A DNA stretch of 64,000 nucleotides from Escherichia coli. GTDB lineage: Bacteria; Pseudomonadota; Gammaproteobacteria; Enterobacterales; Enterobacteriaceae. Below, one piece after another: positions 1 through 64,000 of this stretch. Below the pieces are notes generated by a model. That model did no database searches. It was given only the letters and a program-made list of their open reading frames with translations, and was not told where the DNA came from. The translations under genes and the position numbers were made by a program. The stretch is taken from assembly GCF_048403405.1 (NCBI RefSeq), contig NZ_CP183129.1. One strand, 5' to 3'. Positions within the stretch are counted from its first letter, which is position 1, and the number at the start of each line of letters is the position of its first letter.

Positions 1-1001
1 CCGGAAATAGACGCGTTCATTTTATACAGTGCACCAATCGCGCCCGCTGCCATAAAGTAACGGGTATAGATGTCCGGGCTAACCGATTCAATAAAGTGGT
101 CATAATAAGCCAGCACTGCCGGAACAATGCCACAAGCACCGTTGGTTGGCGCAGTTACCACACGACCACCGGCGGCGTTTTCTTCGTTAACTGCCAGCGC
201 AAACATGTTTACCCAGTCAATGACATTCATCGGATCGTTAGACAGTTTATCGCTGGAAACTAACATCCGGCGCAGGGCCGACGCACGACGCGGCACGCGC
301 AGCGGGCCTGGCAGTACGCCTTCGGTGTTCATCCCGCGATCGATACATGCCTGCATGGTTTGCCAGACATGAGCGAAATACTCGTCGATCTCTTTCTTGC
401 TGTGCAGCGCCAGTTCGTTCTGCATAGCGAGACCAGACAGCGAATAGCCGGTTTCATTGCAGTACGCCAGCAGTTCGGTGGCAGATTTGAACGGATACGG
501 CACGCTCACTTCGTTGGCGGCATCCTGACCAAAGTGTTCTTCATCGACGATAAAACCGCCGCCGATGGAATAATAAGTTTTGCTGTAGACGACTTCATCG
601 CCGTTATAGGCGTGGATTTGCATACCGTTTTCATGCAGCGGCAGGTTGCCGTTATGAAAACGCATCCCGTTGTCGCGCGGGAAATCCACTTCATGCCGTC
701 CCTGTGCCAGCAGCAGACGTTCGCGCTCTTCTACGTCGCGAATAAAACCGGGAATACTGTCGATATCCACGGTGGCAGGTTCGTTACCTGCAAGACCCAT
801 AATAATGGCGATATCGGTGTGGTGGCCTTTACCCGTCAGCGACAGTGAACCATAAACGTCCACGGCAACGCGAGTAACGCTATCCAGTAAGCCTTTTTCG
901 ACCAGATCATCGACGAACTGTTTACCCGCCTTCATAGGCCCTACGGTATGGGAAGATGAGGGACCAATCCCCACCTTAAACATGTCGAATAGACTAATCA
1001 C
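1..1001 (-). CDS. sdaA: L-serine dehydratase 1, partial (3' end lies beyond window start)
   Basis: Minus-strand translation from GTG at 1001 reads [33 protein letters not shown]...; frame stays open to position 1; adjacent to nudL-pabB as in E. coli. Confidence 0.85.
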
Positions 1002-1184
1002 GATAATACTCCTGACAAGGTGACTGGACTTCCAGTAACGAACTAATAACAGCGCATAGTGTAAGAGGGAACGCGGCGACTGGCTTAACTATTCACATGA
1101 ATTAAACTAATCAAAAACCGCGATTTAACTAATATTGCGATGATTGTCTCAAGTAGTGTTTTGTAGATGTAAAGATAAGTATAG

Positions 1185-1763
1185 TCAGGGTTTCACACCA
1201 ATTTGCAGCGCCAGCTCACGAATTATGCCTGCGGTCATTCCCCATACAAAATACTGTTCGTACCAGGACAGCCATACCCGATGTGAATCGCCACGGCGGT
1301 AGATATCTAAAGGGTGATAACGACCCAGATGTAATGCCTGGGCGAGCGGCATTTCAAACACCGCCGAGACTTCATCTTCACTGGCGCGATACGGCAGATC
1401 GGGCGGGATAATGCCGACCACTGGGGTTACCTGGTAGCCAGTTACGCTATCGACGGGCGGCAGCACGCCGATAACTTCAACGGCGGAAGGCGGTATAGCG
1501 ACCTCTTCTTCAGCTTCGCGCAGCGCGGCGGCGATAACTGATGCATCCGTGTCATCGACTGCGCCTCCAGGGAATGCCACTTGTCCAGCGTGTTTACGCA
1601 GATGAATTGAACGCTGAGTCAGCAACAACCCCGGTTGCGGTCGACGGACGATGGGGATTAACACGGCAGCCTGACGATGATTTAGGGTTTCCCGGTTAAT
1701 TTGCGGGCGCAAAAGTTGAAAGCGCGATAAAAAATCATCAAGCGTCAGGCTACGGTATTCCAC
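1185..1763 (-). CDS. nudL: CoA pyrophosphohydrolase, Nudix family
   Basis: 192-aa ORF with Nudix box [25 protein letters not shown]. Confidence 0.9.
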
Positions 1764-1766
1764 GTC

Positions 1767-3128
1767 TTACTTCTCCAGTTGGCGTAATATCTTATTAACT
1801 TTATCAAAAGTTTCCTGATATTCCGCTTCTTCCTGGCTATCGGCGACAATTCCACCGCCCGCAGAGCAGTATATTTGTCCGTTAATGGCAGTCAGAGTGC
1901 GGATAGTAATGCTGGTGTCCATGTTGCCGCAAAAGCTCAAATAGCCAATGCTGCCGCACCAGGCATTACGTCGCTGCGGTTCCAGTTCGTCGATAATTTC
2001 CATAGCCCGTACTTTCGGAGCCCCGGTTATTGAGCCACCAGGAAAAGCTGCGCGCAGCAGATCGCTGGCGTGTAACTGTTCTGGTAGTTGCGCCGTTATG
2101 GTGCTGACCAGATGATGCACGGCAGGGAAGGGTTCCACCACGAACAGCTCTGGTACTTTTACCGAACCTGCTACGGCAACACGACCGATATCATTACGCA
2201 TTAAATCGACAATCATCAGATTTTCGGCACGATCTTTCGCTGAGTTCGCCAGTTTTTCTGCTTGTTTGCTATCTTCCTGAGGATCGGGCAGGCGTGGTAG
2301 CGTGCCTTTAATCGGGCGGGTCTGGATTTCACTATTATCACAAAGGATAAACCGCTCTGGCGAAAGGCTTAAAATCGCACCCTGTTCAAGACGTAAAAAA
2401 GCGCTAAACGGCGCGCGGTTGGCCTGATTAAGCTGAAGGAATGCCTGCCATTCATCGCCAGAATAGGTCGCATGAAAACGCTGGGCGAGATTCACCTGAT
2501 AGCAATCACCGCTGTGCAGATATTCCTGTACCTGGCGAAATTTTTCGCCGTACTGCTCGCGGGTCATATTGGATTGCCAGTCGGAAGTGAGCGTGAAATC
2601 TTCCTGCGGGGAGAATTGCTGGCTTTCCAGCCATGCCCGACGGGCATTGACATCATTATGACTCAGCAAAGAAACTGTATGACGCTGGTGGTCAACAACC
2701 AGCGCCCAGTCGTAGATACCCACTGCCATATCCGGCAGAACGATATCTTGCTGCGCAATTTCTGGCAGTGACTCAAAACGGCGGCCCAGATCGTAGCCAA
2801 ACAACCCCAGTGCGCCGCCCTGAAATGGCAAATCTTCGTTATGCGTTGGGCGAATGTCTGCGCGATCCAGCACCTGCTGGAGCACCTGTAGCGGGTCATC
2901 AGTGGTCGTTGTGCGTTTTTCGCTTTCACTAACAACGGTTTCTTTACCGAAAGTGGTTAAAGTGCAAATCGGCTCGGCGACCACAATATCAAAGCGGCTA
3001 TATGGATGATCGGCATAGCCGGAGTGTAAAAGCATCGCCCACGGCAGGTGGCTTAAGCGGGAGAAATAAAATTCAGCGGCGTCCTGACGCCAGGGTAAAG
3101 TAATCACAGCGGGAGATAACGTCTTCAT
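1767..3128 (-). CDS. pabB: aminodeoxychorismate synthase component I
   Basis: 453-aa ORF, chorismate-binding enzyme family (…SLSPERF…, …PGGSITGAPK…); 3 bp downstream-adjacent to nudL. Confidence 0.93.
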   Translation of the reverse strand: MKTLSPAVITLPWRQDAAEFYFSRLSHLPWAMLLHSGYADHPYSRFDIVVAEPICTLTTFGKETVVSESEKRTTTTDDPLQVLQQVLDRADIRPTHNEDLPFQGGALGLFGYDLGRRFESLPEIAQQDIVLPDMAVGIYDWALVVDHQRHTVSLLSHNDVNARRAWLESQQFSPQEDFTLTSDWQSNMTREQYGEKFRQVQEYLHSGDCYQVNLAQRFHATYSGDEWQAFLQLNQANRAPFSAFLRLEQGAILSLSPERFILCDNSEIQTRPIKGTLPRLPDPQEDSKQAEKLANSAKDRAENLMIVDLMRNDIGRVAVAGSVKVPELFVVEPFPAVHHLVSTITAQLPEQLHASDLLRAAFPGGSITGAPKVRAMEIIDELEPQRRNAWCGSIGYLSFCGNMDTSITIRTLTAINGQIYCSAGGGIVADSQEEAEYQETFDKVNKILRQLEK

Positions 3129-3200
3129 CAGTCCTGACTCTACTGGCTATGTGCCGGGTAGCATGAAATAATTAGCGCCAACAATTTAGCAGGAGTTAAC

Positions 3201-3381
3201 AATGTTTGCAGGTTTACCTTCACTCACCCATGAACAGCAGCAAAAAGCCGTCGAGCGGATCCAGGAACTGATGGCACAAGGGATGAGCAGCGGCCAGGCA
3301 ATCGCGCTGGTGGCAGAAGAGCTGCGTGCCAACCATTCCGGCGAGCGAATCGTGGCGCGTTTTGAGGATGAAGACGAGTAA
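3201..3381 (+). CDS. yoaH: small UPF0181-family protein (59 aa)
   Basis: ATG at 3201 preceded by AGGAG; reads [59 protein letters not shown]; below ORF-track size cutoff. Confidence 0.75.
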
Positions 3382-3435
3382 CACACTAATCCGTATCGCT
3401 TTCGTTATAGAAGCCGATGATTATTTGATTGTGAG

Positions 3436-3472
3436 AAAAAGGACGCTTTTCATATGTGATTAAAAGCGTCCT
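3436..3472 (-). terminator. intrinsic terminator hairpin between convergent yoaH and yoaC
   Basis: Inverted repeat AGGACGCTTTT / AAAAGCGTCCT with 11-nt loop; A-run on plus side gives a U-tract for the minus-strand yoaC transcript. Confidence 0.6.
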
Positions 3473-3500
3473 GACCCATTTATGCTGATGTAAATTTTAC

Positions 3501-3800
3501 TCAGACCAGTGCTTTTAGTTCTTCCTGCATATATGTTGAAAAGTATTCAGGATTTTTAATCACAATGCGTTCACCAGACTCCATTTTTTTTGCCCATCCA
3601 ACCATTTTTTCCGTGAACCCCGGGTTCCAGCCTTCCTGGTCAGCTCGCGCCGTAATATCGGCGGCGCTCGCGGGTACTCCCAGTTCTTTTAAATATTTAA
3701 AGATTCCCTTCGCCGTGCTTTCATTCATCGAACTTGGTGTTGGTGCTGATACATCCATGGCACCAATGAAATCCAGGGCTTTATCTATTACAGCAGGCAT
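3501..3800 (-). CDS. yoaC: DUF1889 family protein
   Basis: Track ORF 3501..3860; internal ATG at 3800 (MPAVIDKALDF…) has an AAGGA ribosome-binding site, the 3860 start has none; gives 99 aa. Confidence 0.8.
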   Translation of the reverse strand: MPAVIDKALDFIGAMDVSAPTPSSMNESTAKGIFKYLKELGVPASAADITARADQEGWNPGFTEKMVGWAKKMESGERIVIKNPEYFSTYMQEELKALV

Positions 3801-4221
3801 ATTCTTATCCTTAAAATTAACCATGTTATCGATAAGGCTATATATGACCTTAATTTGCATCTAATATCAAAGGGATTATAACGATATGGCACGAGTTAAC
3901 CTGTTGACATTCAGGTGTTTTAAAGGTAGCAGTTCATGGTGTGTTATCCAGTAAGAGGGAGAAAATTGACGGTCAGTTCTCACGCTATAACCAAATTGTT
4001 CAGCTAAGAAAGAAAACCAGAGATGCTAATCGAAGGGCGAACACAACGGCATGGTTATGTTTATTTATATAGTTAGCTTTATAGCTAAAATTGAAATTAT
4101 AAAAATAAATAATGAATTAGCAGGAGCATCAACAGTAATATCTTAATCTCTGGTCGATTTATGTAAAACCGACCAGTATTATCGATAAATTATCGTCTGA
4201 CTTATTTTGCTTCGATAAAGC

Positions 4222-4566
4222 TTACACCGCAGCCACAATCTTAATTTCAACTTTATACTTCGGGTTCATCAAACCCGCTTGTACCGTGCAGCGCACCGGC
4301 GCATGACCCGCGACAACCCAGGCATCCCACGCTTTATTCATCGCCGCGAAGTCGTTTTTATCGGCCAGGAAAATGGTGGCATCCAGAATGCTCGATTTAT
4401 TGCTGCCCTGTTTTTCCAGCACGGCGTCAATCTGCGCCAGCGTGTTGGCGGTTTGCTCAAAGGCATCGGCGTCGAGGTTTTCCGGTACACCAGTGTAGTA
4501 GAGCGTGTTGTTGTGGATTACTACATCAGACCAGCGGGCTTCAGCATCGATACGAACGATAGTCAT
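4222..4566 (-). CDS. yoaB: RidA/YjgF-family protein
   Basis: Track ORF 4222..4614; start chosen at MTIVRIDAEARW… giving 114 aa. Confidence 0.8.
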   Translation of the reverse strand: MTIVRIDAEARWSDVVIHNNTLYYTGVPENLDADAFEQTANTLAQIDAVLEKQGSNKSSILDATIFLADKNDFAAMNKAWDAWVVAGHAPVRCTVQAGLMNPKYKVEIKIVAAV

Positions 4567-4697
4567 CATTTTGTCCTCATTATCCTTCCATTTTCGTGCT
4601 GCAAAGACTGCCACAATGTGAGGTCGCCGTCACCACTTCAACTGGCGAAAGCGCCCTCATCCTGACATAATCCCTGTTCAAATCAACAGGGGGTAGT

Positions 4698-6608
4698 GTG
4701 ACGGACGATTTTGCACCAGACGGTCAGTTGGCGAAAGCGATACCGGGCTTTAAGCCGCGAGAACCACAGCGACAGATGGCGGTAGCCGTCACCCAGGCGA
4801 TAGAAAAAGGCCAGCCGCTGGTGGTGGAAGCCGGAACCGGTACGGGCAAAACCTACGCTTACCTGGCCCCTGCGCTGCGGGCGAAAAAGAAAGTCATTAT
4901 CTCGACCGGTTCAAAAGCGTTGCAGGATCAGCTCTACAGCCGCGATTTGCCAACAGTCTCAAAGGCATTGAAATATACGGGCAACGTGGCGCTGCTGAAA
5001 GGGCGCTCAAACTACCTCTGCCTCGAACGTCTCGAACAACAGGCGCTAGCGGGCGGCGATCTGCCGGTACAAATCTTAAGCGATGTGATCCTGCTGCGCT
5101 CCTGGTCTAATCAAACAGTCGATGGTGATATCAGCACCTGCGTCAGCGTGGCGGAAGATTCACAGGCGTGGCCGCTGGTCACCAGCACCAACGACAACTG
5201 TCTTGGCAGCGACTGCCCGATGTATAAAGATTGCTTTGTGGTCAAAGCACGCAAAAAAACGATGGACGCCGATGTGGTGGTGGTAAACCATCATCTCTTT
5301 CTGGCGGATATGGTGGTGAAAGAGAGTGGATTTGGCGAACTGATCCCGGAAGCTGACGTGATGATCTTCGACGAAGCCCACCAACTGCCCGACATTGCCA
5401 GCCAGTATTTTGGTCAGTCACTCTCCAGTCGACAACTGCTCGACCTGGCAAAAGACATCACCATCGCCTATCGCACCGAATTAAAAGATACTCAGCAGTT
5501 ACAAAAGTGCGCCGACCGCCTTGCCCAGAGCGCGCAGGATTTTCGTCTGCAACTCGGTGAGCCTGGTTATCGTGGCAACCTGCGCGAACTGTTAGCTAAT
5601 CCGCAAATTCAGCGAGCATTTTTACTGCTCGATGACACCCTGGAACTTTGTTATGACGTGGCGAAACTGTCGCTGGGGCGCTCCGCCTTGCTGGATGCGG
5701 CATTTGAGCGCGCCACGTTGTATCGTACGCGGCTGAAACGGCTAAAAGAGATCAATCAGCCAGGCTACAGCTACTGGTACGAATGCACTTCGCGCCATTT
5801 TACTCTGGCACTCACGCCGCTCAGCGTGGCGGATAAATTTAAAGAGTTAATGGCGCAAAAGCCAGGTAGCTGGATTTTTACCTCGGCAACGCTGTCGGTG
5901 AACGACGATCTGCATCATTTCACCTCGCGGCTTGGCATCGAACAGGCGGAGTCGTTGCTGTTACCCAGCCCCTTTGATTACAGCCGCCAGGCGTTACTCT
6001 GTGTGCCGCGCAACCTGCCGCAAACTAATCAACCGGGTTCCGCACGGCAACTGGCGGCAATGCTGCGACCGATCATCGAAGCTAACAACGGTCGTTGTTT
6101 TATGCTTTGTACCTCGCACGCCATGATGCGCGATCTGGCTGAGCAGTTCCGCGCTACCATGACGCTTCCCGTTTTGTTGCAGGGGGAAACCAGCAAAGGG
6201 CAACTGTTGCAGCAATTTGTCAGCGCCGGTAACGCGCTTCTTGTGGCAACCAGCAGCTTCTGGGAAGGGGTGGATGTGCGTGGCGATACATTGTCGCTGG
6301 TGATTATCGACAAGTTGCCGTTTACCTCACCGGATGATCCACTATTAAAAGCGCGCATGGAAGATTGTCGTTTGCGCGGAGGCGACCCGTTCGATGAAGT
6401 ACAGCTGCCGGATGCGGTCATTACTCTCAAGCAGGGAGTAGGGCGATTGATTCGCGACGCCGACGATCGAGGGGTTTTGGTGATTTGCGATAATCGGCTG
6501 GTGATGCGCCCTTACGGCGCGACGTTTCTCGCCAGTCTGCCGCCAGCGCCGCGCACCCGTGACATTGCCCGTGCGGTTCGTTTCCTTGCGATACCATCCT
6601 CCAGGTAA
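4698..6608 (+). CDS. yoaA: ATP-dependent DNA helicase, DinG family
   Basis: 636-aa ORF, GTG start; Walker A AGTGTGKT and DEAH box (MIFDEAHQL). Confidence 0.93.
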   Translation: MTDDFAPDGQLAKAIPGFKPREPQRQMAVAVTQAIEKGQPLVVEAGTGTGKTYAYLAPALRAKKKVIISTGSKALQDQLYSRDLPTVSKALKYTGNVALLKGRSNYLCLERLEQQALAGGDLPVQILSDVILLRSWSNQTVDGDISTCVSVAEDSQAWPLVTSTNDNCLGSDCPMYKDCFVVKARKKTMDADVVVVNHHLFLADMVVKESGFGELIPEADVMIFDEAHQLPDIASQYFGQSLSSRQLLDLAKDITIAYRTELKDTQQLQKCADRLAQSAQDFRLQLGEPGYRGNLRELLANPQIQRAFLLLDDTLELCYDVAKLSLGRSALLDAAFERATLYRTRLKRLKEINQPGYSYWYECTSRHFTLALTPLSVADKFKELMAQKPGSWIFTSATLSVNDDLHHFTSRLGIEQAESLLLPSPFDYSRQALLCVPRNLPQTNQPGSARQLAAMLRPIIEANNGRCFMLCTSHAMMRDLAEQFRATMTLPVLLQGETSKGQLLQQFVSAGNALLVATSSFWEGVDVRGDTLSLVIIDKLPFTSPDDPLLKARMEDCRLRGGDPFDEVQLPDAVITLKQGVGRLIRDADDRGVLVICDNRLVMRPYGATFLASLPPAPRTRDIARAVRFLAIPSSR

Positions 6609-6665
6609 TTTGTGATGGAGTATGGTATGATGCGCGCCTTTTTATTGATCTAAGCACGAAGACCC

Positions 6666-7361
6666 ATGCGAATTCTGGCTATCGATACCGCGACAGAGGC
6701 CTGCTCTGTCGCCCTGTGGAACGACGGTACGGTCAACGCTCATTTTGAGCTTTGCCCTCGTGAACATACTCAACGAATCTTACCGATGGTGCAGGATATC
6801 CTGACCACCAGCGGAACTTCCCTGACTGATATTAACGCTCTGGCTTACGGGCGCGGCCCCGGTAGCTTTACTGGCGTGCGCATTGGTATTGGCATCGCGC
6901 AAGGGCTGGCGCTTGGCGCGGAATTACCGATGATTGGCGTCTCCACGCTAATGACGATGGCGCAAGGGGCGTGGCGCAAAAACGGCGCAACACGCGTGCT
7001 GGCAGCCATTGACGCGCGAATGGGCGAAGTTTACTGGGCCGAATATCAGCGTGATGAAAACGGTATCTGGCACGGTGAAGAAACCGAAGCCGTACTCAAA
7101 CCCGAACTCGTTCATGAACGAATGCAACAGCTTTCCGGCGAATGGGTGACGGTAGGGACGGGCTGGCAAGCCTGGCCGGATCTCGGTAAAGAGAGCGGGC
7201 TGGTTTTGCGCGATGGCGAAGTGTTACTCCCCGCTGCAGGAGATATGCTGCCGATTGTTTGTCAGATGTTTGCCGAGGGTAAAACGGTGGCGGTAGAACA
7301 TGCCGAACCGGTTTATTTACGTAACAACGTCGCATGGAAGAAACTTCCGGGCAAAGAATGA
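6666..7361 (+). CDS. tsaB: tRNA threonylcarbamoyladenosine biosynthesis protein TsaB
   Basis: 231-aa [21 protein letters not shown]…, inactive Kae1/YgjD-like fold. Confidence 0.92.
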
Positions 7362-7400
7362 ATCTTAAGAGTATGCCCTGAGAAAAAAAGGAGTCGCATC

Positions 7401-7982
7401 ATGGCGGTTCAAAAGAACGTTATCAAAGGCATACTGGCAGGTACGTTTGCGCTAATGCTGAGCGGTTGTGTCACTGTGCCGGACGCCATTAAAGGCAGCA
7501 GTCCCACGCCGCAACAAGATTTAGTTCGGGTGATGAGTGCGCCGCAGCTGTACGTTGGTCAGGAGGCACGCTTTGGTGGCAAAGTGGTTGCGGTACAAAA
7601 CCAGCAAGGGAAAACCCGCCTGGAAATTGCTACCGTACCGCTGGACAGCGGAGCCAGACCAACTTTGGGGGAACCTTCACGCGGGCGCATTTATGCCGAT
7701 GTGAACGGTTTTCTGGACCCGGTAGATTTCCGTGGACAACTGGTTACGGTAGTTGGGCCAATCACCGGTGCGGTTGACGGCAAAATCGGCAACACGCCCT
7801 ATAAATTTATGGTGATGCAGGTAACGGGTTACAAACGTTGGCATTTAACCCAGCAGGTGATTATGCCGCCTCAGCCGATTGATCCATGGTTTTATGGCGG
7901 TCGTGGCTGGCCCTATGGCTACGGTGGATGGGGCTGGTATAATCCCGGCCCCGCGAGAGTACAAACTGTTGTAACTGAATAA
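7401..7982 (+). CDS. yeaY: Slp-family outer-membrane lipoprotein
   Basis: 193-aa ORF with lipoprotein signal peptide and lipobox LSGC. Confidence 0.88.
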
Positions 7983-8003
7983 TTGCTTGTTTTTAAAGAA
8001 AAA

Positions 8004-8036
8004 GAAACAGCGGCTGGTCCGCTGTTTCTGCATTCT
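8004..8036 (+). terminator. intrinsic terminator downstream of yeaY
   Basis: Stem GAAACAGCGG / CCGCTGTTTC with loop CTGGT, followed by T-rich TGCATTCTT. Confidence 0.65.
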
Positions 8037-8097
8037 TACGGTAAAGATAAAAATAAATAGTGACGCGCTTCGCAACCTTTTCGTTGGGTAATTATCA

Positions 8098-8114
8098 AGC
8101 TGGTATGATGAGTT
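8098..8114 (+). promoter_or_regulatory. FadR operator in fadD promoter
   Basis: AGCTGGTATGATGAGTT matches the FadR consensus ANCTGGTCNGACNTGTT at most positions; lies about 70 bp upstream of the fadD start. Confidence 0.6.
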
Positions 8115-8186
8115 AATATTATGTTAACGGCATGTATATCATTTGGGGTTGCGATGACGACGAACACGCATTTTAGAGGTGAAGAA

Positions 8187-9871
8187 TTGAAGAAGGTTTG
8201 GCTTAACCGTTATCCCGCGGACGTTCCGACGGAGATCAACCCTGACCGTTATCAATCTCTGGTAGATATGTTTGAGCAGTCGGTCGCGCGCTATGCCGAT
8301 CAACCCGCGTTTGTGAATATGGGGGAGGTGATGACCTTCCGCAAACTGGAAGAACGCAGTCGCGCGTTTGCCGCTTATTTGCAACAAGGGTTGGGACTGA
8401 AGAAAGGCGATCGCGTTGCGTTGATGATGCCTAATTTATTGCAATATCCGGTGGCGCTGTTTGGCATTTTGCGTGCCGGGATGATCGTTGTAAACGTTAA
8501 CCCGTTGTATACCCCGCGTGAGCTTGAGCATCAGCTTAACGATAGCGGCGCATCGGCGATTGTTATCGTGTCTAACTTTGCCCACACTCTGGAAAAAGTG
8601 GTTGATAAAACCGCCGTTCAGCACGTAATTCTGACCCGTATGGGCGATCAGCTATCTACGGCAAAAGGCACGGTAGTCAATTTCGTTGTTAAATACATCA
8701 AGCGTCTGGTGCCGAAATACCATCTGCCAGATGCCATTTCATTTCGTAGCGCCCTGCACAACGGCTACCGGATGCAGTACGTCAAACCCGAACTGGTGCC
8801 GGAAGATTTAGCTTTCCTGCAATACACCGGCGGTACCACTGGTGTGGCGAAAGGCGCGATGCTGACTCACCGCAATATGCTGGCGAACCTGGAACAGGTT
8901 AACGCGACCTATGGTCCGCTGTTGCATCCGGGCAAAGAGCTGGTGGTGACGGCGCTGCCGCTGTATCACATTTTTGCCCTGACCATTAACTGCCTGCTGT
9001 TTATCGAACTGGGGGGCAGAACCTGCTTATCACTAATCCGCGCGATATTCCTGGGTTGGTAAAAGAGTTAGCGAAATATCCGTTTACCGCTATCACTGGC
9101 GTTAACACCTTGTTCAATGCGTTGCTGAACAATAAAGAGTTCCAGCAGCTGGATTTCTCCAGTCTGCATCTTTCCGCAGGCGGAGGGATGCCTGTTCAGC
9201 AAGTGGTGGCAGAACGTTGGGTGAAACTGACTGGACAGTATCTGCTGGAAGGTTATGGCCTGACCGAGTGTGCGCCGCTGGTCAGCGTTAACCCGTATGA
9301 TATTGATTATCATAGCGGTAGCATCGGTTTGCCGGTGCCATCGACGGAAGCCAAACTGGTGGATGACGACGACAACGAAGTACCACCGGGTCAACCGGGT
9401 GAGCTTTGTGTCAAAGGGCCGCAGGTGATGCTGGGTTACTGGCAGCGTCCGGATGCTACCGATGAAATCATCAAAAATGGCTGGTTACACACCGGCGACA
9501 TCGCGGTGATGGATGAAGAAGGATTCCTGCGTATTGTCGATCGCAAAAAAGACATGATTCTGGTTTCCGGTTTTAACGTCTATCCCAACGAGATTGAAGA
9601 TGTCGTCATGCAGCATCCTGGCGTACAGGAAGTCGCGGCTGTTGGCGTACCTTCCGGCTCCAGTGGTGAAGCGGTGAAAATCTTCGTAGTGAAAAAAGAT
9701 CCATCGCTTACCGAAGAGTCACTGGTGACTTTTTGCCGCCGTCAGCTCACGGGCTACAAAGTACCGAAGTTGGTGGAGTTTCGTGATGAGTTACCGAAAT
9801 CTAACGTCGGAAAAATTTTGCGACGAGAATTACGTGACGAAGCGCGCGGCAAAGTGGACAATAAAGCCTGA
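8187..9871 (+). pseudogene. fadD: long-chain fatty acid-CoA ligase, interrupted by a -1 frameshift in this sequence
   Basis: TTG at 8187 reads [14 protein letters not shown]…FIELGG then hits a stop at 9060; the next frame continues [23 protein letters not shown]… to 9871; one base missing after the G6 run at 9011-9017; the two parts total 561 codons. Confidence 0.85.
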
Positions 9872-9888
9872 GCGTTAAGTCAGTCGTC

Positions 9889-9917
9889 AGACGCCGGTTA
9901 ATCCGGCGTTTTTTTTG
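9889..9917 (+). terminator. intrinsic terminator of fadD, immediately upstream of rnd
   Basis: Stem GACGCCGG / CCGGCGT with loop TTAAT followed by T8. Confidence 0.85.
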
Positions 9918-9940
9918 ACGCCCACTAAAGAGAATACAAT

Positions 9941-11068
9941 TTGAATTACCAAATGATTACCACGGACGATGCGCTGGCTTCTTTGTGTGAAGCCGTCCGT
10001 GCCTTTCCGGCGATAGCCCTGGATACTGAATTTGTTCGTACGCGCACCTATTACCCGCAACTGGGTCTAATTCAACTTTTCGATGGCGAGCATCTGGCGC
10101 TAATTGATCCTCTCGGGATCACCGACTGGTCACCGCTGAAAGCGATCCTGCGCGATCCGTCCATCACAAAATTTCTCCATGCAGGCAGTGAAGATCTGGA
10201 AGTGTTCCTCAATGTCTTTGGCGAATTACCACAACCCCTGATTGACACGCAAATCCTTGCTGCCTTCTGCGGACGCCCGATATCATGGGGTTTCGCTTCC
10301 ATGGTGGAAGAGTATTCCGGCGTTACGCTGGACAAGAGTGAATCGCGCACCGACTGGCTGGCCAGACCGCTGACCGAACGTCAGTGTGAATACGCAGCGG
10401 CGGATGTCTGGTATCTGTTACCGATCACCGCAAAGCTTATGGTAGAAACGGAGGCCTCCGGCTGGCTACCTGCGGCGCTGGATGAATGCCGCCTGATGCA
10501 AATGCGTCGTCAGGAAGTCGTTGCACCGGAAGATGCCTGGCGTGATATCACCAATGCCTGGCAGTTACGCACACGCCAACTGGCCTGTCTGCAACTGTTA
10601 GCCGACTGGCGACTGCGCAAGGCGCGGGAGCGCGATCTGGCGGTGAACTTTGTCGTGCGCGAAGAGCATTTGTGGTCGGTAGCGCGTTATATGCCGGGAA
10701 GTTTAGGCGAACTGGACAGCCTGGGCTTATCCGGTAGCGAAATCCGCTTTCACGGTAAAACGCTGCTGGCGCTGGTGGAAAAAGCGCAGACATTGCCGGA
10801 AGAGGCCTTACCGCAGCCGATGCTTAACCTGATGGACATGCCGGGTTATCGTAAAGCGTTTAAAGCGATTAAGTCGCTGATTACTGACGTGAGCGAAACG
10901 CACAAGATCAGCGCCGAATTGCTGGCATCGCGTCGGCAAATCAACCAACTGCTGAACTGGCACTGGAAACTGAAACCGCAGAACAATTTGCCGGAGCTGA
11001 TTTCCGGCTGGCGTGGTGAGCTGATGGCGGAAGCATTACACAATTTATTGCAGGAATATCCGCAGTAA
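9941..11068 (+). CDS. rnd: ribonuclease D
   Basis: 375-aa ORF beginning at TTG 9941 (MNYQMITTDDALASL…); DEDD 3'-5' exonuclease and HRDC domains. Confidence 0.93.
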   Translation: MNYQMITTDDALASLCEAVRAFPAIALDTEFVRTRTYYPQLGLIQLFDGEHLALIDPLGITDWSPLKAILRDPSITKFLHAGSEDLEVFLNVFGELPQPLIDTQILAAFCGRPISWGFASMVEEYSGVTLDKSESRTDWLARPLTERQCEYAAADVWYLLPITAKLMVETEASGWLPAALDECRLMQMRRQEVVAPEDAWRDITNAWQLRTRQLACLQLLADWRLRKARERDLAVNFVVREEHLWSVARYMPGSLGELDSLGLSGSEIRFHGKTLLALVEKAQTLPEEALPQPMLNLMDMPGYRKAFKAIKSLITDVSETHKISAELLASRRQINQLLNWHWKLKPQNNLPELISGWRGELMAEALHNLLQEYPQ

Positions 11069-11074
11069 AATCTT

Positions 11075-11117
11075 CCGAAGCCGGACTGGGCGCACTCAGC
11101 GCCACATCCGGCTTCGG
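11075..11117. terminator. composite palindrome between convergent rnd and yeaX
   Basis: Outer stem CCGAAGCCGGA / TCCGGCTTCGG enclosing inner GGGCGC / GCGCC hairpin. Confidence 0.55.
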
Positions 11118-11121
11118 CAAA

Positions 11122-12087
11122 CTACAAATCCAACACCAGGCGTTTACCCTTCGCGCGCGAACAACAGATCAACATACTTTGCTGGCTGGCACGCTCTTCA
11201 TCGCTAAAATACTGATCCCGATGGTCAGCTTCACCTTCCAGTATTGCCGTTTCGCAGGTTCCGCATACCCCTTCACGACATAAACATTCCACTTTCGCGG
11301 CTTTATTATTTTCAATAACCTGCAAAATAGTCATCTCTTCCGGCACCACAAACTCTTTACCGGAACGGGCAAGCACCAGGGTAAATGCATCGCCGGTTTT
11401 GTCTTCAATCGCAAATTGCTCAAAGTGCAGCGTATCGGCGGCGATGTCCAGATGCGCAGCTTCACTTCTTACAGCTTCAATTAGCGCCTCGGGGCCGCAG
11501 GTATAAACATGTGTGCCAGGTTCGATATCCGCCAATAATCGCGCTAATTCCAGTCGTGTTCCGGTTGATGAATGATGAAAATGAACTTTCTCAGCCTGCG
11601 GATGCTGGACTAGCTCATCACGAAATGCGCAACTTTCTGGATTTCGCGAGCAGTAATGTAACTGCCAGTCGACGTCGCTGTATTGCAACTCTGCCAGGTG
11701 TGACAGGAAAGGGGTGATACCAATACCGCCCGCGATAAACAGATGCTTTCTGGCCGAGGGAATTAGCGCAAACAGGTTATTAGGCGTTGAAATCGTTAAC
11801 CGATCGCCCACTTTTACCTGCTGATGCAAAAAGCGGGAACCGCCGCGCGAGTTTTCCTCCAGTCGAACGGCAATCTGATAACAAGAGGTGTCATGCGGCG
11901 AACTCAGTAGTGAATACGCATTGCTGTACTCGTTATCACCATCGCTCATCTGCACAATGACGTGACTTCCTCCGGTAAACGCAGGTAATGGTTTGCCATC
12001 GGTTGCCACCAGCATGAAGCGTTTCACCTGTTCGGTAAGCGGTTCAACCTGGCTCACCTGTACTTCAAACATTTGATAGTCTGACAT
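11122..12087 (-). CDS. yeaX: carnitine monooxygenase reductase subunit (FMN/2Fe-2S oxidoreductase)
   Basis: 321-aa ORF; C-terminal plant-type ferredoxin cysteines CREGVCGTCE. Confidence 0.9.
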   Translation of the reverse strand: MSDYQMFEVQVSQVEPLTEQVKRFMLVATDGKPLPAFTGGSHVIVQMSDGDNEYSNAYSLLSSPHDTSCYQIAVRLEENSRGGSRFLHQQVKVGDRLTISTPNNLFALIPSARKHLFIAGGIGITPFLSHLAELQYSDVDWQLHYCSRNPESCAFRDELVQHPQAEKVHFHHSSTGTRLELARLLADIEPGTHVYTCGPEALIEAVRSEAAHLDIAADTLHFEQFAIEDKTGDAFTLVLARSGKEFVVPEEMTILQVIENNKAAKVECLCREGVCGTCETAILEGEADHRDQYFSDEERASQQSMLICCSRAKGKRLVLDL

Positions 12088-12142
12088 TGCTGTACTCCAT
12101 CAAAAATCAGCCCAGCGGCGGAAAATACCGCCGCCGATGTCA

Positions 12143-13267
12143 TTAGTCCTTAAACACCTGCGCCAGCAGATTATGGAAGTGGGCGATACCATGTTCGGAA
12201 ATTCCGCTACCGCTACTGTCGGCCATGATGCGCCCCTGGCCACGATAGCCACGCGATTTCAGCCCTTTCTGTACGCTTTCAACCAGACGTAAATCTTCCG
12301 GACGGAACACATCGCGATACCACTCAATCAGCGATTTTTGCTCGTCGGTTAACTCTTCATTGGTGAAGTAAATATCGTAGTTTTGCAGGGTAGTTTCAGA
12401 ATCCACCGGGAATTCATAAATGACCGTCATCATCCCTTTGATCGGGGTGACGTTCAGCATCGTGCACGGCCACAGCCAGAAACCGTGGAATGCCGCATCC
12501 GTGCCCTCTTCGAATTTGAAAGACTGTTCGGACGGTTTGGCGAAACCGTACTGCAGCGTCCAGTTACCGTGCATGGTGTGCCAGTAACGATCAACCTGTA
12601 CGGAGTCGGAGAAACCTGGATGCGCCGGACCACAGTGATAGCACTCGAGATAGTTATCGACAATGTTCTTCCAGTTGGCAGGCGTGCGGGTGGTAAAGCG
12701 GGCCGCCAGTTTCAGATCGTGGACTTCCGGGCAGGCTTCCAGCACTTTCGCCCCCAGACCGGGTAACTGATCTTCTACGCTGGTGGCGTTGGGGTCCATG
12801 TTGATGAAGACGAATCCGGCATATTCTTCCAGACGCACCGGAACCAGTTGCGCTTTGTCGCTATCGAAATTGGCGACGTTTTCGCAGTTACGCGCATGGG
12901 CCAGATTACCATCGAGTTTGAATGCCCAGGCGTGATACGGGCAGGTAATCACATTTTTCGCTTTCCCTTCGCCGCTCAATAACTGATGACCACGGTGCGG
13001 GCAAACGTTATAGAACGCGCGCAAAACCTTATCACGACCACGTACCAGCACGATGCTTTCGCCAATGATCTCACGCGTCACATAATCATTGGCATTCGCC
13101 AGTTCGCTGCTGTGAGCGACGCAAATCCAGCTTTTGGCGAAGACGTTCTCTTTTTCGTGTTCAAAGGCGTTCTGATCGGTATAAAAACGGGCAGGAATGG
13201 TCCACGCCTCTTGCGGGTTAGCGCAAAAATTTTCGGGTAGTACAAAGTCAGGGCTCAGATTGCTCAT
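12143..13267 (-). CDS. yeaW: carnitine monooxygenase oxygenase subunit (Rieske 2Fe-2S)
   Basis: Start taken at MSNLSPDFVLPENF… (374 aa) rather than the 414-aa track ORF; Rieske motif CPHRGH…CPYHAW. Confidence 0.9.
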   Translation of the reverse strand: MSNLSPDFVLPENFCANPQEAWTIPARFYTDQNAFEHEKENVFAKSWICVAHSSELANANDYVTREIIGESIVLVRGRDKVLRAFYNVCPHRGHQLLSGEGKAKNVITCPYHAWAFKLDGNLAHARNCENVANFDSDKAQLVPVRLEEYAGFVFINMDPNATSVEDQLPGLGAKVLEACPEVHDLKLAARFTTRTPANWKNIVDNYLECYHCGPAHPGFSDSVQVDRYWHTMHGNWTLQYGFAKPSEQSFKFEEGTDAAFHGFWLWPCTMLNVTPIKGMMTVIYEFPVDSETTLQNYDIYFTNEELTDEQKSLIEWYRDVFRPEDLRLVESVQKGLKSRGYRGQGRIMADSSGSGISEHGIAHFHNLLAQVFKD

Positions 13268-13298
13268 AGGGTTACCTTTATCGTTAGGATGATGGCGC

Positions 13299-14909
13299 TC
13301 AGTTGTCGCCTTTGAATACGGTTCCCGCAGGGAGCACTGGCGTTTTTTCCGGGGCTTCAACCGGTGTCTGCGGGAGATAATGTTCAACTTGATGAGCCGG
13401 AATGTCGGCGTAATCCTGTTTCAGCCAGCGAATAAAGCCACCGACTTTCACCAGTAAAATAACGAGGAAGGGCAGGGCTGTAAGTACCACAGTGGTTTTC
13501 ATGGTTTCCAGCGACGCGCCAGTAAATAAGATAGACAGTGGAATCAGGGTGATAACCACGCACCAGAACAGGCGAAGAGCACGGTCAGGGTCGTCACCTT
13601 CCTTAAGATTTCGCGTACTGGTCGCCGCCATGGTGTAGGCCACCGCATCCATATGCGAGGCAAGGAAAATAATCATCACGCCCAGGTATGCGGCGAGGAA
13701 CAATTTACCGGCTGGCAACGACATCAGAACTTGCTGCACAGCTGTCTCGCCGCCCAGTGTTTCCAGCACCTGTGGGACGTTGATTACGCCATTGATAAAC
13801 TGGTGAATGGCATAGCTTTCCATTACGCCGAAGAAGAACCAGCAACCGACGGTGCTGCCGAGGATCAGTCCCCAGATAACTTCTTTAATCTTACGACCGC
13901 GTGAAACGCGTGTGACAAACATTGCTACGCCAGGGGTGTATGAAATCCACCACAGCCAGTAGAAAACGGTCCAGTTGCGGGGAAATGAACCATCGCCAAG
14001 CGGATCGGTGAATAAGCTCATTTGCAGGAAGTTTTGCGTGGTCAGGCCGATGGCATTGATGATGCTGTTGGTAATAAATTCGGTTGGACCGACAATCAGC
14101 ACCAGTAATGGCAGCAGGAACGCGCCCCAGCCAACCATTTTGCTCAGACGTTGCAAACCGTTGTTGATACCAATCCACGAGCTTAGGCAAAAAATGCCGC
14201 CGGAAAGCAGGATCACAAATGCCTGCACGGTGAAGTTATCGGGTAAACCGGTCAGCGCGGAAAGCCCACGAGTAAAGGTTGCTGCGGTAACAACAAGGGA
14301 AATGGTCAGCGCACCGACAGTGGCGATCAGGAACATCAAATCGACCAGTTTTCCCCACGGGCCTTGCGGGCGAACGCCGGTAATCGCGGCAATAATGCCG
14401 GAAAGGCTCAGACCTTTGTTTTTCCGCACATGAAAGTGATAAGCCATGATTAATGAGGCCAGCGTATAAGTTGCCCAGGCGCTGATGCCCCAGTGGAAGA
14501 AGGAGTAAGGGACGCTAAATTCGAGTGCCTGTTGTGAACGCGGTGCGATATTTAATCCAGGTGTTTGATAATAATAGGCCCATTCAGCACCCCCCCAATA
14601 AAGCGTAGAAGAACCTAAACCGGCACAAATAAACATAAACAGCCAGGAGAGCGTGCTGTATTCCGGTTTTCCTTCTCCAAGACGAATATTGCCGTATTTA
14701 CTGGTGGCTAAATAAATCACCAGTCCCATTGCCAGCAAAACCAATACCTGTACGGCGGAACCTAACGTACGCGTAACAAAAGTGTATATTGCGTTGGCCG
14801 CGTCGGCCGATTGTTGTGGGAAAAGGCTTAATGCAGCTGCGATGAAAAGAATGGCCACCAGGCTGATGCTTATCAGCGGCACATCTTTTTTCTTAACATT
14901 GCTCATCAT
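13299..14909 (-). CDS. yeaV: BCCT-family transporter (carnitine/betaine type)
   Basis: 536-aa ORF with 12 predicted TM segments, aligns along its length with CaiT-like transporters; exact start codon uncertain. Confidence 0.8.
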
Positions 14910-15113
14910 GAGTCATCTCCTGGGCATAAAAGCCCGTCTCTGGCTTTTGCCAGTTGTAATTATTTGCAGGGTAATGAGTTGCATGTTGTGTTTAACAAAT
15001 TGATTATTTACATGTTACATAAATTAAACAATTAAGAATACGGAAAGCCATAAAACACGAAACGGAAACAATAAAAGGTGAAATGACGCAGGTTATTAAC
15101 TGCAAAGAACGAA

Positions 15114-15140
15114 TAAAAAAACCGCGTCAGTGACGCGGTT
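15114..15140 (-). terminator. intrinsic terminator downstream of dmlA
   Basis: Perfect palindrome ACCGCGTCA-G-TGACGCGGT flanked by A7 on the plus strand (U-tract on minus). Confidence 0.8.
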
Positions 15141-15159
15141 CAAATAAACTGGTTTGACC

Positions 15160-16245
15160 TTAACGCAAAATAATTTTGCAAATCGCGTCGGCAACCTGTG
15201 GCGTGGTGGCATTGCCTTTCATATCAGGTGTTTTCGGCCCGTGAGCAATCACTTCTTCAATCGCGGCCAGAATACCGTTATGCGCTTGCTGGAAACGCTC
15301 ATCGCCATTGCCGAGAAAATCGAGCATCATTGCACCGGCCCAAATTGTGGCGATAGGGTTAGCAATGTTTTTCCCGTAGATATCCGGCGCGGAACCGTGG
15401 ACTGGCTCGAAGAGCGACGGGAAAGTGCGTTCCGGATTCAGGTTGGCGGATGGGGCAATGCCAATGGTGCCGGTGCAGGCCGGGCCAAGATCGGAAAGGA
15501 TATCGCCAAACAAATTGGACGCCACTACCACATCGAAGCGTTCCGGCTGCATCACAAAACGCGCGCAGAGAATATCAATATGCTGCTTGTCCCAGCAGAT
15601 CTCCGGGTAATTCTCGGCCATTGCTTCCACTCGCTCATCCCAGTACGGCATGCTGATGGCTAAACCGTTCGATTTAGTGGCAGAAGTTAGCGTCTTACGT
15701 GGGCGGCTTTGCGCAAGTTCGAAGGCATAACGCAAAATGCGATCGACACCACGACGCGTAAATACCGATTCCTGAATGACGACTTCATGCTCTGTACCTT
15801 CATTCACTCTGCCGCCGAGCGAGGAATATTCGCCTTCGGTGTTTTCCCTGACCACGTAAAAATCGATGTCGCCAGGCTGTTTTCCCGCCAGCGGGCAGGG
15901 AACGCCAGGAAAGAGACGAACCGGGCGCAGGTTGACGTACTGGTCGAATTCACGACGAAATTTCAGCAGCGAACCCCACAACGAAATATGGTCCGGAACG
16001 GTGTCCGGCCAGCCGACGGCACCAAAATAGATGGCGTCGAAACGGCTAAGTTGCTCATGCCAGTCGTCCGGCATCATTTTACCGTGATGGCTGTAATACT
16101 CGCAGCTCGCCCACTCCATTTGCTCAAAACTCAAGGCGAAGCCCCAGCGCTCAGCGGCAGCCTGTAACACGCGAATCCCTTCAGGAAGGACTTCTTTGCC
16201 AATCCCGTCTCCCGGGATCGCAGCAATACGCATCGTTTTCATCAT
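15160..16245 (-). CDS. dmlA: D-malate / 3-isopropylmalate dehydrogenase (decarboxylating)
   Basis: 361-aa ORF, isocitrate/isopropylmalate dehydrogenase family (MMKTMRIAAIPGDGIGKEV…). Confidence 0.92.
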   Translation of the reverse strand: MMKTMRIAAIPGDGIGKEVLPEGIRVLQAAAERWGFALSFEQMEWASCEYYSHHGKMMPDDWHEQLSRFDAIYFGAVGWPDTVPDHISLWGSLLKFRREFDQYVNLRPVRLFPGVPCPLAGKQPGDIDFYVVRENTEGEYSSLGGRVNEGTEHEVVIQESVFTRRGVDRILRYAFELAQSRPRKTLTSATKSNGLAISMPYWDERVEAMAENYPEICWDKQHIDILCARFVMQPERFDVVVASNLFGDILSDLGPACTGTIGIAPSANLNPERTFPSLFEPVHGSAPDIYGKNIANPIATIWAGAMMLDFLGNGDERFQQAHNGILAAIEEVIAHGPKTPDMKGNATTPQVADAICKIILR

Positions 16246-16347
16246 TGGGTTCTCACTTCCTGACCATCAAAATTGACAACATCACCATCCTATAATTGAC
16301 TGAAAAGGAATTAATCCCTGTAACTGGTGAAACATAAAACACGAATC

Positions 16348-17271
16348 ATGAATAATTTACCGCTGCTGAACGATTTGCGCGTCTTTATGCTGGTGGCTCG
16401 CCGGGCTGGTTTTGCCGCCGTGGCGGAAGAACTGGGCGTTTCTCCAGCGTTCGTCAGCAAGCGCATCGCCTTGCTGGAGCAAACGCTAAACGTGGTGTTG
16501 TTACACCGCACCACCCGCCGTGTCACCATTACCGAAGAAGGAGAGCGGATTTATGAATGGGCGCAGCGGATTTTGCAGGATGTCGGTCAAATGATGGACG
16601 AACTTTCTGACGTGCGTCAGGTGCCGCAGGGGATGCTGCGTATTATCAGCAGCTTTGGTTTTGGACGACAGGTGGTGGCCCCGGCGTTATCAGCGCTGGC
16701 GAAGGCGTATCCGCAACTGGAATTACGTTTTGATGTGGAAGACCGGTTGGTCGATTTGGTCAATGAAGGTGTCGATCTCGATATTCGCATTGGCGATGAT
16801 ATCGCCCCTAATTTAATCGCCCGCAAACTGGCGACCAATTATCGCATTCTCTGCGCGTCACCGGAATTTATTGCGCAACATGGCGCGCCGAAACATTTAA
16901 CCGATCTTTCTGCATTGCCGTGCCTGGTCATTAAAGAGCGCGATCATCCTTTTGGTGTCTGGCAATTACGCAATAAAGAAGGCCACCATGCGATTAAAGT
17001 TACCGGCCCACTGTCGTCTAATCATGGAGAAATTGTCCATCAGTGGTGTCTTGATGGGCAGGGGATTGCTCTGCGCTCCTGGTGGGATGTTAGCGAAAAT
17101 ATTGCCAGTGGTCATTTAGTGCAGTTGCTACCGGAATATTACCAGCCAGCGAATGTCTGGGCCGTTTATGTTTCAAGGCTGGCGACGTCAGCGAAAGTGC
17201 GGATAACGGTAGAATTTTTACGCCAGTATTTTGCCGAGCACTACCCGAATTTTTCACTGGAGCATGCCTGA
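16348..17271 (+). CDS. dmlR: LysR-family transcriptional regulator
   Basis: Track ORF from 16327; start taken at MNNLPLLNDLRVFMLVARR… (307 aa); divergent from dmlA. Confidence 0.88.
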   Translation: MNNLPLLNDLRVFMLVARRAGFAAVAEELGVSPAFVSKRIALLEQTLNVVLLHRTTRRVTITEEGERIYEWAQRILQDVGQMMDELSDVRQVPQGMLRIISSFGFGRQVVAPALSALAKAYPQLELRFDVEDRLVDLVNEGVDLDIRIGDDIAPNLIARKLATNYRILCASPEFIAQHGAPKHLTDLSALPCLVIKERDHPFGVWQLRNKEGHHAIKVTGPLSSNHGEIVHQWCLDGQGIALRSWWDVSENIASGHLVQLLPEYYQPANVWAVYVSRLATSAKVRITVEFLRQYFAEHYPNFSLEHA

Positions 17272-17328
17272 TTAATGATTCAATTATCGGGTTGATATCG
17301 GGTTAAAACCTGATTTTCTCCTTTCTAA

Positions 17329-18036
<708 letters not shown>

Positions 18037-18043
18037 TGCTTTC

Positions 18044-18070
18044 AGCCCGCGTTGTCGCGGGCTTCCCATC
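18044..18070 (+). terminator. probable terminator of leuE (weak U-tract)
   Basis: Stem AGCCCGCG / CGCGGGCT with loop TTGT, followed by TCCCATCTG. Confidence 0.45.
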
Positions 18071-18119
18071 TGTAATCCTCCCTGATTCTTCTCTGATATG
18101 GTGCTAAAAAGTAACCAAT

Positions 18120-18143
18120 AAATGGTATTTAAAATGCAAATTA
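18120..18143 (+). promoter_or_regulatory. NsrR operator upstream of yeaR-yoaG
   Basis: AAATGGTATTTAAAATGCAAATTA resembles the NsrR 11-1-11 inverted repeat AAGATGCATTT-N-AAATGCATCTT; about 65 bp upstream of yeaR. Confidence 0.65.
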
Positions 18144-18208
18144 TCAGGCGTACCCTGAAACGGCTGGAATAAACCATTTTCAGCGCATTCACCGAAGGAG
18201 GGAAAAGG

Positions 18209-18568
18209 ATGCTGCAAATCCCACAGAATTATATTCATACGCGCTCAACGCCTTTCTGGAATAAACAAACTGCGCCTGCCGGAATATTCGAGCGTCATCT
18301 TGATAAAGGAACGCGCCCGGGAGTTTACCCACGCCTTTCCGTTATGCATGGGGCGGTCAAATATCTCGGCTACCCTGATGAACACAGTGCAGAGCCTGAT
18401 CAGGTGATCCTTATCGAAGCGGGGCAGTTTGCGGTGTTCCCTCCAGAAAAGTGGCACAACATTGAAGCCATGACTGACGATACTTATTTCAACATTGACT
18501 TCTTCGTTGCCCCTGAAGTCCTGATGGAAGGTGCGCAACAACGGAAAGTCATTCATAACGGGAAATGA
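18209..18568 (+). CDS. yeaR: DUF1971 protein (TehB C-terminal-like)
   Basis: 119-aa ORF MLQIPQNYIHTRSTPFWNK…. Confidence 0.9.
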   Translation: MLQIPQNYIHTRSTPFWNKQTAPAGIFERHLDKGTRPGVYPRLSVMHGAVKYLGYPDEHSAEPDQVILIEAGQFAVFPPEKWHNIEAMTDDTYFNIDFFVAPEVLMEGAQQRKVIHNGK

Positions 18569-18571
18569 ATC

Positions 18572-18754
18572 ATGGGCAAAGCAACGTATACCGTGACCGT
18601 CACCAATAACAGCAATGGCGTTTCTGTCGATTATGAAACAGAGACGCCGATGACTTTGCTGGTGCCAGAAGTGGCGGCTGAAGTGATAAAAGATCTGGTG
18701 AATACCGTGCGTTCTTATGACACGGAAAACGAACATGATGTTTGTGGTTGGTAA
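18572..18754 (+). CDS. yoaG: small protein co-transcribed with yeaR
   Basis: 60-aa ORF MGKATYTVTVTNNSNGVSVDYETETPM… starting 4 bp after the yeaR stop. Confidence 0.85.
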   Translation: MGKATYTVTVTNNSNGVSVDYETETPMTLLVPEVAAEVIKDLVNTVRSYDTENEHDVCGW

Positions 18755-18901
18755 TTATCACTGATCGTTGATGGCGCAATTTCTGCGCCATCGCAAAAAA
18801 ATCCTCCGTGATGCTCGTCACAAATCTTGCCCTCCCGATGTTGTGCTATGCTTTTTATCAGCGACTAACCCGCTAATGCAAAACAGATAAGTGAGGAAAC
18901 A

Positions 18902-19150
18902 ATGGGCATTCTGTCATGGATTATTTTTGGGCTTATTGCCGGTATTCTGGCGAAGTGGATCATGCCAGGTAAAGATGGTGGTGGATTCTTTATGACTATC
19001 CTGCTGGGGATAGTCGGTGCCGTAGTCGGCGGATGGATCAGCACGCTGTTTGGCTTTGGTAAAGTCGATGGCTTCAATTTTGGCAGCTTCGTGGTTGCCG
19101 TTATTGGCGCGATTGTCGTGCTGTTTATCTACAGAAAGATTAAAAGTTAA
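18902..19150 (+). CDS. yeaQ: GlsB/YeaQ/YmgE-family small membrane protein
   Basis: 82-aa ORF with glycine-rich TM helices (MGILSWIIFGLIAGILAKWIMPGKDGGG…). Confidence 0.9.
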   Translation: MGILSWIIFGLIAGILAKWIMPGKDGGGFFMTILLGIVGAVVGGWISTLFGFGKVDGFNFGSFVVAVIGAIVVLFIYRKIKS

Positions 19151-19163
19151 CGCGTAAATTGCA

Positions 19164-19198
19164 CAAAGGCTGCACACAGGCAGCCTTTGCTATTTTCT
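19164..19198 (+). terminator. intrinsic terminator of yeaQ
   Basis: Stem CAAAGGCTGC / GCAGCCTTTG with 6-nt loop, followed by CTATTTTCT. Confidence 0.8.
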
Positions 19199-19208
19199 AG
19201 ATGTGACG

Positions 19209-19283
19209 TTACCACCATCCCAGCTCAGTGCCGAGTACGACAATAATCGCCACACCCATCATAATAATCGTTGTTTTTTTCAT
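19209..19283 (-). CDS. yoaJ: small membrane protein (24 aa)
   Basis: Minus-strand ATG at 19283: MKKTTIIMMGVAIIVVLGTELGWW; below ORF-track cutoff. Confidence 0.7.
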   Translation of the reverse strand: MKKTTIIMMGVAIIVVLGTELGWW

Positions 19284-19285
19284 CT

Positions 19286-19384
19286 TTATGCTCCCGGGGC
19301 AGCATAGCCGCCAATAAAAAACCATGCTAAAAATACGACCGCTGTAATAAAGATTACAACCGGAAAAATAATACCGATTCGCAT
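19286..19384 (-). CDS. yoaK: small membrane protein (32 aa)
   Basis: Minus-strand ATG at 19384: MRIGIIFPVVIFITAVVFLAWFFIGGYAAPGA; stop 2 nt upstream of the yoaJ start codon. Confidence 0.7.
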   Translation of the reverse strand: MRIGIIFPVVIFITAVVFLAWFFIGGYAAPGA

Positions 19385-19416
19385 GTTATCACCAATCAAA
19401 AGGATGTGAATACGCC

Positions 19417-20442
19417 TCAGGAATGTAGCGCTGGATGCGCGACAAAAGGTGTTTTCTGTTTGCGTTTTTTCTCCTGATACATCGCGATATCGGCAGCATG
19501 CAGGGCACTGTCTGCATCGGTCGTTTCAGGATCGACTTCTACTATGCCAAGACTGGCACCGGGATAATACAAATCAACATCACCTAAGTGATATTCTCCG
19601 CATATTTGCTGCTGAATACGTTCTCGCAGAGACGAAATATCCGCATTCTCGTTGTTCAGTGAAACAACCAAAAACTCATCACCGCCGAGACGACCAATAA
19701 CTTCGCCATTTTGCTGGAGCGTATTAAGGCGCTCGCCAACCTGAATGAGGAACAAATCACCACTATTATGACCAAAACGATCGTTGATTAATTTGAAGTT
19801 ATCCAGATCGATAAACGCGATCATTATCTTATGGTTAAGATGTCGGGCGAGAGAAAACAGCGTCGTCAGGTTTTCAAAAATCGCCCGCCGATTCGGTAGC
19901 CCGGTTAACGAGTCGGTATACGATTGCGCAATCAGCGCAGCATTGGCTTCGCGCAGCTGTTCAACCAGTGCCTCTTTTTGAATATATTGTGCAATCAGTC
20001 CGGCGAATAACTGTAAAACCTGTTCCGCGCGTTCACTCCACTGGCGCTTCTCACTACTGGCGGCGCAAAGCGTGCCATAGAATGATCCATCCGGTAAGTG
20101 AATTGGCGTGCTCAGAAATGTGGTGATGCCAAGATTGCGTGCCGCAATACAGTCGCCCCAACGGTCAGGGACTTCATCGCTGAAAAAGCAGTTTTCATCA
20201 ATGGCGCGTTTGCATAACGAGTAATCCCACGAGACGGTAAAATTCTCCGGGATGTGCATTTTCTGGCTGTTACGGGCAAACATAATATGCTGCAGGCGCG
20301 CTTCGACATCCACTTTGGTCAGGTAGGTTGATTCCATATCAGTGACCATTTCCAGCATCTCCAGAAGCTGTCGGACCAGACTTTCCAGTGACTGTTCTTT
20401 GGCAAGGGATTGCGAGACGCGGGCGATAATCTGATCTGACAC
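19417..20442 (-). CDS. dgcP: diguanylate cyclase (GAF-GGDEF)
   Basis: Start taken at GTG 20442 (VSDQIIARVSQSLAKEQ…, 341 aa); intact GGDEF motif RLGGDEFLVV. Confidence 0.88.
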   Translation of the reverse strand: MSDQIIARVSQSLAKEQSLESLVRQLLEMLEMVTDMESTYLTKVDVEARLQHIMFARNSQKMHIPENFTVSWDYSLCKRAIDENCFFSDEVPDRWGDCIAARNLGITTFLSTPIHLPDGSFYGTLCAASSEKRQWSERAEQVLQLFAGLIAQYIQKEALVEQLREANAALIAQSYTDSLTGLPNRRAIFENLTTLFSLARHLNHKIMIAFIDLDNFKLINDRFGHNSGDLFLIQVGERLNTLQQNGEVIGRLGGDEFLVVSLNNENADISSLRERIQQQICGEYHLGDVDLYYPGASLGIVEVDPETTDADSALHAADIAMYQEKKRKQKTPFVAHPALHS

Positions 20443-20624
20443 GAAACAACTCCAGGATACGGCGGGTAAATGCTGATTATTTAATCTTTGCAGGCATGAT
20501 AAAACATCATCAACGAAGATGAAACAAGGCGTAATATGATTTGAGTGAATGTAATAAAAATAGTGCTGCAAAACAAAACGATACCGCGATACTCTAAGTC
20601 TGGATAAATATGTGAGATCAATAA

Positions 20625-20879
20625 ATGAAAATTATCAGTTTTGTTCTGCCTTGCTTGCTGGTCCTGGCTGGTTGTTCAACCCCTTCTCAGCCAGAAGCAC
20701 CCAAACCGCCGCAGATTGGTATGGCAAATCCGGCGTCGGTCTATTGCCAGCAGAAGGGCGGGACGCTCATTCCAGTGCAGACAGCGCAAGGGGTCAGCAA
20801 CAATTGCAAATTACCGGGCGGTGAAACGATTGATGAATGGGCATTGTGGCGACGGGACCATCCGGCTGGTGAAAAATAA
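20625..20879 (+). CDS. yoaF: DUF333 lipoprotein
   Basis: 84-aa ORF with lipoprotein signal LVLAGCSTP. Confidence 0.88.
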   Translation: MKIISFVLPCLLVLAGCSTPSQPEAPKPPQIGMANPASVYCQQKGGTLIPVQTAQGVSNNCKLPGGETIDEWALWRRDHPAGEK

Positions 20880-20900
20880 CCGCCGGATGCTGTACTAAAA

Positions 20901-21248
20901 TCACAAGCTACGTAGCCAGTCGGCCAGCACCAGCGCATGGTTCTGCGTGGTGTTTTTTGCTGAGTAGAGCAGGGTCAGCGGCTGTTTTTTGGCGATGTCC
21001 GCCAGCCGCTTTCCTTCTTGCTCATGTTGCGCCAGTTCTGCAAGATATTGCTCGCGAAAGGTTGCAAAATCGACGACTTCGCCGTGAAAGGCTTTGCGCA
21101 GTTCCGTTGACGGCGTGATTTCTTTATCCCACTCATCAAGGGCTAAATCGGTTTTTTTGATACCACGCGGCCAGAGGCGGTCGACCAGTACGCGATAACC
21201 ATCGCTCTGTTCTGCCGGATCATAAACGCGTTTGCACTGAATATTCAT
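20901..21248 (-). CDS. yeaO: DUF488 family protein
   Basis: Start taken at MNIQCKRVYDPAEQSDGYRVLVDRLWPRGIKK… (115 aa). Confidence 0.85.
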   Translation of the reverse strand: MNIQCKRVYDPAEQSDGYRVLVDRLWPRGIKKTDLALDEWDKEITPSTELRKAFHGEVVDFATFREQYLAELAQHEQEGKRLADIAKKQPLTLLYSAKNTTQNHALVLADWLRSL

Positions 21249-21302
21249 CGTGTTTGTTCTCCCTTCCACGCATGATTGGTCACGTCACTATAGCACCGGA
21301 TA

Positions 21303-22484
21303 TTAGCGAATTTCTTTGTCTCTCCCGGCGCAAAGTCCGAAAATCGCCATCAGTAGTGAAAGTATGGCAACACCCATCAATGGTATGGACCAGTCACCGT
21401 TAGTATCGTGTATTTTACCCATCAGCGGCGGCCCACAGGCTGCCAGCAAATACCCGACGGATTGTGCCATCCCCGAGAGTGCCGCCGCCTGATGCGCAGA
21501 ACTTGCCCGAAGACCAATGAACGTCAACCCCAGTATCATTGTTGCGCCGGAACCAAAACCGAAAAGCAGAGTCCAGGTGATCGCGTGCGCTGGCATAAAG
21601 CAGAGCCCAACCGCGCCCACTGCGCACATCAAGGCAACGAACGCTGCAACACCACGCTGATCTTTCACATGATGTAAGAAAAGTGGGATCAGCAAACCGG
21701 GAGCTGCTGTGGCTAGTTGCAGCAAACCATGCAGTGAACCCGCCTGTGCTTCGCTATAGCCGTGGCTGATGAGGATCGCCGGAAGCCAGCCAATAATCAC
21801 GTAATAGACCAGTGAGTTGATCCCAAGAAACAATGTTACCTGCCAGGCAAGCGGCGAACGCCAGATACCCCGAGTATGTAAGGCGCGTGAGGTACTCAAA
21901 TTTGCATGTTGTTGACTTCGCCACTGTGGCAGCCATAAAAAAAGAGCCAGCAGAGGAAAAGACATCAGCATGAGCAACGCGCCTTGCCAGCCAAAACCGT
22001 TCAAAGCCAGCGGCACGACCATAGCCGATCCCAGTGCCGCTGCAGCTCCCATTGTCAGGGAATATGCGCCGGTAAGTCTGGCGACGGAATGAGGGAAATC
22101 GCGTTTAATTAATCCTGGCAGTAAGACATTGCCTAATGCAATCCCACCGCCAATGACCGCTGTACCGCCAAATAAGAAGTAAGGCGAAGGGAGAGAGCGA
22201 ATTGCGATGCCAGCACAGATCAAAAGTAACGCGGCAAACAGGCTACGTTCCATACCAAAACGTCGCGCCACCGGGGCAGCCAGAGGTGAGATTAGCGCAA
22301 AGGCTAATAATGGCAGGGTGGTCAATAAGCCGGTTTGCGCCGTCGTCAGCGAGTAAGCGGAACGAATCGTATCCAGTAACGGTGCTGCGCCGGTAAAGGT
22401 GACGCGTAATGTTGTGGCAATCATTAAAATGCCAGCGATAAGGACAATCCTGTTTTTGCCGCTTAATGAAGTTGAACAGGTCAT
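21303..22484 (-). CDS. nimT: MFS transporter (CynX/NimT type), known as yeaN
   Basis: 393-aa ORF with 12 TM helices; divergent from the AraC-family regulator gene. Confidence 0.88.
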   Translation of the reverse strand: MTCSTSLSGKNRIVLIAGILMIATTLRVTFTGAAPLLDTIRSAYSLTTAQTGLLTTLPLLAFALISPLAAPVARRFGMERSLFAALLLICAGIAIRSLPSPYFLFGGTAVIGGGIALGNVLLPGLIKRDFPHSVARLTGAYSLTMGAAAALGSAMVVPLALNGFGWQGALLMLMSFPLLALFLWLPQWRSQQHANLSTSRALHTRGIWRSPLAWQVTLFLGINSLVYYVIIGWLPAILISHGYSEAQAGSLHGLLQLATAAPGLLIPLFLHHVKDQRGVAAFVALMCAVGAVGLCFMPAHAITWTLLFGFGSGATMILGLTFIGLRASSAHQAAALSGMAQSVGYLLAACGPPLMGKIHDTNGDWSIPLMGVAILSLLMAIFGLCAGRDKEIR

Positions 22485-22580
22485 ATGCTTCTCATTGTTA
22501 CAAACGAGGCTGTACCTTACCGTTTTTATTGTTATGTTGAATCAAGCTAAAATGACAAATTATCGCTAAATTCGGACAAA

Positions 22581-23402
22581 ATGATGCACAGGTTGAATCT
22601 CAATGGCTATGAACCCGACCGACACCATGAAGCCGCGGTCGCATTTTGTATTCACGCCGGAACGGATGAGTTAACCAGTCCTGTACATCAGCACCGCAAA
22701 GGACAGCTGATACTGGCGCTACATGGTGCAATTACCTGTACGGTGGAAAATGCTTTGTGGATGGTGCCACCGCAATATGCGGTTTGGATACCGGGCGGAG
22801 TGGAACATAGCAATCAAGTGACAGCTAACGCTGAACTCTGTTTTCTGTTTATCGAACCCAGCGCAGTGACAATGCCGACAACCTGTTGCACATTGAAAAT
22901 ATCGCCCTTATGCCGGGAATTAATTTTAACCCTGGCAAACAGGACGTCGACTCAGCGTGCTGAGCCGATGACCCGCAGATTAATTCAGGTCCTGTTTGAT
23001 GAACTCCCTCAGCAGCCACAACAACAGCTGCACCTACCCGTTTCTTCTCATCCTAAAATTCGCGCGATGGTGGAGATGATGGCGAAAGAGCCCGTCGAGT
23101 GGGGGTCATTGGGGCAATGGGCTCGCTTTTTTGCGATGAGTGAACGCAATCTTGCCCGACTGATAGTGAAAGAGACGGGGTTGAGTTTTCGCCAGTGGCG
23201 TCAGCAGTTACAGCTGATTATGGCGCTTCAGGGATTAGTGAAAGGCGATACTGTACAGAAAGTTGCTCATACGCTGGGGTATGATTCAACAACGGCCTTT
23301 ATTACTATGTTTAAGAAAGGCCTGGGGCAAACGCCAGGCCGATATATTGCGGGATTAACTACTGTTTCCCCACAATCAGCGAAACCAGACCCGCGGCAAT
23401 AA
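22581..23402 (+). CDS. nimR: AraC-family transcriptional regulator, known as yeaM
   Basis: 273-aa ORF; cupin-like N-terminus and C-terminal AraC HTH region. Confidence 0.88.
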
Positions 23403-23805
23403 GCGGGCCAACCGGTACGCCGCGAAACAGCGCCACGCCCAAAACAGTGCCCACCAGCAGCCCGGCGACCAGTTGCGGCTGGCTGCCCATTAACGTCACG
23501 CCGCGCCCACCTAGCCAGGAGACAATAACGCCTACTGCAATTGCCACCAGCGATTTCCAGTTCAGAAACGAGTGAATCAGGGTTGAGGGCGGTAGCGTCC
23601 CGCTGGCGATGGGGGCCATAACGCCAATCGTCAGAATGATTATCCCGATACTTAGCCCCTGTTTTTCAATCCACGGGAAAAAGGTGCTTAACGGTGTGAC
23701 GCGGACAATGATTAACACCAGAATTGAAACGGCGACAGTGGTGTTATGACTGATAAAGCCCAGCGCAGCTAACCCGAGCAGGATCAGCAAAGTGACATCA
23801 AACAT
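23359..23805 (-). CDS. yeaL: UPF0756 inner-membrane protein
   Basis: 148-aa hydrophobic ORF; convergent 3' overlap of 44 bp with nimR. Confidence 0.88.
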
Positions 23806-23974
23806 CGTGGTTTCCTTGCCAAAAAATAATAAGCCTGCTTACTTTACGCTTGCTGCAGGAAGGAAGTAGAAAATCTTTACGTTTTTTGCATAAAAAATCA
23901 GGCGAACTGTCATCAAACTGCAATTTGTGCACGCTAACAATAACGTGAAAACAGCTATCTCCCGGGGGCATACT

Positions 23975-24079
23975 ATGAACGATCAAATGTTCGTCGAGAC
24001 ACTGATTATCACGTCATCGTTTTTTGCCATTGCTGTTGTGCTGGTTTTGTCCGTTCTTCTTATCGAACGGACAGGCTAG
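23975..24079 (+). CDS. yoaI: small membrane protein (34 aa)
   Basis: ATG at 23975: [34 protein letters not shown]; below ORF-track cutoff. Confidence 0.7.
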
Positions 24080-24583
24080 TTACGCAGTGCGGCGGAAATT
24101 GACCAGTTCTGGTTGCGCAATGCGCAAATAATCCGCGGTTTTCAAAATAACGGATTTATCCAGCATGCCTGCATTGAAGGCGATTTCATCAAATCGTTCG
24201 AAGAGTAGGGGATCGGCAACCAGTTTGAGTTTTGGATGGAAGCTGAAAGGGGGGATCGCGCCGAAGACACAGCCTGTGAGTTCATCGACTTCCGCCGGGC
24301 TGGCCAACGAAGCGCGTAATCCGCCTATATGGCTGGCGAGTTGGCTCAGATCGGCCTGTTGATCGGCAGCGAGGATCGCCAGAACATGTTGATTTACACC
24401 ATTGCCTTTGACTTTACATACCAGTGCCTTAGCCCCCTGGCCTAAAGCGGTGCCACGAATTTCTGACACCGCTTCACATTTACCTACCGCTTCATGGGTA
24501 ACGACGCGGAAGTCAGCACCTTCTTGTGATAATAAAGCGATTAACCGCTGATGCGTCATGCTTCCTTTAGCCATTTCAGTCAT
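24080..24583 (-). CDS. yeaK: YbaK/ProX-family aminoacyl-tRNA deacylase
   Basis: 167-aa ORF MTEMAKGSMTHQRLIALLSQEGADFRVVTHEAVGKCEAV…. Confidence 0.88.
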   Translation of the reverse strand: MTEMAKGSMTHQRLIALLSQEGADFRVVTHEAVGKCEAVSEIRGTALGQGAKALVCKVKGNGVNQHVLAILAADQQADLSQLASHIGGLRASLASPAEVDELTGCVFGAIPPFSFHPKLKLVADPLLFERFDEIAFNAGMLDKSVILKTADYLRIAQPELVNFRRTA

Positions 24584-24625
24584 TTCATGCTCCTGAGATT
24601 ACAAGCAAACAACCACAGAAGGTTA

Positions 24626-25976
24626 TCATGAACGGCTGTTTTTGTTCTGCTTATTGACATATAAACGCTCATCGGAAGCTTTATACGCATCATGTAACGT
24701 ATCGTTTTCTTTCATCGCGTAAATACCGGAAGAGAAGCCGATCTCTTTCTGCGGCGCGATATGTTGCAGACGTTTTTCGATACGTTCAGGCAGTTGTGCT
24801 GCAATTTGCGGCGTCGAATCGACTAGAATGATGCAGAATTCATCGCCACCGAGTCGGATGGCATAATCACTTTTACGAATCGACTGTTTAATCGCCTGAG
24901 CTAATAACGTAATCGCTAAATCCCCCTCCTGATGACCGAGGGTGTCATTTATTTGCTTTAACTTGTCCATGTCAATTGCAATAAACATCACCGAAGAACC
25001 GGATTGCACCAGTTTTTGCAACCGCTGCTCCAGTTCAGGGGTTAAAATTTTGCGATTATACAGTCCTGTCATCGCATCACTAATATTTTCTCGCGACACA
25101 TTTTGGTATAAACGGAAGTGCATCCGCACCATATTCAGCAAAATTAACGCCGTCAAAATCCAGAACAGAACGCTTTTCCACGAAGACGTGATAAAGTAAA
25201 GAATATCAATGGATAACGAGACACGAATGCCGCCCGGTAAGTCATGGACGTAACTGACATACTGGAACAGATTATCTTCGCTCTGGTTGATGATAATGTC
25301 GCGCCCCGAATCGGTATCGGTTAGCGTGACATTGAGAAAACGCCAGAGGAGAGGGCGGTCATGAGTGTAAAAGATATTCCGCAGATTGTTTTTGTTAATA
25401 TCCAGCAGCACAATCCCTTTTAGCTGCCCTGCGACATATACCGGCGTCAGCAAACTCATCACGTTCTGTTTAGTACGCTGATCCTGGTAAATGCTCGATA
25501 AAACGGTACGCCCGGTAAATACCTTTTCAATATCTTTGCGATCGATGCCAATACTTCCTGACTGCAGGAAAGACCAGTTATTCATCGCAAAGTACTCAAC
25601 ATTAACCGGCTCATAAAAATAGACATAGCGGTCATTGAGATCGAGATAATAGTGAAATTTCTCGTCGGCCATCCCAAGACCTGAACCGTAATCATCCTGG
25701 TGGCGGTTGCCTTCCACTGCCTGATCAAAAGCGGGTAATAGTGCTGCAGCTTCCACAATTGTGTCGCAGTCAGTGGATGCGGTTTGTAGTGTGCCGCGTA
25801 AGCCAGGGTATTTATGGGCAGTCAGGTTTAAGCCATGGGTATTATTTGCAGACTCAAAAGCCTCGCAGATGGTGCGCCGCTGTTCTGGCGACAAGTTCAA
25901 AAATAAGGAAGGAAGATGTCAGCACAATGACACTTGCGGCGATAAAATGCCGGAGCATTCTATGGTGCAATTTCAT
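24626..25976 (-). pseudogene. dgcJ: diguanylate cyclase DgcJ, N-terminal segment out of frame with the body
   Basis: ATG at 25976 encodes the TM N-terminus MKLHHRMLRHFIAASVIVLTSSFLIFELV…, which stops at 25854; the 424-aa body (…RxxD I-site RKSD, GGDEF RLGGDEFCIIL) is in the +1 frame from 25900. Confidence 0.75.
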
Positions 25977-26156
25977 GATAAATGGCACTCCTTCGGTTAG
26001 TGAAACGAGAAAACCAGATAAAGTTCGATTGCGGCCTGGCACAGGGGCGCTAATTATACTCATCTCTGCGCCGCTGGGGAGGGGAAATTTAGGGGTAATA
26101 GTAATAAATTGTATGCAAAAGCCACGCAAAAAGCATGGCTCTGAATATTTTTGCAC

Positions 26157-27632
26157 TTAAATATGATGAATAATCACTTTGTTGCCCCCCTCGCTTTTCG
26201 CTTCGCGTAAGGCTTTATCTGCTTCCGTCATGACAAGCGAGATATTACGTGTGTCACCCGTTGAAAAAACCGTGCCAATACTGATGGTCATTTGCTCAGG
26301 AACATCATATCTGTTACTAAAGCCGGTCAGGAGTTCGACATTTTTACGCATACGTTCCGCAATGATTTTTGCCTGGGCACTATTGAGTTCGGTAAATAGC
26401 AAGCCAAACACCTCACCCTCCAGTCGCGCTAAAATATCATCGGGGCGGATGCTTTGCTGGATAATATCGACAATTGAAACCAGCACTTTATCACCCACAC
26501 GATGTCCCCATTGGGCATTGATGCGTTTGAACTGATTAATATCAACCAGCATGACACAGAAGTCCTTAACAACAGGTCGCGACAATAATGACTCTACGCT
26601 GTTGAAAAAGTAGCGCCGATTATAAATATTGGTCAGCACATCATGAACTGCCAGTTTGCTGGAGAGTTGCAGTTCCTGAAAAATGTTATAAATCAGAAAA
26701 GACACAACAAACAGTTTACTGGAGACTTCAATCCCGCGACTGATATACCAGATGGTGTAATTATACTCATCCAGAGTTAGTAGAAGTAAGTTGCAGCATA
26801 GCGATGCCAGACATAATAATGCTATTAACGGCCATAGTTCGCTGGCTAATCGTGTACGCATGATAATAAAGAACAGTAAAAATGCCCACAGACAAACCAA
26901 TGTTTTTGTATAGTTGATTCCCCAGGTCGCAGTATGGTTGTCCGGACAGTAATCGACGACATACAAAGAATAGTCAGCGTTATAACTGCTCAGATTGTGT
27001 GCCAGAAGGGGAAAAACTAAAAAAGGAATCAGCGCCAGTAACAGAATGCCAGTTTTTTTCTTATTGTTGTCAAGGATGTTGTCTTTCCCATAACAAAAGA
27101 GCGCCAGCGAGGTTAAACAAATGAAACTGAGTTGGCGGAAAATATAGAAAATAGAAACATCATTCGACTTTGTCTGGATCAGTGTACTGCCGTTGATTGG
27201 TTTATGGATAATTACAATGGTTTCAACTAAATAGATAAGGCCACTTAAAAATGCAAGGCTTAAAATGAGTGTTGGTAAAATTTGTTTGTTAGTGAAATAC
27301 TTCATTAACATGAAAAGAAAAATGACGGCGTTAAGGAAAAACAAAGCCACAACAACCATCAGGTAATTCATCTGTGGGATGAGTTTTACATTCGTGTTTT
27401 CGTTATATAAGGTAGTAATGCAAAATAAAATTAACGTCAGCAATAAGCTGAAAATAAAAAAGCCTTGAGCTTTTAATTTTTGTGTACCCATAGAAGCCAT
27501 AAAAAGGAGAGCAATGTGAGTGCTGGATTTTATTGATGGCAGAGATATATAGTTTTGACCAGGATCAATTTTCGTTAACGATAAAAAATATTTAAAGAAT
27601 AACCCCAGGGAAACACGTGTTGACCGAATCAT
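26157..27632 (-). CDS. cdgI: degenerate GGDEF-domain membrane protein (c-di-GMP binding)
   Basis: 491-aa ORF (yeaI); multiple N-terminal TM helices; GGDEF replaced by EGEVF with RxxD (RPDD) retained; strongly AT-rich coding sequence. Confidence 0.88.
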   Translation of the reverse strand: MIRSTRVSLGLFFKYFLSLTKIDPGQNYISLPSIKSSTHIALLFMASMGTQKLKAQGFFIFSLLLTLILFCITTLYNENTNVKLIPQMNYLMVVVALFFLNAVIFLFMLMKYFTNKQILPTLILSLAFLSGLIYLVETIVIIHKPINGSTLIQTKSNDVSIFYIFRQLSFICLTSLALFCYGKDNILDNNKKKTGILLLALIPFLVFPLLAHNLSSYNADYSLYVVDYCPDNHTATWGINYTKTLVCLWAFLLFFIIMRTRLASELWPLIALLCLASLCCNLLLLTLDEYNYTIWYISRGIEVSSKLFVVSFLIYNIFQELQLSSKLAVHDVLTNIYNRRYFFNSVESLLSRPVVKDFCVMLVDINQFKRINAQWGHRVGDKVLVSIVDIIQQSIRPDDILARLEGEVFGLLFTELNSAQAKIIAERMRKNVELLTGFSNRYDVPEQMTISIGTVFSTGDTRNISLVMTEADKALREAKSEGGNKVIIHHI

Positions 27633-27741
27633 TTTTCCGAATGATTGTTTTCTGGAACTAAATTGTGTAAAGGTTATGCTGTCATATTTAAAGCGATTGT
27701 AAGCTAATGTATGTAATAAATGAGATAATTTACAGTGAGCT

Positions 27742-27774
27742 AAAAATCAGCCAGGCGATAATGACCCGGCTGAT
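27742..27774 (-). terminator. intrinsic terminator downstream of yeaH
   Basis: Stem ATCAGCC / GGCTGAT with A5 on the plus side (U-tract on minus), 5 bp past the yeaH stop. Confidence 0.65.
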
Positions 27775-27778
27775 AGTT

Positions 27779-29074
<1,296 letters not shown>

Positions 29075-29174
29075 CTACATTTGCCAACTGTATGCTACGC
29101 CTGTGTTGCCGCTTCTCTGGCCCACGGTTCGCTGTCGTTGTAGGCCCGGTAGCATGTGTACCGGGCCAGGGTTG

Positions 29175-31109
29175 TTAAGACGATTTACGTACGCGCAAAT
29201 ACCATTCGCACAGTAAACGCACCTGTTTACGGGTGTAGCCTTTTTCCATCATACGGTCGACAAAATCGTCGTGTTTCTTTTGCTCGTCGGTTGACGTTTT
29301 GGCGTTAAACGAAATAACCGGCAACAGCTCCTCGGTATTGGAGAACATTTTCTTCTCAATAACCGTGCGCAGTTTTTCATAGCTGGTCCAGTTCGGATTG
29401 CGTCCGCTGTTATTCGCTCTGGCGCGCAGTACGAAGTTAACAATCTCGTTGCGGAAATCTTTTGGATTACTGATCCCCGCCGGTTTCTCGATTTTCTCCA
29501 GCTCGGCGTTAAGAGACTCGCGATCAAACAGCTGCCCGGTATCCGGATCGCGATACTCCTGATCCTGAATCCAGAAATCCGCGTAGGTAACATAACGGTC
29601 GAAAATGTTTTGCCCATATTCGGAATAGGATTCAAGGTAGGCCGTCTGGATCTCTTTGCCGATAAACTCGGCATATTTCGGGATCAGATAACCTTTCAGG
29701 AACTCCAGATAGCGTTCTGCCTGCTCTTGCGGGAACTGCTCGCGCTCGATCTGCTGTTCCAGGACGTAGAACAGATGGACCGGGTTTGCCGCCACTTCTA
29801 CATGATCGAAGTTGAACACGCGGGAGAGGATCTTAAACGCAAAACGCGTCGACAGACCGTTCATCCCTTCATCGACACCGGCGTAGTCACGATATTCCTG
29901 ATACGACTTGGCTTTGGGATCTGTGTCTTTCAGACTTTCGCCATCATAAACCCGCATCTTTGAATAAATGCTGGAGTTTTCTGGCTCTTTAAGGCGCGAA
30001 AGAATGGAAAAACGTGACAGCGTTTCCAGCGTGCCAGGGGCGCAGGGGGCGTGAGTCAATTCACTGTGATTAAGCAATTTCTCGTAGATTTTGATCTCTT
30101 CGGAAATGCGCAAGCAATACGGCACCTTCACGATGTAAACACGATCAAGGAAGGCTTCGTTGTTTTTGTTATTACGGAAAGTGACCCATTCGGATTCGTT
30201 CGAGTGGGCGAGAATAATCCCGTTGAACGGCAGGGCGGAGATACCTTCCGTCCCGTTGTAGTTACCTTCCTGAGTGGCGGTTAGCAAGGGATGCAGCACT
30301 TTAATCGGTGCTTTAAACATCTCAACGAATTCCATGATCCCCTGGTTGGCGCGGCACAGTGCACCGGAATAGCCGTAGGCGTCCGGGTCATTCTGCGCGT
30401 AGTGTTCGAGTTTACGAATATCGACTTTCCCAACCAGCGCGGAGATGTCCTGGTTGTTCTCATCACCGGGTTCCGTTTTGGCGATAGCAATTTGTTGCAG
30501 AATTGACGGCCAGACCTTCACTACCCGGAACTTAGTGATATCGCCACCAAATTCATGCAGGCGTTTTGCCGCCCACGGCGACATGATGGTGCCGAGATAA
30601 CGGCGAGGAATGCCATACTCTTTTTCCAGAATCTGCGCATCTTCCTGCGGATTGAAAAGACAGAACGGATGATCGTTGACCGGGCTACGCTCACCGTTGG
30701 CGCTCAATACATAAATCGGTACGAGCTGCATTAATGATTTCAGTCGCTCAGCAAGCGATGATTTACCCCCACCCACAGGCCCCAGCAGATACAGGATTTG
30801 TTTCTTCTCTTCCAGCCCCTGAGCCGCGTGTTTCAGATAAGAGACAATCTGTTCAATCGCGTCTTCCATGCCGTAAAACTCTTCAAACGCCGGATAACGT
30901 GCAATGACCCGGTTAGAAAAGAGTCGAGAAAGTCTGGGTTCCTGGGCTGTATCGACCATGACAGGCTCACCGATAGCCATCAATAGCCGCTCAGCCGCGT
31001 TGGCATAAGCACTGCGATCTTGCCGACAAGTGGTAAGAAACTCCTGCAGTGTGAACTCTTCGTCCTTGGCAGCTTCATATCGCTGGCGATAGTGATCGAA
31101 TATATTCAT
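29175..31109 (-). CDS. yeaG: PrkA-family serine protein kinase
   Basis: 644-aa ORF; Walker A LLGPVGGGKSSLAERLK. Confidence 0.93.
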   Translation of the reverse strand: MNIFDHYRQRYEAAKDEEFTLQEFLTTCRQDRSAYANAAERLLMAIGEPVMVDTAQEPRLSRLFSNRVIARYPAFEEFYGMEDAIEQIVSYLKHAAQGLEEKKQILYLLGPVGGGKSSLAERLKSLMQLVPIYVLSANGERSPVNDHPFCLFNPQEDAQILEKEYGIPRRYLGTIMSPWAAKRLHEFGGDITKFRVVKVWPSILQQIAIAKTEPGDENNQDISALVGKVDIRKLEHYAQNDPDAYGYSGALCRANQGIMEFVEMFKAPIKVLHPLLTATQEGNYNGTEGISALPFNGIILAHSNESEWVTFRNNKNNEAFLDRVYIVKVPYCLRISEEIKIYEKLLNHSELTHAPCAPGTLETLSRFSILSRLKEPENSSIYSKMRVYDGESLKDTDPKAKSYQEYRDYAGVDEGMNGLSTRFAFKILSRVFNFDHVEVAANPVHLFYVLEQQIEREQFPQEQAERYLEFLKGYLIPKYAEFIGKEIQTAYLESYSEYGQNIFDRYVTYADFWIQDQEYRDPDTGQLFDRESLNAELEKIEKPAGISNPKDFRNEIVNFVLRARANNSGRNPNWTSYEKLRTVIEKKMFSNTEELLPVISFNAKTSTDEQKKHDDFVDRMMEKGYTRKQVRLLCEWYLRVRKSS

Positions 31110-31544
31110 GGTATGCCGTCCTTTCGTTTTTTAGCACAGGTTAAGAGCCGTTCATATGAATAGTAGAGGCTCCCGGAAGAGGTAAACTGAACGACGTCTC
31201 TTGCTAAAACACAGCAACTCTCATGCCATTTTATCGACGATGAGAACAACGTGCCCGGTGATACACCTTCAAAATTAAGCGTAGATGGCAAATGGAAAAC
31301 TTGCCTGCACGGCTTTCTTAATTTCAATGGCATATCAACAACTCATCCATAAATTTTGCATAATTAATGTAAAGACCAGGGTCGCCAGTAACGCTAAATT
31401 CATTTGGCTGTAAGCGCGGTGTCATCCGCGTCAGGAAAATTAAACAGTTACTTTAAAAAATGAAAACGTAAAAAGGTTGGGTTTCGATGTATTGACGGGT
31501 AAACTTTGTCGCCCGCTAAACATTTGTTTAAGGAATGATTAATT

Positions 31545-32291
31545 GTGACCAAACTCAAACTTCTGGCACTTGGAGTGCTTATCGCAACGTCTGCAGGCGT
31601 AGCGCACGCTGAAGGTAAATTTTCCCTGGGCGCAGGCGTAGGTGTCGTTGAACACCCATATAAAGATTACGATACCGATGTTTACCCAGTACCGGTAATC
31701 AACTATGAAGGCGATAACTTCTGGTTCCGTGGCTTAGGTGGTGGTTACTACCTGTGGAATGACGCAACGGACAAACTTTCAATTACCGCTTACTGGTCGC
31801 CGCTTTACTTCAAAGCGAAAGACAGTGGCGATCACCAAATGCGTCACCTGGATGACCGTAAGAGCACCATGATGGCTGGTCTGTCTTATGCTCACTTTAC
31901 CCAGTACGGTTACCTGCGTACCACCCTGGCTGGCGATACCCTGGATAACAGCAACGGCATTGTCTGGGATATGGCCTGGTTGTATCGTTACACCAACGGC
32001 GGCCTGACCGTGACTCCGGGTATTGGTGTGCAGTGGAACAGCGAAAACCAGAACGAATACTATTATGGCGTATCGCGCAAAGAGTCCGCTCGCAGCGGTC
32101 TGCGTGGCTATAACCCGAACGACAGCTGGAGCCCTTACCTGGAGCTGAGCGCCAGCTACAACTTCCTCGGCGACTGGAGTGTTTACGGTACCGCGCGCTA
32201 CACCCGTCTGTCTGATGAAGTTACTGACAGCCCGATGGTGGATAAATCCTGGACTGGCCTGATTTCTACCGGGATCACCTACAAATTCTGA
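31545..32291 (+). CDS. mipA: MltA-interacting outer-membrane scaffold protein
   Basis: 248-aa ORF, GTG start after AAGGAA; signal peptide and C-terminal aromatic residue typical of beta-barrel proteins. Confidence 0.9.
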   Translation: MTKLKLLALGVLIATSAGVAHAEGKFSLGAGVGVVEHPYKDYDTDVYPVPVINYEGDNFWFRGLGGGYYLWNDATDKLSITAYWSPLYFKAKDSGDHQMRHLDDRKSTMMAGLSYAHFTQYGYLRTTLAGDTLDNSNGIVWDMAWLYRYTNGGLTVTPGIGVQWNSENQNEYYYGVSRKESARSGLRGYNPNDSWSPYLELSASYNFLGDWSVYGTARYTRLSDEVTDSPMVDKSWTGLISTGITYKF

Positions 32292-32321
32292 TAATGCATC
32301 TTTCCAGGGCATTTTGTGCAT

Positions 32322-32348
32322 AAAAACAGGGCGTCACGCCCTGTTTTG
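32322..32348 (+). terminator. intrinsic terminator of mipA
   Basis: Stem AAACAGGGCG / CGCCCTGTTT with loop TCA, followed by a T-run. Confidence 0.8.
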
Positions 32349-32380
32349 CATTACGGTGGTGCAATACCTGGGAGGAAACA

Positions 32381-33235
32381 ATGCAACAAAAAATGATTCA
32401 ATTTAGTGGCGATGTCTCACTGCCAGCCATAGGGCAGGGAACATGGTATATGGGCGAAGATGCCAGTCAGCGCAAAACAGAAGTAGCTGCACTACGCGCG
32501 GGCATTGAACTCGGTTTAACCCTCATTGATACCGCCGAAATGTATGCCGATGGTGGTGCCGAAAAGGTGGTTGGGGAAGCATTAACCGGTCTGCGAGAGA
32601 AGGTCTTTCTCGTCTCTAAAGTCTATCCGTGGAATGCTGGCGGGCAAAAAGCGATAAATGCATGCGAAGCCAGTTTACGCCGTCTCAATACTGATTATCT
32701 CGATCTCTACTTATTACACTGGTCTGGCAGTTTCGCTCTCGAAGAGACTGTCGCAGCGATGGACAAATTGGTCGCCCAGGGCAAAATCCGCCGCTGGGGC
32801 GTTTCTAACCTTGATTATGCCGATATGCAGGAACTCTGGCAGCTGCCGGGGGGAAATCAGTGTGCCACTAATCAGGTACTTTACCATCTCGGTTCACGAG
32901 GGATTGAGTACGATCTACTTCCCTGGTGCCAGCAACAGCAGATACCGGTGATGGCTTACAGTCCGTTAGCTCAGGCCGGGCGGTTGCGCAATGGGCTGCT
33001 AAAAAACGCAGTAGTCAACGAAATTGCACATGCTCACAATATCAGCTCGGCACAAGTATTGTTGGCGTGGGTAATCAGCCATCAGGGTGTGATGGCGATT
33101 CCAAAAGCGGCCACGATTGCCCATGTCCAACAGAATGCGGCTGTGCTTGAGGTCGAACTTTCTCCAGCGGAATTAGCTATGCTGGATAAAGCGTATCCGG
33201 CACCAAAAGGAAAAACTGCGCTGGATATGGTGTGA
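32381..33235 (+). CDS. yeaE: aldo-keto reductase
   Basis: 284-aa ORF, AKR family (…IDTAEMYADGGAEKVVGEAL…). Confidence 0.9.
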   Translation: MQQKMIQFSGDVSLPAIGQGTWYMGEDASQRKTEVAALRAGIELGLTLIDTAEMYADGGAEKVVGEALTGLREKVFLVSKVYPWNAGGQKAINACEASLRRLNTDYLDLYLLHWSGSFALEETVAAMDKLVAQGKIRRWGVSNLDYADMQELWQLPGGNQCATNQVLYHLGSRGIEYDLLPWCQQQQIPVMAYSPLAQAGRLRNGLLKNAVVNEIAHAHNISSAQVLLAWVISHQGVMAIPKAATIAHVQQNAAVLEVELSPAELAMLDKAYPAPKGKTALDMV

Positions 33236-33254
33236 TGTTGATACGTGCCGGATG

Positions 33255-33279
33255 CATCGCACCCGGCACACAACATTAA
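33255..33279. repeat. REP-like palindrome between convergent yeaE and yeaD
   Basis: GTGCCGGATGCATCGCACCCGGCAC: 7-bp arms GTGCCGG / CCGGCAC. Confidence 0.5.
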
Positions 33280-33285
33280 CGCAAA

Positions 33286-34170
33286 TTAACGTTTGGCAAC
33301 GCGAATGGATTGCGCCAGATGTGCAGGTTTTTCTTTGGTGACTTTTTGCGTTTCTGAAGCGTAAGCCGTTTCTACACAAACAAAGGTCTTGTAGCCATCG
33401 TCCGGCATGTCGCCCATGCTAACTGAAAGCGCCGGTCCCGGATTCCAGCCTACAACGTTCAGATGATGCTGGTGACCTACGGCGATAATACGATTCAGCG
33501 CTTCATCATTAATCACGCTGCAATCTTGCGGATTCAGATACACGCGATCGGTACGGTCAGGGAAGGTCTGAATACCGTCGGTCAGTACATCTTCTTTCGC
33601 GTCATTCACTTTATCAATGAAGCGATCGCCCAGCCCACTGACGCTTACCTTAGCGATATCACCCACGTTAAAGTAGGTATGCAGGGCAGAGGTGGTTTCA
33701 AATTCGCCGTGTGCTTCAAGATCGATTTCACAGGTTTTACCCACGCGGAAATACGCTAACAGCGTAAAGTCGTGCGGCCAGAATTTTTTCGTCTCTTCGC
33801 TTTGCGTCAATTCAAAAGTCAGCGCTACGCCATCAGCATCTTCATGATGTGATTTCAGCGTCCACGGCAGGTTGCGGGCAAAACCGTGCGCAGGCAGGCC
33901 TTGTTGTGCAGCCGGACCAAACCACGGCCAGCAAACCGGTACGCCACCGCGAATAGCGACGCCATTTTTGAACGGTGTGTTGTTACTCAACCACAGAACT
34001 TCTTCTTCACCCGCAGGTTTCCATGAGAGAAGGTGTGCGCCCTGTAATGCAAAAGAGGCTTTTACCTGGGGATGATCGACCACAATGAGGTCCAGTTCAT
34101 CCAGTTTACGACGGGAGAGGACAGGGGAGATTTGTTCGATGACCGGAAGGGCAAAAATTTTCTTAATCAT
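33286..34170 (-). CDS. yeaD: glucose-6-phosphate 1-epimerase
   Basis: Start taken at MIKKIFALPVIEQ… (294 aa); aldose 1-epimerase-like fold. Confidence 0.88.
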   Translation of the reverse strand: MIKKIFALPVIEQISPVLSRRKLDELDLIVVDHPQVKASFALQGAHLLSWKPAGEEEVLWLSNNTPFKNGVAIRGGVPVCWPWFGPAAQQGLPAHGFARNLPWTLKSHHEDADGVALTFELTQSEETKKFWPHDFTLLAYFRVGKTCEIDLEAHGEFETTSALHTYFNVGDIAKVSVSGLGDRFIDKVNDAKEDVLTDGIQTFPDRTDRVYLNPQDCSVINDEALNRIIAVGHQHHLNVVGWNPGPALSVSMGDMPDDGYKTFVCVETAYASETQKVTKEKPAHLAQSIRVAKR

Positions 34171-34201
34171 GACGCAGTCCTTTAACTTCATTTTATCAGG
34201 T

Positions 34202-34232
34202 AAAAAAAAGAGCGACCGAAGTCGCTCTTTTT
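34202..34232 (-). terminator. intrinsic terminator of gapA
   Basis: Stem GAGCGAC / GTCGCTC with loop CGAA flanked by A8 and T5. Confidence 0.85.
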
Positions 34233-34253
34233 AGATCACAGTGTCATCTCAAC

Positions 34254-35261
<1,008 letters not shown>

Positions 35262-35590
35262 CTATTTGTTAGTGAATAAAAGGTTGCCTGTAAAATTACA
35301 AAAACCTTACGCAGCGTCAAGCGGAATCGTGTCAATCATTGCGACAAATCAATCCTGTGCCTAAGCATTACGCGACTGACTCGCCTCACTCTTCCTTTGG
35401 GCTTGAGACCACATGGGGTCGGCGTCCCGAATTTTAAAGGGCAATTACGATAAAAATGTGATTTTCATCACGATTTAGGTGCAGCCATTTCGTCGAGATC
35501 AAGTTTAGGACAAATTTTTGCCAGTTGGTGTTAATGTTTTGTTAGAATCAGTCACGTAATGTGAGCACGATTAAAGTGAGATGTGAGCAA

Positions 35591-36004
35591 ATGGCTAATA
35601 AACCTTCGGCAGAAGAACTGAAAAAAAATTTGTCCGAGATGAAGTTCTACGTGACGCAGAATCATGGGACAGAGCCGCCATTTACGGGTCGTTTACTGCA
35701 TAACAAGCGTGACGGCGTATATCACTGTTTGATCTGCGATGCCCCGCTGTTTCATTCCCAAACCAAGTATGATTCCGGCTGTGGCTGGCCCAGTTTCTAC
35801 GAACCGGTGAGTGAAGAATCCATTCGTTATATCAAAGACTTGTCACATGGAATGCAGCGCATAGAAATTCGTTGCGGTAACTGTGATGCCCATCTGGGGC
35901 ATGTCTTCCCCGACGGGCCGCAGCCAACGGGTGAACGTTATTGTGTTAACTCAGCCTCTTTACGCTTTACCGATGGCGAAAACGGCGAAGAAATCAACGG
36001 TTGA
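35591..36004 (+). CDS. msrB: peptide methionine-(R)-S-oxide reductase
   Basis: Start taken at [14 protein letters not shown]… (137 aa); two CxxC zinc motifs and catalytic SelR domain. Confidence 0.9.
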
Positions 36005-36045
36005 AAAAACGATTCAGCAACTTATTCCACAGGAGCGGAAAAATT

Positions 36046-36318
36046 ATGAATCTTGATGACATTATCAACAGCATGACGCTTGAGGTATACCAGCGTTTGT
36101 CGACCGCCGTTGAATTGGGCAAATGGCCTGATGGCGTTGCGTTGACCGAGGAACAAAAAGAGAACTGCCTGCAACTGGTGATGCTGTGGCAAGCCCGCAA
36201 TAATACCGAAGCACAGCATATGACAATTGACACAAATGGTCAGATGGTCATGAAGAGCAAACAACAGTTAAAAGAAGATTTTGGTATCTCAGCAAAGGCT
36301 ATTGCCATGTTTAAGTAA
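36046..36318 (+). CDS. yeaC: DUF1315 family protein
   Basis: Start taken at MNLDDIINSMTLEVYQRL… (90 aa). Confidence 0.85.
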   Translation: MNLDDIINSMTLEVYQRLSTAVELGKWPDGVALTEEQKENCLQLVMLWQARNNTEAQHMTIDTNGQMVMKSKQQLKEDFGISAKAIAMFK

Positions 36319-36533
36319 GTGGTTTGTCCCCTTTTTGCCGCGGTTATAAAGGGGATAGCCAACAATAACCCCACGACTCATCTCAATTATCTCGTCACGA
36401 CCAGGCTAAGTCCCAGCCCGGTCTCTTGCAGTCGCGTTCACGCCTGAATGACTTCTCCTGAACTTAAGTCTCAGACCTATTTGGCCGGTAATCCCTCTCA
36501 AATTTGCTCATTTTGCGTTCCGCCTTCCATCAA

Positions 36534-36612
36534 CCTGTAACAGATCCAGCCATTTTCTGCGTAATTGTGATCTGAGTTGTAAAACGCAGATCATTATCTG
36601 TGTTTTACAGAT
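36534..36612. promoter_or_regulatory. array of ATCTG/CAGAT inverted half-sites upstream of ydjL (candidate operator)
   Basis: CAGATC at 36541, GATCTG-N12-CAGATC at 36570-36593, CAGAT-N4-ATCTG at 36587-36600, ATCTG-N7-CAGAT at 36596-36612; ends about 75 bp before the ydjL start. Confidence 0.4.
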
Positions 36613-36687
36613 TTAATGTTGACCTCAAAAATCATGTGGGTAAGTATGATGACCATCTAAGCAAAACAAAACACAGAGGATGACGCA

Positions 36688-37764
36688 ATGAAAGCACTGG
36701 CTCGGTTTGGCAAAGCCTTTGGCGGCTACAAGATGATCGATGTCCCACAACCCATTTGTGGCCCGGAAGATGTAGTGATTGAAATTAAAGCCGCGGCAAT
36801 CTGCGGCGCAGACATGAAGCACTACAATGTCGATAGCGGTTCTGATGAGTTTAACTCTATCCGCGGCCATGAGTTCGCAGGTTGTATTGCGCAGGTTGGT
36901 GAAAAAGTCAAAGACTGGAAAGTGGGGCAACGCGTCGTGTCGGATAACAGCGGTCACGTCTGCGGCGTTTGTCCGGCCTGTGAACAAGGTGATTTTCTGT
37001 GTTGTACAGAAAAAGTAAACCTTGGTCTGGATAACAATACCTGGGGCGGTGGTTTTTCCAAATATTGTCTGGTTCCTGGTGAAATTCTCAAAATTCATCG
37101 TCATGCATTGTGGGAAATCCCTGATGGTGTTGATTATGAGGACGCAGCCATACTTGACCCTATCTGTAATGCCTATAAATCCATCGCGCAGCAATCGAAA
37201 TTCCTCCCTGGTCAGGATGTGGTCGTCATCGGCACTGGCCCACTCGGGCTGTTCTCCGTACAAATGGCGCGGATTATGGGGGCGGTAAATATCGTCGTCG
37301 TTGGTCTACAAGAAGATGTGGCGGTCCGCTTCCCGGTTGCAAAAGAACTGGGTGCGACGGCAGTAGTAAATGGTTCTACCGAAGATGTGGTGGCGCGCTG
37401 CCAGCAAATTTGTGGCAAAGACAATCTGGGACTGGTGATTGAATGCTCCGGTGCCAATATCGCACTGAAACAAGCCATCGAAATGCTCCGTCCGAACGGG
37501 GAAGTGGTACGCGTTGGAATGGGCTTCAAACCTCTTGATTTCTCGATTAATGACATTACCGCCTGGAACAAAAGCATCATTGGGCATATGGCCTATGACT
37601 CCACCTCATGGCGTAACGCTCTCCGGCTATTAGCCAGCGGCGCTATCAAAGTCAAACCGATGATCACGCATCGTATCGGCCTGTCGCAATGGCGCGAAGG
37701 GTTTGATGCGATGGTCGATAAAACCGCAATCAAAGTGATCATGACTTACGACTTTGATGAATAA
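36688..37764 (+). CDS. ydjL: zinc-dependent alcohol/polyol dehydrogenase (MDR family)
   Basis: 358-aa ORF; zinc ligands GHEFAGCIAQVG and structural-zinc cysteines CGVCPACEQGDFLCC. Confidence 0.9.
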   Translation: MKALARFGKAFGGYKMIDVPQPICGPEDVVIEIKAAAICGADMKHYNVDSGSDEFNSIRGHEFAGCIAQVGEKVKDWKVGQRVVSDNSGHVCGVCPACEQGDFLCCTEKVNLGLDNNTWGGGFSKYCLVPGEILKIHRHALWEIPDGVDYEDAAILDPICNAYKSIAQQSKFLPGQDVVVIGTGPLGLFSVQMARIMGAVNIVVVGLQEDVAVRFPVAKELGATAVVNGSTEDVVARCQQICGKDNLGLVIECSGANIALKQAIEMLRPNGEVVRVGMGFKPLDFSINDITAWNKSIIGHMAYDSTSWRNALRLLASGAIKVKPMITHRIGLSQWREGFDAMVDKTAIKVIMTYDFDE

Positions 37765-37790
37765 CTACTCTCCTGAAGGAACGTTATCGC

Positions 37791-39170
37791 ATGGAACAGA
37801 TAACAAAACCGCATTGTGGTGCACGGCTGGATCGCTTACCGGATTGCCGCTGGCATTCGTCAATGTTTGCCATCGTCTCGTTTGGCTTGCTTGTCTGCTG
37901 GAGTAATGCCGTTGGTGGCTTGATCCTCGCGCAGCTGAAAGAGTTGGGCTGGACAGATAATTCCACCACTGCCACATTCTCAGCAATCACGACCGCCGGA
38001 ATGTTTCTCGGTGCGCTGGTTGGCGGCATCATCGGTGACAAAACCGGTCGCAGAAATGCGTTCATCCTCTATGAGGCCATTCATATTGCCTCGATGGTGG
38101 TCGGTGCTTTTTCACCGAATATGGATTTCCTTATTGCCTGCCGTTTTGTGATGGGCGTTGGGCTGGGAGCTTTACTGGTGACGCTGTTTGCTGGTTTCAC
38201 CGAATATATGCCCGGTAGAAATCGCGGAACGTGGTCCAGTCGGGTTTCTTTTATTGGCAACTGGTCATATCCGCTCTGTTCATTGATTGCGATGGGACTC
38301 ACGCCGCTGATTAGTGCAGAGTGGAACTGGCGAGTACAACTGCTTATCCCTGCAATATTGTCGCTTATCGCTACGGCGCTGGCCTGGCGCTACTTTCCTG
38401 AATCCCCGCGCTGGCTGGAATCGCGCGGACGGTATCAGGAAGCCGAGAAAGTCATGCGGAGTATAGAAGAAGGCGTCATACGCCAGACGGGAAAACCTTT
38501 GCCGCCCGTGGTTATTGCTGATGACGGTAAAGCGCCACAAGCGGTGCCGTATTCAGCCTTAATGACAGGAGTATTACTGAAACGCGTGATATTAGGCTCT
38601 TGTGTGCTGATTGCCATGAACGTTGTGCAGTACACACTAATTAACTGGTTGCCAACAATATTCATGACCCAGGGGATTAATTTAAAAGACTCGATTGTTT
38701 TAAATACCATGAGTATGTTTGGCGCGCCATTTGGTATTTTTATTGCTATGCTGGTGATGGATAAAATTCCGCGTAAAACAATGGGTGTGGGGCTATTAAT
38801 CCTGATTGCGGTGCTCGGATATATCTATTCACTGCAAACCAGTATGTTGCTCATAACGTTGATTGGTTTCTTCCTGATTACTTTCGTCTATATGTACGTT
38901 TGCTATGCCTCGGCAGTGTATGTCCCTGAGATCTGGCCGACAGAGGCCAAATTACGTGGCTCCGGTCTGGCGAATGCAGTAGGGCGAATCAGTGGTATTG
39001 CCGCACCTTATGCCGTTGCAGTGCTGCTCAGTAGTTATGGCGTAACGGGAGTCTTTATTCTTCTGGGGGCGGTTTCAATTATTGTCGCAATTGCTATCGC
39101 CACCATTGGAATTGAAACCAAAGGTGTCTCCGTTGAAAGTTTAAGTATTGATGCAGTAGTCAATAAATAA
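37791..39170 (+). CDS. ydjK: MFS sugar-acid type transporter
   Basis: 459-aa ORF with 12 TM helices. Confidence 0.9.
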   Translation: MEQITKPHCGARLDRLPDCRWHSSMFAIVSFGLLVCWSNAVGGLILAQLKELGWTDNSTTATFSAITTAGMFLGALVGGIIGDKTGRRNAFILYEAIHIASMVVGAFSPNMDFLIACRFVMGVGLGALLVTLFAGFTEYMPGRNRGTWSSRVSFIGNWSYPLCSLIAMGLTPLISAEWNWRVQLLIPAILSLIATALAWRYFPESPRWLESRGRYQEAEKVMRSIEEGVIRQTGKPLPPVVIADDGKAPQAVPYSALMTGVLLKRVILGSCVLIAMNVVQYTLINWLPTIFMTQGINLKDSIVLNTMSMFGAPFGIFIAMLVMDKIPRKTMGVGLLILIAVLGYIYSLQTSMLLITLIGFFLITFVYMYVCYASAVYVPEIWPTEAKLRGSGLANAVGRISGIAAPYAVAVLLSSYGVTGVFILLGAVSIIVAIAIATIGIETKGVSVESLSIDAVVNK

Positions 39171-39186
39171 TACTGGTGGATTCAAA

Positions 39187-40230
39187 ATGAAAAATTCAAA
39201 AGCAATATTGCAGGTGCCGGGCACAATGAAAATTATTTCAGCAGAAATACCTGTGCCTAAAGAAGATGAAGTTTTGATTAAAGTGGAATATGTCGGTATT
39301 TGTGGTTCAGATGTACATGGTTTTGAATCAGGCCCGTTTATTCCGCCTAAAGACCCAAATCAAGAAATTGGCTTGGGTCATGAATGCGCCGGGACGGTTG
39401 TGGCTGTGGGAAGCCGTGTGCGCAAATTTAAAGCGGGGGATCGGGTAAATATCGAACCTGGCGTTCCTTGCGGTCACTGTCGTTACTGTCTGGAAGGCAA
39501 ATATAACATCTGCCCGGACGTTGATTTTATGGCGACACAACCTAACTACCGCGGCGCATTAACGCACTATCTGTGTCATCCGGAGAGCTTTACTTACAAA
39601 CTGCCCGACAATATGGACATGATGGAAGGGGCGCTGGTGGAGCCTGCTGCAGTCGGGATGCATGCCGCGATGCTGGCAGATGTTAAACCGGGTAAGAAGA
39701 TAATTATTCTGGGAGCGGGTTGTATTGGTTTGATGACGTTGCAAGCGTGCAAATGCCTGGGAGCTACGGATATTGCCGTCGTTGATGTACTGGATAAACG
39801 TCTGACAATGGCGGAACAGCTCGGCGCGACAGTGGTTATTAACGGTGCAAAAGAAGACACTATTGCACGCTGTCAGCAATTTACCGAAGAAATGGGCGCA
39901 GATATTGTTTTCGAAACAGCGGGTTCTGCGGTCACCGTTAAACAGGCACCTTATCTGGTAATGCGCGGCGGTAAAATTATGATTGTTGGTACTGTACCGG
40001 GCGATTCGGCAATCAATTTCCTCAAAATCAATCGCGAAGTCACTATTCAGACAGTATTCCGCTATGCCAATCGTTATCCGGTCACGATTGAAGCTATTTC
40101 CTCAGGGCGATTCGATGTGAAATCGATGGTGACACATATTTACGATTATCAGGATGTACAACAGGCATTTGAAGAGTCGGTTAACAACAAACGCGACATT
40201 ATTAAAGGCGTTATTAAAATTAGCGATTAA
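39187..40230 (+). CDS. ydjJ: zinc-dependent polyol dehydrogenase (MDR family)
   Basis: 347-aa ORF; GHECAGTVVAVG and CGHCRYC zinc motifs; Rossmann GAGCIG. Confidence 0.9.
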   Translation: MKNSKAILQVPGTMKIISAEIPVPKEDEVLIKVEYVGICGSDVHGFESGPFIPPKDPNQEIGLGHECAGTVVAVGSRVRKFKAGDRVNIEPGVPCGHCRYCLEGKYNICPDVDFMATQPNYRGALTHYLCHPESFTYKLPDNMDMMEGALVEPAAVGMHAAMLADVKPGKKIIILGAGCIGLMTLQACKCLGATDIAVVDVLDKRLTMAEQLGATVVINGAKEDTIARCQQFTEEMGADIVFETAGSAVTVKQAPYLVMRGGKIMIVGTVPGDSAINFLKINREVTIQTVFRYANRYPVTIEAISSGRFDVKSMVTHIYDYQDVQQAFEESVNNKRDIIKGVIKISD

Positions 40231-40250
40231 TTAATACGGGAGAACAGAAT

Positions 40251-41087
40251 ATGCTCGCAGATATCAGATATTGGGAAAACGATGCCACAAATAAACATTA
40301 TGCAATTGCCCATTTTAACGTATGGAATGCAGAAATGTTGATGGGCGTTATCGACGCAGCCGAAGAAGCGAAATCACCGGTTATTATTTCTTTTGGTACA
40401 GGTTTTGTCGGGAACACCTCATTTGAAGATTTCTCTCACATGATGGTATCAATGGCAAAAAAAGCAACGGTGCCGGTAATAACTCATTGGGATCATGGTC
40501 GGAGTATGGAAATTATTCATAACGCCTGGACTCATGGTATGAATTCATTAATGCGTGATGCTTCCGCATTTGATTTCGAAGAAAATATTCGTTTAACCAA
40601 AGAGGCTGTTGATTTCTTCCATCCGCTGGGTATTCCGGTAGAGGCAGAATTAGGGCATGTCGGTAATGAAACCGTTTATGAAGAAGCGCTGGCGGGCTAT
40701 CACTATACCGATCCTGACCAGGCGGCTGAATTTGTTGAACGTACGGGCTGTGACTCATTGGCTGTCGCCATCGGCAACCAACATGGGGTTTATACGTCAG
40801 AGCCACAATTGAATTTTGAGGTCGTCAAACGCGTACGCGATGCCGTTTCTGTTCCGCTGGTTTTGCACGGCGCATCGGGGATCAGTGATACCGACATTAA
40901 AACTGCAATTTCGTTGGGTATCGCGAAAATCAACATTCATACGGAGCTCTGTCAGGCCGCAATGGTAGCAGTGAAAGAAAACCAGGATCAGCCTTTCCTG
41001 CATTTAGAACGTGAAGTACGTAAAGCTGTAAAAGAACGGGCATTGGAAAAAATTAAACTGTTCGGTTCTGATGGCAAAGCGGAATAA
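40251..41087 (+). CDS. ydjI: class II (metal-dependent) ketose-bisphosphate aldolase
   Basis: 278-aa ORF, FbaA/KbaY-like (…HWDHGRSM…, …LHGASGISD…). Confidence 0.9.
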   Translation: MLADIRYWENDATNKHYAIAHFNVWNAEMLMGVIDAAEEAKSPVIISFGTGFVGNTSFEDFSHMMVSMAKKATVPVITHWDHGRSMEIIHNAWTHGMNSLMRDASAFDFEENIRLTKEAVDFFHPLGIPVEAELGHVGNETVYEEALAGYHYTDPDQAAEFVERTGCDSLAVAIGNQHGVYTSEPQLNFEVVKRVRDAVSVPLVLHGASGISDTDIKTAISLGIAKINIHTELCQAAMVAVKENQDQPFLHLEREVRKAVKERALEKIKLFGSDGKAE

Positions 41088-41091
41088 TGAT

Positions 41092-42039
41092 ATGGATAAT
41101 CTCGACGTTATTTGTATAGGTGCCGCTATTGTTGATATTCCATTGCAACCGGTCAGTAAAAATATCTTTGATGTGGATTCTTATCCTCTTGAAAGAATCG
41201 CAATGACCACCGGGGGTGATGCAATAAATGAAGCAACAATTATTTCTCGTCTGGGCCATCGCACAGCATTAATGAGTCGTATTGGTAAAGATGCCGCCGG
41301 GCAATTTATTCTCGACCATTGCCGCAAAGAGAATATTGATATTCAAAGCCTGAAGCAGGACGTCAGCATAGATACCTCAATTAACGTTGGACTGGTGACG
41401 GAGGATGGCGAGCGGACGTTTGTCACAAACTGTAACGGCAGTCTGTGGAAATTGAATATTGACGATGTTGATTTTTCGCGGTTTTCTCAGGCGAAATTAT
41501 TATCTCTGGCCAGTATTTTCAACAGTCCTCTATTGGATGGTAAAGCGCTAACAGAAATTTTTACGCAAGCTAAAGCCCGGCAGATGATTATCTGTGCCGA
41601 TATGATCAAACCGCGGTTGAATGAAACGCTGGATGATATTTGCGAAGCATTGAGTTATGTCGATTATCTGTTTCCTAATTATGCCGAGGCAAAATTACTC
41701 ACCGGGAAAGAGACACTGGAGGAAATTGCTGACTGCTTTCTTGCGTGCGGCGTAAAAACGGTGGTGATTAAAACGGGTAAAGACGGCTGCTTTATCAAGC
41801 GTGGTGACATGACGATGAAGGTGCCGGCGGTCGCAGGAATAACCGCCATCGACACCATTGGCGCGGGCGATAACTTTGCTTCAGGTTTTATTGCGGCACT
41901 GTTAGAAGGCAAAAATCTGCGTGAATGCGCACGCTTTGCCAATGCAACGGCGGCTATCTCGGTTCTAAGCGTCGGTGCCTCCACCGGCGTAAAAAACAGA
42001 AAGCTGGTCGAACAATTGCTGGAAGAATACGAAGGATAA
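41092..42039 (+). CDS. ydjH: PfkB-family sugar kinase
   Basis: Start taken at MDNLDVICIGAAIVD… (315 aa); PfkB signature GAGDNFASGF. Confidence 0.88.
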   Translation: MDNLDVICIGAAIVDIPLQPVSKNIFDVDSYPLERIAMTTGGDAINEATIISRLGHRTALMSRIGKDAAGQFILDHCRKENIDIQSLKQDVSIDTSINVGLVTEDGERTFVTNCNGSLWKLNIDDVDFSRFSQAKLLSLASIFNSPLLDGKALTEIFTQAKARQMIICADMIKPRLNETLDDICEALSYVDYLFPNYAEAKLLTGKETLEEIADCFLACGVKTVVIKTGKDGCFIKRGDMTMKVPAVAGITAIDTIGAGDNFASGFIAALLEGKNLRECARFANATAAISVLSVGASTGVKNRKLVEQLLEEYEG

Positions 42040-42048
42040 TGAAGGCAA

Positions 42049-43029
42049 ATGAAAAAGATACCTTTAGGCACAACGGATATTACGCTTTCGCGAATGGGGT
42101 TGGGGACATGGGCCATTGGCGGCGGTCCTGCATGGAATGGCGATCTCGATCGACAAATATGTATTGATACGATTCTTGAAGCCCATCGTTGCGGCATTAA
42201 CCTGATTGATACTGCGCCAGGATATAACTTTGGCAATAGTGAAGTTATCGTCGGTCAGGCGTTAAAAAAACTGCCCCGTGAACAGGTTGTAGTAGAAACC
42301 AAATGCGGCATTGTCTGGGAACGAAAAGGGAGTTTATTCAACAAAGTTGGCGATCGGCAGTTGTATAAAAACCTTTCCCCGGAATCTATCCGCAAAGAGG
42401 TAGAAGCCAGCTTGCAACGTCTGGGTATTGATTACATCGATATCTACATGACGCACTGGCAGTCGGTGCCGCCATTTTTTACGCCGATCGCTGAAACTGT
42501 CGCAGTGCTCAATGAGTTAAAGGACGAAGGGAAAATTCGCGCTATAGGCGCTGCTAACGTCGATGCTGACCATATCCGCGAGTATCTGCAATATGGTGAA
42601 CTGGATATTATTCAGGCGAAATACAGTATCCTCGACCGGGCAATGGAAAGCGAACTGCTGCCGCTATGTCGTGATAATGGCATTGTGGTACAGGTTTATT
42701 CGCCGTTAGAGCAGGGATTGTTGACCGGTACCATCACTCGTGATTACGTTCCGGGCGGCGCTCGGGCAAATAAAGTCTGGTTCCAGCGTGAAAACATGCT
42801 GAAAGTGATTGATATGCTTGAACAGTGGCAGCCACTCTGTGCTCGTTATCAGTGCACAATTCCCACTCTGGCACTGGCGTGGATATTAAAACAGAGTGAT
42901 TTAATCTCCATTCTTAGTGGGGCTACTGCACCGGAACAGGTACGCGAAAATGTCGCGGCATTGAATATCAACTTATCGGATGCAGACGCAACATTGATGA
43001 GGGAAATGGCAGAGGCCCTGGAGCGTTAA
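42049..43029 (+). CDS. ydjG: aldo-keto reductase
   Basis: 326-aa ORF, AKR family. Confidence 0.9.
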   Translation: MKKIPLGTTDITLSRMGLGTWAIGGGPAWNGDLDRQICIDTILEAHRCGINLIDTAPGYNFGNSEVIVGQALKKLPREQVVVETKCGIVWERKGSLFNKVGDRQLYKNLSPESIRKEVEASLQRLGIDYIDIYMTHWQSVPPFFTPIAETVAVLNELKDEGKIRAIGAANVDADHIREYLQYGELDIIQAKYSILDRAMESELLPLCRDNGIVVQVYSPLEQGLLTGTITRDYVPGGARANKVWFQRENMLKVIDMLEQWQPLCARYQCTIPTLALAWILKQSDLISILSGATAPEQVRENVAALNINLSDADATLMREMAEALER

Positions 43030-43054
43030 ATACTCAACACGATTCACCTCTGTT

Positions 43055-43083
43055 TCTGTGAAAACTGTGATGAAAATCTGTGA
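43055..43083 (+). promoter_or_regulatory. three direct CTGTGA repeats upstream of ydjF (candidate autoregulatory operator)
   Basis: CTGTGA at 43056, 43065 and 43078; shares the ATCTGTG core with the ydjL-upstream array. Confidence 0.3.
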
Positions 43084-43165
43084 TTCAAACAGGTTATTTT
43101 GAAAGTAAACATCGGTTATGCGATAATCGCGCTAATGTGATGTAAAAAGATACAGGGGTGTAATC

Positions 43166-43923
43166 GTGGCGGCAAAAGACAGGATTCAGGCAATTAAGCA
43201 AATGGTTGCCAACGATAAAAAGGTGACAGTCTCAAATTTGAGTGGGATTTTTCAGGTAACCGAAGAAACCATTCGCCGCGATCTCGAGAAGCTGGAAGAT
43301 GAAGGCTTTTTGACCAGAACCTATGGTGGTGCTGTTTTAAATACAGCGATGTTGACGGAGAATATCCATTTTTATAAGCGCGCTTCATCGTTTTATGAAG
43401 AGAAGCAGCTTATTGCACGCAAGGCACTACCCTTTATCGACAATAAAACCACTATGGCAGCCGATTCCAGTAGTACCGTTATGGAATTGCTCAAATTGTT
43501 GCAGGACCGTAGTGACCTGACGTTGCTAACTAACTCGGCGGAAGCGATTCATGTTCTGGCTCAATCAGAAATTAAAGTCGTTTCAACGGGGGGGAACTAA
43601 ACAAAAATACACTTTCCCTGCAAGGAAGAATTACTAAAGAGATCATCAGCCGCTACCATGTCGATATCATGGTAATGAGTTGTAAAGGTCTTGATATTAA
43701 CAGCGGCGCGCTGGACTCTAACGAAGCGGAAGCTGAAATCAAAAAGACAATGATCCGTCAGGCGACAGAGGTTGCGTTATTGGTTGATCACTCTAAGTTT
43801 GATCGCAAAGCTTTTGTCCAGTTAGCTGACTTTAGTCATATTAATTACATAATAACTGATAAATCACCGGGTGCAGAGTGGATAGCATTTTGCAAAGACA
43901 ATAATATCCAGCTGGTGTGGTAA
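43166..43923 (+). pseudogene. ydjF: DeoR-family transcriptional regulator, interrupted by a frameshift in this sequence
   Basis: GTG at 43166 encodes the HTH N-terminus and stops after …VVSTGGN at 43600; the next frame continues ELNKNTLSLQGRITKEIISRYHVDIMVMSCKG… to 43923; break lies in the G7 run 43588-43594; the two parts total 252 codons. Confidence 0.85.
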
Positions 43924-44040
43924 TTTAAGCACACGTTGTCAATATTATTTGTTCCTGCGCCTGGAAAATAAAATGATGATAAAGATGCGGCAAGTGAATT
44001 TGCCGCAATTGCTACCTTTTTAGCAAATCCGAGGCACCTA

Positions 44041-45399
44041 ATGGAACAATATGATCAAATTGGCGCAAGACTGGACCGCTTGCCTTTGGCCCGGTTTCAT
44101 TATCGTATATTTGGTATTATAAGCTTTAGTCTGTTATTAACGGGTTTTTTGAGTTATTCAGGCAATGTTGTTTTAGCAAAGCTGGTAAGCAATGGATGGT
44201 CAAATAATTTCCTCAATGCCGCCTTTACCTCGGCATTAATGTTTGGTTATTTCATCGGCTCTCTTACCGGTGGGTTCATCGGTGATTATTTTGGGCGGCG
44301 CAGGGCTTTTCGCATAAATCTTCTCATCGTCGGTATTGCGGCAACAGGGGCCGCTTTTGTCCCTGATATGTACTGGCTCATCTTCTTTCGCTTCCTGATG
44401 GGCACAGGAATGGGGGCGCTGATTATGGTTGGCTATGCTTCGTTTACGGAGTTTATCCCCGCGACGGTGCGTGGAAAATGGTCCGCGCGGCTCTCATTTG
44501 TCGGTAACTGGTCGCCCATGTTGTCTGCGGCGATAGGCGTGGTGGTTATCGCTTTTTTTAGTTGGCGGATAATGTTTCTGCTGGGTGGTATTGTCATACT
44601 GTTAGCCTGGTTTCTCTCAGGTAAATACTTTATTGAGTCGCCTCGATGGTTGGCGGGGAAAGGACAAATCGCAGGTGCAGAAAGCCAACTTCGTGAAGTA
44701 GAGCAGCAAATTGAAAGAGAGAAGAGTGTTCGTTTACCCCCGCTTACTTTGAATCAGAGCAACAGCAAGGCTAACGTAATCAATGGTACTTTCTGGCTGC
44801 TGTTTAAAGGGGAAATGTTACGACGTACATTAGTCGCGATTACTGTTTTAATTGCAATGAATATTTCACTTTATACCATCACCGTATGGATACCGACCAT
44901 ATTTGTTAACTCCGGCATTGATGTCGATAAATCAATATTAATGACTGCTGTTATTATGATTGGCGCTCCGGTAGGAATATTTATTGCGGCATTAATTATT
45001 GATCATTTTCCTCGTCGATTATTTGGCTCCGCCTTACTTATTATTATTGCCGTGTTAGGCTATATCTATTCAATTCAGACTACAGAGTGGGCGATTTTAA
45101 TCTATGGCCTGGTGATGATCTTCTTTTTATACATGTATGTTTGCTTCGCGTCGGCGGTTTATATCCCGGAGCTCTGGCCAACGCATTTACGCTTGCGCGG
45201 TTCGGGTTTCGTTAATGCCGTCGGACGGATCGTCGCGGTCTTCACGCCTTATGGCGTTGCGGCACTATTAACGCATTATGGGTCAATCACGGTGTTTATG
45301 GTGCTTGGCGTGATGTTAGTGCTCTGTGCGCTGGTTCTCTCCATTTTTGGCATCGAAACGCGGAAGGTGTCGCTGGAAGAGATTTCTGAGGTGAATTAA
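44041..45399 (+). CDS. ydjE: MFS transporter
   Basis: 452-aa ORF with 12 TM helices, paralogous to ydjK. Confidence 0.9.
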   Translation: MEQYDQIGARLDRLPLARFHYRIFGIISFSLLLTGFLSYSGNVVLAKLVSNGWSNNFLNAAFTSALMFGYFIGSLTGGFIGDYFGRRRAFRINLLIVGIAATGAAFVPDMYWLIFFRFLMGTGMGALIMVGYASFTEFIPATVRGKWSARLSFVGNWSPMLSAAIGVVVIAFFSWRIMFLLGGIVILLAWFLSGKYFIESPRWLAGKGQIAGAESQLREVEQQIEREKSVRLPPLTLNQSNSKANVINGTFWLLFKGEMLRRTLVAITVLIAMNISLYTITVWIPTIFVNSGIDVDKSILMTAVIMIGAPVGIFIAALIIDHFPRRLFGSALLIIIAVLGYIYSIQTTEWAILIYGLVMIFFLYMYVCFASAVYIPELWPTHLRLRGSGFVNAVGRIVAVFTPYGVAALLTHYGSITVFMVLGVMLVLCALVLSIFGIETRKVSLEEISEVN

Positions 45400-45439
45400 A
45401 TCTTTCGTTGATGGCGTCAATTGCCAGATGTACCACTGA

Positions 45440-45474
45440 CGTGTTTTATCTGGCCTACAATGGCAGTACAGAAT
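45440..45474. repeat. REP-like palindrome between convergent ydjE and pncA
   Basis: 12-bp arms CTGGCCTACAAT / ATTGTAGGCCAG around an 11-nt loop. Confidence 0.6.
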
Positions 45475-45491
45475 TGTAGGCCAGCATAAAA

Positions 45492-46133
45492 TTACTCCTG
45501 CGTCTCTTCCCAGTCTGCCAGCGTATATAGCGTTGCCCCAGCTGCTGACATCTCCATAAACGCGTGCGCACTGTCCTGTGGCTGGATATTCACACCACGA
45601 CAACCATCGGTAATCACATTAACCTTATAACCTAACTGTAACGCGTCCAGTACGGTAAACTTCACGCAATAGTCAGTAGCCAGGCCCATAATGATCAATT
45701 CATCGATTTCATGATCGCGTAACCAGTCATCGAGCGTGGTTTTCTGCCGACGGCCGTTATCAAAAAAGGCACTGTAACTGTCAACTAAAGGATTTTCGCC
45801 TTTATGGAACACCGCTGCGATCGCTTTTTGGTTCAGTAACGGATGTAATTGTGCGCCTTCACTGTTCTGCACACAGTGATCTGGCCAGAAGGTTTGTGGC
45901 AAACCGTCGAGTTGGCCTGGCGTATAAGGCTCTACACCGTGCTGACTGGCAAAACTGCCGTGATTCGCCGGGTGCCAGTCCTGACTGGCGATAACCGCTT
46001 CACCGCGCGACTGGCACCAGTCAATCAGGCGGTTAGCGACATCCACCGTACTGTCACCTTCCGGCACGGCGAGCGCGCCACCAGCACAGAAATCATTTTG
46101 TAAATCGACCAGTAACAGGGCGCGAGGGGGCAT
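45492..46133 (-). CDS. pncA: nicotinamidase / pyrazinamidase
   Basis: Start taken at MPPRALLLVDLQNDFCAGG… (213 aa); isochorismatase-like fold. Confidence 0.9.
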   Translation of the reverse strand: MPPRALLLVDLQNDFCAGGALAVPEGDSTVDVANRLIDWCQSRGEAVIASQDWHPANHGSFASQHGVEPYTPGQLDGLPQTFWPDHCVQNSEGAQLHPLLNQKAIAAVFHKGENPLVDSYSAFFDNGRRQKTTLDDWLRDHEIDELIIMGLATDYCVKFTVLDALQLGYKVNVITDGCRGVNIQPQDSAHAFMEMSAAGATLYTLADWEETQE

Positions 46134-46143
46134 TGCAGTCTCC

Positions 46144-47160
46144 TTAATCATCCGGCGTCAGTTCGCCGCGCAGGTTTTGGCTCATGGCCTTGCGAATGGT
46201 TTCAGTATCCAGTTCCTGGCTAAGCAGGTAATGCAGTTTGGTTAGTGTGGCTTCTACAGTCATATCTGCACCGCCAATAACGCCGGCATGGGCGAGGGCG
46301 TTACCGGTGGCATAACCACCCATGTTCACTTTACCGGACATACATTGTGTCAGGTTGACCACCACAATACCGCGATCGCTGGCTTCTTGTAATTCCTGCA
46401 GGAAGGCTTTGTTTTGTGGCGCATTACCCACGCCATATGAGCGCAGAATCAATGCTTTCACCGGTTGGCGCAGAAAATTGCGCACGACGTCAGCAGAAAT
46501 CCCTGGATAAATCGTCACTACGCCAATCGGTTGTGGGGTGATTGGATGAACGATCAATTCCCCTTCACCGTGCGGGGCGGGTGGCGTATTCAAACGACGA
46601 ATATGGATACCTGCTTCCAGTAACGGAGGAAGGTTTGGAGAGGCAAACGCATCAAAACCATCGGCATGGGCTTTGGTGGTACGGTTGCCACGATAAAGTC
46701 GATTATTAAAAAAGAGAGTTACTTCGTTGATAGGATAATTCGCCGCAACGTACAACGCATTCAGCAGATTAATTTGTCCGTCAGAGCGTAACTCAGCTAG
46801 CGGGATTTGTGACCCTGTCACAATGACCGGTTTACCGAGATTCTCGAGCATGAACGACAGCGCAGAGGCGGTATACGCCATCGTGTCGGTGCCGTGCAGA
46901 ATGACAAAACCATCATAGTCGTCATAATGCGCTTTAATATCTTCAGCAATATGCTGCCAGTCTTCTGGCGTCATATCTGAAGAGTCCATCAGCGGCGTAT
47001 ATTCATGAATGGTGAAATCTGGCATCTCCGGGCGATGGAATTCCGGCATCAGCGCCAGTTGGCGCTGTAGATGACCTGACACCGGAATATAACCCTGCTC
47101 GGAACGCTGCATCCCGATGGTCCCGCCCGTGTAGGCGACGTAAATTGATTTCTTTTGCAT
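46144..47160 (-). CDS. ansA: cytoplasmic L-asparaginase 1
   Basis: Start taken at MQKKSIYVAYTGGTIGMQ… (338 aa); asparaginase threonine motif TGGTIG. Confidence 0.92.
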   Translation of the reverse strand: MQKKSIYVAYTGGTIGMQRSEQGYIPVSGHLQRQLALMPEFHRPEMPDFTIHEYTPLMDSSDMTPEDWQHIAEDIKAHYDDYDGFVILHGTDTMAYTASALSFMLENLGKPVIVTGSQIPLAELRSDGQINLLNALYVAANYPINEVTLFFNNRLYRGNRTTKAHADGFDAFASPNLPPLLEAGIHIRRLNTPPAPHGEGELIVHPITPQPIGVVTIYPGISADVVRNFLRQPVKALILRSYGVGNAPQNKAFLQELQEASDRGIVVVNLTQCMSGKVNMGGYATGNALAHAGVIGGADMTVEATLTKLHYLLSQELDTETIRKAMSQNLRGELTPDD

Positions 47161-47289
47161 GATATTGATATGAATGATATCGAAAGAGCAAAAGTATATA
47201 CGTGAGGCAGGGGGAGCGCACCTGATACTATGCGGATAAGGAAATATGGGGCGAGACAGCGGGAAGAGGATTCGTCGAGGTAAAAAAAT

Positions 47290-47312
47290 GTGGCCGACGA
47301 TCTGTCGGCCAC
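47290..47312 (-). terminator. intrinsic terminator of sppA
   Basis: Stem GTGGCCGAC / GTCGGCCAC with loop GATCT, A7 immediately upstream on the plus strand (U-tract on minus). Confidence 0.8.
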
Positions 47313-47324
47313 TCAGTACAAGAC

Positions 47325-49181
47325 TTAACGCACGTTGGCGCAGGTCAGGCAAAACGCATAACGGTTTTGTGGGTCGTTAAACGCGGCCAGCTTGTCGCTT
47401 TCACTTTTAACGGTAGAGGCTACCGAGGCCAGCGGTGCAGGTAACATGGCCTGGAACGCATCTGGCAACATTGCCCGGACAGAACCAGACATGTTGTCCA
47501 TCACTTTGTCGAAGAAGGTCGGTTCATCAACGTAGTATTCCAGATGCCACTGTTTCACTTTTGCCAGCTCTGCTGCTTTGGCGACCGCATCATCGAAATC
47601 CCCGAGACTATCGACCAGCCCGTTAGCTTTTGCATCCTGACCGGTCCAGACGTGGCCCTGGGCGATTTTATCAATCTGCTCCGGCGTCGAATGACGCGCA
47701 TCAGCAACCAGCGTGATAAAGCGTTTATAGCCATTCTCAATGCTTAACTGCATCATCTGCTGCGCTTCCGGCGGCAGTGCCCTGGTGATAGAAACATCCG
47801 CCAGCGGTGAAGTTGAGACACCATCAGTATGAACACCAATCGAATCCAGACTATTTTCTACGGTGGTGATCACGCCGAAGATACCGATAGAACCGGTCAG
47901 GGTGCTGGGGTTAGCCACAATGTAATTAGCTGGCGTGGAAATCCAGTAACCACCAGATGCTGCCATGCCACCCATCGATACAACCACAGGCTTACCCGCT
48001 GCCCGGGCTGCTGCCAGTTCAGCGCGAATCACTTCAGACGCGGTAACGCTGCCGCCTGGGCTATTAACACGCAGGACAATCGCTTTCACTTTCGGGTCAA
48101 GGCGAGCGTCGCGGATTTGTGCCGCAGTGGTATCACCGCCAACATTCCCCTGAGTTTCCTCGCCATCCATAATTGCGCCATTAGCGAAGACGACACCGAT
48201 ACTGTCACCGGTATCTGCCGGCGTTTTCAATGCGTAATCGTAATAACTGATGGCGCGATAATTTTTATCAGTTTTACTCCAGCCGAACTCTTTGGTCAGA
48301 GTTTTTTCGATTTCGGCACTCGATGCCAGTGCATCGACCAGCTTGTTTTCCAGCGCATATTTCGCGGTATCGCCACCGGTTTTGGTTAAACCCTCAAGCA
48401 CCCCTTGCGCGCCAGGGAATACCTGCTGAGCAGGGATCTGCCGGTTAGCGGCAACAGTATTCAGATAGTTTTGCCACAGCTCACCAATCCAGCGGCTGTC
48501 AGCTTCGCGGGCTGCAGGCGACATATCATCACGAATAAACGGTTCAACGGCAGATTTATACGTACCCACGCGGAACACATGGGTGGAAACTTTCAGCTTA
48601 TCCAGCAACGATTTGTAGTACAGACCGTTGGTGGCAAAGCCGTGCAGATCCACCACGCCTTGCGGTGACAGCCAAATTTTATTGGCGAAACTGGCGAGAT
48701 AATATTGCCCCTGGCTGTAGTTCTCGCCAACGGCATAAACCGGTTTCCCGCTGTCACGAAACTCTTTCAGAGCTTTGCCGATGTACTGCATAGACGGCTG
48801 GTCGCCACCTGCGAAGTTTTTCAGATCCATCACGATACCGGTGATATTGCGGTCATCCTTCGCCTGGCGAATGGTATTGACGATATCAAACAGTGAGTTT
48901 TCCTGCAGACGATCGGAACTGGCACCAAGCAGTTGGCGGCTTAATTTACTAAACCGCTGAGAACTGTCGGGTTTATCGACGATCACACCAGAAATGTCCA
49001 GCAGCAGTGCGCCACGACTGGCCGTTTCTTTCGAATCACCACCACTGACCTGCATCCAAATCCCCACACCAACCAGTACGAGAAAAATAAAGAACAGGTT
49101 AAGTACCATTTCACGGACGAAATTCAGCAGACGCCACGTCCATTTAAAAAATCCGGCAATAAATCGCCAAAGGGTTCGCAT
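47325..49181 (-). CDS. sppA: signal peptide peptidase A (protease IV)
   Basis: Start taken at [14 protein letters not shown]… (618 aa); tandem ClpP/crotonase-like peptidase S49 domains. Confidence 0.92.
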
Positions 49182-49341
49182 GTATTCTCCCAACTAAAGG
49201 TCACACCTGTCACAGGCGCAATAGATGTGGTTATCGTAATGACCCAACCGGCACTTGTCAGCAGGAATTGCGGACTGGGCTGTAACAAAATCCACTCTCG
49301 TGTTAATTTTGTGAATAAATATCACGACAGGAGTTAATCAA

Positions 49342-49893
49342 ATGGATGCACTCGAACTATTGATCAATCGCCGTAGCGCCTCCCGCCTGGCTGAACCTGC
49401 GCCAACGGGTGAACAACTGCAAAACATCCTGCGTGCGGGTATGCGTGCGCCGGACCATAAGTCCATGCAACCGTGGCATTTTTTTGTGATTGAAGGGGAA
49501 GGGCGCGAGCGTTTCAGCGCCGTTCTGGAGCAGGGGGCGATTGCTGGCGGTAGTGATGACAAAGCCATCGACAAAGCCCGTAATGCGCCGTACCGCGCAC
49601 CGCTCATCATAACGGTGGTGGCAAAATGCGAAGAAAATCATAAAGTCCCGCGCTGGGAACAGGAAATGTCTGCGGGATGCGCGGTCATGGCGATGCAAAT
49701 GGCAGCAGTTGCCCAGGGGTTTGGCGGCATCTGGCGCAGTGGCGCATTAACTGAAAGTCCGGTAGTGCGTGAAGCATTCGGTTGCCGTGAGCAGGATAAA
49801 ATTGTCGGTTTTCTCTACCTTGGTACGCCGCAGCTGAAAGCATCTACGTCGATTAACGTCCCGGACCCGACGCCGTTTGTCACTTATTTCTGA
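49342..49893 (+). CDS. ydjA: NAD(P)H nitroreductase
   Basis: 183-aa ORF, nitroreductase fold. Confidence 0.9.
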
Positions 49894-50009
49894 TAATTGT
49901 CGCGAAACTGTCTGGATTGTGAGCAAAGGCGCAGGAATTCAGACACTCTCACTTATCACTTCACGGAATGAGGGTTACCATACCCGGATTGCATTGACAG
50001 GAGATGTCC

Positions 50010-51053
50010 ATGAGCGAGAACTCGATTCGTTTGACCCAATACAGCCACGGAGCTGGTTGCGGCTGTAAAATTTCCCCAAAAGTGTTGGAAACCATCCTGC
50101 ACAGTGAGCAGGCGAAGTTTGTTGATCCGAATTTGCTTGTGGGTAATGAAACCCGCGACGATGCGGCGGTGTACGATCTGGGCAATGGCACCAGCGTTAT
50201 CAGTACCACCGACTTCTTTATGCCGATCGTTGATAATCCTTTCGATTTTGGCCGCATTGCGGCGACTAACGCCATCAGCGATATCTTCGCGATGGGGGGC
50301 AAACCGATTATGGCGATTGCGATCCTCGGCTGGCCGATTAACAAACTTTCCCCGGAAATTGCCCGCGAAGTAACCGAAGGTGGACGCTATGCATGCCGTC
50401 AGGCGGGTATTGCGCTGGCTGGCGGTCACTCCATCGATGCGCCGGAGCCGATTTTTGGTCTGGCGGTAACGGGGATCGTACCGACCGAGCGGGTGAAGAA
50501 AAACAGTACCGCACAAGCCGGATGCAAACTGTTCCTGACGAAACCGCTGGGGATCGGCGTTCTTACCACGGCTGAGAAAAAATCACTGCTGAAACCAGAA
50601 CATCAGGGACTGGCGACGGAAGTGATGTGCCGGATGAACATCGCAGGCGCGTCCTTTGCCAACATCGAAGGCGTAAAAGCGATGACCGACGTTACGGGCT
50701 TTGGTCTGCTGGGGCATTTAAGCGAAATGTGTCAGGGTGCTGGTGTGCAGGCGCGCGTCGACTATGAAGCGATCCCGAAACTGCCGGGGGTTGAAGAGTA
50801 CATTAAGTTGGGCGCAGTGCCTGGCGGCACCGAACGTAACTTTGCCAGCTACGGTCATCTGATGGGTGAAATGCCGCGTGAAGTGCGCGATCTGCTGTGC
50901 GATCCGCAAACTTCTGGCGGTCTGCTGCTGGCGGTCATGCCGGAAGCAGAAAATGAGGTCAAAGCTACAGCCGCCGAGTTTGGCATTGAACTGACGGCGA
51001 TTGGCGAACTGGTGCCAGCGCGCGGCGGTCGTGCCATGGTTGAGATCCGTTAA
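50010..51053 (+). CDS. selD: selenide, water dikinase (selenophosphate synthetase)
   Basis: Start taken at [23 protein letters not shown]… (347 aa); PurM-like fold. Confidence 0.92.
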
Positions 51054-51057
51054 TTCA

Positions 51058-53013
51058 ATGCGGTTGTTTATTGCCGAAAAACCGAGTCTGGCGCGCGCCA
51101 TTGCTGATGTCCTGCCCAAACCGCACCGGAAAGGCGATGGCTTTATCGAGTGCGGTAATGGTCAGGTGGTGACCTGGTGTATCGGTCACCTGCTTGAGCA
51201 GGCGCAGCCAGACGCCTACGACAGCCGCTATGCGCGCTGGAATCTTGCTGATTTGCCGATTGTCCCGGAAAAGTGGCAATTACAGCCCCGACCCTCCGTG
51301 ACCAAACAACTTAATGTCATCAAACGCTTCCTGCATGAAGCCAGCGAAATCGTTCACGCCGGTGACCCGGATCGCGAAGGGCAATTACTGGTGGATGAAG
51401 TGCTGGACTATCTGCAACTGGCACCGGAAAAGCGCCAGCAGGTGCAGCGTTGCTTGATAAACGACCTGAACCCGCAGGCGGTTGAGCGGGCGATCGACCG
51501 TCTTCGTTCCAACAGTGAGTTTGTGCCGTTGTGCGTTTCTGCACTGGCGCGAGCCCGAGCCGACTGGCTGTACGGCATCAATATGACCCGCGCTTACACC
51601 ATTCTCGGTCGCAATGCGGGTTATCAGGGCGTACTTTCCGTGGGACGCGTGCAGACGCCCGTACTCGGACTGGTGGTGCGCCGCGACGAAGAGATTGAAA
51701 ACTTCGTGGCGAAAGATTTCTTTGAAGTCAAAGCGCATATCGTGACACCTGCCGATGAGCGGTTTACCGCTATCTGGCAACCGAGCGAAGCGTGTGAACC
51801 TTATCAGGATGAAGAAGGGCGCTTGTTACATCGTCCGCTGGCGGAGCATGTGGTCAACCGCATCAGCGGCCAACCGGCTATTGTCACCAGCTATAACGAT
51901 AAACGGGAATCAGAATCCGCACCGCTGCCGTTTTCGCTTTCGGCGTTGCAGATTGAAGCGGCAAAACGCTTTGGTCTGAGTGCGCAGAACGTGCTTGATA
52001 TCTGCCAGAAGTTGTACGAAACGCACAAGCTAATCACTTATCCGCGTTCCGATTGTCGCTATCTGCCGGAAGAGCATTTTGCCGGACGCCACGCAGTGAT
52101 GAATGCCATCAGCGTTCATGCACCGGACTTGTTACCGCAGCCAGTGGTCGATCCAGATATACGCAACCGCTGCTGGGATGACAAAAAGGTCGATGCGCAC
52201 CACGCCATCATCCCGACCGCACGGAGTTCTGCGATCAACCTGACGGAGAACGAAGCGAAGGTCTATAACCTGATTGCCCGTCAGTATTTGATGCAGTTCT
52301 GCCCGGATGCGGTGTTCCGCAAGTGTGTTATCGAACTGGATATTGCCAAAGGCAAATTTGTCGCTAAAGCGCGTTTTCTTGCTGAAGCAGGCTGGCGCAC
52401 GCTGTTAGGCAGCAAAGAGCGCGATGAAGAAAACGACGGTACGCCATTGCCTGTGGTGGCGAAAGGCGATGAGTTGCTGTGTGAAAAAGGTGAAGTGGTA
52501 GAGCGGCAAACCCAGCCGCCGCGTCATTTTACCGATGCAACACTGCTTTCGGCGATGACCGGGATAGCACGTTTTGTGCAGGACAAAGATCTGAAAAAGA
52601 TCCTTCGTGCGACCGATGGTCTGGGGACAGAAGCGACTCGCGCCGGGATTATTGAACTGCTGTTCAAGCGAGGCTTCCTGACCAAAAAAGGGCGCTATAT
52701 CCACTCCACCGACGCCGGAAAAGCATTATTCCATTCGCTGCCAGAGATGGCGACGCGACCGGACATGACCGCGCACTGGGAATCGGTGCTGACGCAAATC
52801 AGCGAAAAGCAGTGTCGCTACCAGGACTTTATGCAACCGCTGGTGGGGACATTGTACCAGTTGATTGATCAGGCAAAGCGCACGTCGGTAAGGCAGTTTC
52901 GGGGAATAATGGCTCCCGGCGGTGGAGAAGGGAAGAAAAAGGATTCGCCACGCAAGAGAGCGCCGAAAAAAAGCCCGCCATCAGAAGAGGCGGGCAATGG
53001 AGTGATAACATAA
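51058..53013 (+). CDS. topB: DNA topoisomerase III
   Basis: Start taken at ATG 51058 ([19 protein letters not shown]…), 4 bp after the selD stop; Toprim and type IA topoisomerase domains; lysine-rich C-terminal tail. Confidence 0.92.
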
Positions 53014-53050
53014 AGGTTCTTTCAACCATCTGATACTGAAGATTTTTATG

Positions 53051-53080
53051 GCCGGATTAGGCGTTTGCGCTGTATCCGGC
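53051..53080. repeat. REP-like palindrome between convergent topB and gdhA
   Basis: GCCGGATTAGGCGTTTGCGCTGTATCCGGC: arms GCCGGAT / ATCCGGC. Confidence 0.55.
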
Positions 53081-53089
53081 ACAATTGTC

Positions 53090-54433
53090 TTAAATCACGC
53101 CCTGGCTTAACATCGCATCCGCAACCTTCACAAAACCGGCAATGTTCGCGCCCTGCACGTAGTTGGTTTGCTCACCTTCACCACCATGCTCAACACAGGC
53201 ATGGTGGATATCCAGCATGATGTGATGCAAACGTGCGTCAACTTTCTCGGCTTTCCAGCCCAGGCGCGCAGCGTTTTGCGCCATTTCCAGGCCCGATGTT
53301 GCTACACCGCCAGCATTAGCCGCTTTACCCGGTGCAAACAGTACGCCTGCCTGCTGGAACAGTTCAGTCGCTTCGATGGTGGTCGGCATATTTGCCCCTT
53401 CGGCGACGGCTTTAACGCCATTGGCGATAAGCTGATGCGCGGCGTCAACATCCAGTTCGTTCTGGGTGGCGCAAGGCAGGGCGATATCAACTGGTACAGA
53501 CCACGGCTGTTGGCCTTCGAGATAGACCAGACCAAATTCTTTGGCGTAATCTGCCACTCGACCATCGCGGCTGGCTTTGATTTCGATAAGACGCGCCAGT
53601 TTCTCTTTCGTGAATCCGCTTTCATCAACTACAGTGCCACTGGAGTCTGACGCAGTGATCACACGAGCACCAAATTCCATCGCTTTTTCGATAGCGTACT
53701 GGGCGACGTTGCCGGAGCCAGAAACGGAAACGCGCATTCCTTCAAAACCCATACCGTGGCGTTTTAGCATTGCTTCTGTGAAATAAACCAGACCGTAGCC
53801 GGTAGCTTCCGGGCGAATAAGACTGCCGCCAAATGAAAGGCCCTTACCGGTGAAGACGCAGGCGGTATTGTTGGAGAGCTTTTTCATCATCCCCGCCATA
53901 AAGCCGACTTCACGACCACCAACCCCGATATCACCTGCCGGAACGTCGGTATCCGCGCCCAGGTGGCGATACAGTTCAGTCATCAGCGCCTGGCAAAAAC
54001 GCATCACTTCACCTTCGCTTTTTCCTTTCGGATCGAAATCGCTGCCGCCTTTACCACCGCCCATCGGCAGAGTAGTCAGGGCATTTTTGAAGGTTTGTTC
54101 GAAGCCGAGGAATTTGAGAATGGAAAGGTTAACTGACGGATGGAAGCGCATACCGCCTTTGTACGGGCCGATGGCAGAGCTGAACTGCACACGCCATGCA
54201 CGGTTGACCTGTACCTGGTTGCGATCATCAACCCATACCACGCGAAACTGGATCACGCGCTCCGGTTCAACCAGACGCTCCAGTAATGACATCTGGCGAT
54301 ATTTTGGATTTTGTTCAAGAAAAGGCCAGAGTGTGGTCATTACTTCACGAACGGCTTGCGCGAACTCGGTTTGATTCGGGTCGCGCTTTTGGACATGGTT
54401 GAGGAATGACTCCAGAGAATATGTCTGATCCAT
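53090..54433 (-). CDS. gdhA: NADP-specific glutamate dehydrogenase
   Basis: 447-aa ORF MDQTYSLESFLNHVQKRDP…; Glu/Leu/Phe/Val dehydrogenase family. Confidence 0.95.
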   Translation of the reverse strand: MDQTYSLESFLNHVQKRDPNQTEFAQAVREVMTTLWPFLEQNPKYRQMSLLERLVEPERVIQFRVVWVDDRNQVQVNRAWRVQFSSAIGPYKGGMRFHPSVNLSILKFLGFEQTFKNALTTLPMGGGKGGSDFDPKGKSEGEVMRFCQALMTELYRHLGADTDVPAGDIGVGGREVGFMAGMMKKLSNNTACVFTGKGLSFGGSLIRPEATGYGLVYFTEAMLKRHGMGFEGMRVSVSGSGNVAQYAIEKAMEFGARVITASDSSGTVVDESGFTKEKLARLIEIKASRDGRVADYAKEFGLVYLEGQQPWSVPVDIALPCATQNELDVDAAHQLIANGVKAVAEGANMPTTIEATELFQQAGVLFAPGKAANAGGVATSGLEMAQNAARLGWKAEKVDARLHHIMLDIHHACVEHGGEGEQTNYVQGANIAGFVKVADAMLSQGVI

Positions 54434-54668
54434 AGATATAAAACCCTTATATATTAATACGATTGTGCTTATGTTGTTTATGTCATGTGCTTTTGCAGTT
54501 TTCGACTATACCATCAAGAATGTGACGGTAAGCAAGAAAAAAATGACCCAGGAAAGCAAATTAATAACGAGAGTAATCTCATAACCAAATGCGATAACTC
54601 AGACGCTAAAGTTTTGCCACCCGGCTACCGTTATCAGTAGCAGAGACAATAACGTTAAGGAGTTCCCT

Positions 54669-54941
54669 GTGAGTCGAGCATTGTTCGCCGTAGTATTAGC
54701 ATTTCCATTAATTGCACTGGCTAACCCGCATTATCGTCCGGACGTGGAGGTAAACGTACCGCCAGAAGTGTTCAGTTCAGGCGGGCAGTCAGCGCAGCCC
54801 TGTACTCAGTGCTGCATTTATCAGGATCAAAATTATTCTGAAGGGGCGGTAATTAAAGCCGAAGGAATACTGCTGCAATGCCAGCGTGATGACAAAACCC
54901 TTAGCACTAATCCGCTGGTCTGGCGGCGCGTAAAGCCATAA
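54669..54941 (+). CDS. ynjH: DUF1496 secreted protein
   Basis: 90-aa ORF with GTG start after AAGGAG and an N-terminal signal peptide. Confidence 0.85.
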   Translation: MSRALFAVVLAFPLIALANPHYRPDVEVNVPPEVFSSGGQSAQPCTQCCIYQDQNYSEGAVIKAEGILLQCQRDDKTLSTNPLVWRRVKP

Positions 54942-55314
54942 ACGCCTCTAATAATGGAATGTCAGCAGGGGCCAGCGGATATTGCAGCGCCTCTTCAGGT
55001 GAGCACCAGACCAGCGCCTGATGTTCATGTGCCTGTAACGTCCCGTGGAAGTCGGGTACGTGCCAGGCATGAAGATGGATAATCCGCCCCGAAACTTCTC
55101 GCTGATGGCTGGCAACATATTCACCCACAGCTGCTTCGATGCCCAGTTCTTCGCGTAACTCACGCACCAGCGCCTGCCGCTGGCTTTCATCCGGCTCGAC
55201 TTTACCACCGGCAAACTCCCATAATCCCGCCTGATCGCTATGGGCGGGGCGTTGCGCGAGTAAAATTTTGCCATCACGTTCGATGATGGCGGCAACAACT
55301 TCAACCATTTTCAT
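54907..55314 (-). CDS. nudG: CTP pyrophosphohydrolase (Nudix)
   Basis: 135-aa ORF; Nudix box GGKVEPDESQRQALVRELREELGI. Confidence 0.9.
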   Translation of the reverse strand: MKMVEVVAAIIERDGKILLAQRPAHSDQAGLWEFAGGKVEPDESQRQALVRELREELGIEAAVGEYVASHQREVSGRIIHLHAWHVPDFHGTLQAHEHQALVWCSPEEALQYPLAPADIPLLEAFMALRAARPAD

Positions 55315-55400
55315 AAATTACACACGGGTAGATAAGCGAAAAATGCCATAATATCCGCACTGTTGCTCAATCAGAAAGGCTTTATATTTAAGGAGTGCCT

Positions 55401-56021
55401 GTGCTAGACCGCCATCTTCATCCCCGAATTAAACCTTTGTTGCATCAGTGTGTGAAGGTGCTGGATAAACCCGGCATCACGCCAGATGGTTTAACATTAG
55501 TGGGATTTGCCATCGGTGTGCTGGCACTGCCTTTTCTGGCGCTGGGCTGGTATCTGGCGGCGCTTGTCGTCATTTTGTTAAACAGGCTGCTTGATGGTCT
55601 GGACGGTGCGCTGGCGCGGCGCAGAGGGCTTACCGACGCGGGCGGCTTTCTCGATATTTCTCTCGATTTTCTCTTTTACGCGCTGGTGCCGTTTGGTTTT
55701 ATTCTTGCTGCACCGGAGCAAAATGCGCTGGCAGGCGGCTGGCTGCTGTTTGCGTTTATCGGTACGGGCAGCAGTTTTCTCGCCTTTGCTGCACTGGCAG
55801 CAAAACATCAGATTGATAACCCCGGTTATGCACATAAGTCGTTTTACTATCTGGGGGGATTAACCGAAGGCACTGAAACGATCTTACTGTTTGTGCTGGG
55901 ATGTTTATTCCCTGCATGGTTTGTGTGGTTTGCGTGGATCTTCGGTGCGTTGTGCTGGATGACGACCTTTACGCGGGTGTGGAGTGGGTATCTGACGCTG
56001 AAGTCGCTCCAGCGTCAGTAA
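55401..56021 (+). CDS. ynjF: CDP-alcohol phosphatidyltransferase-family membrane protein
   Basis: Start taken at GTG 55401, 5 nt after AAGGAG (206 aa); motif DGLDGALARRRG. Confidence 0.85.
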   Translation: MLDRHLHPRIKPLLHQCVKVLDKPGITPDGLTLVGFAIGVLALPFLALGWYLAALVVILLNRLLDGLDGALARRRGLTDAGGFLDISLDFLFYALVPFGFILAAPEQNALAGGWLLFAFIGTGSSFLAFAALAAKHQIDNPGYAHKSFYYLGGLTEGTETILLFVLGCLFPAWFVWFAWIFGALCWMTTFTRVWSGYLTLKSLQRQ

Positions 56022-56029
56022 TTGCAATG

Positions 56030-57337
56030 TTATTTGCTGCTGTCCGGGCCGCGTTCACCGGTTGCAACCGGATTTTTTGGATCGCTGCTCCATTCGTACC
56101 AGCCGCCGTCGTAAACGGAGACGTTATTCCAGCCCATTGCTCGTGCGTACATAAAGGTTTCGGATGCGCGCCAGCCGGTGCCGCAGTAGAATGAAACTTG
56201 CTGATCTGGCTTGATATTCCATGCTTTCCACATAGCGGTAATATCATCGGCGCTACGCATGGTGCCATCCGGGTTATGGAAATCTTCCATATGCGTCGAG
56301 TCGCTACCAGCGTGTCCCCAACGTGCTCCGGCTATTTCACCTTTTGGTTTAATATAGCTGTAACCGCTGGTCGTACCGATAAATTCTGGCCACGAACGAA
56401 TGCTCACCAGCGATGCATCCTGGCGATGCAGCAGTCCACGCGCCTGTTCCATATCAAGCATCAGTTGCGGTTGTGCCGGGATCTTCACGCCGAAATCCGG
56501 TTCCGCTTTCACTTTCGGTGGCGTTCCGCGCTCAACAGGCAGTCCCGCGTCGGACCAGGTTTGCCAGCCGCCATCCAGCAGGCGCACATCTTTCACGCCG
56601 GCATAAAGCATTATCTGCGCCACACGCGCTGCAGCGTATACGTCACGCCCGTACAGAATGACCGTGGTGTCATGGCGAATGCCGTGTTTTGCCAGCATCG
56701 CTTTTAGTTGTTCATCAGAAACTTTGTTCCACAGCGGTTCGCTTTCCACTTCGTTGGTATCGATGTAGTCAGCGCCGGGAATATGACTGATAAGGTAAAG
56801 CTTAGGAGCGCCCCAGGCCGCTTCAATGACTTTCCAGTCACCGGCAGGTTTCGCCGTAACCTCTTTACCTTGTTGCAGGTCGTGCAGCCATTGCGGATAA
56901 ACCAGCTGCTCAAAGTGCGGCAGTTTTTGCAGACGGGAAGGTTCACTTAGCGCGTCACTCAGGATGGAGATATGCGTAAAACCTGCTTTTTGCAGACGCG
57001 TTTTGACGGCATCGACATCTTTGTCATTACCGTACAGCGCAACCGGAGCATCGGCTTTCAGGTTATGTAGCTTGATCCACGCGTTAAGCTGTTCGGTGCT
57101 CATTTTGTCGAGCCAGCTGGCAGAGAGGTTTAAGGCGGCAGGCTCATGACCAGAAGGGCCATTTAAGATTTGTGGCCAGCCGTTATAAAACGCGCTGGGG
57201 CGAGTATCTATCGCTTTGCCATTTTGTTGTTGAAGCTGGTCAAGTGTAAGAGGCTTCGCCAGTTCAGCGGCCCACGAAGAAGCGCAAGCCAGCCCTAAAG
57301 CCATTGCCAGCGCGGTCATTTGAGAAACACGTTTCAT
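56030..57337 (-). CDS. ynjE: periplasmic thiosulfate sulfurtransferase (rhodanese domains)
   Basis: Start taken at MKRVSQMTALAMALGLACASSWA… (435 aa); catalytic cysteine motif CGTGWR. Confidence 0.9.
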   Translation of the reverse strand: MKRVSQMTALAMALGLACASSWAAELAKPLTLDQLQQQNGKAIDTRPSAFYNGWPQILNGPSGHEPAALNLSASWLDKMSTEQLNAWIKLHNLKADAPVALYGNDKDVDAVKTRLQKAGFTHISILSDALSEPSRLQKLPHFEQLVYPQWLHDLQQGKEVTAKPAGDWKVIEAAWGAPKLYLISHIPGADYIDTNEVESEPLWNKVSDEQLKAMLAKHGIRHDTTVILYGRDVYAAARVAQIMLYAGVKDVRLLDGGWQTWSDAGLPVERGTPPKVKAEPDFGVKIPAQPQLMLDMEQARGLLHRQDASLVSIRSWPEFIGTTSGYSYIKPKGEIAGARWGHAGSDSTHMEDFHNPDGTMRSADDITAMWKAWNIKPDQQVSFYCGTGWRASETFMYARAMGWNNVSVYDGGWYEWSSDPKNPVATGERGPDSSK

Positions 57338-57403
57338 CGAAAATCCCGACATTGTAGTTTTGAGTGCGCCATTCTGAACTGACGCATTGGGAAAAACTTT
57401 GCG

Positions 57404-58057
57404 TTATCGCAGTTTGTTGTAATTTTCTGACCACTGCGCCATATCCAGAACAGAACTATCAGCAGGAACATCCTGGAGATCGTGCGTTACCTGAACGACT
57501 GGGATCGCCTGGGCGCGAACTTCGCTGAACACCCACTGGCGAAAATTATCGCGCAGAGCTACATCAAGACGGCTGAATGGCTCATCCAGTAGCAACGCTT
57601 TTGGCTGAGCGAGAAGAGCGCGAAGCAGAGCAACGCGCGCTCGCTGACCGCCAGACAAAGTGGCAGGATCCTGATGGAACATACCGCCAAGCCCCGCACG
57701 CTCCAGCGCATCATTTACCGCATCGCGCCTTGCAACACCTTTGAGTGCCGCTGGCAGAGCCAGCAGTAAATTTTGCCCGACGCTGAACTGGTCAAATAAC
57801 AGTGCATCCTGGAAAAGAATGCCAATCTGACGCTCTGCGGTGGGTAGCATGTCAATCCGTTGCTCATTGAGCCATAGCTCACCTGTACAAGAAAACTGTC
57901 CGGCCAGCGCACCAATCATCCATGAAAACAGAGTGGATTTTCCACAGCCAGACGGCCCCATTAACGTGACAATGTCACATTTATCCACCGTAAAGTTAAC
58001 GTTTGTCAGCAAGCAGCTTTCTGGTAAACGTAGCGAAACATTTTTCACGCAGAGCAT
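57404..58057 (-). CDS. ynjD: ABC transporter ATP-binding protein
   Basis: Start taken at MLCVKNVSLRL… (217 aa); Walker A GPSGCGKST, signature LSGGQRARV, Walker B LLLDEP. Confidence 0.9.
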   Translation of the reverse strand: MLCVKNVSLRLPESCLLTNVNFTVDKCDIVTLMGPSGCGKSTLFSWMIGALAGQFSCTGELWLNEQRIDMLPTAERQIGILFQDALLFDQFSVGQNLLLALPAALKGVARRDAVNDALERAGLGGMFHQDPATLSGGQRARVALLRALLAQPKALLLDEPFSRLDVALRDNFRQWVFSEVRAQAIPVVQVTHDLQDVPADSSVLDMAQWSENYNKLR

Positions 58058-59592
58058 TAGCGGAGTCCTTGTCTGACATAACCTACCCATTTTGCGACTA
58101 ACGCGGTCAGGGCAAAAATAATAAGCGGCAACAGTAGTTGCCATAAAGCCTGGGCGGCGAGAATACCGTTGCTGCCGCCGCTGCTTAATGCCACCGCTTC
58201 AGTGGTGAGCGTCGGAAAACGCCCCGCGCCCAGCCACAGCGTCGGCATATACTGTGCAATACTGACTGAAAATCCCACCGCGAAGACAATCAGCGCAGGG
58301 CGTAGCATGAGTGGGCATTTCACGTAAAAGAAGATTTTGGCCCGCGACCAGCCCAGTGTTTGCGCAATCAAAATTAACCGTGAATCAATGCGCTGCCAGG
58401 CGGGTTGCAGGATAAACAGCATCCACGGCATTACCCACAGCAGATGCCCCCAGACCACCGCCGTCCAGCTTCCATCCAGGTTTAGCCATAGCGCCAGCGT
58501 GTACTGGCCCGCCACCAGTGGCAGAGCGGGTAATAAAATGGGCAACCATAGCCACAACTGGCGACGTTGTGGCCCCCATTCCAGCCACAGCAGTAACAGG
58601 AGCAAAGCGATGAATGTCGCCACCAGCCCCATTGTCAGGCTGTTGATGAGCGCTTCACTATTGATCGTCGACTGATCCGCGAGGATCGCCAGCAGAACCA
58701 CACACAGCACACCGGTCAAGGGTAAAAAACTCGCCAGCGTATTGCCTGGCAATAAAGACGTGGCAGGCTTACGAACGCCATCTACGCGGGGAATATTACG
58801 CCGCCAGCCACGCCATAGCAGATAGCCCAGCAAAACGTAGGCGGCGAGTAACAGCATCAGCAGCAGGCTGGCGAGTGCGCCTTTCGTTTGTTGATCGGCG
58901 TCGCCCTGAGTTAACCACTGCCAGCTAATTACTGCCAGCGTCGGGGGATTACCTGGCCCAAGGATAATCGCCACATCCACGACCGACAGCGACCAGGCGA
59001 CAATCGCCAGCATCGCCATTGCCAGTGCAGGTGCGACGGAGGGCAACAACAGCCAGTTCAGGCATTGCCAGCGGCTGTAGCCCAGCGAATCCAGTACAAT
59101 GACCTGCTGCAACAGCCGTTTTTCGCTCAATACTGCTGCTAAGATCCACAGCAGAAATGCGCTTTCTTTCACTGCAAGGGTGAGGCCCAGCCCAATACCC
59201 AATTTGTCCATTGGCGGAGTGAAATACGGGAAATAGTCATAAAGCAGCCCTCCGTCAGCAAAGAGCAGAAGGGCGCTGGTGGCAAAAGCCACATGGGGAA
59301 TGGCGAGCAGCCACGGCAGACGGGCGCACATACGCTGCCATTTCGGCCCTGGCCACAGCGCCACAATCACCAGCAGGGCAATCAACAACGCCCCGACCGC
59401 CGCGATGGTTGTCGACACCAGCGTTGCCAGTAATGCCTGCGGTAACTGTGGATCGGCAAATAACGTCTGCCAGTGTGTCAACGACAAAGCAGGCGATATC
59501 AGCGTGAGAGCTGCCGGGATCAGCGGTGCATAAATCACCGCCACCATCGCCCACAGCAAAAAGATTAATGCGTACCGTAACGGTGTAGCCAT
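58057..59592 (-). CDS. ynjC: ABC transporter permease (two fused permease domains)
   Basis: Start taken at MATPLRYALIFLLWAM… (511 aa); stop overlaps ynjD start (TAATG). Confidence 0.88.
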   Translation of the reverse strand: MATPLRYALIFLLWAMVAVIYAPLIPAALTLISPALSLTHWQTLFADPQLPQALLATLVSTTIAAVGALLIALLVIVALWPGPKWQRMCARLPWLLAIPHVAFATSALLLFADGGLLYDYFPYFTPPMDKLGIGLGLTLAVKESAFLLWILAAVLSEKRLLQQVIVLDSLGYSRWQCLNWLLLPSVAPALAMAMLAIVAWSLSVVDVAIILGPGNPPTLAVISWQWLTQGDADQQTKGALASLLLMLLLAAYVLLGYLLWRGWRRNIPRVDGVRKPATSLLPGNTLASFLPLTGVLCVVLLAILADQSTINSEALINSLTMGLVATFIALLLLLLWLEWGPQRRQLWLWLPILLPALPLVAGQYTLALWLNLDGSWTAVVWGHLLWVMPWMLFILQPAWQRIDSRLILIAQTLGWSRAKIFFYVKCPLMLRPALIVFAVGFSVSIAQYMPTLWLGAGRFPTLTTEAVALSSGGSNGILAAQALWQLLLPLIIFALTALVAKWVGYVRQGLR

Positions 59593-60734
59593 TCTTGTTC
59601 CAGCGCATTTACCCAACCTGCGTGCGGTTCAGCCAGTACCGGCGGCAGATCCTGCGGCATTCTCGATTGCAATGTTTCGCGCTGCCCGTCAGGCAGTTTT
59701 TGCGGATCGAGAACAGAAGGATCGCCCCAGACAGCGGGATCTGCTTTACGCAATTGCGCATCGGGTGAGAGCAGGAAATTGGCAACTACCTTCGCCGCAG
59801 CACTGGCATTCGCGTTGGCAGGAATGGTGACGAAATGGACGTTGCCAATCATCCCCTCGCGAAAACCAAAACTGTAACTGCTTGCAGGCAAATCGCCGCT
59901 GGCGATTTTTTGCTGCGCATGAGCAGGATTAAAGGTCAGCGACAGGCGCAATGTGCCGGCTTTCAGCAGAGCATCCATCCGCGCGGGCGAAGGCGGGAAA
60001 TCCTTTCCTTCGCGCCATAAATACGGATGCAGTGCATCAAGATATTGCCACAAGGGCGCAGTGACACGGGCGAAAGTCGCAACGTCCGGGGTTTCTTTTA
60101 AAGCTGCGGGATCGGGCGTCAGCATAATCAGCAACTGTTCAAGAAACGCCGTGCCGGTAAAGTCCGGTGGGCGCGGATAGGTAACCGTGCCAGGATTGGC
60201 TTTAGCAAACTCCAGCAACGCTTGCGGCGTTTGTGGTGGCTGTGGCGTAACATCGCGGCGGGCGATAAACGTCAGTTGTGCGCCACCCCAGGGCGATTCA
60301 GCCCCTTCTGTAGGCACTGAAAAATCTTCCCGCACCGGCAGCTGTGTGTCGACATAGCGCCAGTTGGGCAGAGTCTCCACCCAGCCCGTTTGTAATAAAT
60401 TGGCCTCTTTTAAGGTGCGGAAGTTTTCGCCGTTCACCCAGAGCAGATCCACCGAACCGCCTGTTTTGCGTCCGGCAGCAGCTTCGGTCTGAATGCGCTT
60501 CACCGCGTCTGCGGCATCCGCGAGACGAACAATCTTCAGGTTTATAGCGTAATGGGTTTTCATCTCGCCGCTAACCCAGTCGAGATAGCGGTTAATTGCC
60601 GTATCGCCGCCCCAGGCGTTAAACCAGACGGTTTGCCCTTTGGCGTCGTTTTTGATTTCCTGCCAGTCACTGGCATGTGTTGCCAAAGAAAACAGCGATA
60701 ACAATCCCAGCAACCACACACAATGGCGCATCAT
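59565..60734 (-). CDS. ynjB: ABC transporter periplasmic substrate-binding protein
   Basis: 389-aa ORF with signal peptide; 3' end overlaps the ynjC start. Confidence 0.88.
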   Translation of the reverse strand: MMRHCVWLLGLLSLFSLATHASDWQEIKNDAKGQTVWFNAWGGDTAINRYLDWVSGEMKTHYAINLKIVRLADAADAVKRIQTEAAAGRKTGGSVDLLWVNGENFRTLKEANLLQTGWVETLPNWRYVDTQLPVREDFSVPTEGAESPWGGAQLTFIARRDVTPQPPQTPQALLEFAKANPGTVTYPRPPDFTGTAFLEQLLIMLTPDPAALKETPDVATFARVTAPLWQYLDALHPYLWREGKDFPPSPARMDALLKAGTLRLSLTFNPAHAQQKIASGDLPASSYSFGFREGMIGNVHFVTIPANANASAAAKVVANFLLSPDAQLRKADPAVWGDPSVLDPQKLPDGQRETLQSRMPQDLPPVLAEPHAGWVNALEQEWLHRYGTH

Positions 60735-60740
60735 CTCTCC

Positions 60741-61289
60741 TTAAGAACGTTTTTCAGGAATACGGCACAGCCCCTGAGCGGGAATGTCCATGGCAGAATT
60801 AAAACGGGCTGACAGGTTTTGCAGTCCGATCAATGCCGTCAGTTCGGTGAGCGCCTGGGCGTCAAAATGCGCAGCCAGTCGGGTACGCAGGGCATCATCG
60901 ACCGTTGGCGGCGTTACGCTTGCGGCTTCGGCGTACTCCAGCGCCAGCCGTTCTTCATCGCTAAAAAGCGGGCTTTGCCGCCAGTCAGCCACTGCCAGCA
61001 GTTTATCGGTGCTGCCAGTGCGCTCGGCGACTTTCATACTGGTGATATCCACGCAAAACTCACACAGACACATTTGCGCAATGCGCGCGCTGACAAGCGA
61101 TCGCACTACTGGATCCAGCGGTGAGCGTTTGCGCTCCAGCCAGCCGACAAACATCGACACCAGATAAAAGATAAACGGGATCCGCCCCCACCAGCGAATC
61201 GGGCTTAGCACCTCGCCGTAATGGCGACGATGCAGCCACGCCTGCGGACGTAAAATGAAAGGAATTTTGCTAAGCGGCGGTAAACCCAT
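60741..61289 (-). CDS. ynjA: carboxymuconolactone decarboxylase / AhpD-like protein
   Basis: 182-aa ORF. Confidence 0.88.
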   Translation of the reverse strand: MGLPPLSKIPFILRPQAWLHRRHYGEVLSPIRWWGRIPFIFYLVSMFVGWLERKRSPLDPVVRSLVSARIAQMCLCEFCVDITSMKVAERTGSTDKLLAVADWRQSPLFSDEERLALEYAEAASVTPPTVDDALRTRLAAHFDAQALTELTALIGLQNLSARFNSAMDIPAQGLCRIPEKRS

Positions 61290-61996
61290 CAGGCATTCCT
61301 CTTCTGGCGCTCAAGCCATATTTTCTTCGCCATAAAAATCACCACGGTCAGGGCAAACAGAATAAACAGTCCGGTGATAAACCAGAAAGTACCGCCTGTT
61401 AACATGCTGCCCGCCCAGGAATAAACAATAGTCGCCGGTAACTGACCAAGCCCGGTGGCGATAATAAACGAGCGAAAACGTATTGAAGTCAAACCGGCAG
61501 CATAGCTTACGGGATCAAAAGGCACAAAAGGCAATAATCGGCATACCAGAATGGTGTGTTTACCATAGCGGGTAAAAAAGCCGTCCATACTATTGAGTAC
61601 CGTTTTACCCGTTAACTTTTCCACCACTTCGCGGCCCATCACTCTGGCGATAAAAAAGCACAGCGCCGCGCCGGCCATCGAACTGGTCCACGACAGCAAG
61701 CCGCCCCAGAGCGCGCCAAACAGCGACGCATTGGCAAAGGTGATCAAAAACGCAGGTAGCGGTGCAGCAATGGCCTGTAAAATCATCAACAAGAACGAGA
61801 CAACTGCCGCCAGTGCGCCGTAAGACTGAATAAAGCGTTCTATACCCTGTTGGTCCACGGCGGCAAACGCCGCAACGCTGCGATTGATAAACTCATGGAC
61901 GCCGGGAAGCAGCGCCCATGCCAGCAGCATAGCGAACAACAGGATGATGAGGGTTATACGGTAATACCAGATTTTTCGCGATTGCATCTTCATCAT
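61289..61996 (-). CDS. ydjZ: TVP38/TMEM64 (DedA-related) inner-membrane protein
   Basis: 235-aa hydrophobic ORF; 1-nt overlap with ynjA. Confidence 0.88.
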   Translation of the reverse strand: MMKMQSRKIWYYRITLIILLFAMLLAWALLPGVHEFINRSVAAFAAVDQQGIERFIQSYGALAAVVSFLLMILQAIAAPLPAFLITFANASLFGALWGGLLSWTSSMAGAALCFFIARVMGREVVEKLTGKTVLNSMDGFFTRYGKHTILVCRLLPFVPFDPVSYAAGLTSIRFRSFIIATGLGQLPATIVYSWAGSMLTGGTFWFITGLFILFALTVVIFMAKKIWLERQKRNA

Positions 61997-62010
61997 CCTT
62001 TATTCTGGCT

Positions 62011-62688
62011 TTATTCGGTGATTTTAAAGGTAACCGTTGCCAGCGTGTTATCCGCCGGGAGAACCGAGGCATTGCCTTTGAATTTAACTTCACCTCGTTT
62101 TTCAACCGCACCATAAGTGTATGTTGCATTGCTGACGATGCCGACCGGGCAGCTATCCAGACACACCAGGCAGCCCGTTTTCTTCTCTTCTGCTGCCGTT
62201 AAATTACCGCCAAAGCGCATGTCCAGTTTCTTGCCATTACTGTCAACAATCACTTCATCGAAGGAATACGCTTTTGCCGCCCCTTGCCAGTTGACCGAAA
62301 TATCCAGTTTGCTGCCTGTGACATGAGTCGTTTCTTTATTATCCATCGTCATATTTTCGCCTGGCGTACCACCGACCTCTTTCAGGGCTTCATAAAATGC
62401 TTTCGGGGTCGCATAACCCATAAACAGCGATTTATGTCCGTTGGAGCCATCTTTAAACACAATACCGTGACGAGTGTCGTCGGTAAGGAAACGACCATTA
62501 ATTTGCACCAGCATGGTTACCGTATGGTTATTGGCATCGACGCGCAGCGGTTGGCTGTTCGAAAGTTCGTCGTATTCCACTTTTGCCGCCGCATTCTCTT
62601 TTTGATCGCAGCCGCTAAGCCCGGCAACAGCCAGTAAGCAGAGTGCAGTCAGTCCTTTTTTCCATGACGCTGAATAATGTTGCAACAT
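62011..62688 (-). CDS. ydjY: lipoprotein of unknown function
   Basis: Start taken at MLQHYSASWKKGLTALCLLAVAGLSGC… (225 aa) with lipobox LSGC; the longer track ORF has no plausible signal peptide. Confidence 0.82.
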   Translation of the reverse strand: MLQHYSASWKKGLTALCLLAVAGLSGCDQKENAAAKVEYDELSNSQPLRVDANNHTVTMLVQINGRFLTDDTRHGIVFKDGSNGHKSLFMGYATPKAFYEALKEVGGTPGENMTMDNKETTHVTGSKLDISVNWQGAAKAYSFDEVIVDSNGKKLDMRFGGNLTAAEEKKTGCLVCLDSCPVGIVSNATYTYGAVEKRGEVKFKGNASVLPADNTLATVTFKITE

Positions 62689-62692
62689 CGTT

Positions 62693-63403
62693 CTATCCTT
62701 CATTTTTTGGGTGAGTAAGTGGGCTGCGGCGCGAAGCAGACAGATCCACATGTTTGTGTCGAGCATAGAGTTTGGCGAGCTGGACGAGAATAAACAGCGC
62801 CAGGCCCGCCAGACAGAGTTGTAAAATAAAGCGCAGCGTAATGCCTTCATTGGCGAGATCGCTTGCCATCACGGTATAAATAACAATACCGGGCAGAGTC
62901 GTAAGTGCTGAAATAAGGGTATAAGGCCAGAAGGCGATTGTGGTTAATCCGTAAGCGTAATTTTGAATATTGTAAGGAAACAACGGGATTAAGCGGGTCA
63001 GAATAAGAAAATCAATACCGTTACGCGCAATGCCTTTCTCAATGGCCTGGAAGGTATGGCTATGGCCAACGTATTTCAGCAGTAAATCACGTCCCAGCCA
63101 GCGCGCCAGCAGGAATGAGCACGAGGAGGCCAGCGTGGCGGCAATTAATGATAGTAGTGTCCCTAAGAGCGGGCCAAAAACTATTCCTCCAGCGATCACC
63201 AGTATGCTTCCTGGTAACAGAAAGAGGGTGGCAATGATGAATAACAGAATATAGAGGCTATAACCGAACAATCCGCTCTGGCGAATGAGTGTCAGTAAAT
63301 GAGGTAAATCGGTGAGCAGCTCGAATAAACCGAAAGCGTGGAAAGCGTAAATGACCAGCGCAAAAATAAGACAGGCAAAAAGAAATTTACGCTCAGCGTT
63401 CAT
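62693..63403 (-). CDS. ydjX: TVP38/TMEM64 (DedA-related) inner-membrane protein
   Basis: Start taken at MNAERKFLFACLIFALVIYAF… (236 aa). Confidence 0.85.
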   Translation of the reverse strand: MNAERKFLFACLIFALVIYAFHAFGLFELLTDLPHLLTLIRQSGLFGYSLYILLFIIATLFLLPGSILVIAGGIVFGPLLGTLLSLIAATLASSCSFLLARWLGRDLLLKYVGHSHTFQAIEKGIARNGIDFLILTRLIPLFPYNIQNYAYGLTTIAFWPYTLISALTTLPGIVIYTVMASDLANEGITLRFILQLCLAGLALFILVQLAKLYARHKHVDLSASRRSPLTHPKNEG

Positions 63404-63569
63404 TGTGGAGTTTCCTATATCAAACTTGATAATAGAGAAGTGGTCAGACAACTAAAAACGCAGTGACGGTATAACAAAGGGCGGCAGGCAACAAATCATT
63501 ACTGACAGTTTGTTGATTTTTCTCAAGGTTAATTCTCCTGACCCAGTTTGAGCCAGGAGAACAGCTAAA

Positions 63570-64000
63570 TTAGCGGCGGAAGGTCGCCCAGACGGGGGCG
63601 TGATCGGACGGTTTTTCCATGCTGCGGATTTCATAGTCGATGCCGGTTTCTACGCAACATTCTGCCAGCGGTTGGCTGGCGAGAAGCAGGTCGATACGCA
63701 GACCGCGGTTATCGTCAAAACCTTTTGAGCGGTAATCAAACCATGAGAAACGATCGGCTGTTTGCGGATTCGCATGGCGGAAGGTATCGACCAACCCCCA
63801 GCTCATCAGTCTCTCCATCCATTCGCGTTCTTCCGGAAGGAAAGAGCATTTTCCGGTACGCAGCCAGCGCTTACGGTTCTCTTCGCCAATGCCAATATCC
63901 AGGTCGCCAGGACTGATATTCATATCGCCCATAATCAGCACCGGATTTTCACGCTTGAGTTCGGTTTCCAGGTAGTTTTGCAGATTCTGATAAAACTGCG
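63570..64000 (-). CDS. xthA: exodeoxyribonuclease III, partial (5' end beyond window end)
   Basis: Minus-strand frame open to the window edge; C-terminus …[16 protein letters not shown] with catalytic His. Confidence 0.88.

Follow-up and report, generated by a model that had tools for sequence, protein, structure and literature searches.

The 421-bp gap between yoaB and yoaC in the window (the whole stretch of 64,000 nucleotides of Escherichia coli DNA that was analysed) is very probably an ordinary composite intergenic region, which separates two genes transcribed separately from the same strand and holds no independent RNA gene. Four parts can be distinguished. The first is a yoaB 3′ UTR of about 76 nt, in which a stem-loop (4176-4150) marks the stable end of a monocistronic mRNA. 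The second, the middle ~200 bp, is an AT-rich and weakly conserved spacer. The third, the last ~130 bp, is the yoaC control region, composed of the P1 start at 3916, an unstructured 116-nt leader, a ribosome-binding block and the ATG at 3800. The fourth part would be a cassette, inserted here as yoaC together with its proximal leader. These parts are already visible in published genome-wide start-site, 3′-end and ChIP datasets. The gap has little significance beyond housekeeping, and nothing in it was surprising enough to raise a new question. Three points are of mild interest: yoaC behaves as a cassette that landed at different places according to the enterobacterial genus, its ribosome-binding block varies less than its protein, and the LysR-type regulator YhaJ is found far upstream of yoaC at a place with no recognisable box.

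The window is oriented opposite to the chromosome of E. coli K-12 MG1655. Positions 3300-4800 were aligned to K-12 without indels, and the NC_000913.3 coordinate is 1897933 minus the window coordinate. The 1.3-kb neighbourhood was found in 5,425 of 5,426 complete E. coli genomes. The yoaB-yoaC gap is single-copy and was found in 5,411 of the 5,426, mostly with 95-99% identity; none of the listed genome records annotates a feature there. A sequence-only reading of this DNA had described a 360-bp AT-rich non-coding gap at 3861-4221. The gap is real, AT-rich and non-coding, but its left boundary was misplaced. The longest open reading frame of yoaC starts from an ATG at 3860 (119 aa), and we rejected this start: the codon is replaced by ACG or AGG in other Escherichia species, and both the RefSeq and the K-12 annotations start yoaC from the ATG at 3800 (99 aa). 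Furthermore, 19 loci from four genera show almost no variation in the 22 nt, AAGGA among them, that precede this ATG. Because yoaC starts at 3800, the true gap is 421 bp, 3801-4221, and our analysis corrects the earlier gene boundary. The GC content is 0.333 in 3801-4221 and 0.343 in 3861-4221, as compared with 0.499 in the whole window. The gap had also been called long, and by local standards this description holds: in a 50-kb stretch of the K-12 annotation with 54 gaps it ranks third by length, and the two longer ones are yobD-mntP and yobF-yebO. The genes and other features of the region are collected in Table 1.

Table 1. Genes and sequence features in and around the yoaB-yoaC gap (window coordinates).
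Feature	Position	Strand	Basis
pabB	1767-3128	-	ORF list and annotation
yoaH	3202-3381	+	ORF list and annotation
yoaC CDS (DUF1889 protein, 99 aa; downstream gene)	3501-3800	-	Annotation; 19 homologous loci all align from this start
Ribosome-binding block GGTTAATTTTAAGGATAAGAAT	3801-3822	-	Nearly invariant across Escherichia, Buttiauxella, Citrobacter and Lelliottia
yoaC 5′ UTR, 116 nt from P1	3801-3916	-	Fold tests
Perfect TATAAT with no recognisable -35, candidate second yoaC promoter	3875-3880	-	Conservation
Imperfect 18-bp palindrome ACCTGAATGTCAACAGGT, +1 to +18 of the yoaC transcript, contains TTGACA	3899-3916		Sequence
Bicyclomycin-sensitive "Rho termination region", reported coordinate	3914	-	Adams 2021, Supplementary file 2
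yoaC promoter P1: extended -10 TGCTACCTT (3931 to 3923), start site 3916	3916-3931	-	Kim 2012 and sequence
AT-rich, poorly conserved spacer	3950-4145		Composition and comparison
T-N11-A motif named nearest to the YhaJ peak: TTATAGATAAAATTGA (EHEC/UPEC), TTATAGCTAAAATTGA here	4079-4094	+	SI tables of the ChIP authors
YhaJ (LysR-type regulator) ChIP-seq peak centre, assigned to yoaC	~4142-4165		Connolly 2019/2020
yoaB 3′ UTR, ~76 nt, stop codon to mapped mRNA 3′ end	4146-4221	-	Term-seq and SMRT-Cappable-seq
Conserved RNA hairpin closing the yoaB mRNA	4150-4176	-	Fold, comparison and mapped 3′ ends
Weak antisense promoter, -10 TATTAT (4177-4182), start site 4189, towards yoaA through yoaB	4177-4189	+	Kim 2012; -10 read from the sequence
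Perfect 13-bp palindrome CGATAAATTATCG in the yoaB 3′ UTR	4183-4195		Read from the sequence
yoaB CDS (RidA/RutC-family protein, 114 aa; upstream gene)	4222-4566	-	ORF list; annotation of K-12 and of an identical E. coli genome
yoaA	4698-6608	+	ORF list and annotation

The inverted repeat CTGGTCG…CGACCAG had been noticed at 4150-4176, and its arms lie precisely there (4150-4156 and 4170-4176). The stem core is 7 bp (CUGGUCG/CGACCAG) with five G-C pairs, and it can be extended to 11 bp. The fold of the yoaB 3′ UTR, calculated for the minus-strand RNA, was -21.8 kcal/mol against a shuffle mean of -9.8 (z = -4.46), and none of 200 shuffled sequences folded as well. Among seven Escherichia sequences, 98% of the stem cells pair and two pairs show compensatory double changes; at this number of sequences the covariation statistics are modest, and 16-19 of 500 shuffles equalled them. 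One Escherichia lineage keeps one of the pairs as U-G only, which pairs in minus-strand RNA and not in duplex DNA.

The end of the yoaB mRNA has been observed at this hairpin by two methods. In each of three growth conditions, Term-seq mapped a K-12 3′ end at 1893787 (+), which corresponds to window 4146. Its read-count scores were 6,545, 1,585 and 1,225, and the sole reason for its class, "orphan", is a distance of more than 50 nt from the stop codon. SMRT-Cappable-seq reported a full-length capped K-12 transcript, 1893335-1893785, which covers b1809 only and ends at window 4148. The two 3′ ends are 4 and 2 nt past the stem, respectively. The start site of this transcript agrees between the SMRT-Cappable-seq data (v3 1893335) and the data of Kim 2012 (v2 1891360, 448 reads), and corresponds to window ~4597-4598. 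Because the mapped 3′ ends lie 2-4 nt past the stem, the hairpin closes the yoaB 3′ UTR. It forms the end of a yoaB mRNA that is monocistronic and ~450 nt long, and is not the terminator of a small RNA. A U-tract is absent after the stem, where the sequence is AGAGATTAAGATATT, and a scan of 3300-4800 for terminator-like sites with a T-run gave none. Because there is no U-tract, the hairpin would be inefficient as a terminator by itself.

In enterobacteria, several regulatory sRNAs are derived from mRNA 3′ UTRs, for example CpxQ and SdhX. The yoaB mRNA resembles the parents of such sRNAs in possessing a conserved, structured 3′ end. If its 3′ UTR were released or accumulated as a regulatory sRNA, the hairpin would be the 3′ structure of that sRNA, and the compensatory changes in the stem, the conservation of the sequence block just upstream of the stem and the strong, reproducible 3′ end (the three Term-seq scores given above) would be accounted for. 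We consider this reading very unlikely. Neither Kim 2012 nor SMRT-Cappable-seq reported a start or processing site on the minus strand within the 3′ UTR, the capped full-length reads comprise the entire yoaB mRNA, the U-tail carried by Hfq-dependent sRNAs is lacking and no Rfam family matches. In other words, yoaB differs from the CpxQ and SdhX type in that it gives no sign of a short species, a U-tail, an internal start or a cleavage site.

The sequence-only reading had also suggested an unannotated small RNA in the gap. An Rfam search of 3300-4800 with a permissive E-value gave chance-level matches only; the best (E = 0.32; 27 bits, where the gathering score is 50) lies outside the gap. Moreover, the tables of Kim 2012, SMRT-Cappable-seq and Term-seq hold no pair of a start and a 3′ end of its own within the gap. 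Transcripts of two kinds were found in the gap, the yoaB 3′ end and the yoaC 5′ UTR; the earlier reading had named these two as telling against its proposal when found alone. The sole addition is an antisense start of 12 reads. Since there is no Rfam match and no internal start and end pair, and the hairpin is the end of the yoaB mRNA, the suggestion is not upheld. It should be mentioned that the published transcript maps cover a few laboratory conditions (LB, M63 and M9), and that transcripts made only upon induction, for example by hydroquinone or DNT via YhaJ, would be missed by them. The antisense start was reported at v2 1891768 (-) and assigned to yoaA with a 509-nt UTR (Kim 2012). It is weak and spurious, the sort of low-level initiation expected of AT-rich DNA.

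An independent, unannotated sRNA gene within the AT-rich spacer was the second proposal of the earlier reading, next to the yoaC promoter. The gap is long by local standards, promoter-like hexamers are present at 4167-4140 (-) and 4064-4091 (+), and the weak antisense start lies at 4189. The two promoter-like matches compare with 3.2 expected from shuffled sequences, however, and there are no terminator-like sites. Term-seq reports no 3′ end in the spacer, no Rfam family matches and no listed genome has anything annotated there. The spacer is also the least conserved part of the gap (identity 0.49-0.64), and one Escherichia lineage has lost most of it. Therefore, such a gene is extremely improbable.

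The statement that no convincing ORF exists on either strand was confirmed: the small ORFs in the gap (22-43 aa) are not conserved. Those at 3876-3983 (-) and 3941-4072 (+) are interrupted by stops in K-12 or CFT073, and the one at 3886-3954 (+) loses its ATG in other Escherichia. The ORF at 4051-4146 (+) is intact, but its changes are almost only non-synonymous.

The 13-bp palindrome CGATAAATTATCG in the yoaB 3′ UTR is lost in other Escherichia species, and the surrounding block is conserved. Fur boxes are described by a 7-1-7 model. As a Fur box, the palindrome was rejected: its half-site spacing is 2 bp too short for this model and it is not conserved. Its half-site TTATCGAT is shared with some YhaJ-bound motifs.

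Between the hairpin and the yoaC promoter lies the spacer, whose GC content is 0.31-0.37 and whose identity to other Escherichia species is 0.49-0.64, the lowest in the gap. Most of it is missing in the Escherichia lineage L004. The gap of Escherichia sp. MOD1-EC7003 is only 271 bp; the hairpin and the proximal ~130 bp are kept and most of the spacer is missing. The sense RNA of 3917-4149 is untranslated, with no conserved ORF, and contains 47 C and 31 G residues. RNA polymerase probably continues past the hairpin into this spacer, whose RNA is untranslated and richer in C than in G. Rho would then terminate yoaB transcription within the spacer, and 3′ exonucleases would trim the RNA back to the stem. 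We infer this order, Rho first and trimming second, from the properties of the spacer RNA and from published Rho data. After Rho termination, exonucleases usually shorten the RNA (Adams 2021), and the same study reported a Rho region at K-12 1894019 (+), window 3914, with p = 2.4e-6 and a Rho score of 3.15. Because this coordinate and the yoaC start at 3916 are only 2 nt apart, the bicyclomycin effect could instead reflect derepression of the yoaC promoter and not read-through from yoaB. The ~200-bp spacer may serve to insulate yoaC from yoaB read-through.

A single start site of yoaC was reported, at v2 1892041 (+) with 21 reads, which corresponds to window 3916 (Kim 2012). RNA polymerase ChIP-exo signal was also observed at yoaC (Gao 2018, Fig. 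3B). The -10 element of this promoter, P1, is TACCTT at -12 to -7 with TG ahead of it at -15/-14, and five of six Escherichia lineages have the block CTGCTACCTTTAAAA around it unchanged. No -35 element close to TTGACA was found for P1 on the same strand. The best candidate is TGGATA, which matches at four of six positions with a 16-bp spacer, and a simple promoter scan did not call it. P1 is a weak promoter of the extended -10 type. The TTGACA hexamer had been placed at about 3914. It is actually at 3904-3909 on the plus strand, antisense to yoaC, and occupies +7 to +12 of the yoaC transcript, inside the leader. One TTGACA in 421 bp, counting both strands, is close to chance (~0.2 expected), and it was not called in the promoter scan; it is a red herring and no part of the yoaC promoter. 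Consequently, the earlier proposal of a yoaC promoter with regulatory sites is upheld in substance: the start at 3916 is in the gap and YeiE and YhaJ occupy the region (see below), but TTGACA plays no part in this promoter.

The imperfect palindrome ACCTGAATGTCAACAGGT overlaps the 5′ end of the yoaC transcript. Its core ATGTCAA(C/T)AG is conserved and the best fold of the leader does not use it. Its role could be that of an operator or of a weak 5′-terminal stem. Nearer to the gene, the TATAAT at 3880-3875 is in the best-conserved block of the gap (identity 0.98-1.00), and the similarity across genera starts just past it. A yoaC start at ~3868, which was initially predicted from this element, was rejected in favor of the published start at 3916. 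We keep the TATAAT as a candidate for a second, activator-dependent yoaC promoter.

The yoaC leader itself is unstructured. A single-sequence fold compared with shuffles gave z = -0.19, and the consensus fold of 12 sequences from 4 genera was -1.14 kcal/mol with no compensatory pairs. A structured regulatory leader (riboswitch, thermometer or attenuator) was rejected, there being no conserved structure with covariation in the yoaC 5′ UTR. The ribosome-binding block of yoaC is more conserved than the YoaC protein.

Two transcription factors occupy the region upstream of yoaC in vivo. YeiE binds upstream of the RNA polymerase site at yoaC in ChIP-exo, and yoaC was given as an example of upstream YeiE binding, a mode that is more often activating (Gao 2018). 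YhaJ ChIP-seq peaks were found at yoaC in both EHEC and UPEC; in EHEC the peak-shape scores were 10.4 and 21.1, with P down to 1.7e-99, and yoaC was counted among the known YhaJ-regulated genes (Connolly 2019). In the peak tables of Connolly 2020, yoaC appears five times. The CFT073 peak centres are 2045445 and 2045463, where yoaB ends at 2045383 (Connolly 2019/2020); the window coordinates in Table 1 are our own conversion, and by the CFT073 gene coordinates the centres lie at 4142-4160. The spacer also bears occupancy by YhaJ and YeiE, and the assignment of either factor to a particular site is tentative. The YhaJ peak is centred on the hairpin, ~240 bp upstream of the yoaC start at 3916, which is unusually far for a LysR-type activator. 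The T-N11-A motif at 4079-4094 is inside the stretch deleted in Escherichia sp. MOD1-EC7003; only one of its half-sites is good, and 65-66 bp separate it from the peak centre. The YhaJ core TCAA-N5-TTGA was not found in the gap with one mismatch or fewer. With two mismatches it was found in the gap only at 3867-3879 and 3911-3923, outside the ChIP peak, and the scan of the whole window gave 37 matches against 33 expected, that is, chance.

From the peak centres at ~4142-4165 in two strains and the motif of the ChIP authors 65 bp from the peak centre, it might be argued that the inverted repeat at 4150-4176 works mainly as DNA, bound by YhaJ or another regulator, and not as an RNA hairpin. This is unlikely. 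The arms vary by compensatory substitutions, so that the sequence is not fixed, and the pairing of one lineage through a U-G wobble only is meaningless in duplex DNA. The 13-nt spacing of the arms does not fit TCAA-N5-TTGA, and no core with two mismatches or fewer is nearby. The mRNA ends exactly at the foot of the stem. The roles as RNA hairpin and DNA site are not mutually exclusive.

A promoter-like minus-strand site, TTTACA-16-TAAGAT (4167-4140), coincides with the YhaJ peak. It could be supposed that yoaC is expressed mainly from an inducible distal promoter of this kind near the hairpin, through a ~330-nt leader with read-through controlled by Rho. The Rho-sensitive region downstream and the excess of C over G in the spacer RNA would suit such an arrangement. 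We regard it as distinctly unlikely, given that the start-site sets of Kim 2012 and SMRT-Cappable-seq have no start near 4133, that other Escherichia species do not conserve its -10 and -35 elements and that L004 lacks the intervening spacer and keeps the proximal promoter. A further idea, which we hold to be unlikely, is that the yoaB hairpin region has a double use: as RNA it would fix the 3′ end, and as DNA it would be the landing site of YhaJ, which would act from ~240 bp away or on a distal Rho-gated promoter with the ~330-nt leader. If this were true, an acquired single-gene cassette would have been wired into a quinone/aromatic-stress regulon via the terminator of the neighbouring gene.

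Among the homologous loci compared, yoaC adjoins yoaB only in Escherichia, where the gene and its proximal leader separate yoaB from yoaH. The locus tags of yoaA, yoaB, yoaH and pabB are consecutive in Klebsiella pneumoniae, and the yoaC homologue of this species is ~1,000 genes away. As read from translations, the Citrobacter yoaC is between diol-dehydratase-reactivase-like and leuC-like genes, and the Buttiauxella yoaC adjoins fis-dusB. Because other genera carry yoaC elsewhere, the gene and its proximal leader constitute a single-gene cassette, which in Escherichia occupies this site. In the Escherichia lineage, the cassette would have entered between yoaB and yoaH, and the gap would be long and low in GC because of this insertion. 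A search of a plasmid collection with the YoaC protein matched only mislabelled chromosomes or very large replicons and gave no evidence of plasmid carriage. Deletion of yoaC causes boric-acid sensitivity.

The yoaC upstream region can be compared with the YhaJ-regulon promoters of yqjF, ybiJ, yhaK and yhhW. As in these, occupancy by YhaJ in vivo is seen in several strains, and the core promoter elements are weak or lack a -35. In contrast, the yoaC peak is ~240 bp upstream of the start, no core with one mismatch or fewer is present and only one half-site is good. At the other end of the gap, the yoaB 3′ end shares with a canonical intrinsic terminator a G+C-rich stem-loop directly before the RNA 3′ end, and differs from it in that no T-run follows the stem (AGAGATTAAGATATT) and the terminator scan is empty. 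It also resembles the processed ends of Rho-terminated mRNAs that are stabilised by a stem-loop (discussed in Adams 2021, which refers to Dar & Sorek 2018 and Wang 2019). The yoaB stem is 2-4 nt before the 3′ end with no U-tract, the downstream tract is untranslated with more C than G, and the distance to a bicyclomycin-sensitive region is at most a few hundred nt. The yoaB end, where we infer the same order of events, differs in nothing of kind from these Rho-dependent ends.

The yoaC gene encodes 99 amino acids from the ATG at window position 3800, a start on which annotation and conservation agree. A 119-amino-acid yoaC open reading frame had been proposed in the sequence-only reading, and this frame is too long: comparison of the sequences showed that other Escherichia species do not share the ATG at its start (3860) and have either ACG or AGG at that position. 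The block that precedes the yoaC start, GGTTAATTTTAAGGATAAGAAT, is near-invariant in four genera. Across the same four genera, the identity of the YoaC protein is only 68-76% and the gene context is unrelated. As judged from these sequences, the conservation of the block is greater than a Shine-Dalgarno function would need. Structure was sought in this block and none was found.

Features around yoaH, yoaC and yoaB (v2, older K-12 numbering used by Kim 2012)
Feature	Window position	Strand	K-12 position
yoaH start site (Kim 2012)	~2684	+	1893273 (v2)
Term-seq 3' end (published)	3435		1894498 (+)
Inverted repeat AGGACGCTTTT...AAAAGCGTCCT	3440-3472		
Term-seq 3' end (published)	3476		1894457 (-)
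Block preceding yoaC start	3801-3822	-	
Extra part of 119-aa yoaC frame	3801-3860	-	
Extra part of 130-aa yoaB frame	4567-4614	-	
yoaB start site (published)	~4597	-	

In Buttiauxella, Citrobacter and Lelliottia (loci L009-L022), the neighborhoods of the yoaC homologues are unrelated: the Buttiauxella homologue adjoins fis-dusB and that of Citrobacter is flanked by dehydratase-type genes. The roughly 1.1 kb that precede yoaC in Buttiauxella noackiae contain no open reading frame of at least 90 amino acids.

Within Escherichia, the spacers on both sides of yoaC vary in length. The yoaB-yoaC gap of Escherichia sp. MOD1-EC7003 (locus L004, 2230-2500) is only 271 bp; it does not possess the central AT-rich spacer and retains the proximal ~130 bp and the hairpin, the arms of which are doubly compensated. 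Between yoaC and yoaH, the window has a spacer of 119 bp, against 548 bp for Escherichia sp. E1V33 and for E. whittamii (L005 and L006, 2801-3348) and about 300 bp for two further lineages (L004, 2801-3106; L008, 2801-3101). Therefore, these four loci probably carry an insertion there.

The longest yoaB frame (130 amino acids, from GTG at 4614) over-extends the gene; annotation and the published start site support the 114-amino-acid form from 4566. The yoaH start site of Kim 2012 (27 reads, 518-nt leader) would initiate antisense within pabB.

The convergent genes yoaC and yoaH are separated by a stretch that contains an inverted repeat. A simple terminator scan did not pick up this repeat, probably because its loop is 11 nt. 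Published Term-seq 3' ends are present there on both strands, and the repeat looks like a bidirectional terminator.

Follow-up and report, generated by a model that had tools for sequence, protein, structure and literature searches.

A one-base contraction in a G run that splits fadD in an Escherichia coli chromosome: probable homopolymer-length assembly artefact

In the E. coli chromosome considered here, the coding sequence of fadD is divided between two reading frames by a single missing base. Has this organism lost its long-chain acyl-CoA synthetase, or has the sequence been deposited one base short? We addressed the question in a 64-kb stretch (hereafter, the window) of the chromosome, which is complete at 5,471,390 bp (GenBank proteins XPL98227 to XPL98273). 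The segment of interest has the gene order yoaA-tsaB-yeaY-fadD-rnd. Its split gene is identified as fadD both by orthologous position (yeaY-fadD-rnd, the order seen in annotated genomes) and by sequence identity.

On the plus strand, fadD codons 1–277 extend from a TTG start to Gly 277 (8187..9017). They are identical to those of the intact allele and correspond to positions 1–281 of the NCBIfam profile NF006523. The last codons before the junction, TTT ATC GAA CTG GGG GGC (9000–9017), encode F272, I273, E274, L275, G276 and G277. From there the frame runs through an out-of-frame tail (9018..9062) of 14 aberrant codons that ends with TAA at 9060–9062. Codons 278–561 and the stop codon are found in a different frame of the same strand (9017..9871), which opens with CAG at 9017, continues for 284 codons to the normal stop at 9869–9871, and covers profile positions 278–560. 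The longest open reading frame that could be started within this downstream part begins at TTG 9056 and would encode 271 residues. Together the two parts make 277 + 284 = 561 codons, exactly the length of intact FadD (WP_000758422.1; 8187..9872 in strain 4621). The initial annotation, made from the sequence alone, had described a frame reading ...FIELGG that shifts at a G6 run and stops at 9060, with the rest of FadD in another frame and 561 codons in sum; on both points it was right.

To what extent could either part still count as FadD? The yardstick was the equivalog NF006523, a 561-position profile with a cut-off of 884 bits. The strain 4621 allele, which is intact, reaches 1172.4 bits, whereas in the window the N-terminal and C-terminal parts score 593.7 and 561.8 bits, respectively. 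As neither fragment attains the cut-off, no single product of the locus qualifies as FadD.

Alignment with an intact fadD, one of the checks proposed in the initial annotation, defines the lesion precisely. Every base of the window gene is the same as in the strain 4621 allele, except for one G missing from a run of seven. Strain 4621 reads CTG GGG GGG CAG at this site and the nearest relatives read CTGGGGGGGCAG, that is G7, where the window has G6 (9011..9016, plus strand; alignment to strains 4621, MS 69-1 and CFSAN061763). The one-base loss had been recognised from the start; its placement after the C (GGGGGGC-AGAACC), with GGGGGGCC expected in an intact gene, does not agree with the relatives. 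What has been lost is a G within the G7 run and not a C beside a G6 run. It follows that the pattern to look for in intact reads is GGGGGGGC rather than GGGGGGCC. Other lineages have GGGTGGG or AGGGGGG at the same tract. Judging from these alleles, the uninterrupted G7 is a lineage-specific synonymous variant.

We next consider whether the rest of the window carries comparable changes. The chromosome belongs to a tight clade with strains 4621, MS 69-1 and CFSAN061763, in which the fadD tract is G7. Over its first 25 kb the window matches the closest complete genomes (4621, MS 69-1, TUM1226 and OX030728), differing in length by one base. When all 64 kb were compared base by base with strain 4621, eight substitutions, two 1-bp deletions and one 140-bp deletion were found. 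The only 1-bp indels are the fadD change from G7 to G6 and a change from G8 to G7 in ydjF, a gene for a DeoR-family regulator (43166–43600). The ydjF run lies at 43588..43594 on the plus strand and has eight Gs in the relatives. In the window, its contraction makes the frame read ...VSTGGN and enter a TAA directly afterwards (43598–43600), cutting YdjF to 144 residues. A second homopolymer frameshift in ydjF, also claimed in the initial annotation, is therefore present.

Within these 64 kb, strain 4621 has only two G/C runs of at least 7 bases, those of fadD and ydjF, and the window is one G short in both. At the same time, all 20 A/T runs of at least 7 bases and all seven G/C runs of 6 are unchanged. 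If two indels had fallen at random among the 22 long runs, the probability of striking exactly the fadD and ydjF runs would be 1/231. The earlier suggestion that the ydjF frameshift makes sequencing error a serious possibility thus gains support, since the sole two long G/C runs of the window are affected alike.

A further irregularity concerns a C run in yeaV (14590..14596 on the plus strand; the gene is on the minus strand). An A to C change at 14590 converts AAC6, found in all relatives, into AC7. It is a shift of the run boundary, which results in YeaV V107G. Four other assemblies also have an irregular version of this run: it reads C5 in L012 and L029, and CCCCTC in L004 and L030, in which the annotation gives yeaV an internal stop here.

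The change at 14590 is one of six private substitutions of the window (14590, 19463, 25664, 35642, 41721 and 61378). All six are nonsynonymous (YeaV V107G, DgcP H327R, DgcJ E151D, MsrB Q18K, YdjH D210E and YdjZ V207I); that none is synonymous has to be seen against the small numbers. Five of the variants (YeaV V107G, DgcP H327R, MsrB Q18K, YdjH D210E and YdjZ V207I) are singletons among about 15 billion proteins, all of them encoded by this one chromosome. Three of the four transversions in this set are A:T to C:G. Dam, Dcm and EcoKI motifs were absent from all six sites. We considered nanopore errors at methylation motifs as a source of these substitutions and rejected them, both for lack of a motif and because noisy contigs of this lineage are almost free of substitution errors. 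Apart from that at 14590, the private substitutions probably represent recent real variation, and they have no bearing on the G runs.

Could a mismatch-repair mutator have produced both frameshifts? This explanation was rejected, as transversions make up four of the six private substitutions, the A/T runs have not changed, and private substitutions (5–6 per 64 kb) are about as dense as in relatives (3 in 30 kb in L001 and 5 in 19 kb in L005). In a strain that is no mutator, it would be an improbable coincidence for two real frameshifts to arise independently in G runs 35 kb apart and for every other run to be spared.

The 140-bp deletion is of a different kind. It affects dgcJ, a diguanylate cyclase gene on the minus strand (about 24626–25976), and has its junction at 25885–25893, between two copies of the 9-bp direct repeat CTGGCGACA. 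The frame shifts after about 30 codons, leaving a 40-residue product. The 140 bp are kept in the best-matching complete genomes among the matches listed and in all four relatives compared directly. The loss looks like a real replication-slippage deletion, and a read error is unlikely here.

How common are the two contractions among complete genomes? We searched 5,426 complete RefSeq E. coli genomes for exact matches to a 67-mer carrying the fadD G7 and to the corresponding G6 66-mer. The former occurs in 136 genomes and the latter in a single one, B1.H1.18. For the ydjF tract, 946 genomes have G8 and again only one, B1.H1.39, has G7. Both exceptions come from the same hospital-wastewater project. 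An error of a sequencing pipeline would be expected to cluster in this way, and independent natural mutations would not. A literature search on this project, on the run accessions and on fadD pseudogenes in E. coli returned nothing usable.

B1.H1.18 itself (NZ_CP146564.1, L004 above) deserves some attention. Over 20.8 kb its sequence is 100% identical to that of OZ039641.1 (L030), a chromosome deposited separately, and the identity includes both the fadD G6 and the internal stop in the C6 run of yeaV. In view of this full identity, we rejected the idea that B1.H1.18 is simply noisy. The pair may belong to a successful clone whose lesions are real, or to a lineage that has been heavily sequenced with long reads and shows reproducible errors. 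The 313-residue fragment matching the two (P0136) occurs in about 215 contigs, nearly all of them short. The fadD G6 frameshift is also found in CP026777.1 and CP026878.1 (L025 and L026), Shigella-like genomes of 4.39 Mb rich in IS1, where it is set amid IS1 insertions and a disrupted yeaV.

Public contigs offer a broader view. The exact 313-residue N-terminal fragment of the window is present in 13 Logan contigs and in none of the NCBI records. Contigs with the G6 fragment lie 0 to 105 SNPs from strain 4621 and represent different SNP backgrounds. Ten of them, originating from at least five run series, carry a fragment identical to that of the window. Beyond G6, these ten contigs have 14 indels, every one a deletion and 13 located in homopolymers, whereas private substitutions are nearly lacking. 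Such a deletion-rich and substitution-poor spectrum is in itself a signature of error-prone reads.

As a control for contig size we used a natural allele, YnjH V50I (P0106). The control is found on contigs of at least 50 kb in 78% of data blocks, compared with 5–14% for the truncated products of the contractions (Fisher p 2e-6 to 8e-37). The exact 144-residue YdjF product occurs in about 45 data blocks, mostly on short contigs; among them are an NCTC record (STF06075.1) and B1.H1.39. Of particular relevance is an ENA contig of the window's own lineage (L018). Over 20 kb its only indel relative to strain 4621 is the ydjF change from G8 to G7, and every A/T run is correct, the same pattern as in the window, which counts in favor of an artefact. 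This contig has a noisy twin (L019), with which it has a private SNP in common.

An A run at 7383–7389, in the space separating tsaB from yeaY and immediately 5′ of the yeaY ribosome-binding site, also varies among assemblies. The window and its clade have A7, other assemblies and lineages have A6 or A5, and every raw contig with the window-identical G6 fragment has A6. We rejected A6 as pure error, because at least one lineage (L004, L030, L032 and L033) carries it naturally and the length varies between A5, A6 and A7. The run is thus partly a natural polymorphism and partly subject to read error, an unreliable marker that is informative only for contigs nearly identical to strain 4621.

Taken together, these observations suggest that the fadD G6 is a homopolymer-length assembly artefact, a reading to which we assign a probability of roughly 70%. 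In the proposed scenario, the assembly would derive from long reads and its consensus would call long G runs one base short; the cause most likely lies in the sequencing or consensus step. The contraction would then be absent from the organism, and the cell would have intact 561-residue FadD and grow on long-chain fatty acids. The change is a single base inside a long homopolymer of a gene that is otherwise unaltered. The only two G/C runs of at least 7 bases in 64 kb are both one G short while the A/T runs are intact, and the same contractions turn up repeatedly in unrelated error-prone assemblies but hardly ever in complete genomes. Moreover, under-calling of long G runs would explain together the contractions in fadD and ydjF and the boundary shift at 14590. 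Real loss and homopolymer error, the two possibilities named at the outset, were the right ones to weigh, and the evidence leans to error. Published benchmarks (PMC8812927, PMC11170131) rank homopolymer-length errors first among the errors that remain in bacterial assemblies built from long reads only.

Several observations argue against an artefact. Published error profiles of nanopore-only E. coli assemblies consist mainly of A/T deletions and of G-to-A or C-to-T substitutions (PMC11170131). A/T deletions dominate there, whereas in the window only G/C runs are affected. The A7 at 7383–7389 is correct in the window but is A6 in the raw G6-fragment contigs. Errors of this type are rare in complete RefSeq genomes (1/137 for fadD and 1/947 for ydjF). 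Under-calling cannot produce expansions, yet the fadD tract is G8 in L032 (JABBJS010000024.1) and G9 in L033 (Logan ERR10177342), both out of frame and both close relatives of L004 and L030. Some carriers of a −1 change at the tract (L040, L043 and L044) are contigs of 90–180 kb in which the neighboring genes are all intact. The strain also has private lesions that look real, namely the dgcJ deletion and five singleton nonsynonymous SNPs. Finally, the identity of B1.H1.18 and OZ039641.1 over 20.8 kb including G6 calls for either clonal inheritance or a reproducible error.

The most serious alternative is that the fadD G6 arose by real slipped-strand loss of one G during replication and represents a recent null allele, the G7 run itself having been created earlier, when GGT changed synonymously to GGG in this lineage. 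We regard this as unlikely, though well worth keeping in mind. G runs are classical slippage hotspots. Many divergent backgrounds show independent −1 events at the fadD tract (GGGTGGG to GGGTGG, G7 to G6 and AG6 to AG5), and the expansions, the carriers on long contigs and the G6 of the IS1-rich genomes CP026777 and CP026878 fit the same explanation. So does dgcJ, inactivated in the same strain by a direct-repeat deletion that is unlikely to be a read error. On the other hand, a real mutation in fadD would need a companion in the G run of ydjF, independent of it and within 35 kb, in a genome where nothing points to a mismatch-repair mutator and all A/T runs are unaffected. Apart from the missing base, each half of the gene matches the intact allele exactly, and the contracted allele is nearly absent from complete genomes and concentrated in fragmentary assemblies.

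If the frameshift were real, the product would consist of 277 native and 14 aberrant residues; it would lack the C-terminal domain entirely, along with the second half of the adenylation domain. Exogenous long-chain fatty acids would not be activated, and no growth on oleate is predicted.

A broader version of slippage, in which fadD of G7 lineages is a true hotspot repeatedly switched off (G6, G8, G9) and G6 is perhaps slightly leaky, seems to us improbable. Within one lineage the tract does occur as G6, G8 and G9, mostly in fragmentary assemblies; the complete genomes of the window's haplotype divide 136 G7 to 1 G6. Less probable still is that the tract serves as a contingency-like on/off locus, or that G6 is leaky through −1 ribosomal or transcriptional slippage. 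A −1 slip on the in-frame heptamer G_GGG_GGC (9011–9017), which conforms to the slippery pattern X_XXY_YYZ in the zero frame, would restore exactly L-G-G-Q, and public assemblies include tracts of 6, 7, 8 and 9 Gs. However, the 83 nt after the heptamer contain no stimulatory RNA fold (z = +0.83; 157 of 200 shuffles fold at least as well), and the two-frame arrangement is not conserved, as close relatives have a plain uninterrupted reading frame. Nor is the tract conserved as a repeat across the species, being interrupted as GGGTGGG or AGGGGGG in many lineages, and variants of off-length are rare and mostly confined to poor assemblies. Programmed or leaky expression of FadD is thus at best remotely possible.

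What would the preferred reading, an artefact, mean for the use of this genome? The deposited chromosome would under-call long G runs, and pseudogenes with a frameshift at such a run, among them fadD and ydjF and probably more elsewhere in the genome, should not be taken for gene loss. Were the mutation real after all, it would be a recent null allele of a routine kind, in a catabolic gene already well understood, and mechanistically nothing new. In either case there is no novelty here: the locus is a homopolymer consensus error or an ordinary recent pseudogene.

How does this locus compare with known systems? Phase-variable contingency loci based on poly-G are known in Campylobacter, Neisseria and Haemophilus. 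The fadD tract resembles them in that a change in the length of a coding poly-G run, from 6 to 9 among assemblies, shifts the frame. It differs from them in being short, interrupted in many lineages and constant at 136 to 1 in the complete genomes of its haplotype; the assemblies compared provide no evidence of reversible switching. The heptamer located exactly at the fadD frame junction likewise recalls −1 frameshifting of the A_AAA_AAG type in dnaX. Unlike the dnaX type, the fadD site is without a downstream stimulator and its arrangement is not conserved, and a G-rich heptamer is not known to be an efficient −1 frameshift site. A real frameshift would entail the same loss of long-chain acyl-CoA synthetase as in fadD null mutants of E. 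coli K-12, which do not grow on oleate; the difference is that the lesion of the window may not exist in the organism. The locus is like known homopolymer assembly errors in three ways: a gene without other defects is split by a one-base loss in a long run, several long runs of that base have changed within a single assembly, and the same change turns up again in unrelated assemblies.

Follow-up and report, generated by a model that had tools for sequence, protein, structure and literature searches.

The junction between fadD and rnd in this Escherichia coli DNA raises two questions: what a hairpin followed by eight T residues does between the two genes, and where translation of the downstream gene begins. 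We analysed this junction in the window, that is, the whole 64-kb stretch of DNA, and arrived, with a probability of roughly 0.88, at the reading that this is the classical fadD-rnd junction, in which hairpin and U8 would serve as terminator of fadD, as 3' end of the small RNA SroD and as enhancer in the rnd leader, with TTG 9941 as the start of rnd. The features that define the locus are as follows.

9869-9871, + strand: stop codon TGA of fadD (read from the sequence).
9917-9940, + strand: spacer of exactly 24 nt between T8 and TTG (read from the sequence).
9928-9933, + strand: weak Shine-Dalgarno (SD) sequence AAGAGA, 7 nt ahead of TTG (comparison, anti-SD pairing).
9941-9943, + strand: TTG, initiation codon of rnd, MNYQMITT... 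(comparison, K-12 curation, PDB 1YT3).
9953-9955, + strand: internal ATG, codon 5, probably not a start (start used by PGAP; no SD before it).
9941-11068, + strand: rnd coding sequence, RNase D, 375 aa (ORF list, alignment to PDB 1YT3).

The region from 9600 to 10200 found a match in 5425 of 5426 complete E. coli genomes, under the annotation fadD / rnd; the gene order in the window is yeaY, fadD and rnd on the + strand, with yeaX on the - strand. Between 9780 and 9990 the window is identical to K-12 MG1655 save for T9935 (A in K-12), which lies within the SD-to-start spacer. Identity over 9872-9971 is at least 99% in 4133 of 5422 E. coli genomes, and the T9935 substitution is thus common in the species. 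The rnd product aligned to chain A of PDB 1YT3 over residues 1-375 of 375, with two substitutions (E = 9e-255), and by this alignment it is RNase D, a DEDD 3'-5' exoribonuclease with HRDC domains. For comparison we used 80 rnd loci from different Enterobacteriaceae species, 79 of which include the gene start. fadD lies upstream of rnd in 78 of these 79, the spacer between the two genes measures 67-74 nt in 74 of those 78, and the C-terminal peptide of FadD (19 residues compared) is kept in 78 of 79 loci. The junction is a long-known, ordinary E. coli arrangement. The positions given in the earlier note for the hairpin, T8, the 24-nt gap, TTG 9941 and ATG 9953 all proved exact, and its statement that both hairpin and UUG are retained here agrees with the identity to K-12 across hairpin, T8 and SD.

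The element between the two genes is composed of the following parts.

9889-9911, + strand: terminator/leader hairpin of 9 pairs (terminator scan, folding, covariation).
9889-9897, + strand: 5' arm of the hairpin, AGACGCCGG (read from the sequence).
9898-9902, + strand: loop TTAAT (read from the sequence).
9903-9911, + strand: 3' arm of the hairpin, CCGGCGTTT (read from the sequence).
9891-9897 with 9903-9909, + strand: core of the hairpin, 7 Watson-Crick pairs (read from the sequence).
9909-9916, + strand: U8 tract (T8) (Term-seq 3' ends; published rnd enhancer).

When 9500-10200 was scanned for terminators, the hairpin with T8 was the sole site called. The 89-nt leader folds with an energy of -22.7 kcal/mol, which corresponds to z = -3.19 relative to dinucleotide-shuffled sequences. 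A strict search, requiring 7 or more perfect pairs with 5 or more G-C, a loop of 3-8 nt and then 7 or more T, returned three sites in the 64-kb window and none in any of 100 dinucleotide shuffles. Since strict sites are absent from all shuffles and the z-score is low, the hairpin with T8 is not a product of chance. In addition, RNA 3' ends have been mapped in K-12 by Term-seq on the minus strand at 1888017 (LB, OD 0.4), 1888020 (LB, OD 2.0) and 1888018 (M63) (Adams et al. 2021, PMC7815308). Anchored on the rnd TTG at 1887991, the ends at 1888017, 1888018 and 1888020 correspond to 9915, 9914 and 9912 of the window, which are the seventh, sixth and fourth U of the tract. Read counts at this U-tract reach ~38,000-52,000 across the three growth conditions, the flank printed in the tables ends ...CCGGCGTTTTTTTTGACGCC, and the site is labelled there fadD (primary), sroD and 'upstream ORF -27/-29 rnd' (PMC7815308). 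Because the K-12 ends fall in an identical U-tract, the hairpin, as judged from K-12 data transferred to the same sequence, is a terminator or a stabiliser of RNA 3' ends in vivo, and the earlier attribution of fadD termination to hairpin plus T8 is borne out.

The same ends are also those of a curated small RNA.

9830-9915, + strand: small RNA SroD, Rfam RF00370 (covariance model, full-length match).

RF00370 matches at 115.2 bits (gathering score 50; E = 1.8e-24) over model positions 1-86 of 86, and the match overlaps the last 42 nt of fadD, including the stop codon, and ends inside the U-tract. With the same model, 16 of 16 loci chosen from diverse Enterobacteriaceae also passed the gathering threshold. 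On this covariance match, 9830-9915 is a member of the SroD family, and the hairpin doubles as the 3' end of the RNA. SroD has been placed at the 3' end of fadD (PMC5874903); as relayed in a passage of the same article, it was reported in K-12 as an RNA of ~86 nt by the RNomics screen of Vogel et al. 2003, and it has been described as 3' UTR-derived and FadR-dependent (PMC8313858). The earlier note had overlooked SroD. An Rfam match to snoR9 was set aside as noise (16 bits, E = 0.34).

We then consider how the hairpin behaves across the family. Its 7 core pairs are unbroken in all 63 distinct leaders, and two of them carry compensatory changes, from G-C to A-U in 6 leaders (Kluyvera group) and from C-G to U-A in 2 (Cedecea group). 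Among the 63 distinct leaders, 96.6% of cells are paired, versus 28-69% when the partner columns are slid. In three Citrobacter loci the hairpin is separated from the fadD stop by additional DNA, some 40 nt long in L010 and some 160 nt long in L012 and L022; immediately behind its fadD, L012 has another copy of the hairpin that is not followed by a T-run. Read from the alignment, this pattern of insertions favours a function of the hairpin that is tied to rnd as well as to fadD. An outer helix pairing CGTCA (9885-9889) with TGACG (9916-9920), with the U-tract as an internal loop, seemed to covary by eye; it is not claimed here, as permuted 5' flanks gave equal outer pairs and similar energies in most sequences, p reaching ~0.02-0.07 only in the Enterobacter and Citrobacter groups.

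According to the preferred reading, the hairpin would do three jobs. Firstly, as a Rho-independent terminator, it ends fadD transcripts at the U-tract, as Term-seq shows in K-12 on identical sequence. Secondly, it would form the 3' end of the 86-nt SroD (9830-9915). Thirdly, on read-through transcripts, hairpin and U8 would sit in the 5' leader of rnd; such transcripts would start at a promoter in the last fadD codons, which we infer here. There the U-tract, single-stranded and adjoining the base of the hairpin, would act as a ribosome-binding enhancer, probably via protein S1, and would compensate for a poor initiation region made of a UUG start and the weak AAGAGA Shine-Dalgarno. The work of Zhang and Deutscher in 1989 is said to have placed a single rnd promoter upstream of the hairpin, in the last fadD codons; changing UUG to AUG reportedly raised rnd expression, and removal of the hairpin reportedly led to the loss of the protein but not of the mRNA.

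An alternative is that hairpin and U8 are a terminator of fadD and SroD only, have no positive role in rnd translation, and lie close to rnd just because the intergenic region is compact. Every feature of an intrinsic terminator is indeed present, and the in vivo 3' ends map there. The U-tract, moreover, is not constant: it reads T8 in 29 of 79 loci (Escherichia, Citrobacter, Kluyvera) and T6AT in 45 (Enterobacter, Klebsiella, Raoultella, Kosakonia and others), so that U8 is replaced by U6AU in most genera. This sits awkwardly with the report, relayed in PMC3575828, that eight U residues close upstream of the SD strongly enhance ribosome attachment and shorter runs do not. The terminator-only proposal has to contend, however, with published mutational and 30S-binding work on rnd mRNA, as relayed in PMC7769764, PMC3575828 and PMC5934652. 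There, citing Zhang and Deutscher, the rnd mRNA with its UUG start is said to carry a U-rich translational enhancer (PMC7769764), and U-rich regions to bind 30S subunits in vitro and to enhance rnd translation in vivo (PMC5934652); the primary sources are J Biol Chem 1989 (PMID 2681190) and PNAS 1992 (PMID 1372983). In an independent synthetic construct, U8 raised reporter activity ~3-fold (100 versus 31 Miller units), and the activity was lower when U8 was moved away from the ribosome-binding site (PMC3575828). The loci themselves speak against it in two ways: the insertions in L010, L012 and L022 lie upstream of the hairpin, so that hairpin, T8, SD and TTG stay together as a block whose spacing is preserved towards rnd and not towards fadD, and only 23-29 nt separate the T-run from the start codon. 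We consider the terminator-only alternative improbable, and retain the hairpin with U8 as both terminator and leader enhancer. The statement in the earlier note that rnd translation is known to be controlled by a hairpin and a UUG start accordingly traces back to Zhang & Deutscher 1989 and 1992, as cited in PMC7769764, PMC5934652 and PMC3575828.

The end of fadD offers a candidate origin for transcripts that reach rnd.

9834-9862, + strand: candidate rnd promoter within the last fadD codons (synonymous-site conservation, weak -35/-10 match).
9834-9839, + strand: -35-like GTGACG (sequence match).
9857-9862, + strand: -10-like GACAAT, after a 17-nt spacer (sequence match).

The predicted transcription start lies near 9869-9871, which would give a leader of ~70 nt containing the hairpin. 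In 77 distinct sequences, the synonymous third positions are invariant or nearly so at 9824-9829, 9833-9841, 9851-9853 and 9857-9862. Over the last 45 fadD codons, third-position entropy is ~1-2 bits outside the stretches CGA GAA TTN CGT GAC GAA (9824-9841) and GAC AAT (9857-9862), and the 29 codons further upstream vary freely, except for the Leu codon at 9770 (H3 0.30). Such a position fits the published description, in which the hairpin is flanked by the promoter on one side and the SD on the other. The promoter scan did not call it (its match to the consensus is 8/12). As to transcription-start data, rnd is absent from the TetRP supplements, and both rnd and fadD are absent from the SMRT-Cappable-seq supplements. 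The conserved promoter-like bases are also the unpaired 5' end and the first loop of SroD in the Rfam model, and it is an equally valid view that the conservation reflects SroD function, the SroD 5' region or a processing site. Efficient termination in Term-seq is in tension with the read-through that would be required from a promoter ~20 nt upstream of the hairpin. A bolder proposal would make hairpin and U-tract, the SroD body and the fadD-embedded rnd promoter a single co-evolving module, in which regulated read-through would tie the production of RNase D to the transcription of fadD (FadR control, stationary phase). We regard it as a long shot. If it were true, SroD would be either a terminated by-product or an active partner, and the change from U8 to U6AU in most genera would mark a reset of the enhancer or terminator balance.

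With the leader read as the enhancer-bearing 5' end of rnd, the point of initiation has to be fixed. The rnd frame is closed by an in-frame TAA at 9926-9928, four codons upstream of TTG 9941, and no ATG, GTG or TTG occurs in the rnd frame between the two. Hence, no start upstream of 9941 is possible, and the candidates are TTG 9941 and ATG 9953 only, separated by the codons AAT TAC CAA. At the aligned position of the start codon, 75 of 79 loci have TTG and the other 4 have GTG; neither ATG nor any non-start codon occurs there. The hexamer ahead of it is AAGAGA in 71 of 79 loci and departs from AAGAGA by at most one base in 78 of 79, while the SD-to-start spacing is 7 nt in 78 of 79. The best anti-SD duplex has -2.9 kcal/mol for TTG 9941 versus +0.4 (none) upstream of ATG 9953. 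The rnd gene of K-12 MG1655 is curated as 1128 nt and 375 aa from TTG, and the crystallised RNase D (PDB 1YT3) has 375 residues with the N-terminus MNYQMITT. On these comparisons rnd starts at TTG 9941, where the earlier note had also opened the frame.

It could still be argued that RNase D translation begins at ATG 9953 and that TTG 9941 is merely an in-frame leucine codon position in the leader. N-terminal sequencing in the 1989 work of Zhang and Deutscher reportedly gave UUG as the start, which we counted against this view. PGAP annotates a 1116-nt rnd from ATG 9953 in CFSAN061763 and B1.H1.18, the Klebsiella pneumoniae ortholog is also given as 1116 nt (Kim 2012), and 78 of 79 loci share ATG as codon 5. 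Against this, the ATG is without an SD, whereas the conserved AAGAGA is placed 7 nt before TTG in 78 loci; the only codons seen at position 9941 are TTG and GTG, both of them start codons, to the exclusion of all other Leu or Val codons; codons 2-4 differ between loci mostly at synonymous sites (AAT/AAC, TAC/TAT, CAA/CAG), as translated codons do; in one locus, that of Enterobacter sp. RIT418 (L050), codon 5 reads ATT and not ATG; and both the K-12 curation and PDB 1YT3 use MNYQ. ATG 9953 is thus probably not the rnd start, initiation there being very unlikely indeed, and we regard the PGAP start as a 4-codon mis-annotation, an automatic call that is not evidence. The two observations that the earlier note had named as fatal to a TTG start come down to the same facts: an in-frame upstream ATG is excluded by the TAA at 9926-9928, and a start at ATG 9953 was found only as that automatic annotation. 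An in-frame ATG 9 codons upstream, noticed in the Enterobacter group, was dropped as a conserved alternative start: it is out of frame or absent elsewhere and is TAA-closed in E. coli.

Upstream of the junction, the fadD gene of the window is interrupted.

8187-9062, + strand: 5' part of fadD, from a TTG start equivalent to that of K-12 to a premature TAA at 9060-9062 (K-12 alignment, ORF list).
9011-9016, + strand: G6 run left by a 1-T deletion, K-12 CTGGGTGGGCAG becoming CTGGGGGGCAG in the window (K-12 alignment).
9056-9871, + strand: 3' part of fadD in the original frame, to TGA 9869-9871 (ORF list).

The alignment of the window's fadD with that of K-12 contains 1647 identities in 1686 positions and one gap. 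The same deletion occurs in 1 of 5426 complete E. coli genomes, B1.H1.18, in which PGAP flags a frameshift and which belongs to a different lineage (95.8-99.8% identity to the window in 1-kb bins). The nearest relatives of the window (CFSAN061763 and others) carry an intact fadD differing only by that single-base gap, so the deletion is private within the lineage; it may be a sequencing error rather than a real mutation. The deletion lies ~880 nt and the premature stop ~830 nt upstream of the hairpin. If the frameshift is real, it would most likely affect FadD function and possibly, through polarity, the abundance of SroD, whose output from fadD transcripts could drop; rnd initiation would not be its target. 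The idea in the earlier note that the frameshift could alter ribosome traffic into the hairpin finds no support, and a resulting change of termination or rnd translation in this strain is in our view scarcely credible. In its favour, the sequence does contain the frameshift, which would halt fadD ribosomes at 9060-9062, and Rho might act on the ~810 nt of fadD RNA left untranslated and end transcription ahead of the hairpin. Against it, that stop is far upstream; a ribosome on the intact gene already stops at 9869-9871, 18-20 nt before the stem, and would not be expected to melt the hairpin in any case; any polarity effect would arise upstream of the candidate rnd promoter (9834-9862); and the deletion is, as said, private to this sequence and possibly an error.

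Little of the preferred reading is new. Experiments that took apart the UUG start of rnd, its leader hairpin and its U8 enhancer date back over 30 years, and the terminator and SroD are already found in Term-seq tables, EcoCyc gene lists and Rfam. Three points are of practical use. Firstly, the automatic PGAP annotation sets the start of rnd 4 codons downstream of its proper place, at least in CFSAN061763 and B1.H1.18. Secondly, whoever deletes or repairs fadD here alters SroD and the probable rnd promoter as well, an effect for which May & Silhavy needed controls (PMC5874903). Thirdly, the comparative set constitutes a natural mutant series for the enhancer model, with an unbroken and compensated hairpin, a fixed SD spacing, and U8 changed to U6AU in many genera.

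Compared with known systems, the element resembles a canonical Rho-independent terminator in its G+C-rich stem of 7-9 bp, its 5-nt loop, its U8 and the 3' ends within the U-tract; it differs in that the fadD-rnd hairpin also stands in the 5' leader of the next gene, where it reportedly aids translation instead of attenuating it. With the S1-dependent U-rich or A/U-rich enhancers and standby sites (manY leader, tisB) it shares a single-stranded U-rich tract shortly upstream of a weak ribosome-binding site, and both PMC7769764 and PMC5934652 name rnd mRNA among such cases; in contrast to those sites, the rnd U-tract doubles as a terminator tail, and it is we who infer a role of S1 for rnd. No difference was detected between the window and SroD as modelled in RF00370. 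The closest counterpart is the rnd leader of Zhang & Deutscher: the locus is the same and the sequence nearly identical, with the UUG start, the G+C-rich hairpin and U8 upstream of the SD, and nothing of substance sets the two apart, the one spacer substitution being T9935.

The 3' part of fadD is overlapped by the small RNA SroD, and the Rfam match makes the hairpin in the leader of rnd, the RNase D gene (9889-9911, with its T8 tract at 9909-9916), the terminator of SroD. The earlier note on this fadD-rnd hairpin did not mention SroD. The features discussed here are, in window coordinates:

8187-8189: start codon of fadD, a TTG that corresponds in position to the start in K-12; AGAGGTGA precedes it
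9830-9915, + strand: SroD sRNA (Rfam RF00370), 115 bits
15122-15138, - strand: hairpin followed by a T-run, from the strict search
34210-34227, - strand: hairpin followed by a T-run, from the strict search

The last two are the only sites in the 64-kb window, besides the fadD-rnd hairpin, at which a perfect 7-bp G+C-rich hairpin is followed by at least 7 T; presumably each serves a neighbouring gene as its terminator. A further RNA 3' end lies inside rnd: the Term-seq listing gives K-12 position 1887883 in M63 medium, which corresponds to about 10049 (+) in the window, with about 108 nt of rnd coding sequence ahead of it.

Among 77 distinct Enterobacteriaceae sequences, the third-codon synonymous sites of fadD are invariant at 9824-9841 and 9857-9862, and the codons adjoining these blocks vary freely. 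The conserved blocks fit an embedded candidate rnd promoter, with GTGACG as -35 and GACAAT as -10; alternatively, the conservation may stem from the 5'/loop sequence of SroD or from a processing site. The fadD frameshift itself is a deletion of one T at 9011-9016, turning GGGTGGG into GGGGGG; fadD is intact in the nearest relatives of the window, and among 5426 complete genomes the same deletion was found only in B1.H1.18, which belongs to an unrelated lineage.

In the Citrobacter loci L012 (2278-2440) and L022, about 160 nt of extra DNA separate fadD from the rnd leader; the insert of L010 is shorter (2397-2446). L012 carries the 20-nt hairpin sequence twice, upstream without a T-run and downstream with T8, and shares with L010 an additional inverted repeat of the type AAAGAAGGAA...TTCCTTCTTT. 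Elsewhere the U-tract reads T6AT, creating an ATG at its end. This ATG is out of the rnd frame in Klebsiella and Raoultella; in the Enterobacter group (L025-L029, L035, L036, L039, L050 and others), where 27 nt separate it from the start of rnd, it is in frame, adding nine stop-free codons. It is probably not used as the rnd start, but it could misguide gene callers.

PGAP places the rnd start at the internal ATG (9953), giving 371 aa (records NZ_CP042899.1 and NZ_CP146564.1), likely a systematic mis-annotation by four codons, whereas curated K-12 and PDB 1YT3 have the TTG start and 375 aa. Since fadD, like its neighbour rnd, starts with TTG, both adjacent genes have UUG initiation codons.

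Follow-up and report, generated by a model that had tools for sequence, protein, structure and literature searches.

Is the yeaV-yeaW-yeaX locus of this Escherichia coli chromosome, with its 536-codon transporter gene reaching past the end of CaiT-like proteins, a variant of the known carnitine-to-trimethylamine gene set or the set itself in its usual form? In the window, the 64,000-nt stretch of E. coli chromosome analyzed here, the open reading frame list placed yeaX, yeaW and yeaV on the minus strand, occupying exactly 11122-14909 with intergenic gaps of 55 nt (yeaX/yeaW) and 31 nt (yeaW/yeaV) (Table 1). The three proteins gave Pfam matches far beyond chance (BCCT; Rieske and Ring_hydroxyl_A; FAD_binding_6, NAD_binding_1 and Fer2), so the earlier note was right to describe a BCCT transporter, a Rieske oxygenase and a ferredoxin-type reductase lying in one minus-strand set. 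The extent that it gave for the unit stood for the three genes and failed at the boundary, since the conserved cluster is wider and also takes in dmlA and dmlR. A single base separates the 4.15-kb region from its best matches when 5,426 complete E. coli genomes are searched, and PGAP annotates the same 1611-nt yeaV coding sequence in near-identical genomes, in strain 4621 at the same coordinates. The locus is the already characterised E. coli yeaV-yeaW-yeaX carnitine-to-trimethylamine set in its full-length ancestral form, and the window copy is ordinary, with nothing new in it. That the window holds the E. coli version of an aerobic carnitine-cleavage cluster, with the 536-aa YeaV as the normal ancestral form, we regard as about 85% probable.

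Table 1. Features of the yeaVWX region, in window coordinates.
Feature	Coordinates	Strand	Description and basis
Long inverted repeat GCCGAAGCCGGA...TCCGGCTTCGG	11075..11118	.	Between the convergent yeaX and rnd; sequence read
yeaX (= cntB)	11122..12087	-	321-aa phthalate-dioxygenase-reductase-type FMN/[2Fe-2S] reductase; Pfam and 2PIA match
Hairpin and U-run, yeaW-yeaX spacer	12112..12137	-	GC-rich, just before the yeaX Shine-Dalgarno (GGAG)
yeaW (= cntA)	12143..13267	-	Carnitine monooxygenase oxygenase subunit (group V Rieske oxygenase), 374 aa from ATG; homology and conserved residues
yeaV	13299..14909	-	536-aa BCCT-family transporter, 12-TM type; ORF, Pfam, NCBIfam, PGAP, orthologue alignment
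YeaV cytoplasmic C-terminal tail	13302..13403	-	Residues 503-536, past the CaiT end; alignment to CaiT and orthologues
Segment deleted in K-12 MG1655 and BL21(DE3)	14781..15005	-	225 bp; identical junction in both
yeaV Shine-Dalgarno AGGAG	14917..14921	-	7 nt 5′ of ATG; conserved in Escherichia, Citrobacter and Klebsiella
Intrinsic terminator hairpin after dmlA	15119..15141	-	Sets dmlA apart from the yeaV transcription unit; conserved across genera
dmlA	15160..16245	-	Decarboxylating D-malate dehydrogenase, directly 5′ of yeaV; TIGR02089, 563 bits (cut-off 470)
dmlR	16348..17271	+	Divergent LysR-type regulator; counterpart of Acinetobacter carR

YeaW, whose mechanical reading frame extends to a TTG at 13387, contains both of the motifs quoted in the earlier note, CPHRGH at residues 89-94 and CPYHAW at 109-114, and aligned with the crystallised CntA (6Y8J) at 73% identity (E 9e-197). 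Of the 19 cofactor and substrate residues compared, the two proteins share all 19, including the Rieske [2Fe-2S] ligands C89, H91, C109 and H112 (CntA C86, H88, C106 and H109), the bridging E208 (CntA E205) and the mononuclear iron triad H211, H216 and D325 (CntA H208, H213 and D323). YeaX matched phthalate dioxygenase reductase (2PIA) over its full length (E 4e-57). Its FMN/NAD(P)H-binding part precedes a C-terminal plant-type [2Fe-2S] domain (C270-x4-C275-x2-C278...C308), and it has the docking residues R271, K313 and D320. E. coli YeaW and YeaX have been reported to form trimethylamine in a carnitine-dependent manner and to be highly active in vitro (Piskol 2022, PMC9508527), the biochemistry covering FMN, the two [2Fe-2S] centres, assays that follow the depletion of carnitine and of O2, and E208 (PMC9508527). 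The proposed function in conversion of carnitine to trimethylamine is thus backed by homology, by conserved catalytic residues and by published biochemistry.

The yeaW-yeaX spacer holds a terminator-like hairpin of 10 pairs (-26.2 kcal/mol, z = -4.7), and comparable hairpins lie 5′ of cntB in other genera. A cross-genus covariation test was applied to it, in which every genus had a GC-rich hairpin of its own and the alignment was unreliable. Co-transcription of yeaV, yeaW and yeaX is inferred, as is whatever in vivo use E. coli makes of the pathway; given the strength of this hairpin and its U-run, the three genes may not form one simple transcript. The inverted repeat beyond yeaX probably acts as a bidirectional terminator, judging from its sequence. 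A consensus sigma-70 scan called no promoter 5′ of yeaV, the total found not exceeding that in shuffled sequences; a candidate -35 TTGTTT and -10 AATAAT (approximately 15031-15003) can be read from the conserved blocks only. A SELEX list for CRP names yeaV, and inspection by eye 5′ of the gene revealed no convincing CRP match. An Rfam scan of 10900-16500 returned only a sub-threshold chance match, located on the dmlA terminator.

The yeaV frame starts at an ATG at 14909, with a tandem ATG at 14906, and stops at 13299-13301. Its product matched PF02028 (BCCT) with E 4e-121 and 405 bits (cut-off 27), its residues 14-499 covering positions 3-485 of the 485 in the profile. The last residue of CaiT, D504, pairs with YeaV D502, leaving 34 YeaV residues beyond it, so the tail noticed earlier does exist but is longer than the 32 residues reported. 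Its first ten or so residues (I/V-P-A-H-x-I/V-E) are conserved in orthologues and the remainder is Pro-rich and variable. It is scarcely credible that the 536-codon length or the tail is an oddity of this strain arising from a mutated stop or a mis-called start. CaiT has only 504 aa, its alignment ending at YeaV residue 502, and the reference K-12 YeaV is annotated with 481 aa, both as that explanation would have it; but both stop and tail recur in K-12, whose protein aligns to residues 56-536 with 475 of 481 residues identical, and orthologues from Klebsiella, Citrobacter, Serratia, Yersinia, Pseudomonas and Cupriavidus (532-548 aa) all reach past the CaiT end, cover 97-100% of the query from residue 1 and share both the N-terminus MxSNxKKDV and the beginning of the tail. 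The NCBIfam YeaV equivalog model NF007412 likewise has 536 positions and matched end to end (1-536 on 1-536; 1028.6 bits, cut-off 647). An over-long start call was ruled out by the alignment of orthologues from residue 1, the cross-genus conservation of the Shine-Dalgarno sequence 7 nt from the ATG and the onset of the BCCT profile at residue 14. The alignment of termini called for earlier therefore gave a C-terminus that is the same in K-12 and shared by orthologues, which disposes of the tail as a strain difference or stop variation, and an N-terminus that differs through a 225-bp 5′ deletion in K-12 and BL21(DE3). Variation at the start, also suggested earlier, is thus real but runs the other way, the window gene being full length. 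On these alignments, the 536-aa YeaV with its tail is the normal ancestral form, and the shorter K-12 protein is the product of the deletion.

The deleted segment comprises 96 nt of 5′ leader, including the Shine-Dalgarno sequence, and yeaV codons 1-43, which hold TM1; the deletion register is ambiguous by 1 nt (a T). Slippage between the two TTTGTTA copies was rejected as its origin because the junction does not fit: the 225 bp went in a single event, and microhomology at the junction is limited to 1 nt. YeaV of K-12 MG1655 is annotated from an internal TTG and lacks TM1 and part of TM2, and PGAP flags BL21(DE3) yeaV as a pseudogene ('missing N-terminus'). Among the 5,426 complete E. coli genomes, the segment was found in 2930, the intact form making up about 54%; the K-12-type deletion accounts for about 26%, an estimate obtained by subtracting 2930 from 4367. 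A 62-nt K-12 junction query gave no direct count, as half-matches from intact genomes fell within the E-value limit and ended up joined; the spread of its rows still fits approximately 1,400 carriers. The yeaVWX locus is missing in the remaining 20% or so, for example in ST131; in such genomes dmlR-dmlA-yeaVWX is gone save for remnants of 156 nt and 168 nt. Within the part of the literature mentioning yeaV that was searched, we found no earlier description of the K-12 truncation.

In the pathway that we propose, YeaV would import a trimethylammonium substrate, most likely L-carnitine, both substrate and coupling mode being presumed. YeaX would take electrons from NAD(P)H via FMN and its [2Fe-2S] cluster of plant type, handing them on to the Rieske cluster of a trimeric YeaW, from which they would reach the mononuclear iron in the adjacent protomer by way of the bridging E208. 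Activated O2 would then hydroxylate C4 of carnitine, and the product would split into trimethylamine and malic semialdehyde. Oxidation of the latter would yield D-malate, itself converted to pyruvate and CO2, dmlA and dmlR belonging to the same ancestral cluster. We found no transport assay of YeaV with carnitine in the literature; untargeted metabolomics of K-12 yeaV strains, which carry the truncated allele, registered shifts in many metabolites, carnitine being just one among them.

Transport might also proceed differently, YeaV being an ion-independent substrate/product exchanger like CaiT and not an ion-coupled importer, which we consider very unlikely. CaiT, the L-carnitine/gamma-butyrobetaine antiporter (PDB 2WSX, 3HFX), has the BCCT fold in common with YeaV, although with only 28% identity and without the 34 additional C-terminal residues. 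It is among the closest solved relatives of YeaV (E 1e-71), and its whole aromatic box (W142, W147, Y150, W323, W324 and Y327) and E111 are conserved there. By contrast, R262 and M331 of CaiT, which we take to be the residues that replace the coupling ions and make CaiT Na+/H+-independent, are both Val in YeaV (V259 and V328) and in all orthologues aligned. YeaV also scored 352 bits against the CaiT equivalog model NF002887, under the cut-off of 541, and the enzyme products, a volatile amine and an aldehyde, would offer no obvious betaine counter-substrate. It is likewise quite unlikely that, in E. coli, YeaW/YeaX act physiologically on gamma-butyrobetaine or some other trimethylammonium compound instead of carnitine. 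Such a role is suggested by the occasional description of YeaW in the literature as a gamma-butyrobetaine-targeting enzyme and by the CntA crystals, in which both carnitine and gamma-butyrobetaine were bound (PMC7948474); yet the CntA pocket residues Y203, Y225, F258, N270, Y295, Y315 and F319 and the Cys206/Cys209 pair (roles and numbering from PMC7948474) are all identical in YeaW, and orthologous CntA proteins, that of E. coli included, displayed no significant differences in substrate specificity (PMC9508527). Stereochemical reasoning points the same way, as the adjoining D-malate dehydrogenase would suit the product of L-carnitine specifically, its 3-hydroxyl ending up in D-malate.

Carnitine did not support growth of E. 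coli BL21, B or K12, nor was carnitine monooxygenase activity detected in BL21 extracts (PMC11353897), so the physiological role of the cluster in E. coli is unproven. Together with public expression data indicating no substantial cntA transcription, the growth failure would fit a decaying remnant that, its malic-semialdehyde dehydrogenase gone, has ceased to support growth on carnitine and at most trims intracellular pools of carnitine or butyrobetaine. The K-12 lineage's 5′ deletion and the complete disappearance of the locus from B2 strains would be further stages of this decay. The frequencies of deletion and loss given above agree with such decay, as does the absence from Escherichia of the aldehyde dehydrogenase (Aldedh) gene that separates cntA from cntB in Klebsiella, Citrobacter and Pseudomonas. 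We regard decay as possible but on balance unlikely. Against it, the window and more than half of the genomes carry every gene intact, dN/dS of 0.02-0.11 for yeaV, yeaW, yeaX and dmlA indicates purifying selection, the enzyme is highly active in vitro, and conservation of the dmlA-yeaV control region across genera is strong. An unlinked aldehyde dehydrogenase could stand in for the missing one, GabD being 62% identical to the Acinetobacter enzyme (PMC11353897). Moreover, the non-growing strains include K-12 and BL21(DE3), both carriers of the deletion allele, so their negative growth results do not test the intact form.

The segment at 14781-15005 holds a conserved control region, the leader, the Shine-Dalgarno sequence and TM1 of YeaV; we put forward, as a doubtful proposal, that it may decide whether a strain induces the operon and takes up carnitine for aerobic trimethylamine formation. 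If so, the absence of growth and activity in laboratory strains would reflect a broken allele instead of a species trait, and the yeaV allele type (intact, 5′-deleted or absent) would predict trimethylamine formation by gut E. coli better than the presence of cntA/yeaW alone. Bacteria turn dietary carnitine into trimethylamine, from which the cardiovascular-disease-linked TMAO is formed, by two main routes, and the yeaVWX locus is one of them; cntA sequences amplified from human stool are dominated by E. coli. K-12 and BL21(DE3), with their truncated yeaV, are among the laboratory strains for which an inability to use carnitine has been reported, and the literature examined on yeaV and carnitine use makes no mention of this. 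The 481-aa K-12 YeaV in databases, knockout and overexpression collections and transporter screens is the product of this 5′-truncated deletion allele, and an intact allele such as that of the window is advisable for studies of YeaV function or of strain-level trimethylamine potential.

The closest parallel with a described carnitine pathway is the Acinetobacter baumannii cluster (carR, mdh, bcct Aci1347, hyd, cntA, msadh, cntB), which shares with E. coli five core genes and their order, an oxygenase 73% identical and alike in every cofactor and substrate residue, the reductase domain layout, a BCCT transporter of similar length, the D-malate dehydrogenase (mdh) and the divergent LysR gene, the last occupying a matching position in all related loci. 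Aci1347 has been described as a carnitine transporter (PMC11353897). Neither hyd (acylcarnitine hydrolase) nor msadh (malic semialdehyde dehydrogenase) is present in E. coli. Genes for LysR, Iso_dh, BCCT, Rieske, Aldedh and reductase proteins are grouped in Klebsiella, Citrobacter and Pseudomonas in the E. coli order and with E. coli gene sizes, the BCCT proteins having 532-535 aa and 63-87% identity; those of the cntA clusters that are enterobacterial also have a conserved dmlA-bcct control region. These genera keep an aldehyde dehydrogenase of approximately 482 aa between oxygenase and reductase, whereas E. coli has only the 55-nt spacer there, with no linked malic semialdehyde dehydrogenase gene; an Escherichia-like genome similarly displayed LysR, Iso_dh, BCCT, Rieske and reductase without Aldedh, adjoining rnd-fadD. 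The 3′ part of the E. coli spacer aligns with the Klebsiella aldh-cntB spacer. The gene for malic-semialdehyde dehydrogenase, which other genera have between cntA and cntB, has been lost from the Escherichia lineage. K-12 MG1655 (b1801-b1803) has the locus and gene order of the window, with a YeaW free of any amino-acid difference and a YeaX differing at 6 residues, and its YeaV is 99% identical to window residues 56-536, with the same stop and a single Pro/Leu substitution in the tail.

The window is chromosomal E. coli DNA, and its genes run fadD-rnd / yeaX-yeaW-yeaV-dmlA / dmlR-leuE. Of 5,426 complete genomes of the species, 5,425 have at least a partial match to its 4.15-kb stretch 11000-15150, and the nearest differ from it by one base. 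The ORF list agreed with the earlier note on the coordinates, the minus strand and the 536 codons of yeaV, and in strain 4621, a near-identical genome, PGAP places the CDSs of yeaX, yeaW and yeaV at exactly matching positions. The mechanical ORF of yeaW extends past its ATG to an upstream TTG at 13387; spacers of 55 nt and 31 nt separate yeaW from yeaX and yeaV from yeaW, respectively. The neighboring rnd has the same length as in the K-12 annotation (1128 nt), and its PGAP call in strain 4621 is 1116 nt (371 aa), a start-codon annotation discrepancy between pipelines.

Features of the yeaV-yeaW-yeaX locus and its surroundings, in window positions
Feature	Position	Strand	Description
fadD	8121-9871		split into ORFs 8121-9062 and 9056-9871
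rnd	9941-11068		TTG start; 375 aa
yeaX	11122-12087	-	321 aa; ORF list; Pfam FAD_binding_6, NAD_binding_1, Fer2
GC-rich hairpin, then U-run	12112-12137	-	yeaW-yeaX spacer, just upstream of yeaX ribosome-binding site
yeaW	ATG at 13267	-	374 aa; Pfam Rieske, Ring_hydroxyl_A
yeaV	13299-14909	-	536 aa; ORF list; Pfam BCCT (E 4e-121)
dmlA-yeaV intergenic region	14910-15159		
Two small hairpins	14940-14953, 14922-14935		just before yeaV Shine-Dalgarno
Segment missing from K-12	14781-15005		225 bp

YeaW aligned over its full length with the crystallised CntA of A. baumannii (6Y8J; E 9e-197, 73% identity), and the motifs CPHRGH and CPYHAW, quoted in the earlier note, were confirmed at residues 89-94 and 109-114. 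Nineteen residues with roles assigned in the structure paper on CntA (PMC7948474) were mapped by alignment, and the window YeaW keeps every one unchanged: the Rieske ligands and bridging Glu, the iron-binding His-His-Asp triad, the pair Cys206/Cys209 and the carnitine pocket (Y203, Y225, F258, N270, Y295, Y315 and F319, with F216 and F247). Over its whole length YeaX matched both phthalate dioxygenase reductase (2PIA, E 4e-57) and the reductase domains found in self-sufficient P450s, and it carries the cluster motif C270-x4-C275-x2-C278...C308. The E. coli proteins have already been purified and characterised, YeaX with FMN and a plant-type cluster, YeaW with Rieske and mononuclear iron centers bridged by E208, and their activity was seen as depletion of carnitine and O2 (PMC9508527). 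E208 and every docking residue described there (R83, K104, K117 and E330 of YeaW; R271, K313 and D320 of YeaX) are present in the window proteins. Since the E. coli proteins have been characterised and the key residues are kept, the reading of yeaW and yeaX as genes for carnitine conversion to trimethylamine (TMA) is well supported, and published; the operon is one already known and studied biochemically, here in its usual, full-length form.

The C-terminal tail of YeaV, put at 32 residues in the earlier note, does exist, but that figure is simply 536 minus 504. The alignment with CaiT reaches the last CaiT residue, and in the multiple alignment this residue, D504, falls opposite YeaV D502, so that the tail comprises 34 aa (residues 503-536). 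The suggestion of a strain difference or stop variation did not hold: K-12 YeaV matches window residues 56-536 at 475 of 481 positions and uses the stop codon of the window gene; a single Pro/Leu exchange distinguishes the two tails. Alignment with orthologues, the check that had been proposed, gave no strain-specific end. Orthologues from Klebsiella, Citrobacter/Salmonella, Serratia, Yersinia, Pseudomonas and Cupriavidus are 532-548 aa long and share the tail start I/V-P-A-H-x-I/V-E, beyond which sequence and length drift, and the curated NCBIfam YeaV equivalog, of 536 positions, aligns with the window protein from 1-536 to 1-536 (1029 bits, cut-off 647). Variable cytoplasmic C-terminal extensions are usual in the BCCT family (matched structure chains: DddT 502-527 aa, BetP constructs 539-606 aa), and the tail of YeaV is, as judged from these alignments, a family trait.

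Terminus variation, raised in the same note, is real only at the 5′ end, and in other strains, including the K-12 reference. The yeaV of K-12 MG1655 is annotated as 1446 nt (481 aa), and DNA alignment revealed that K-12 lacks 225 bp of the window, with a register ambiguous by one T. This removes yeaV codons 1-43 and 96 nt of leader, and with the leader the Shine-Dalgarno sequence (AGGAG, 7 nt ahead of the ATG). The annotated K-12 start is an internal TTG at codon 56, so that the protein would miss the first of the two leading hydrophobic segments in the hydropathy scan (residues ~7-35 and ~47-73) and the beginning of the second. The remaining 481 codons contain no stop codon and no frameshift, and TM1 and TM2 fall outside the ten-helix core of the BCCT fold; truncated K-12 YeaV may retain activity. 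The junction is identical in BL21(DE3), where PGAP flags yeaV as a pseudogene "missing N-terminus". For users of K-12 YeaV, the practical caveat is that this reference allele is 5′-truncated. Elsewhere in BL21(DE3) (NC_012971.2, locus positions 43967-45675), an IS4-like IS421 element interrupts yeaR, three genes from dmlR, and is unrelated to the carnitine locus.

At least 80% of the locus was found in 4,367 of the 5,426 complete genomes and the 224-nt segment in 2,930, which leaves ~1,437 carriers of the K-12-type deletion; their locus spans exactly 3,926 nt in all sampled rows (4,151 minus 225). Carriers come from humans, dogs, pigs, chickens and river water, and the deletion allele is accordingly a natural polymorphism. 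It would be expected in phylogroup A, and absence of the locus in B2. Outgroup orthologues align from residue 1, which makes full-length YeaV the ancestral form. In strain BS-04 (NZ_CP172819.1, 1851564-1851837) the halves of the K-12 junction lie 274 nt apart versus 287, which suggests another length variant, of 13 bp, in the 5′ region of yeaV. The locus is missing from ~1,059 genomes, ~20% of the complete ones, whose match is limited to the rnd end. In the one ST131 genome examined (NZ_OX637961.1), dmlR-dmlA-yeaV-yeaW-yeaX is gone as one block, the sole remnants between rnd and leuE (locus positions 7137-7611) being fragments of dmlA (156 nt) and dmlR (168 nt). Where intact, yeaV, yeaW, yeaX and dmlA have dN/dS values of 0.02-0.11, indicating purifying selection.

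The strains BL21, B and K12 did not grow on carnitine and BL21 extracts had no activity, from which a different function was suggested for the E. coli cluster (PMC11353897). That paper does not mention a yeaV truncation or pseudogene; the only "deletion" in its text is that of the mdh gene. Among the non-growing strains, the deletion allele was established for K-12 MG1655 and BL21(DE3), and the gut commensal SE11, listed as TMA-positive from carnitine in a methods review, has an intact 1611-nt yeaV. The relation between allele and phenotype is a correlation only, because the missing malic semialdehyde dehydrogenase gene (msadh) could explain the phenotype equally well.

Two sequence anomalies lie nearby. 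The fadD split arises from one G lost from a run of seven (now 9011-9016) relative to strain 4621, and among 5,385 complete E. coli genomes only 1 has the exact sequence; the loss either is a private mutation that shifts the frame and inactivates the long-chain acyl-CoA ligase or reflects a sequencing error in the homopolymer. Residue 107 of YeaV (codon 14589-14591), two positions ahead of the conserved Glu109, is Gly, in contrast to Val in the nearest genomes and in every orthologue aligned. The T-to-G change at 14590 turns a G6 run into G7; no more than 10 complete genomes, from strains that look unrelated, share the exact 61-mer, and the change may be a sequencing error or a mutation that recurs in association with the homopolymer.

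Among Escherichia, Citrobacter and Klebsiella, conservation of the dmlA-yeaV intergenic region far exceeds that of synonymous sites, with invariant blocks that include TTTATT.TTTCCGTT..GTGTTTTAT and TTGTTTAATT.ATGT....AAATAAT...TTGTTAA and are candidate regulator and promoter sites; neither a consensus sigma-70 promoter nor an Rfam family was found in this region. The K-12 deletion starts within the block AAATAAT. The yeaW-yeaX hairpin (-26 kcal/mol, z = -4.7) may attenuate expression of the reductase or make the upstream mRNA more stable; in other genera the corresponding spot before cntB holds a different hairpin, also GC-rich.

Among solved structures, DddT is nearest to YeaV (E 3e-99), followed by CaiT (E 1e-71). 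With the CaiT equivalog model YeaV scores 352, below the cut-off of 541, and it is no CaiT. It keeps the aromatic box and the equivalent of E111, whereas the positions of CaiT R262 and M331, the residues that substitute for coupling ions, are Val in YeaV and all its orthologues, which favors an ion-coupled importer.

The unit is wider than the yeaV-yeaW-yeaX named at the outset. In A. baumannii, carnitine is converted to TMA and malic semialdehyde, and the latter via D-malate to pyruvate and CO2; orthologues of carR (dmlR), mdh (dmlA), bcct (yeaV), cntA and cntB are present in the E. coli cluster, but hyd, for acylcarnitine hydrolase, and msadh are missing (PMC11353897), and the gene neighborhoods here agree with that content. 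Clusters of Klebsiella, Citrobacter and Pseudomonas hold LysR, Iso_dh, BCCT, Rieske, Aldedh and reductase genes, whereas an Escherichia-like genome, where the cluster adjoins rnd-fadD, has all of these except Aldedh. The Klebsiella aldh-cntB spacer aligns with the 3′ portion of the spacer between yeaW and yeaX in E. coli.

Follow-up and report, generated by a model that had tools for sequence, protein, structure and literature searches.

Does the inverted repeat in the gap between leuE and yeaR of this Escherichia coli genome serve as an operator for the repressor NsrR, and how would it act within the yeaR-yoaG promoter? Our analysis of the surrounding 64-kb stretch of DNA (the window) favours the reading that positions 18120-18142 are the NsrR operator of the yeaR-yoaG promoter. 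At this place NsrR would repress by covering the -35 element and part of the site of the activator NarL, and NO would relieve the repression; we put the probability of this reading at roughly 0.88. Its support from our own analysis consists of sequence identity, the significance of the match to a position weight matrix (PWM), the position within the promoter, and conservation. The regulation by NsrR, the activation by NarL, and the NO-sensing chemistry are taken from the literature.

The segment 18120-18143 reads AAATGGTATTTAAAATGCAAATTA, letter for letter as it had been quoted in the sequence-only reading that first pointed to it. Its placement in the leuE-yeaR gap also holds, the site lying inside the 172-bp space between leuE (17398-18036) and yeaR (Table 1). 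The gene order around it is dmlA, dmlR, leuE, yeaR, yoaG, yeaQ, yoaJ, yoaK, and dgcP, the same as in K-12. The region 17950-18300 matches 5,417 of 5,426 complete E. coli genomes (megablast), in which the flanking genes are annotated as leuE and yeaR. The start of yoaG lies 3 nt past yeaR, and the 2 genes are co-transcribed. The description of the segment as a near-palindromic 11-1-11 site needs a small correction. The 11-1-11 unit is the 23-bp AAATGGTATTTAAAATGCAAATT at 18120-18142, and A18143 is a surplus base, an off-by-one error. The left half-site is AAATGGTATTT and the reverse complement of the right half-site is AATTTGCATTT, with 8 of the 11 half-site pairs symmetric. Palindromy was rejected as evidence because an 11-1-11 frame with 8 or more symmetric pairs out of 11 occurs at 108 positions of the window, and symmetry of this degree is therefore not beyond chance by itself.

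Table 1. Coordinates of the promoter elements and genes at the yeaR-yoaG locus (positions in the window).
Feature	Coordinates	Strand	Basis
NarL 7-2-7 activator site TAACCAA-TA-AATGGTA, centre -43.5	18112..18127	.	PMC10853779 sequence mapped to the window
NsrR operator, 11-1-11 inverted repeat AAATGGTATTT-A-AAATGCAAATT	18120..18142	.	Identity to published site, PWM, conservation
Probable -35 hexamer TTTAAA (weak), -35 to -30, inside the operator	18128..18133	+	-43.5 anchor and 17-bp spacer
Probable -10 hexamer TACCCT, -12 to -7	18151..18156	+	-43.5 anchor
Predicted transcription start G (+1), 46-nt leader	18163..18163	+	Computed from NarL centre -43.5
Shine-Dalgarno AAGGAGGG, 6 nt before yeaR ATG	18195..18202	+	Sequence; GAGG/AAGG core conserved
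yeaR, 119 aa, DUF1971	18209..18568	+	ORF, RefSeq annotation, Pfam PF09313 (E = 1.7e-22)
yoaG, 60 aa, DUF1869	18572..18754	+	ORF, annotation, Pfam PF08956 (E = 4.7e-33)

Base for base, the 23-mer is the yeaR NsrR site of Table 4 in Mehta et al. 2015 (PMC5320621), where it is listed with a PatSer ln(P) of -17.05, and the copy of strain CFT073 was found at the published coordinate. The 172-bp intergenic region differs from that of K-12 MG1655 only by 3 substitutions (18072, 18092, and 18176), and neither the operator nor the core promoter is touched by them. K-12 therefore has all 23 bp of the operator in the same context (leuE-yeaR-yoaG-yeaQ), together with the overlapping NarL site, the -10 element, the +1 position, and the ribosome-binding site. 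Judged by these comparisons of sequence, the window site is the yeaR NsrR operator of K-12 and CFT073 itself and not a mere lookalike. What the site is, which regulator it serves, and how NarL and NsrR combine in a dual logic are already known. Since all this was published in 2007 and re-listed in 2015, the identification has little weight as a discovery, and its value is that of a positive control, a real operator recognised from sequence alone.

The NO-responsive NsrR control of yeaR-yoaG that the sequence-only reading proposed is supported by the identity to the published site and by the literature. Its qualifier "in this strain" adds nothing, because K-12 and CFT073 carry the very same site, and 88% of complete E. 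coli genomes share the 60-bp core without a difference. For this core (18108-18167), 4,758 of 5,416 complete genomes show 100% identity, and the remainder are 1-2 bases off.

The match to the NsrR consensus was then scored with a symmetrised PWM built from those 16 entries of Table 4 in Mehta et al. 2015 (PMC5320621) that have an NsrR ChIP-seq peak. Since yeaR is without such a peak, it was left out of the matrix by construction. The operator scored 20.9 bits against the window background and 21.0 bits against a uniform background, and 18 of its 23 bases equal the majority consensus of the matrix. It ranked first among 63,978 window positions. The second best position reached 11.1 bits, and the PWM scan of the window found no further NsrR site above this value. 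Formal PWM scoring, which had been proposed beforehand as a way to refute the consensus match, thus gave a high score. The operator would stand 7th among the 16 training sites, which range from 12.8 to 31.1 bits. Its 2 half-sites contribute 11.5 and 9.8 bits, and the only strongly disfavoured base is the A at operator position 21, which is absent from the 16 ChIP-positive sites and costs 5 bits. None of 3,000,000 Markov-1 random positions reached the operator score. The exact probability per position, obtained by dynamic programming, is 3.9e-8 for a uniform background, 4.3e-7 at 65% AT, and 1.3e-6 at 75% AT, and at most 2e-4 chance matches at this score are expected within the intergenic gap. 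A match of this quality to the NsrR matrix far exceeds what chance would give.

These values bear on the idea that the resemblance is coincidental and that the 23-mer consists only of the proximal NarL heptamer followed by AT-rich -35 and spacer DNA. The 23-mer does have 8 bp in common with the NarL site and 6 bp that form the -35 hexamer, chance PWM matches are commoner in AT-rich promoter DNA, and bare 11-1-11 palindromy is as frequent as described above. However, the probability stays at the above value even for the most AT-rich background, and no other position in 64 kb comes near the operator score. Together with the conservation described below, the PWM result already disfavours coincidence, and we regard it as highly improbable.

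The promoter coordinates were anchored on the published centre of the NarL site. The yeaR promoter is the template used for cryo-EM of the NarL activation complex, in whose structure the NarL 7-2-7 site is given as TAACCAATAAATGGTA, centred at -43.5, with an "intrinsically weak -35 element" just downstream (PMC10853779). The transcription start predicted from this anchor, G18163, fits the transcript that begins with G on the native scaffold, -59 to +1 (PMC10853779), and the exact -35 and -10 hexamers given in Table 1 are probable assignments. With the NarL site at 18112-18127 centred at -43.5, the operator spans -43 to -21, and its centre (18131) falls at -32, over the -35 element. For K-12, the NsrR operator in the yeaR-yoaG promoter was reportedly described by Lin, Bledsoe, and Stewart (2007, J Bacteriol 189:7539), in an abstract said to contain the words "NsrR operator centered at position -32", with which our computed centre presumably agrees. 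NarL recognises the heptamer consensus TACYYMT, here as 2 inverted heptamers related to it, with a 2-bp gap, adjoining the -35 element. The E. coli site TAACCAA-TA-AATGGTA has 5+5 of the 14 consensus bases and is identical to the site in the NarL transcription activation complex as resolved by cryo-EM. The consensus match alone is weak, at least 10 of 14 bases being found at 210 window positions. A simple σ70 consensus scan of 17950-18300 did not find the promoter. This was to be expected of a weak promoter that depends on an activator, and the scan is therefore uninformative.

The 8 bp at 18120-18127, which belong to the NarL site on its promoter-proximal side, lie within the left NsrR half-site. 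The operator thus extends over the NarL heptamer nearer to the promoter and over the -35 hexamer, a position that is compatible with repression. The overlap with both elements implies dual control, by nitrate and nitrite through NarL and by NO through NsrR. The sequence-only reading, right about NO and NsrR, had missed this overlap of the operator with the -35 element and with the 7-2-7 site from which NarL activates.

A mechanism can be proposed from this arrangement. A dimer of [Fe-S]-NsrR, an NO-sensing repressor of the Rrf2 family, would bind the 11-1-11 repeat at -43 to -21 and would thereby come to lie over both the promoter-proximal NarL heptamer and the weak -35 hexamer. Bound NsrR would block σ70 RNA polymerase, presumably by steric occlusion of σ region 4 and of the assembly of αCTD with NarL, which is sited around -43.5 in the cryo-EM structure (PMC10853779). 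It probably competes with phospho-NarL, the activator that acts from the 7-2-7 site at -43.5. In general NsrR chemistry, NO inactivates the [Fe-S] cluster and relieves repression. At yeaR, nitrosylation of the cluster would make NsrR leave the operator, allowing NarL-dependent transcription. The yeaR-yoaG operon would in this way integrate nitrate and nitrite, sensed through NarX/Q-NarL, with NO, sensed through NsrR.

Conservation was examined in orthologous loci obtained by a YeaR-guided scan with one genome per species, which gave 26 usable loci from Escherichia (coli, albertii, and whittamii), many Citrobacter, Salmonella enterica subsp. arizonae and diarizonae, and Silvania. In all 26 loci (approximately 3.3 kb each), the best PWM match is an NsrR-type site located 73-84 bp upstream of the yeaR ATG, with scores of 11.4-24.2 bits. 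The alignment A3 footprint shows that the central GTATTTnAAATGC, the -10 element TAnCCT, and the +1 G are invariant or nearly so, and the flanks are unalignable. The central ATTTnAAAT coincides with the -35 element, so part of its conservation could be due to the promoter. Although the right half-site is situated outside the NarL site and in the -35/-10 spacer, on whose sequence RNA polymerase places few demands, its AAATGC core is nearly invariant across 4 genera. That this core is conserved outside both the NarL site and the -35 element points to a protein distinct from RNA polymerase and NarL and counts against a coincidental resemblance. The 7-2-7 NarL match is kept in the same register in Escherichia, Citrobacter, and Salmonella. 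In the Silvania locus the NsrR site is near-consensus (AAGTCGCATTTTAAATGCATTTT, 23.2 bits), and no NarL-like site was found in the yeaR promoter there (3+4 of 14 to the 7-2-7 consensus). This occurrence of the NsrR site without a NarL-like site also speaks against coincidence.

Conservation of the operator pattern bears as well on the proposal that the AT-rich tract mainly serves a nucleoid-associated protein, for which Fis is the candidate. The title of Squire et al. 2009, which concerns the yeaR promoter, points in this direction, and Fis is reported to repress the promoter in competition with NarL. Fis sites, however, are degenerate, and Fis would explain neither the specific 11-1-11 pattern nor its conservation; binding of Fis is in any case compatible with binding of NsrR. 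As the main role of the tract, we consider a Fis site very improbable and retain the NsrR operator as the preferred reading.

The regulator gene nsrR is not inside the 64-kb window. Of 5,426 complete E. coli genomes, all but one (5,425) have a full-length match to K-12 nsrR, from which its presence in the source strain follows by inference, and this strain almost certainly encodes nsrR. Genetic support for NsrR control of yeaR is drawn second-hand from published statements. The gene is described as "known to be regulated by NsrR" (PMC5320621, citing 2007 work), and further papers place yeaR-yoaG in the NsrR regulon and also under NarL. When NsrR of CFT073 was mapped by ChIP-seq in aerobic LB cultures, yeaR, ygbA, tehA, and gadX were without a peak, and the authors judged the misses of yeaR and ygbA to be probable false negatives (PMC5320621). 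Likewise, yeaR is missing from the NsrR targets listed as common to the CFT073 ChIP-seq and the K-12 ChIP-chip data (PMC5320621). In a CFT073 triple mutant in NO detoxification, nitrate induced yeaR and yoaG 160-168-fold, an induction that leaves the effects of NarL and NsrR unseparated.

Part of this evidence would suit a genuine sequence match with weak or conditional occupancy, in which the response of yeaR-yoaG to NO and nitrite is mostly due to NarL or NarP and NsrR plays a minor role. Apart from the lack of a ChIP-seq peak in CFT073 (PMC5320621), NarL alone gives full activation in vitro and in reporter assays (PMC10853779), the yeaR promoter (PyeaR) is employed in biosensor work purely as a NarL-driven nitrate sensor, and the disfavoured base in the right half-site costs 5 bits. 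On the other hand, the operator score is mid-range among the ChIP-positive sites, and the same ChIP-seq missed ygbA, an accepted NsrR target (PMC5320621). The right half-site is conserved within the -35/-10 spacer, and regulation by NsrR is stated in the cited literature. Weak occupancy with a minor role for NsrR thus appears unlikely, and repression from the operator remains the preferred reading. For users of PyeaR, which is in use as a part of biosensors for nitrate and inflammation, the NsrR operator sits within the part, and titration of the host NsrR or NO would therefore modulate the output independently of NarL.

The yeaR site can be compared with the canonical NsrR operators of ytfE, hmp, and hcp (AAGATGCATTTnAAATGCATCTT type). 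It has the same 11-1-11 geometry, the common ATTTnAAAT centre, and GC or GT at positions 6-7 and 17-18, and in all of them the operator overlaps core promoter elements and has a repressor role. In contrast to these operators, the yeaR site departs from the majority consensus at 5 of 23 positions and has 8 bp in common with a NarL activator site; ytfE, hcp, and hmp gave ChIP-seq peaks, whereas yeaR gave none. With respect to NarL, the closest counterpart is the ogt promoter of E. coli, likewise NarL-activated through a 7-2-7 site adjoining the -35 element, centred at -44.5 instead of -43.5. Activation of both promoters is independent of Fnr, and Fis antagonism has been reported for both. However, ogt requires 2 tandem NarL sites, and an overlapping NsrR 11-1-11 operator is not described for it in the literature examined.

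The only by-products of the analysis that are mildly new are a polymorphism at operator position 16 in the O157:H7 lineage and, in Citrobacter, the fact that the NarL and NsrR matches are kept together while the sequence turns over. The T>A change at position 16 (18135) occurs in 295 complete E. coli genomes, essentially the O157:H7 lineage (for example, NZ_CP017444.1). It converts AAATGC of the right half-site to AAAAGC and lowers the PWM score from 21.0 to 16.5 bits. The change sits in the ATGC core of the right half and leaves the NarL site and the -35 element untouched. Some O157:H7 strains, such as PV15-279, keep the common operator allele. The substitution could partly derepress yeaR-yoaG in this lineage; if so, the pathotype would have a higher basal or a more sensitive response to NO. 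Two further variants were observed. In the divergent strain N96, the operator carries ATGC>ATAC at 18136, which is still compatible with the consensus (20.1 bits). In UTAK-2, E. whittamii, and Escherichia sp. E1V33, the -10 element is changed from TACCCT to TACTCT (18154), one step nearer to TATAAT.

In 3 loci of the Citrobacter sedlakii/amalonaticus type, the 8 bp shared by the NarL and NsrR sites are changed from AAATGGTA to TTGGTGTA. The NsrR match is held at 21.1-21.6 bits despite this change, and the left half comes to resemble that of hmp (TTGATGTATCT). The composite site of the C. sedlakii type, TGCCCCT-TT-TGGTGTATTT..., lies approximately 75-100 bp upstream of yeaR, and neither match has shifted its register. 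The reading that the upstream sequence of this type (TGCCCCTTTTGGTGTA) has lost the NarL site was considered and rejected, the 7-2-7 match being 6+5 of 14 (11/14) in the same register, compared with 5+5 of 14 in E. coli. In Citrobacter, the composite NarL/NsrR site appears to have co-evolved as its sequence turned over, and in Silvania control of the operon may be by NsrR alone. Turnover in Citrobacter with both matches kept, along with the candidate NsrR-only promoter of Silvania, hints that NsrR control is the older layer. Taken jointly, a derepressing O157 allele, co-evolution in Citrobacter, and an older NsrR layer with NsrR-only control in Silvania form a speculative picture that we hold to be doubtful.

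Several further observations were made around the locus. A GC-rich hairpin, AGCCCGCG-TTGT-CGCGGGCT, lies at 18044-18063, 8 nt past the leuE stop codon. It is without a following T-run (TCCCATCTG) and was not called by the terminator scan, and a GC-rich hairpin occupies the equivalent place after leuE in most Escherichia, Citrobacter, and Salmonella loci. Downstream of yoaG, no terminator-like hairpin is present between its end (18754) and yeaQ (18902-19150) in the examined region 18755-19190; the first good one lies past yeaQ, at 19164-19189. The yoaG-yeaQ gap is filled by a 40-aa ORF (18768-18890). A study of uropathogenic E. coli regarded yeaR-yoaG-(40-aa ORF)-yeaQ as a possible 4-gene operon, yet induction of yeaQ was not seen. 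In the CFT073 RNA-seq data, the neighbours "c2201" and "c2203" were induced about 140-fold along with yeaR and yoaG.

In the set of complete E. coli assemblies, 2 "places on plasmids" were counted for nsrR and likewise 2 for the yeaR promoter region; mislabelled replicons or plasmids with large pieces of chromosome may account for them. The 234-bp contig NZ_VLXZ01000426.1 (0.8x coverage), from an assembly labelled Alkalicoccobacillus porphyridii, encodes part of a YeaR with 98% identity to that of E. coli, and E. coli DNA contaminating the assembly is its most likely source. The 64-kb window gave no tRNA genes, and the sRNA sroD at 9830-9915 (+ strand, 115 bits) is its sole match at the Rfam gathering level. 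Between rnd and leuE, the genes yeaX-yeaW-yeaV-dmlA-dmlR are intact in the window (about 11100-17271) and in strain 4621. In CFT073, what comes directly after rnd are short remnants of dmlA and dmlR, now pseudogenes; the deletion there comprises the carnitine monooxygenase/D-malate block and ends just upstream of leuE.
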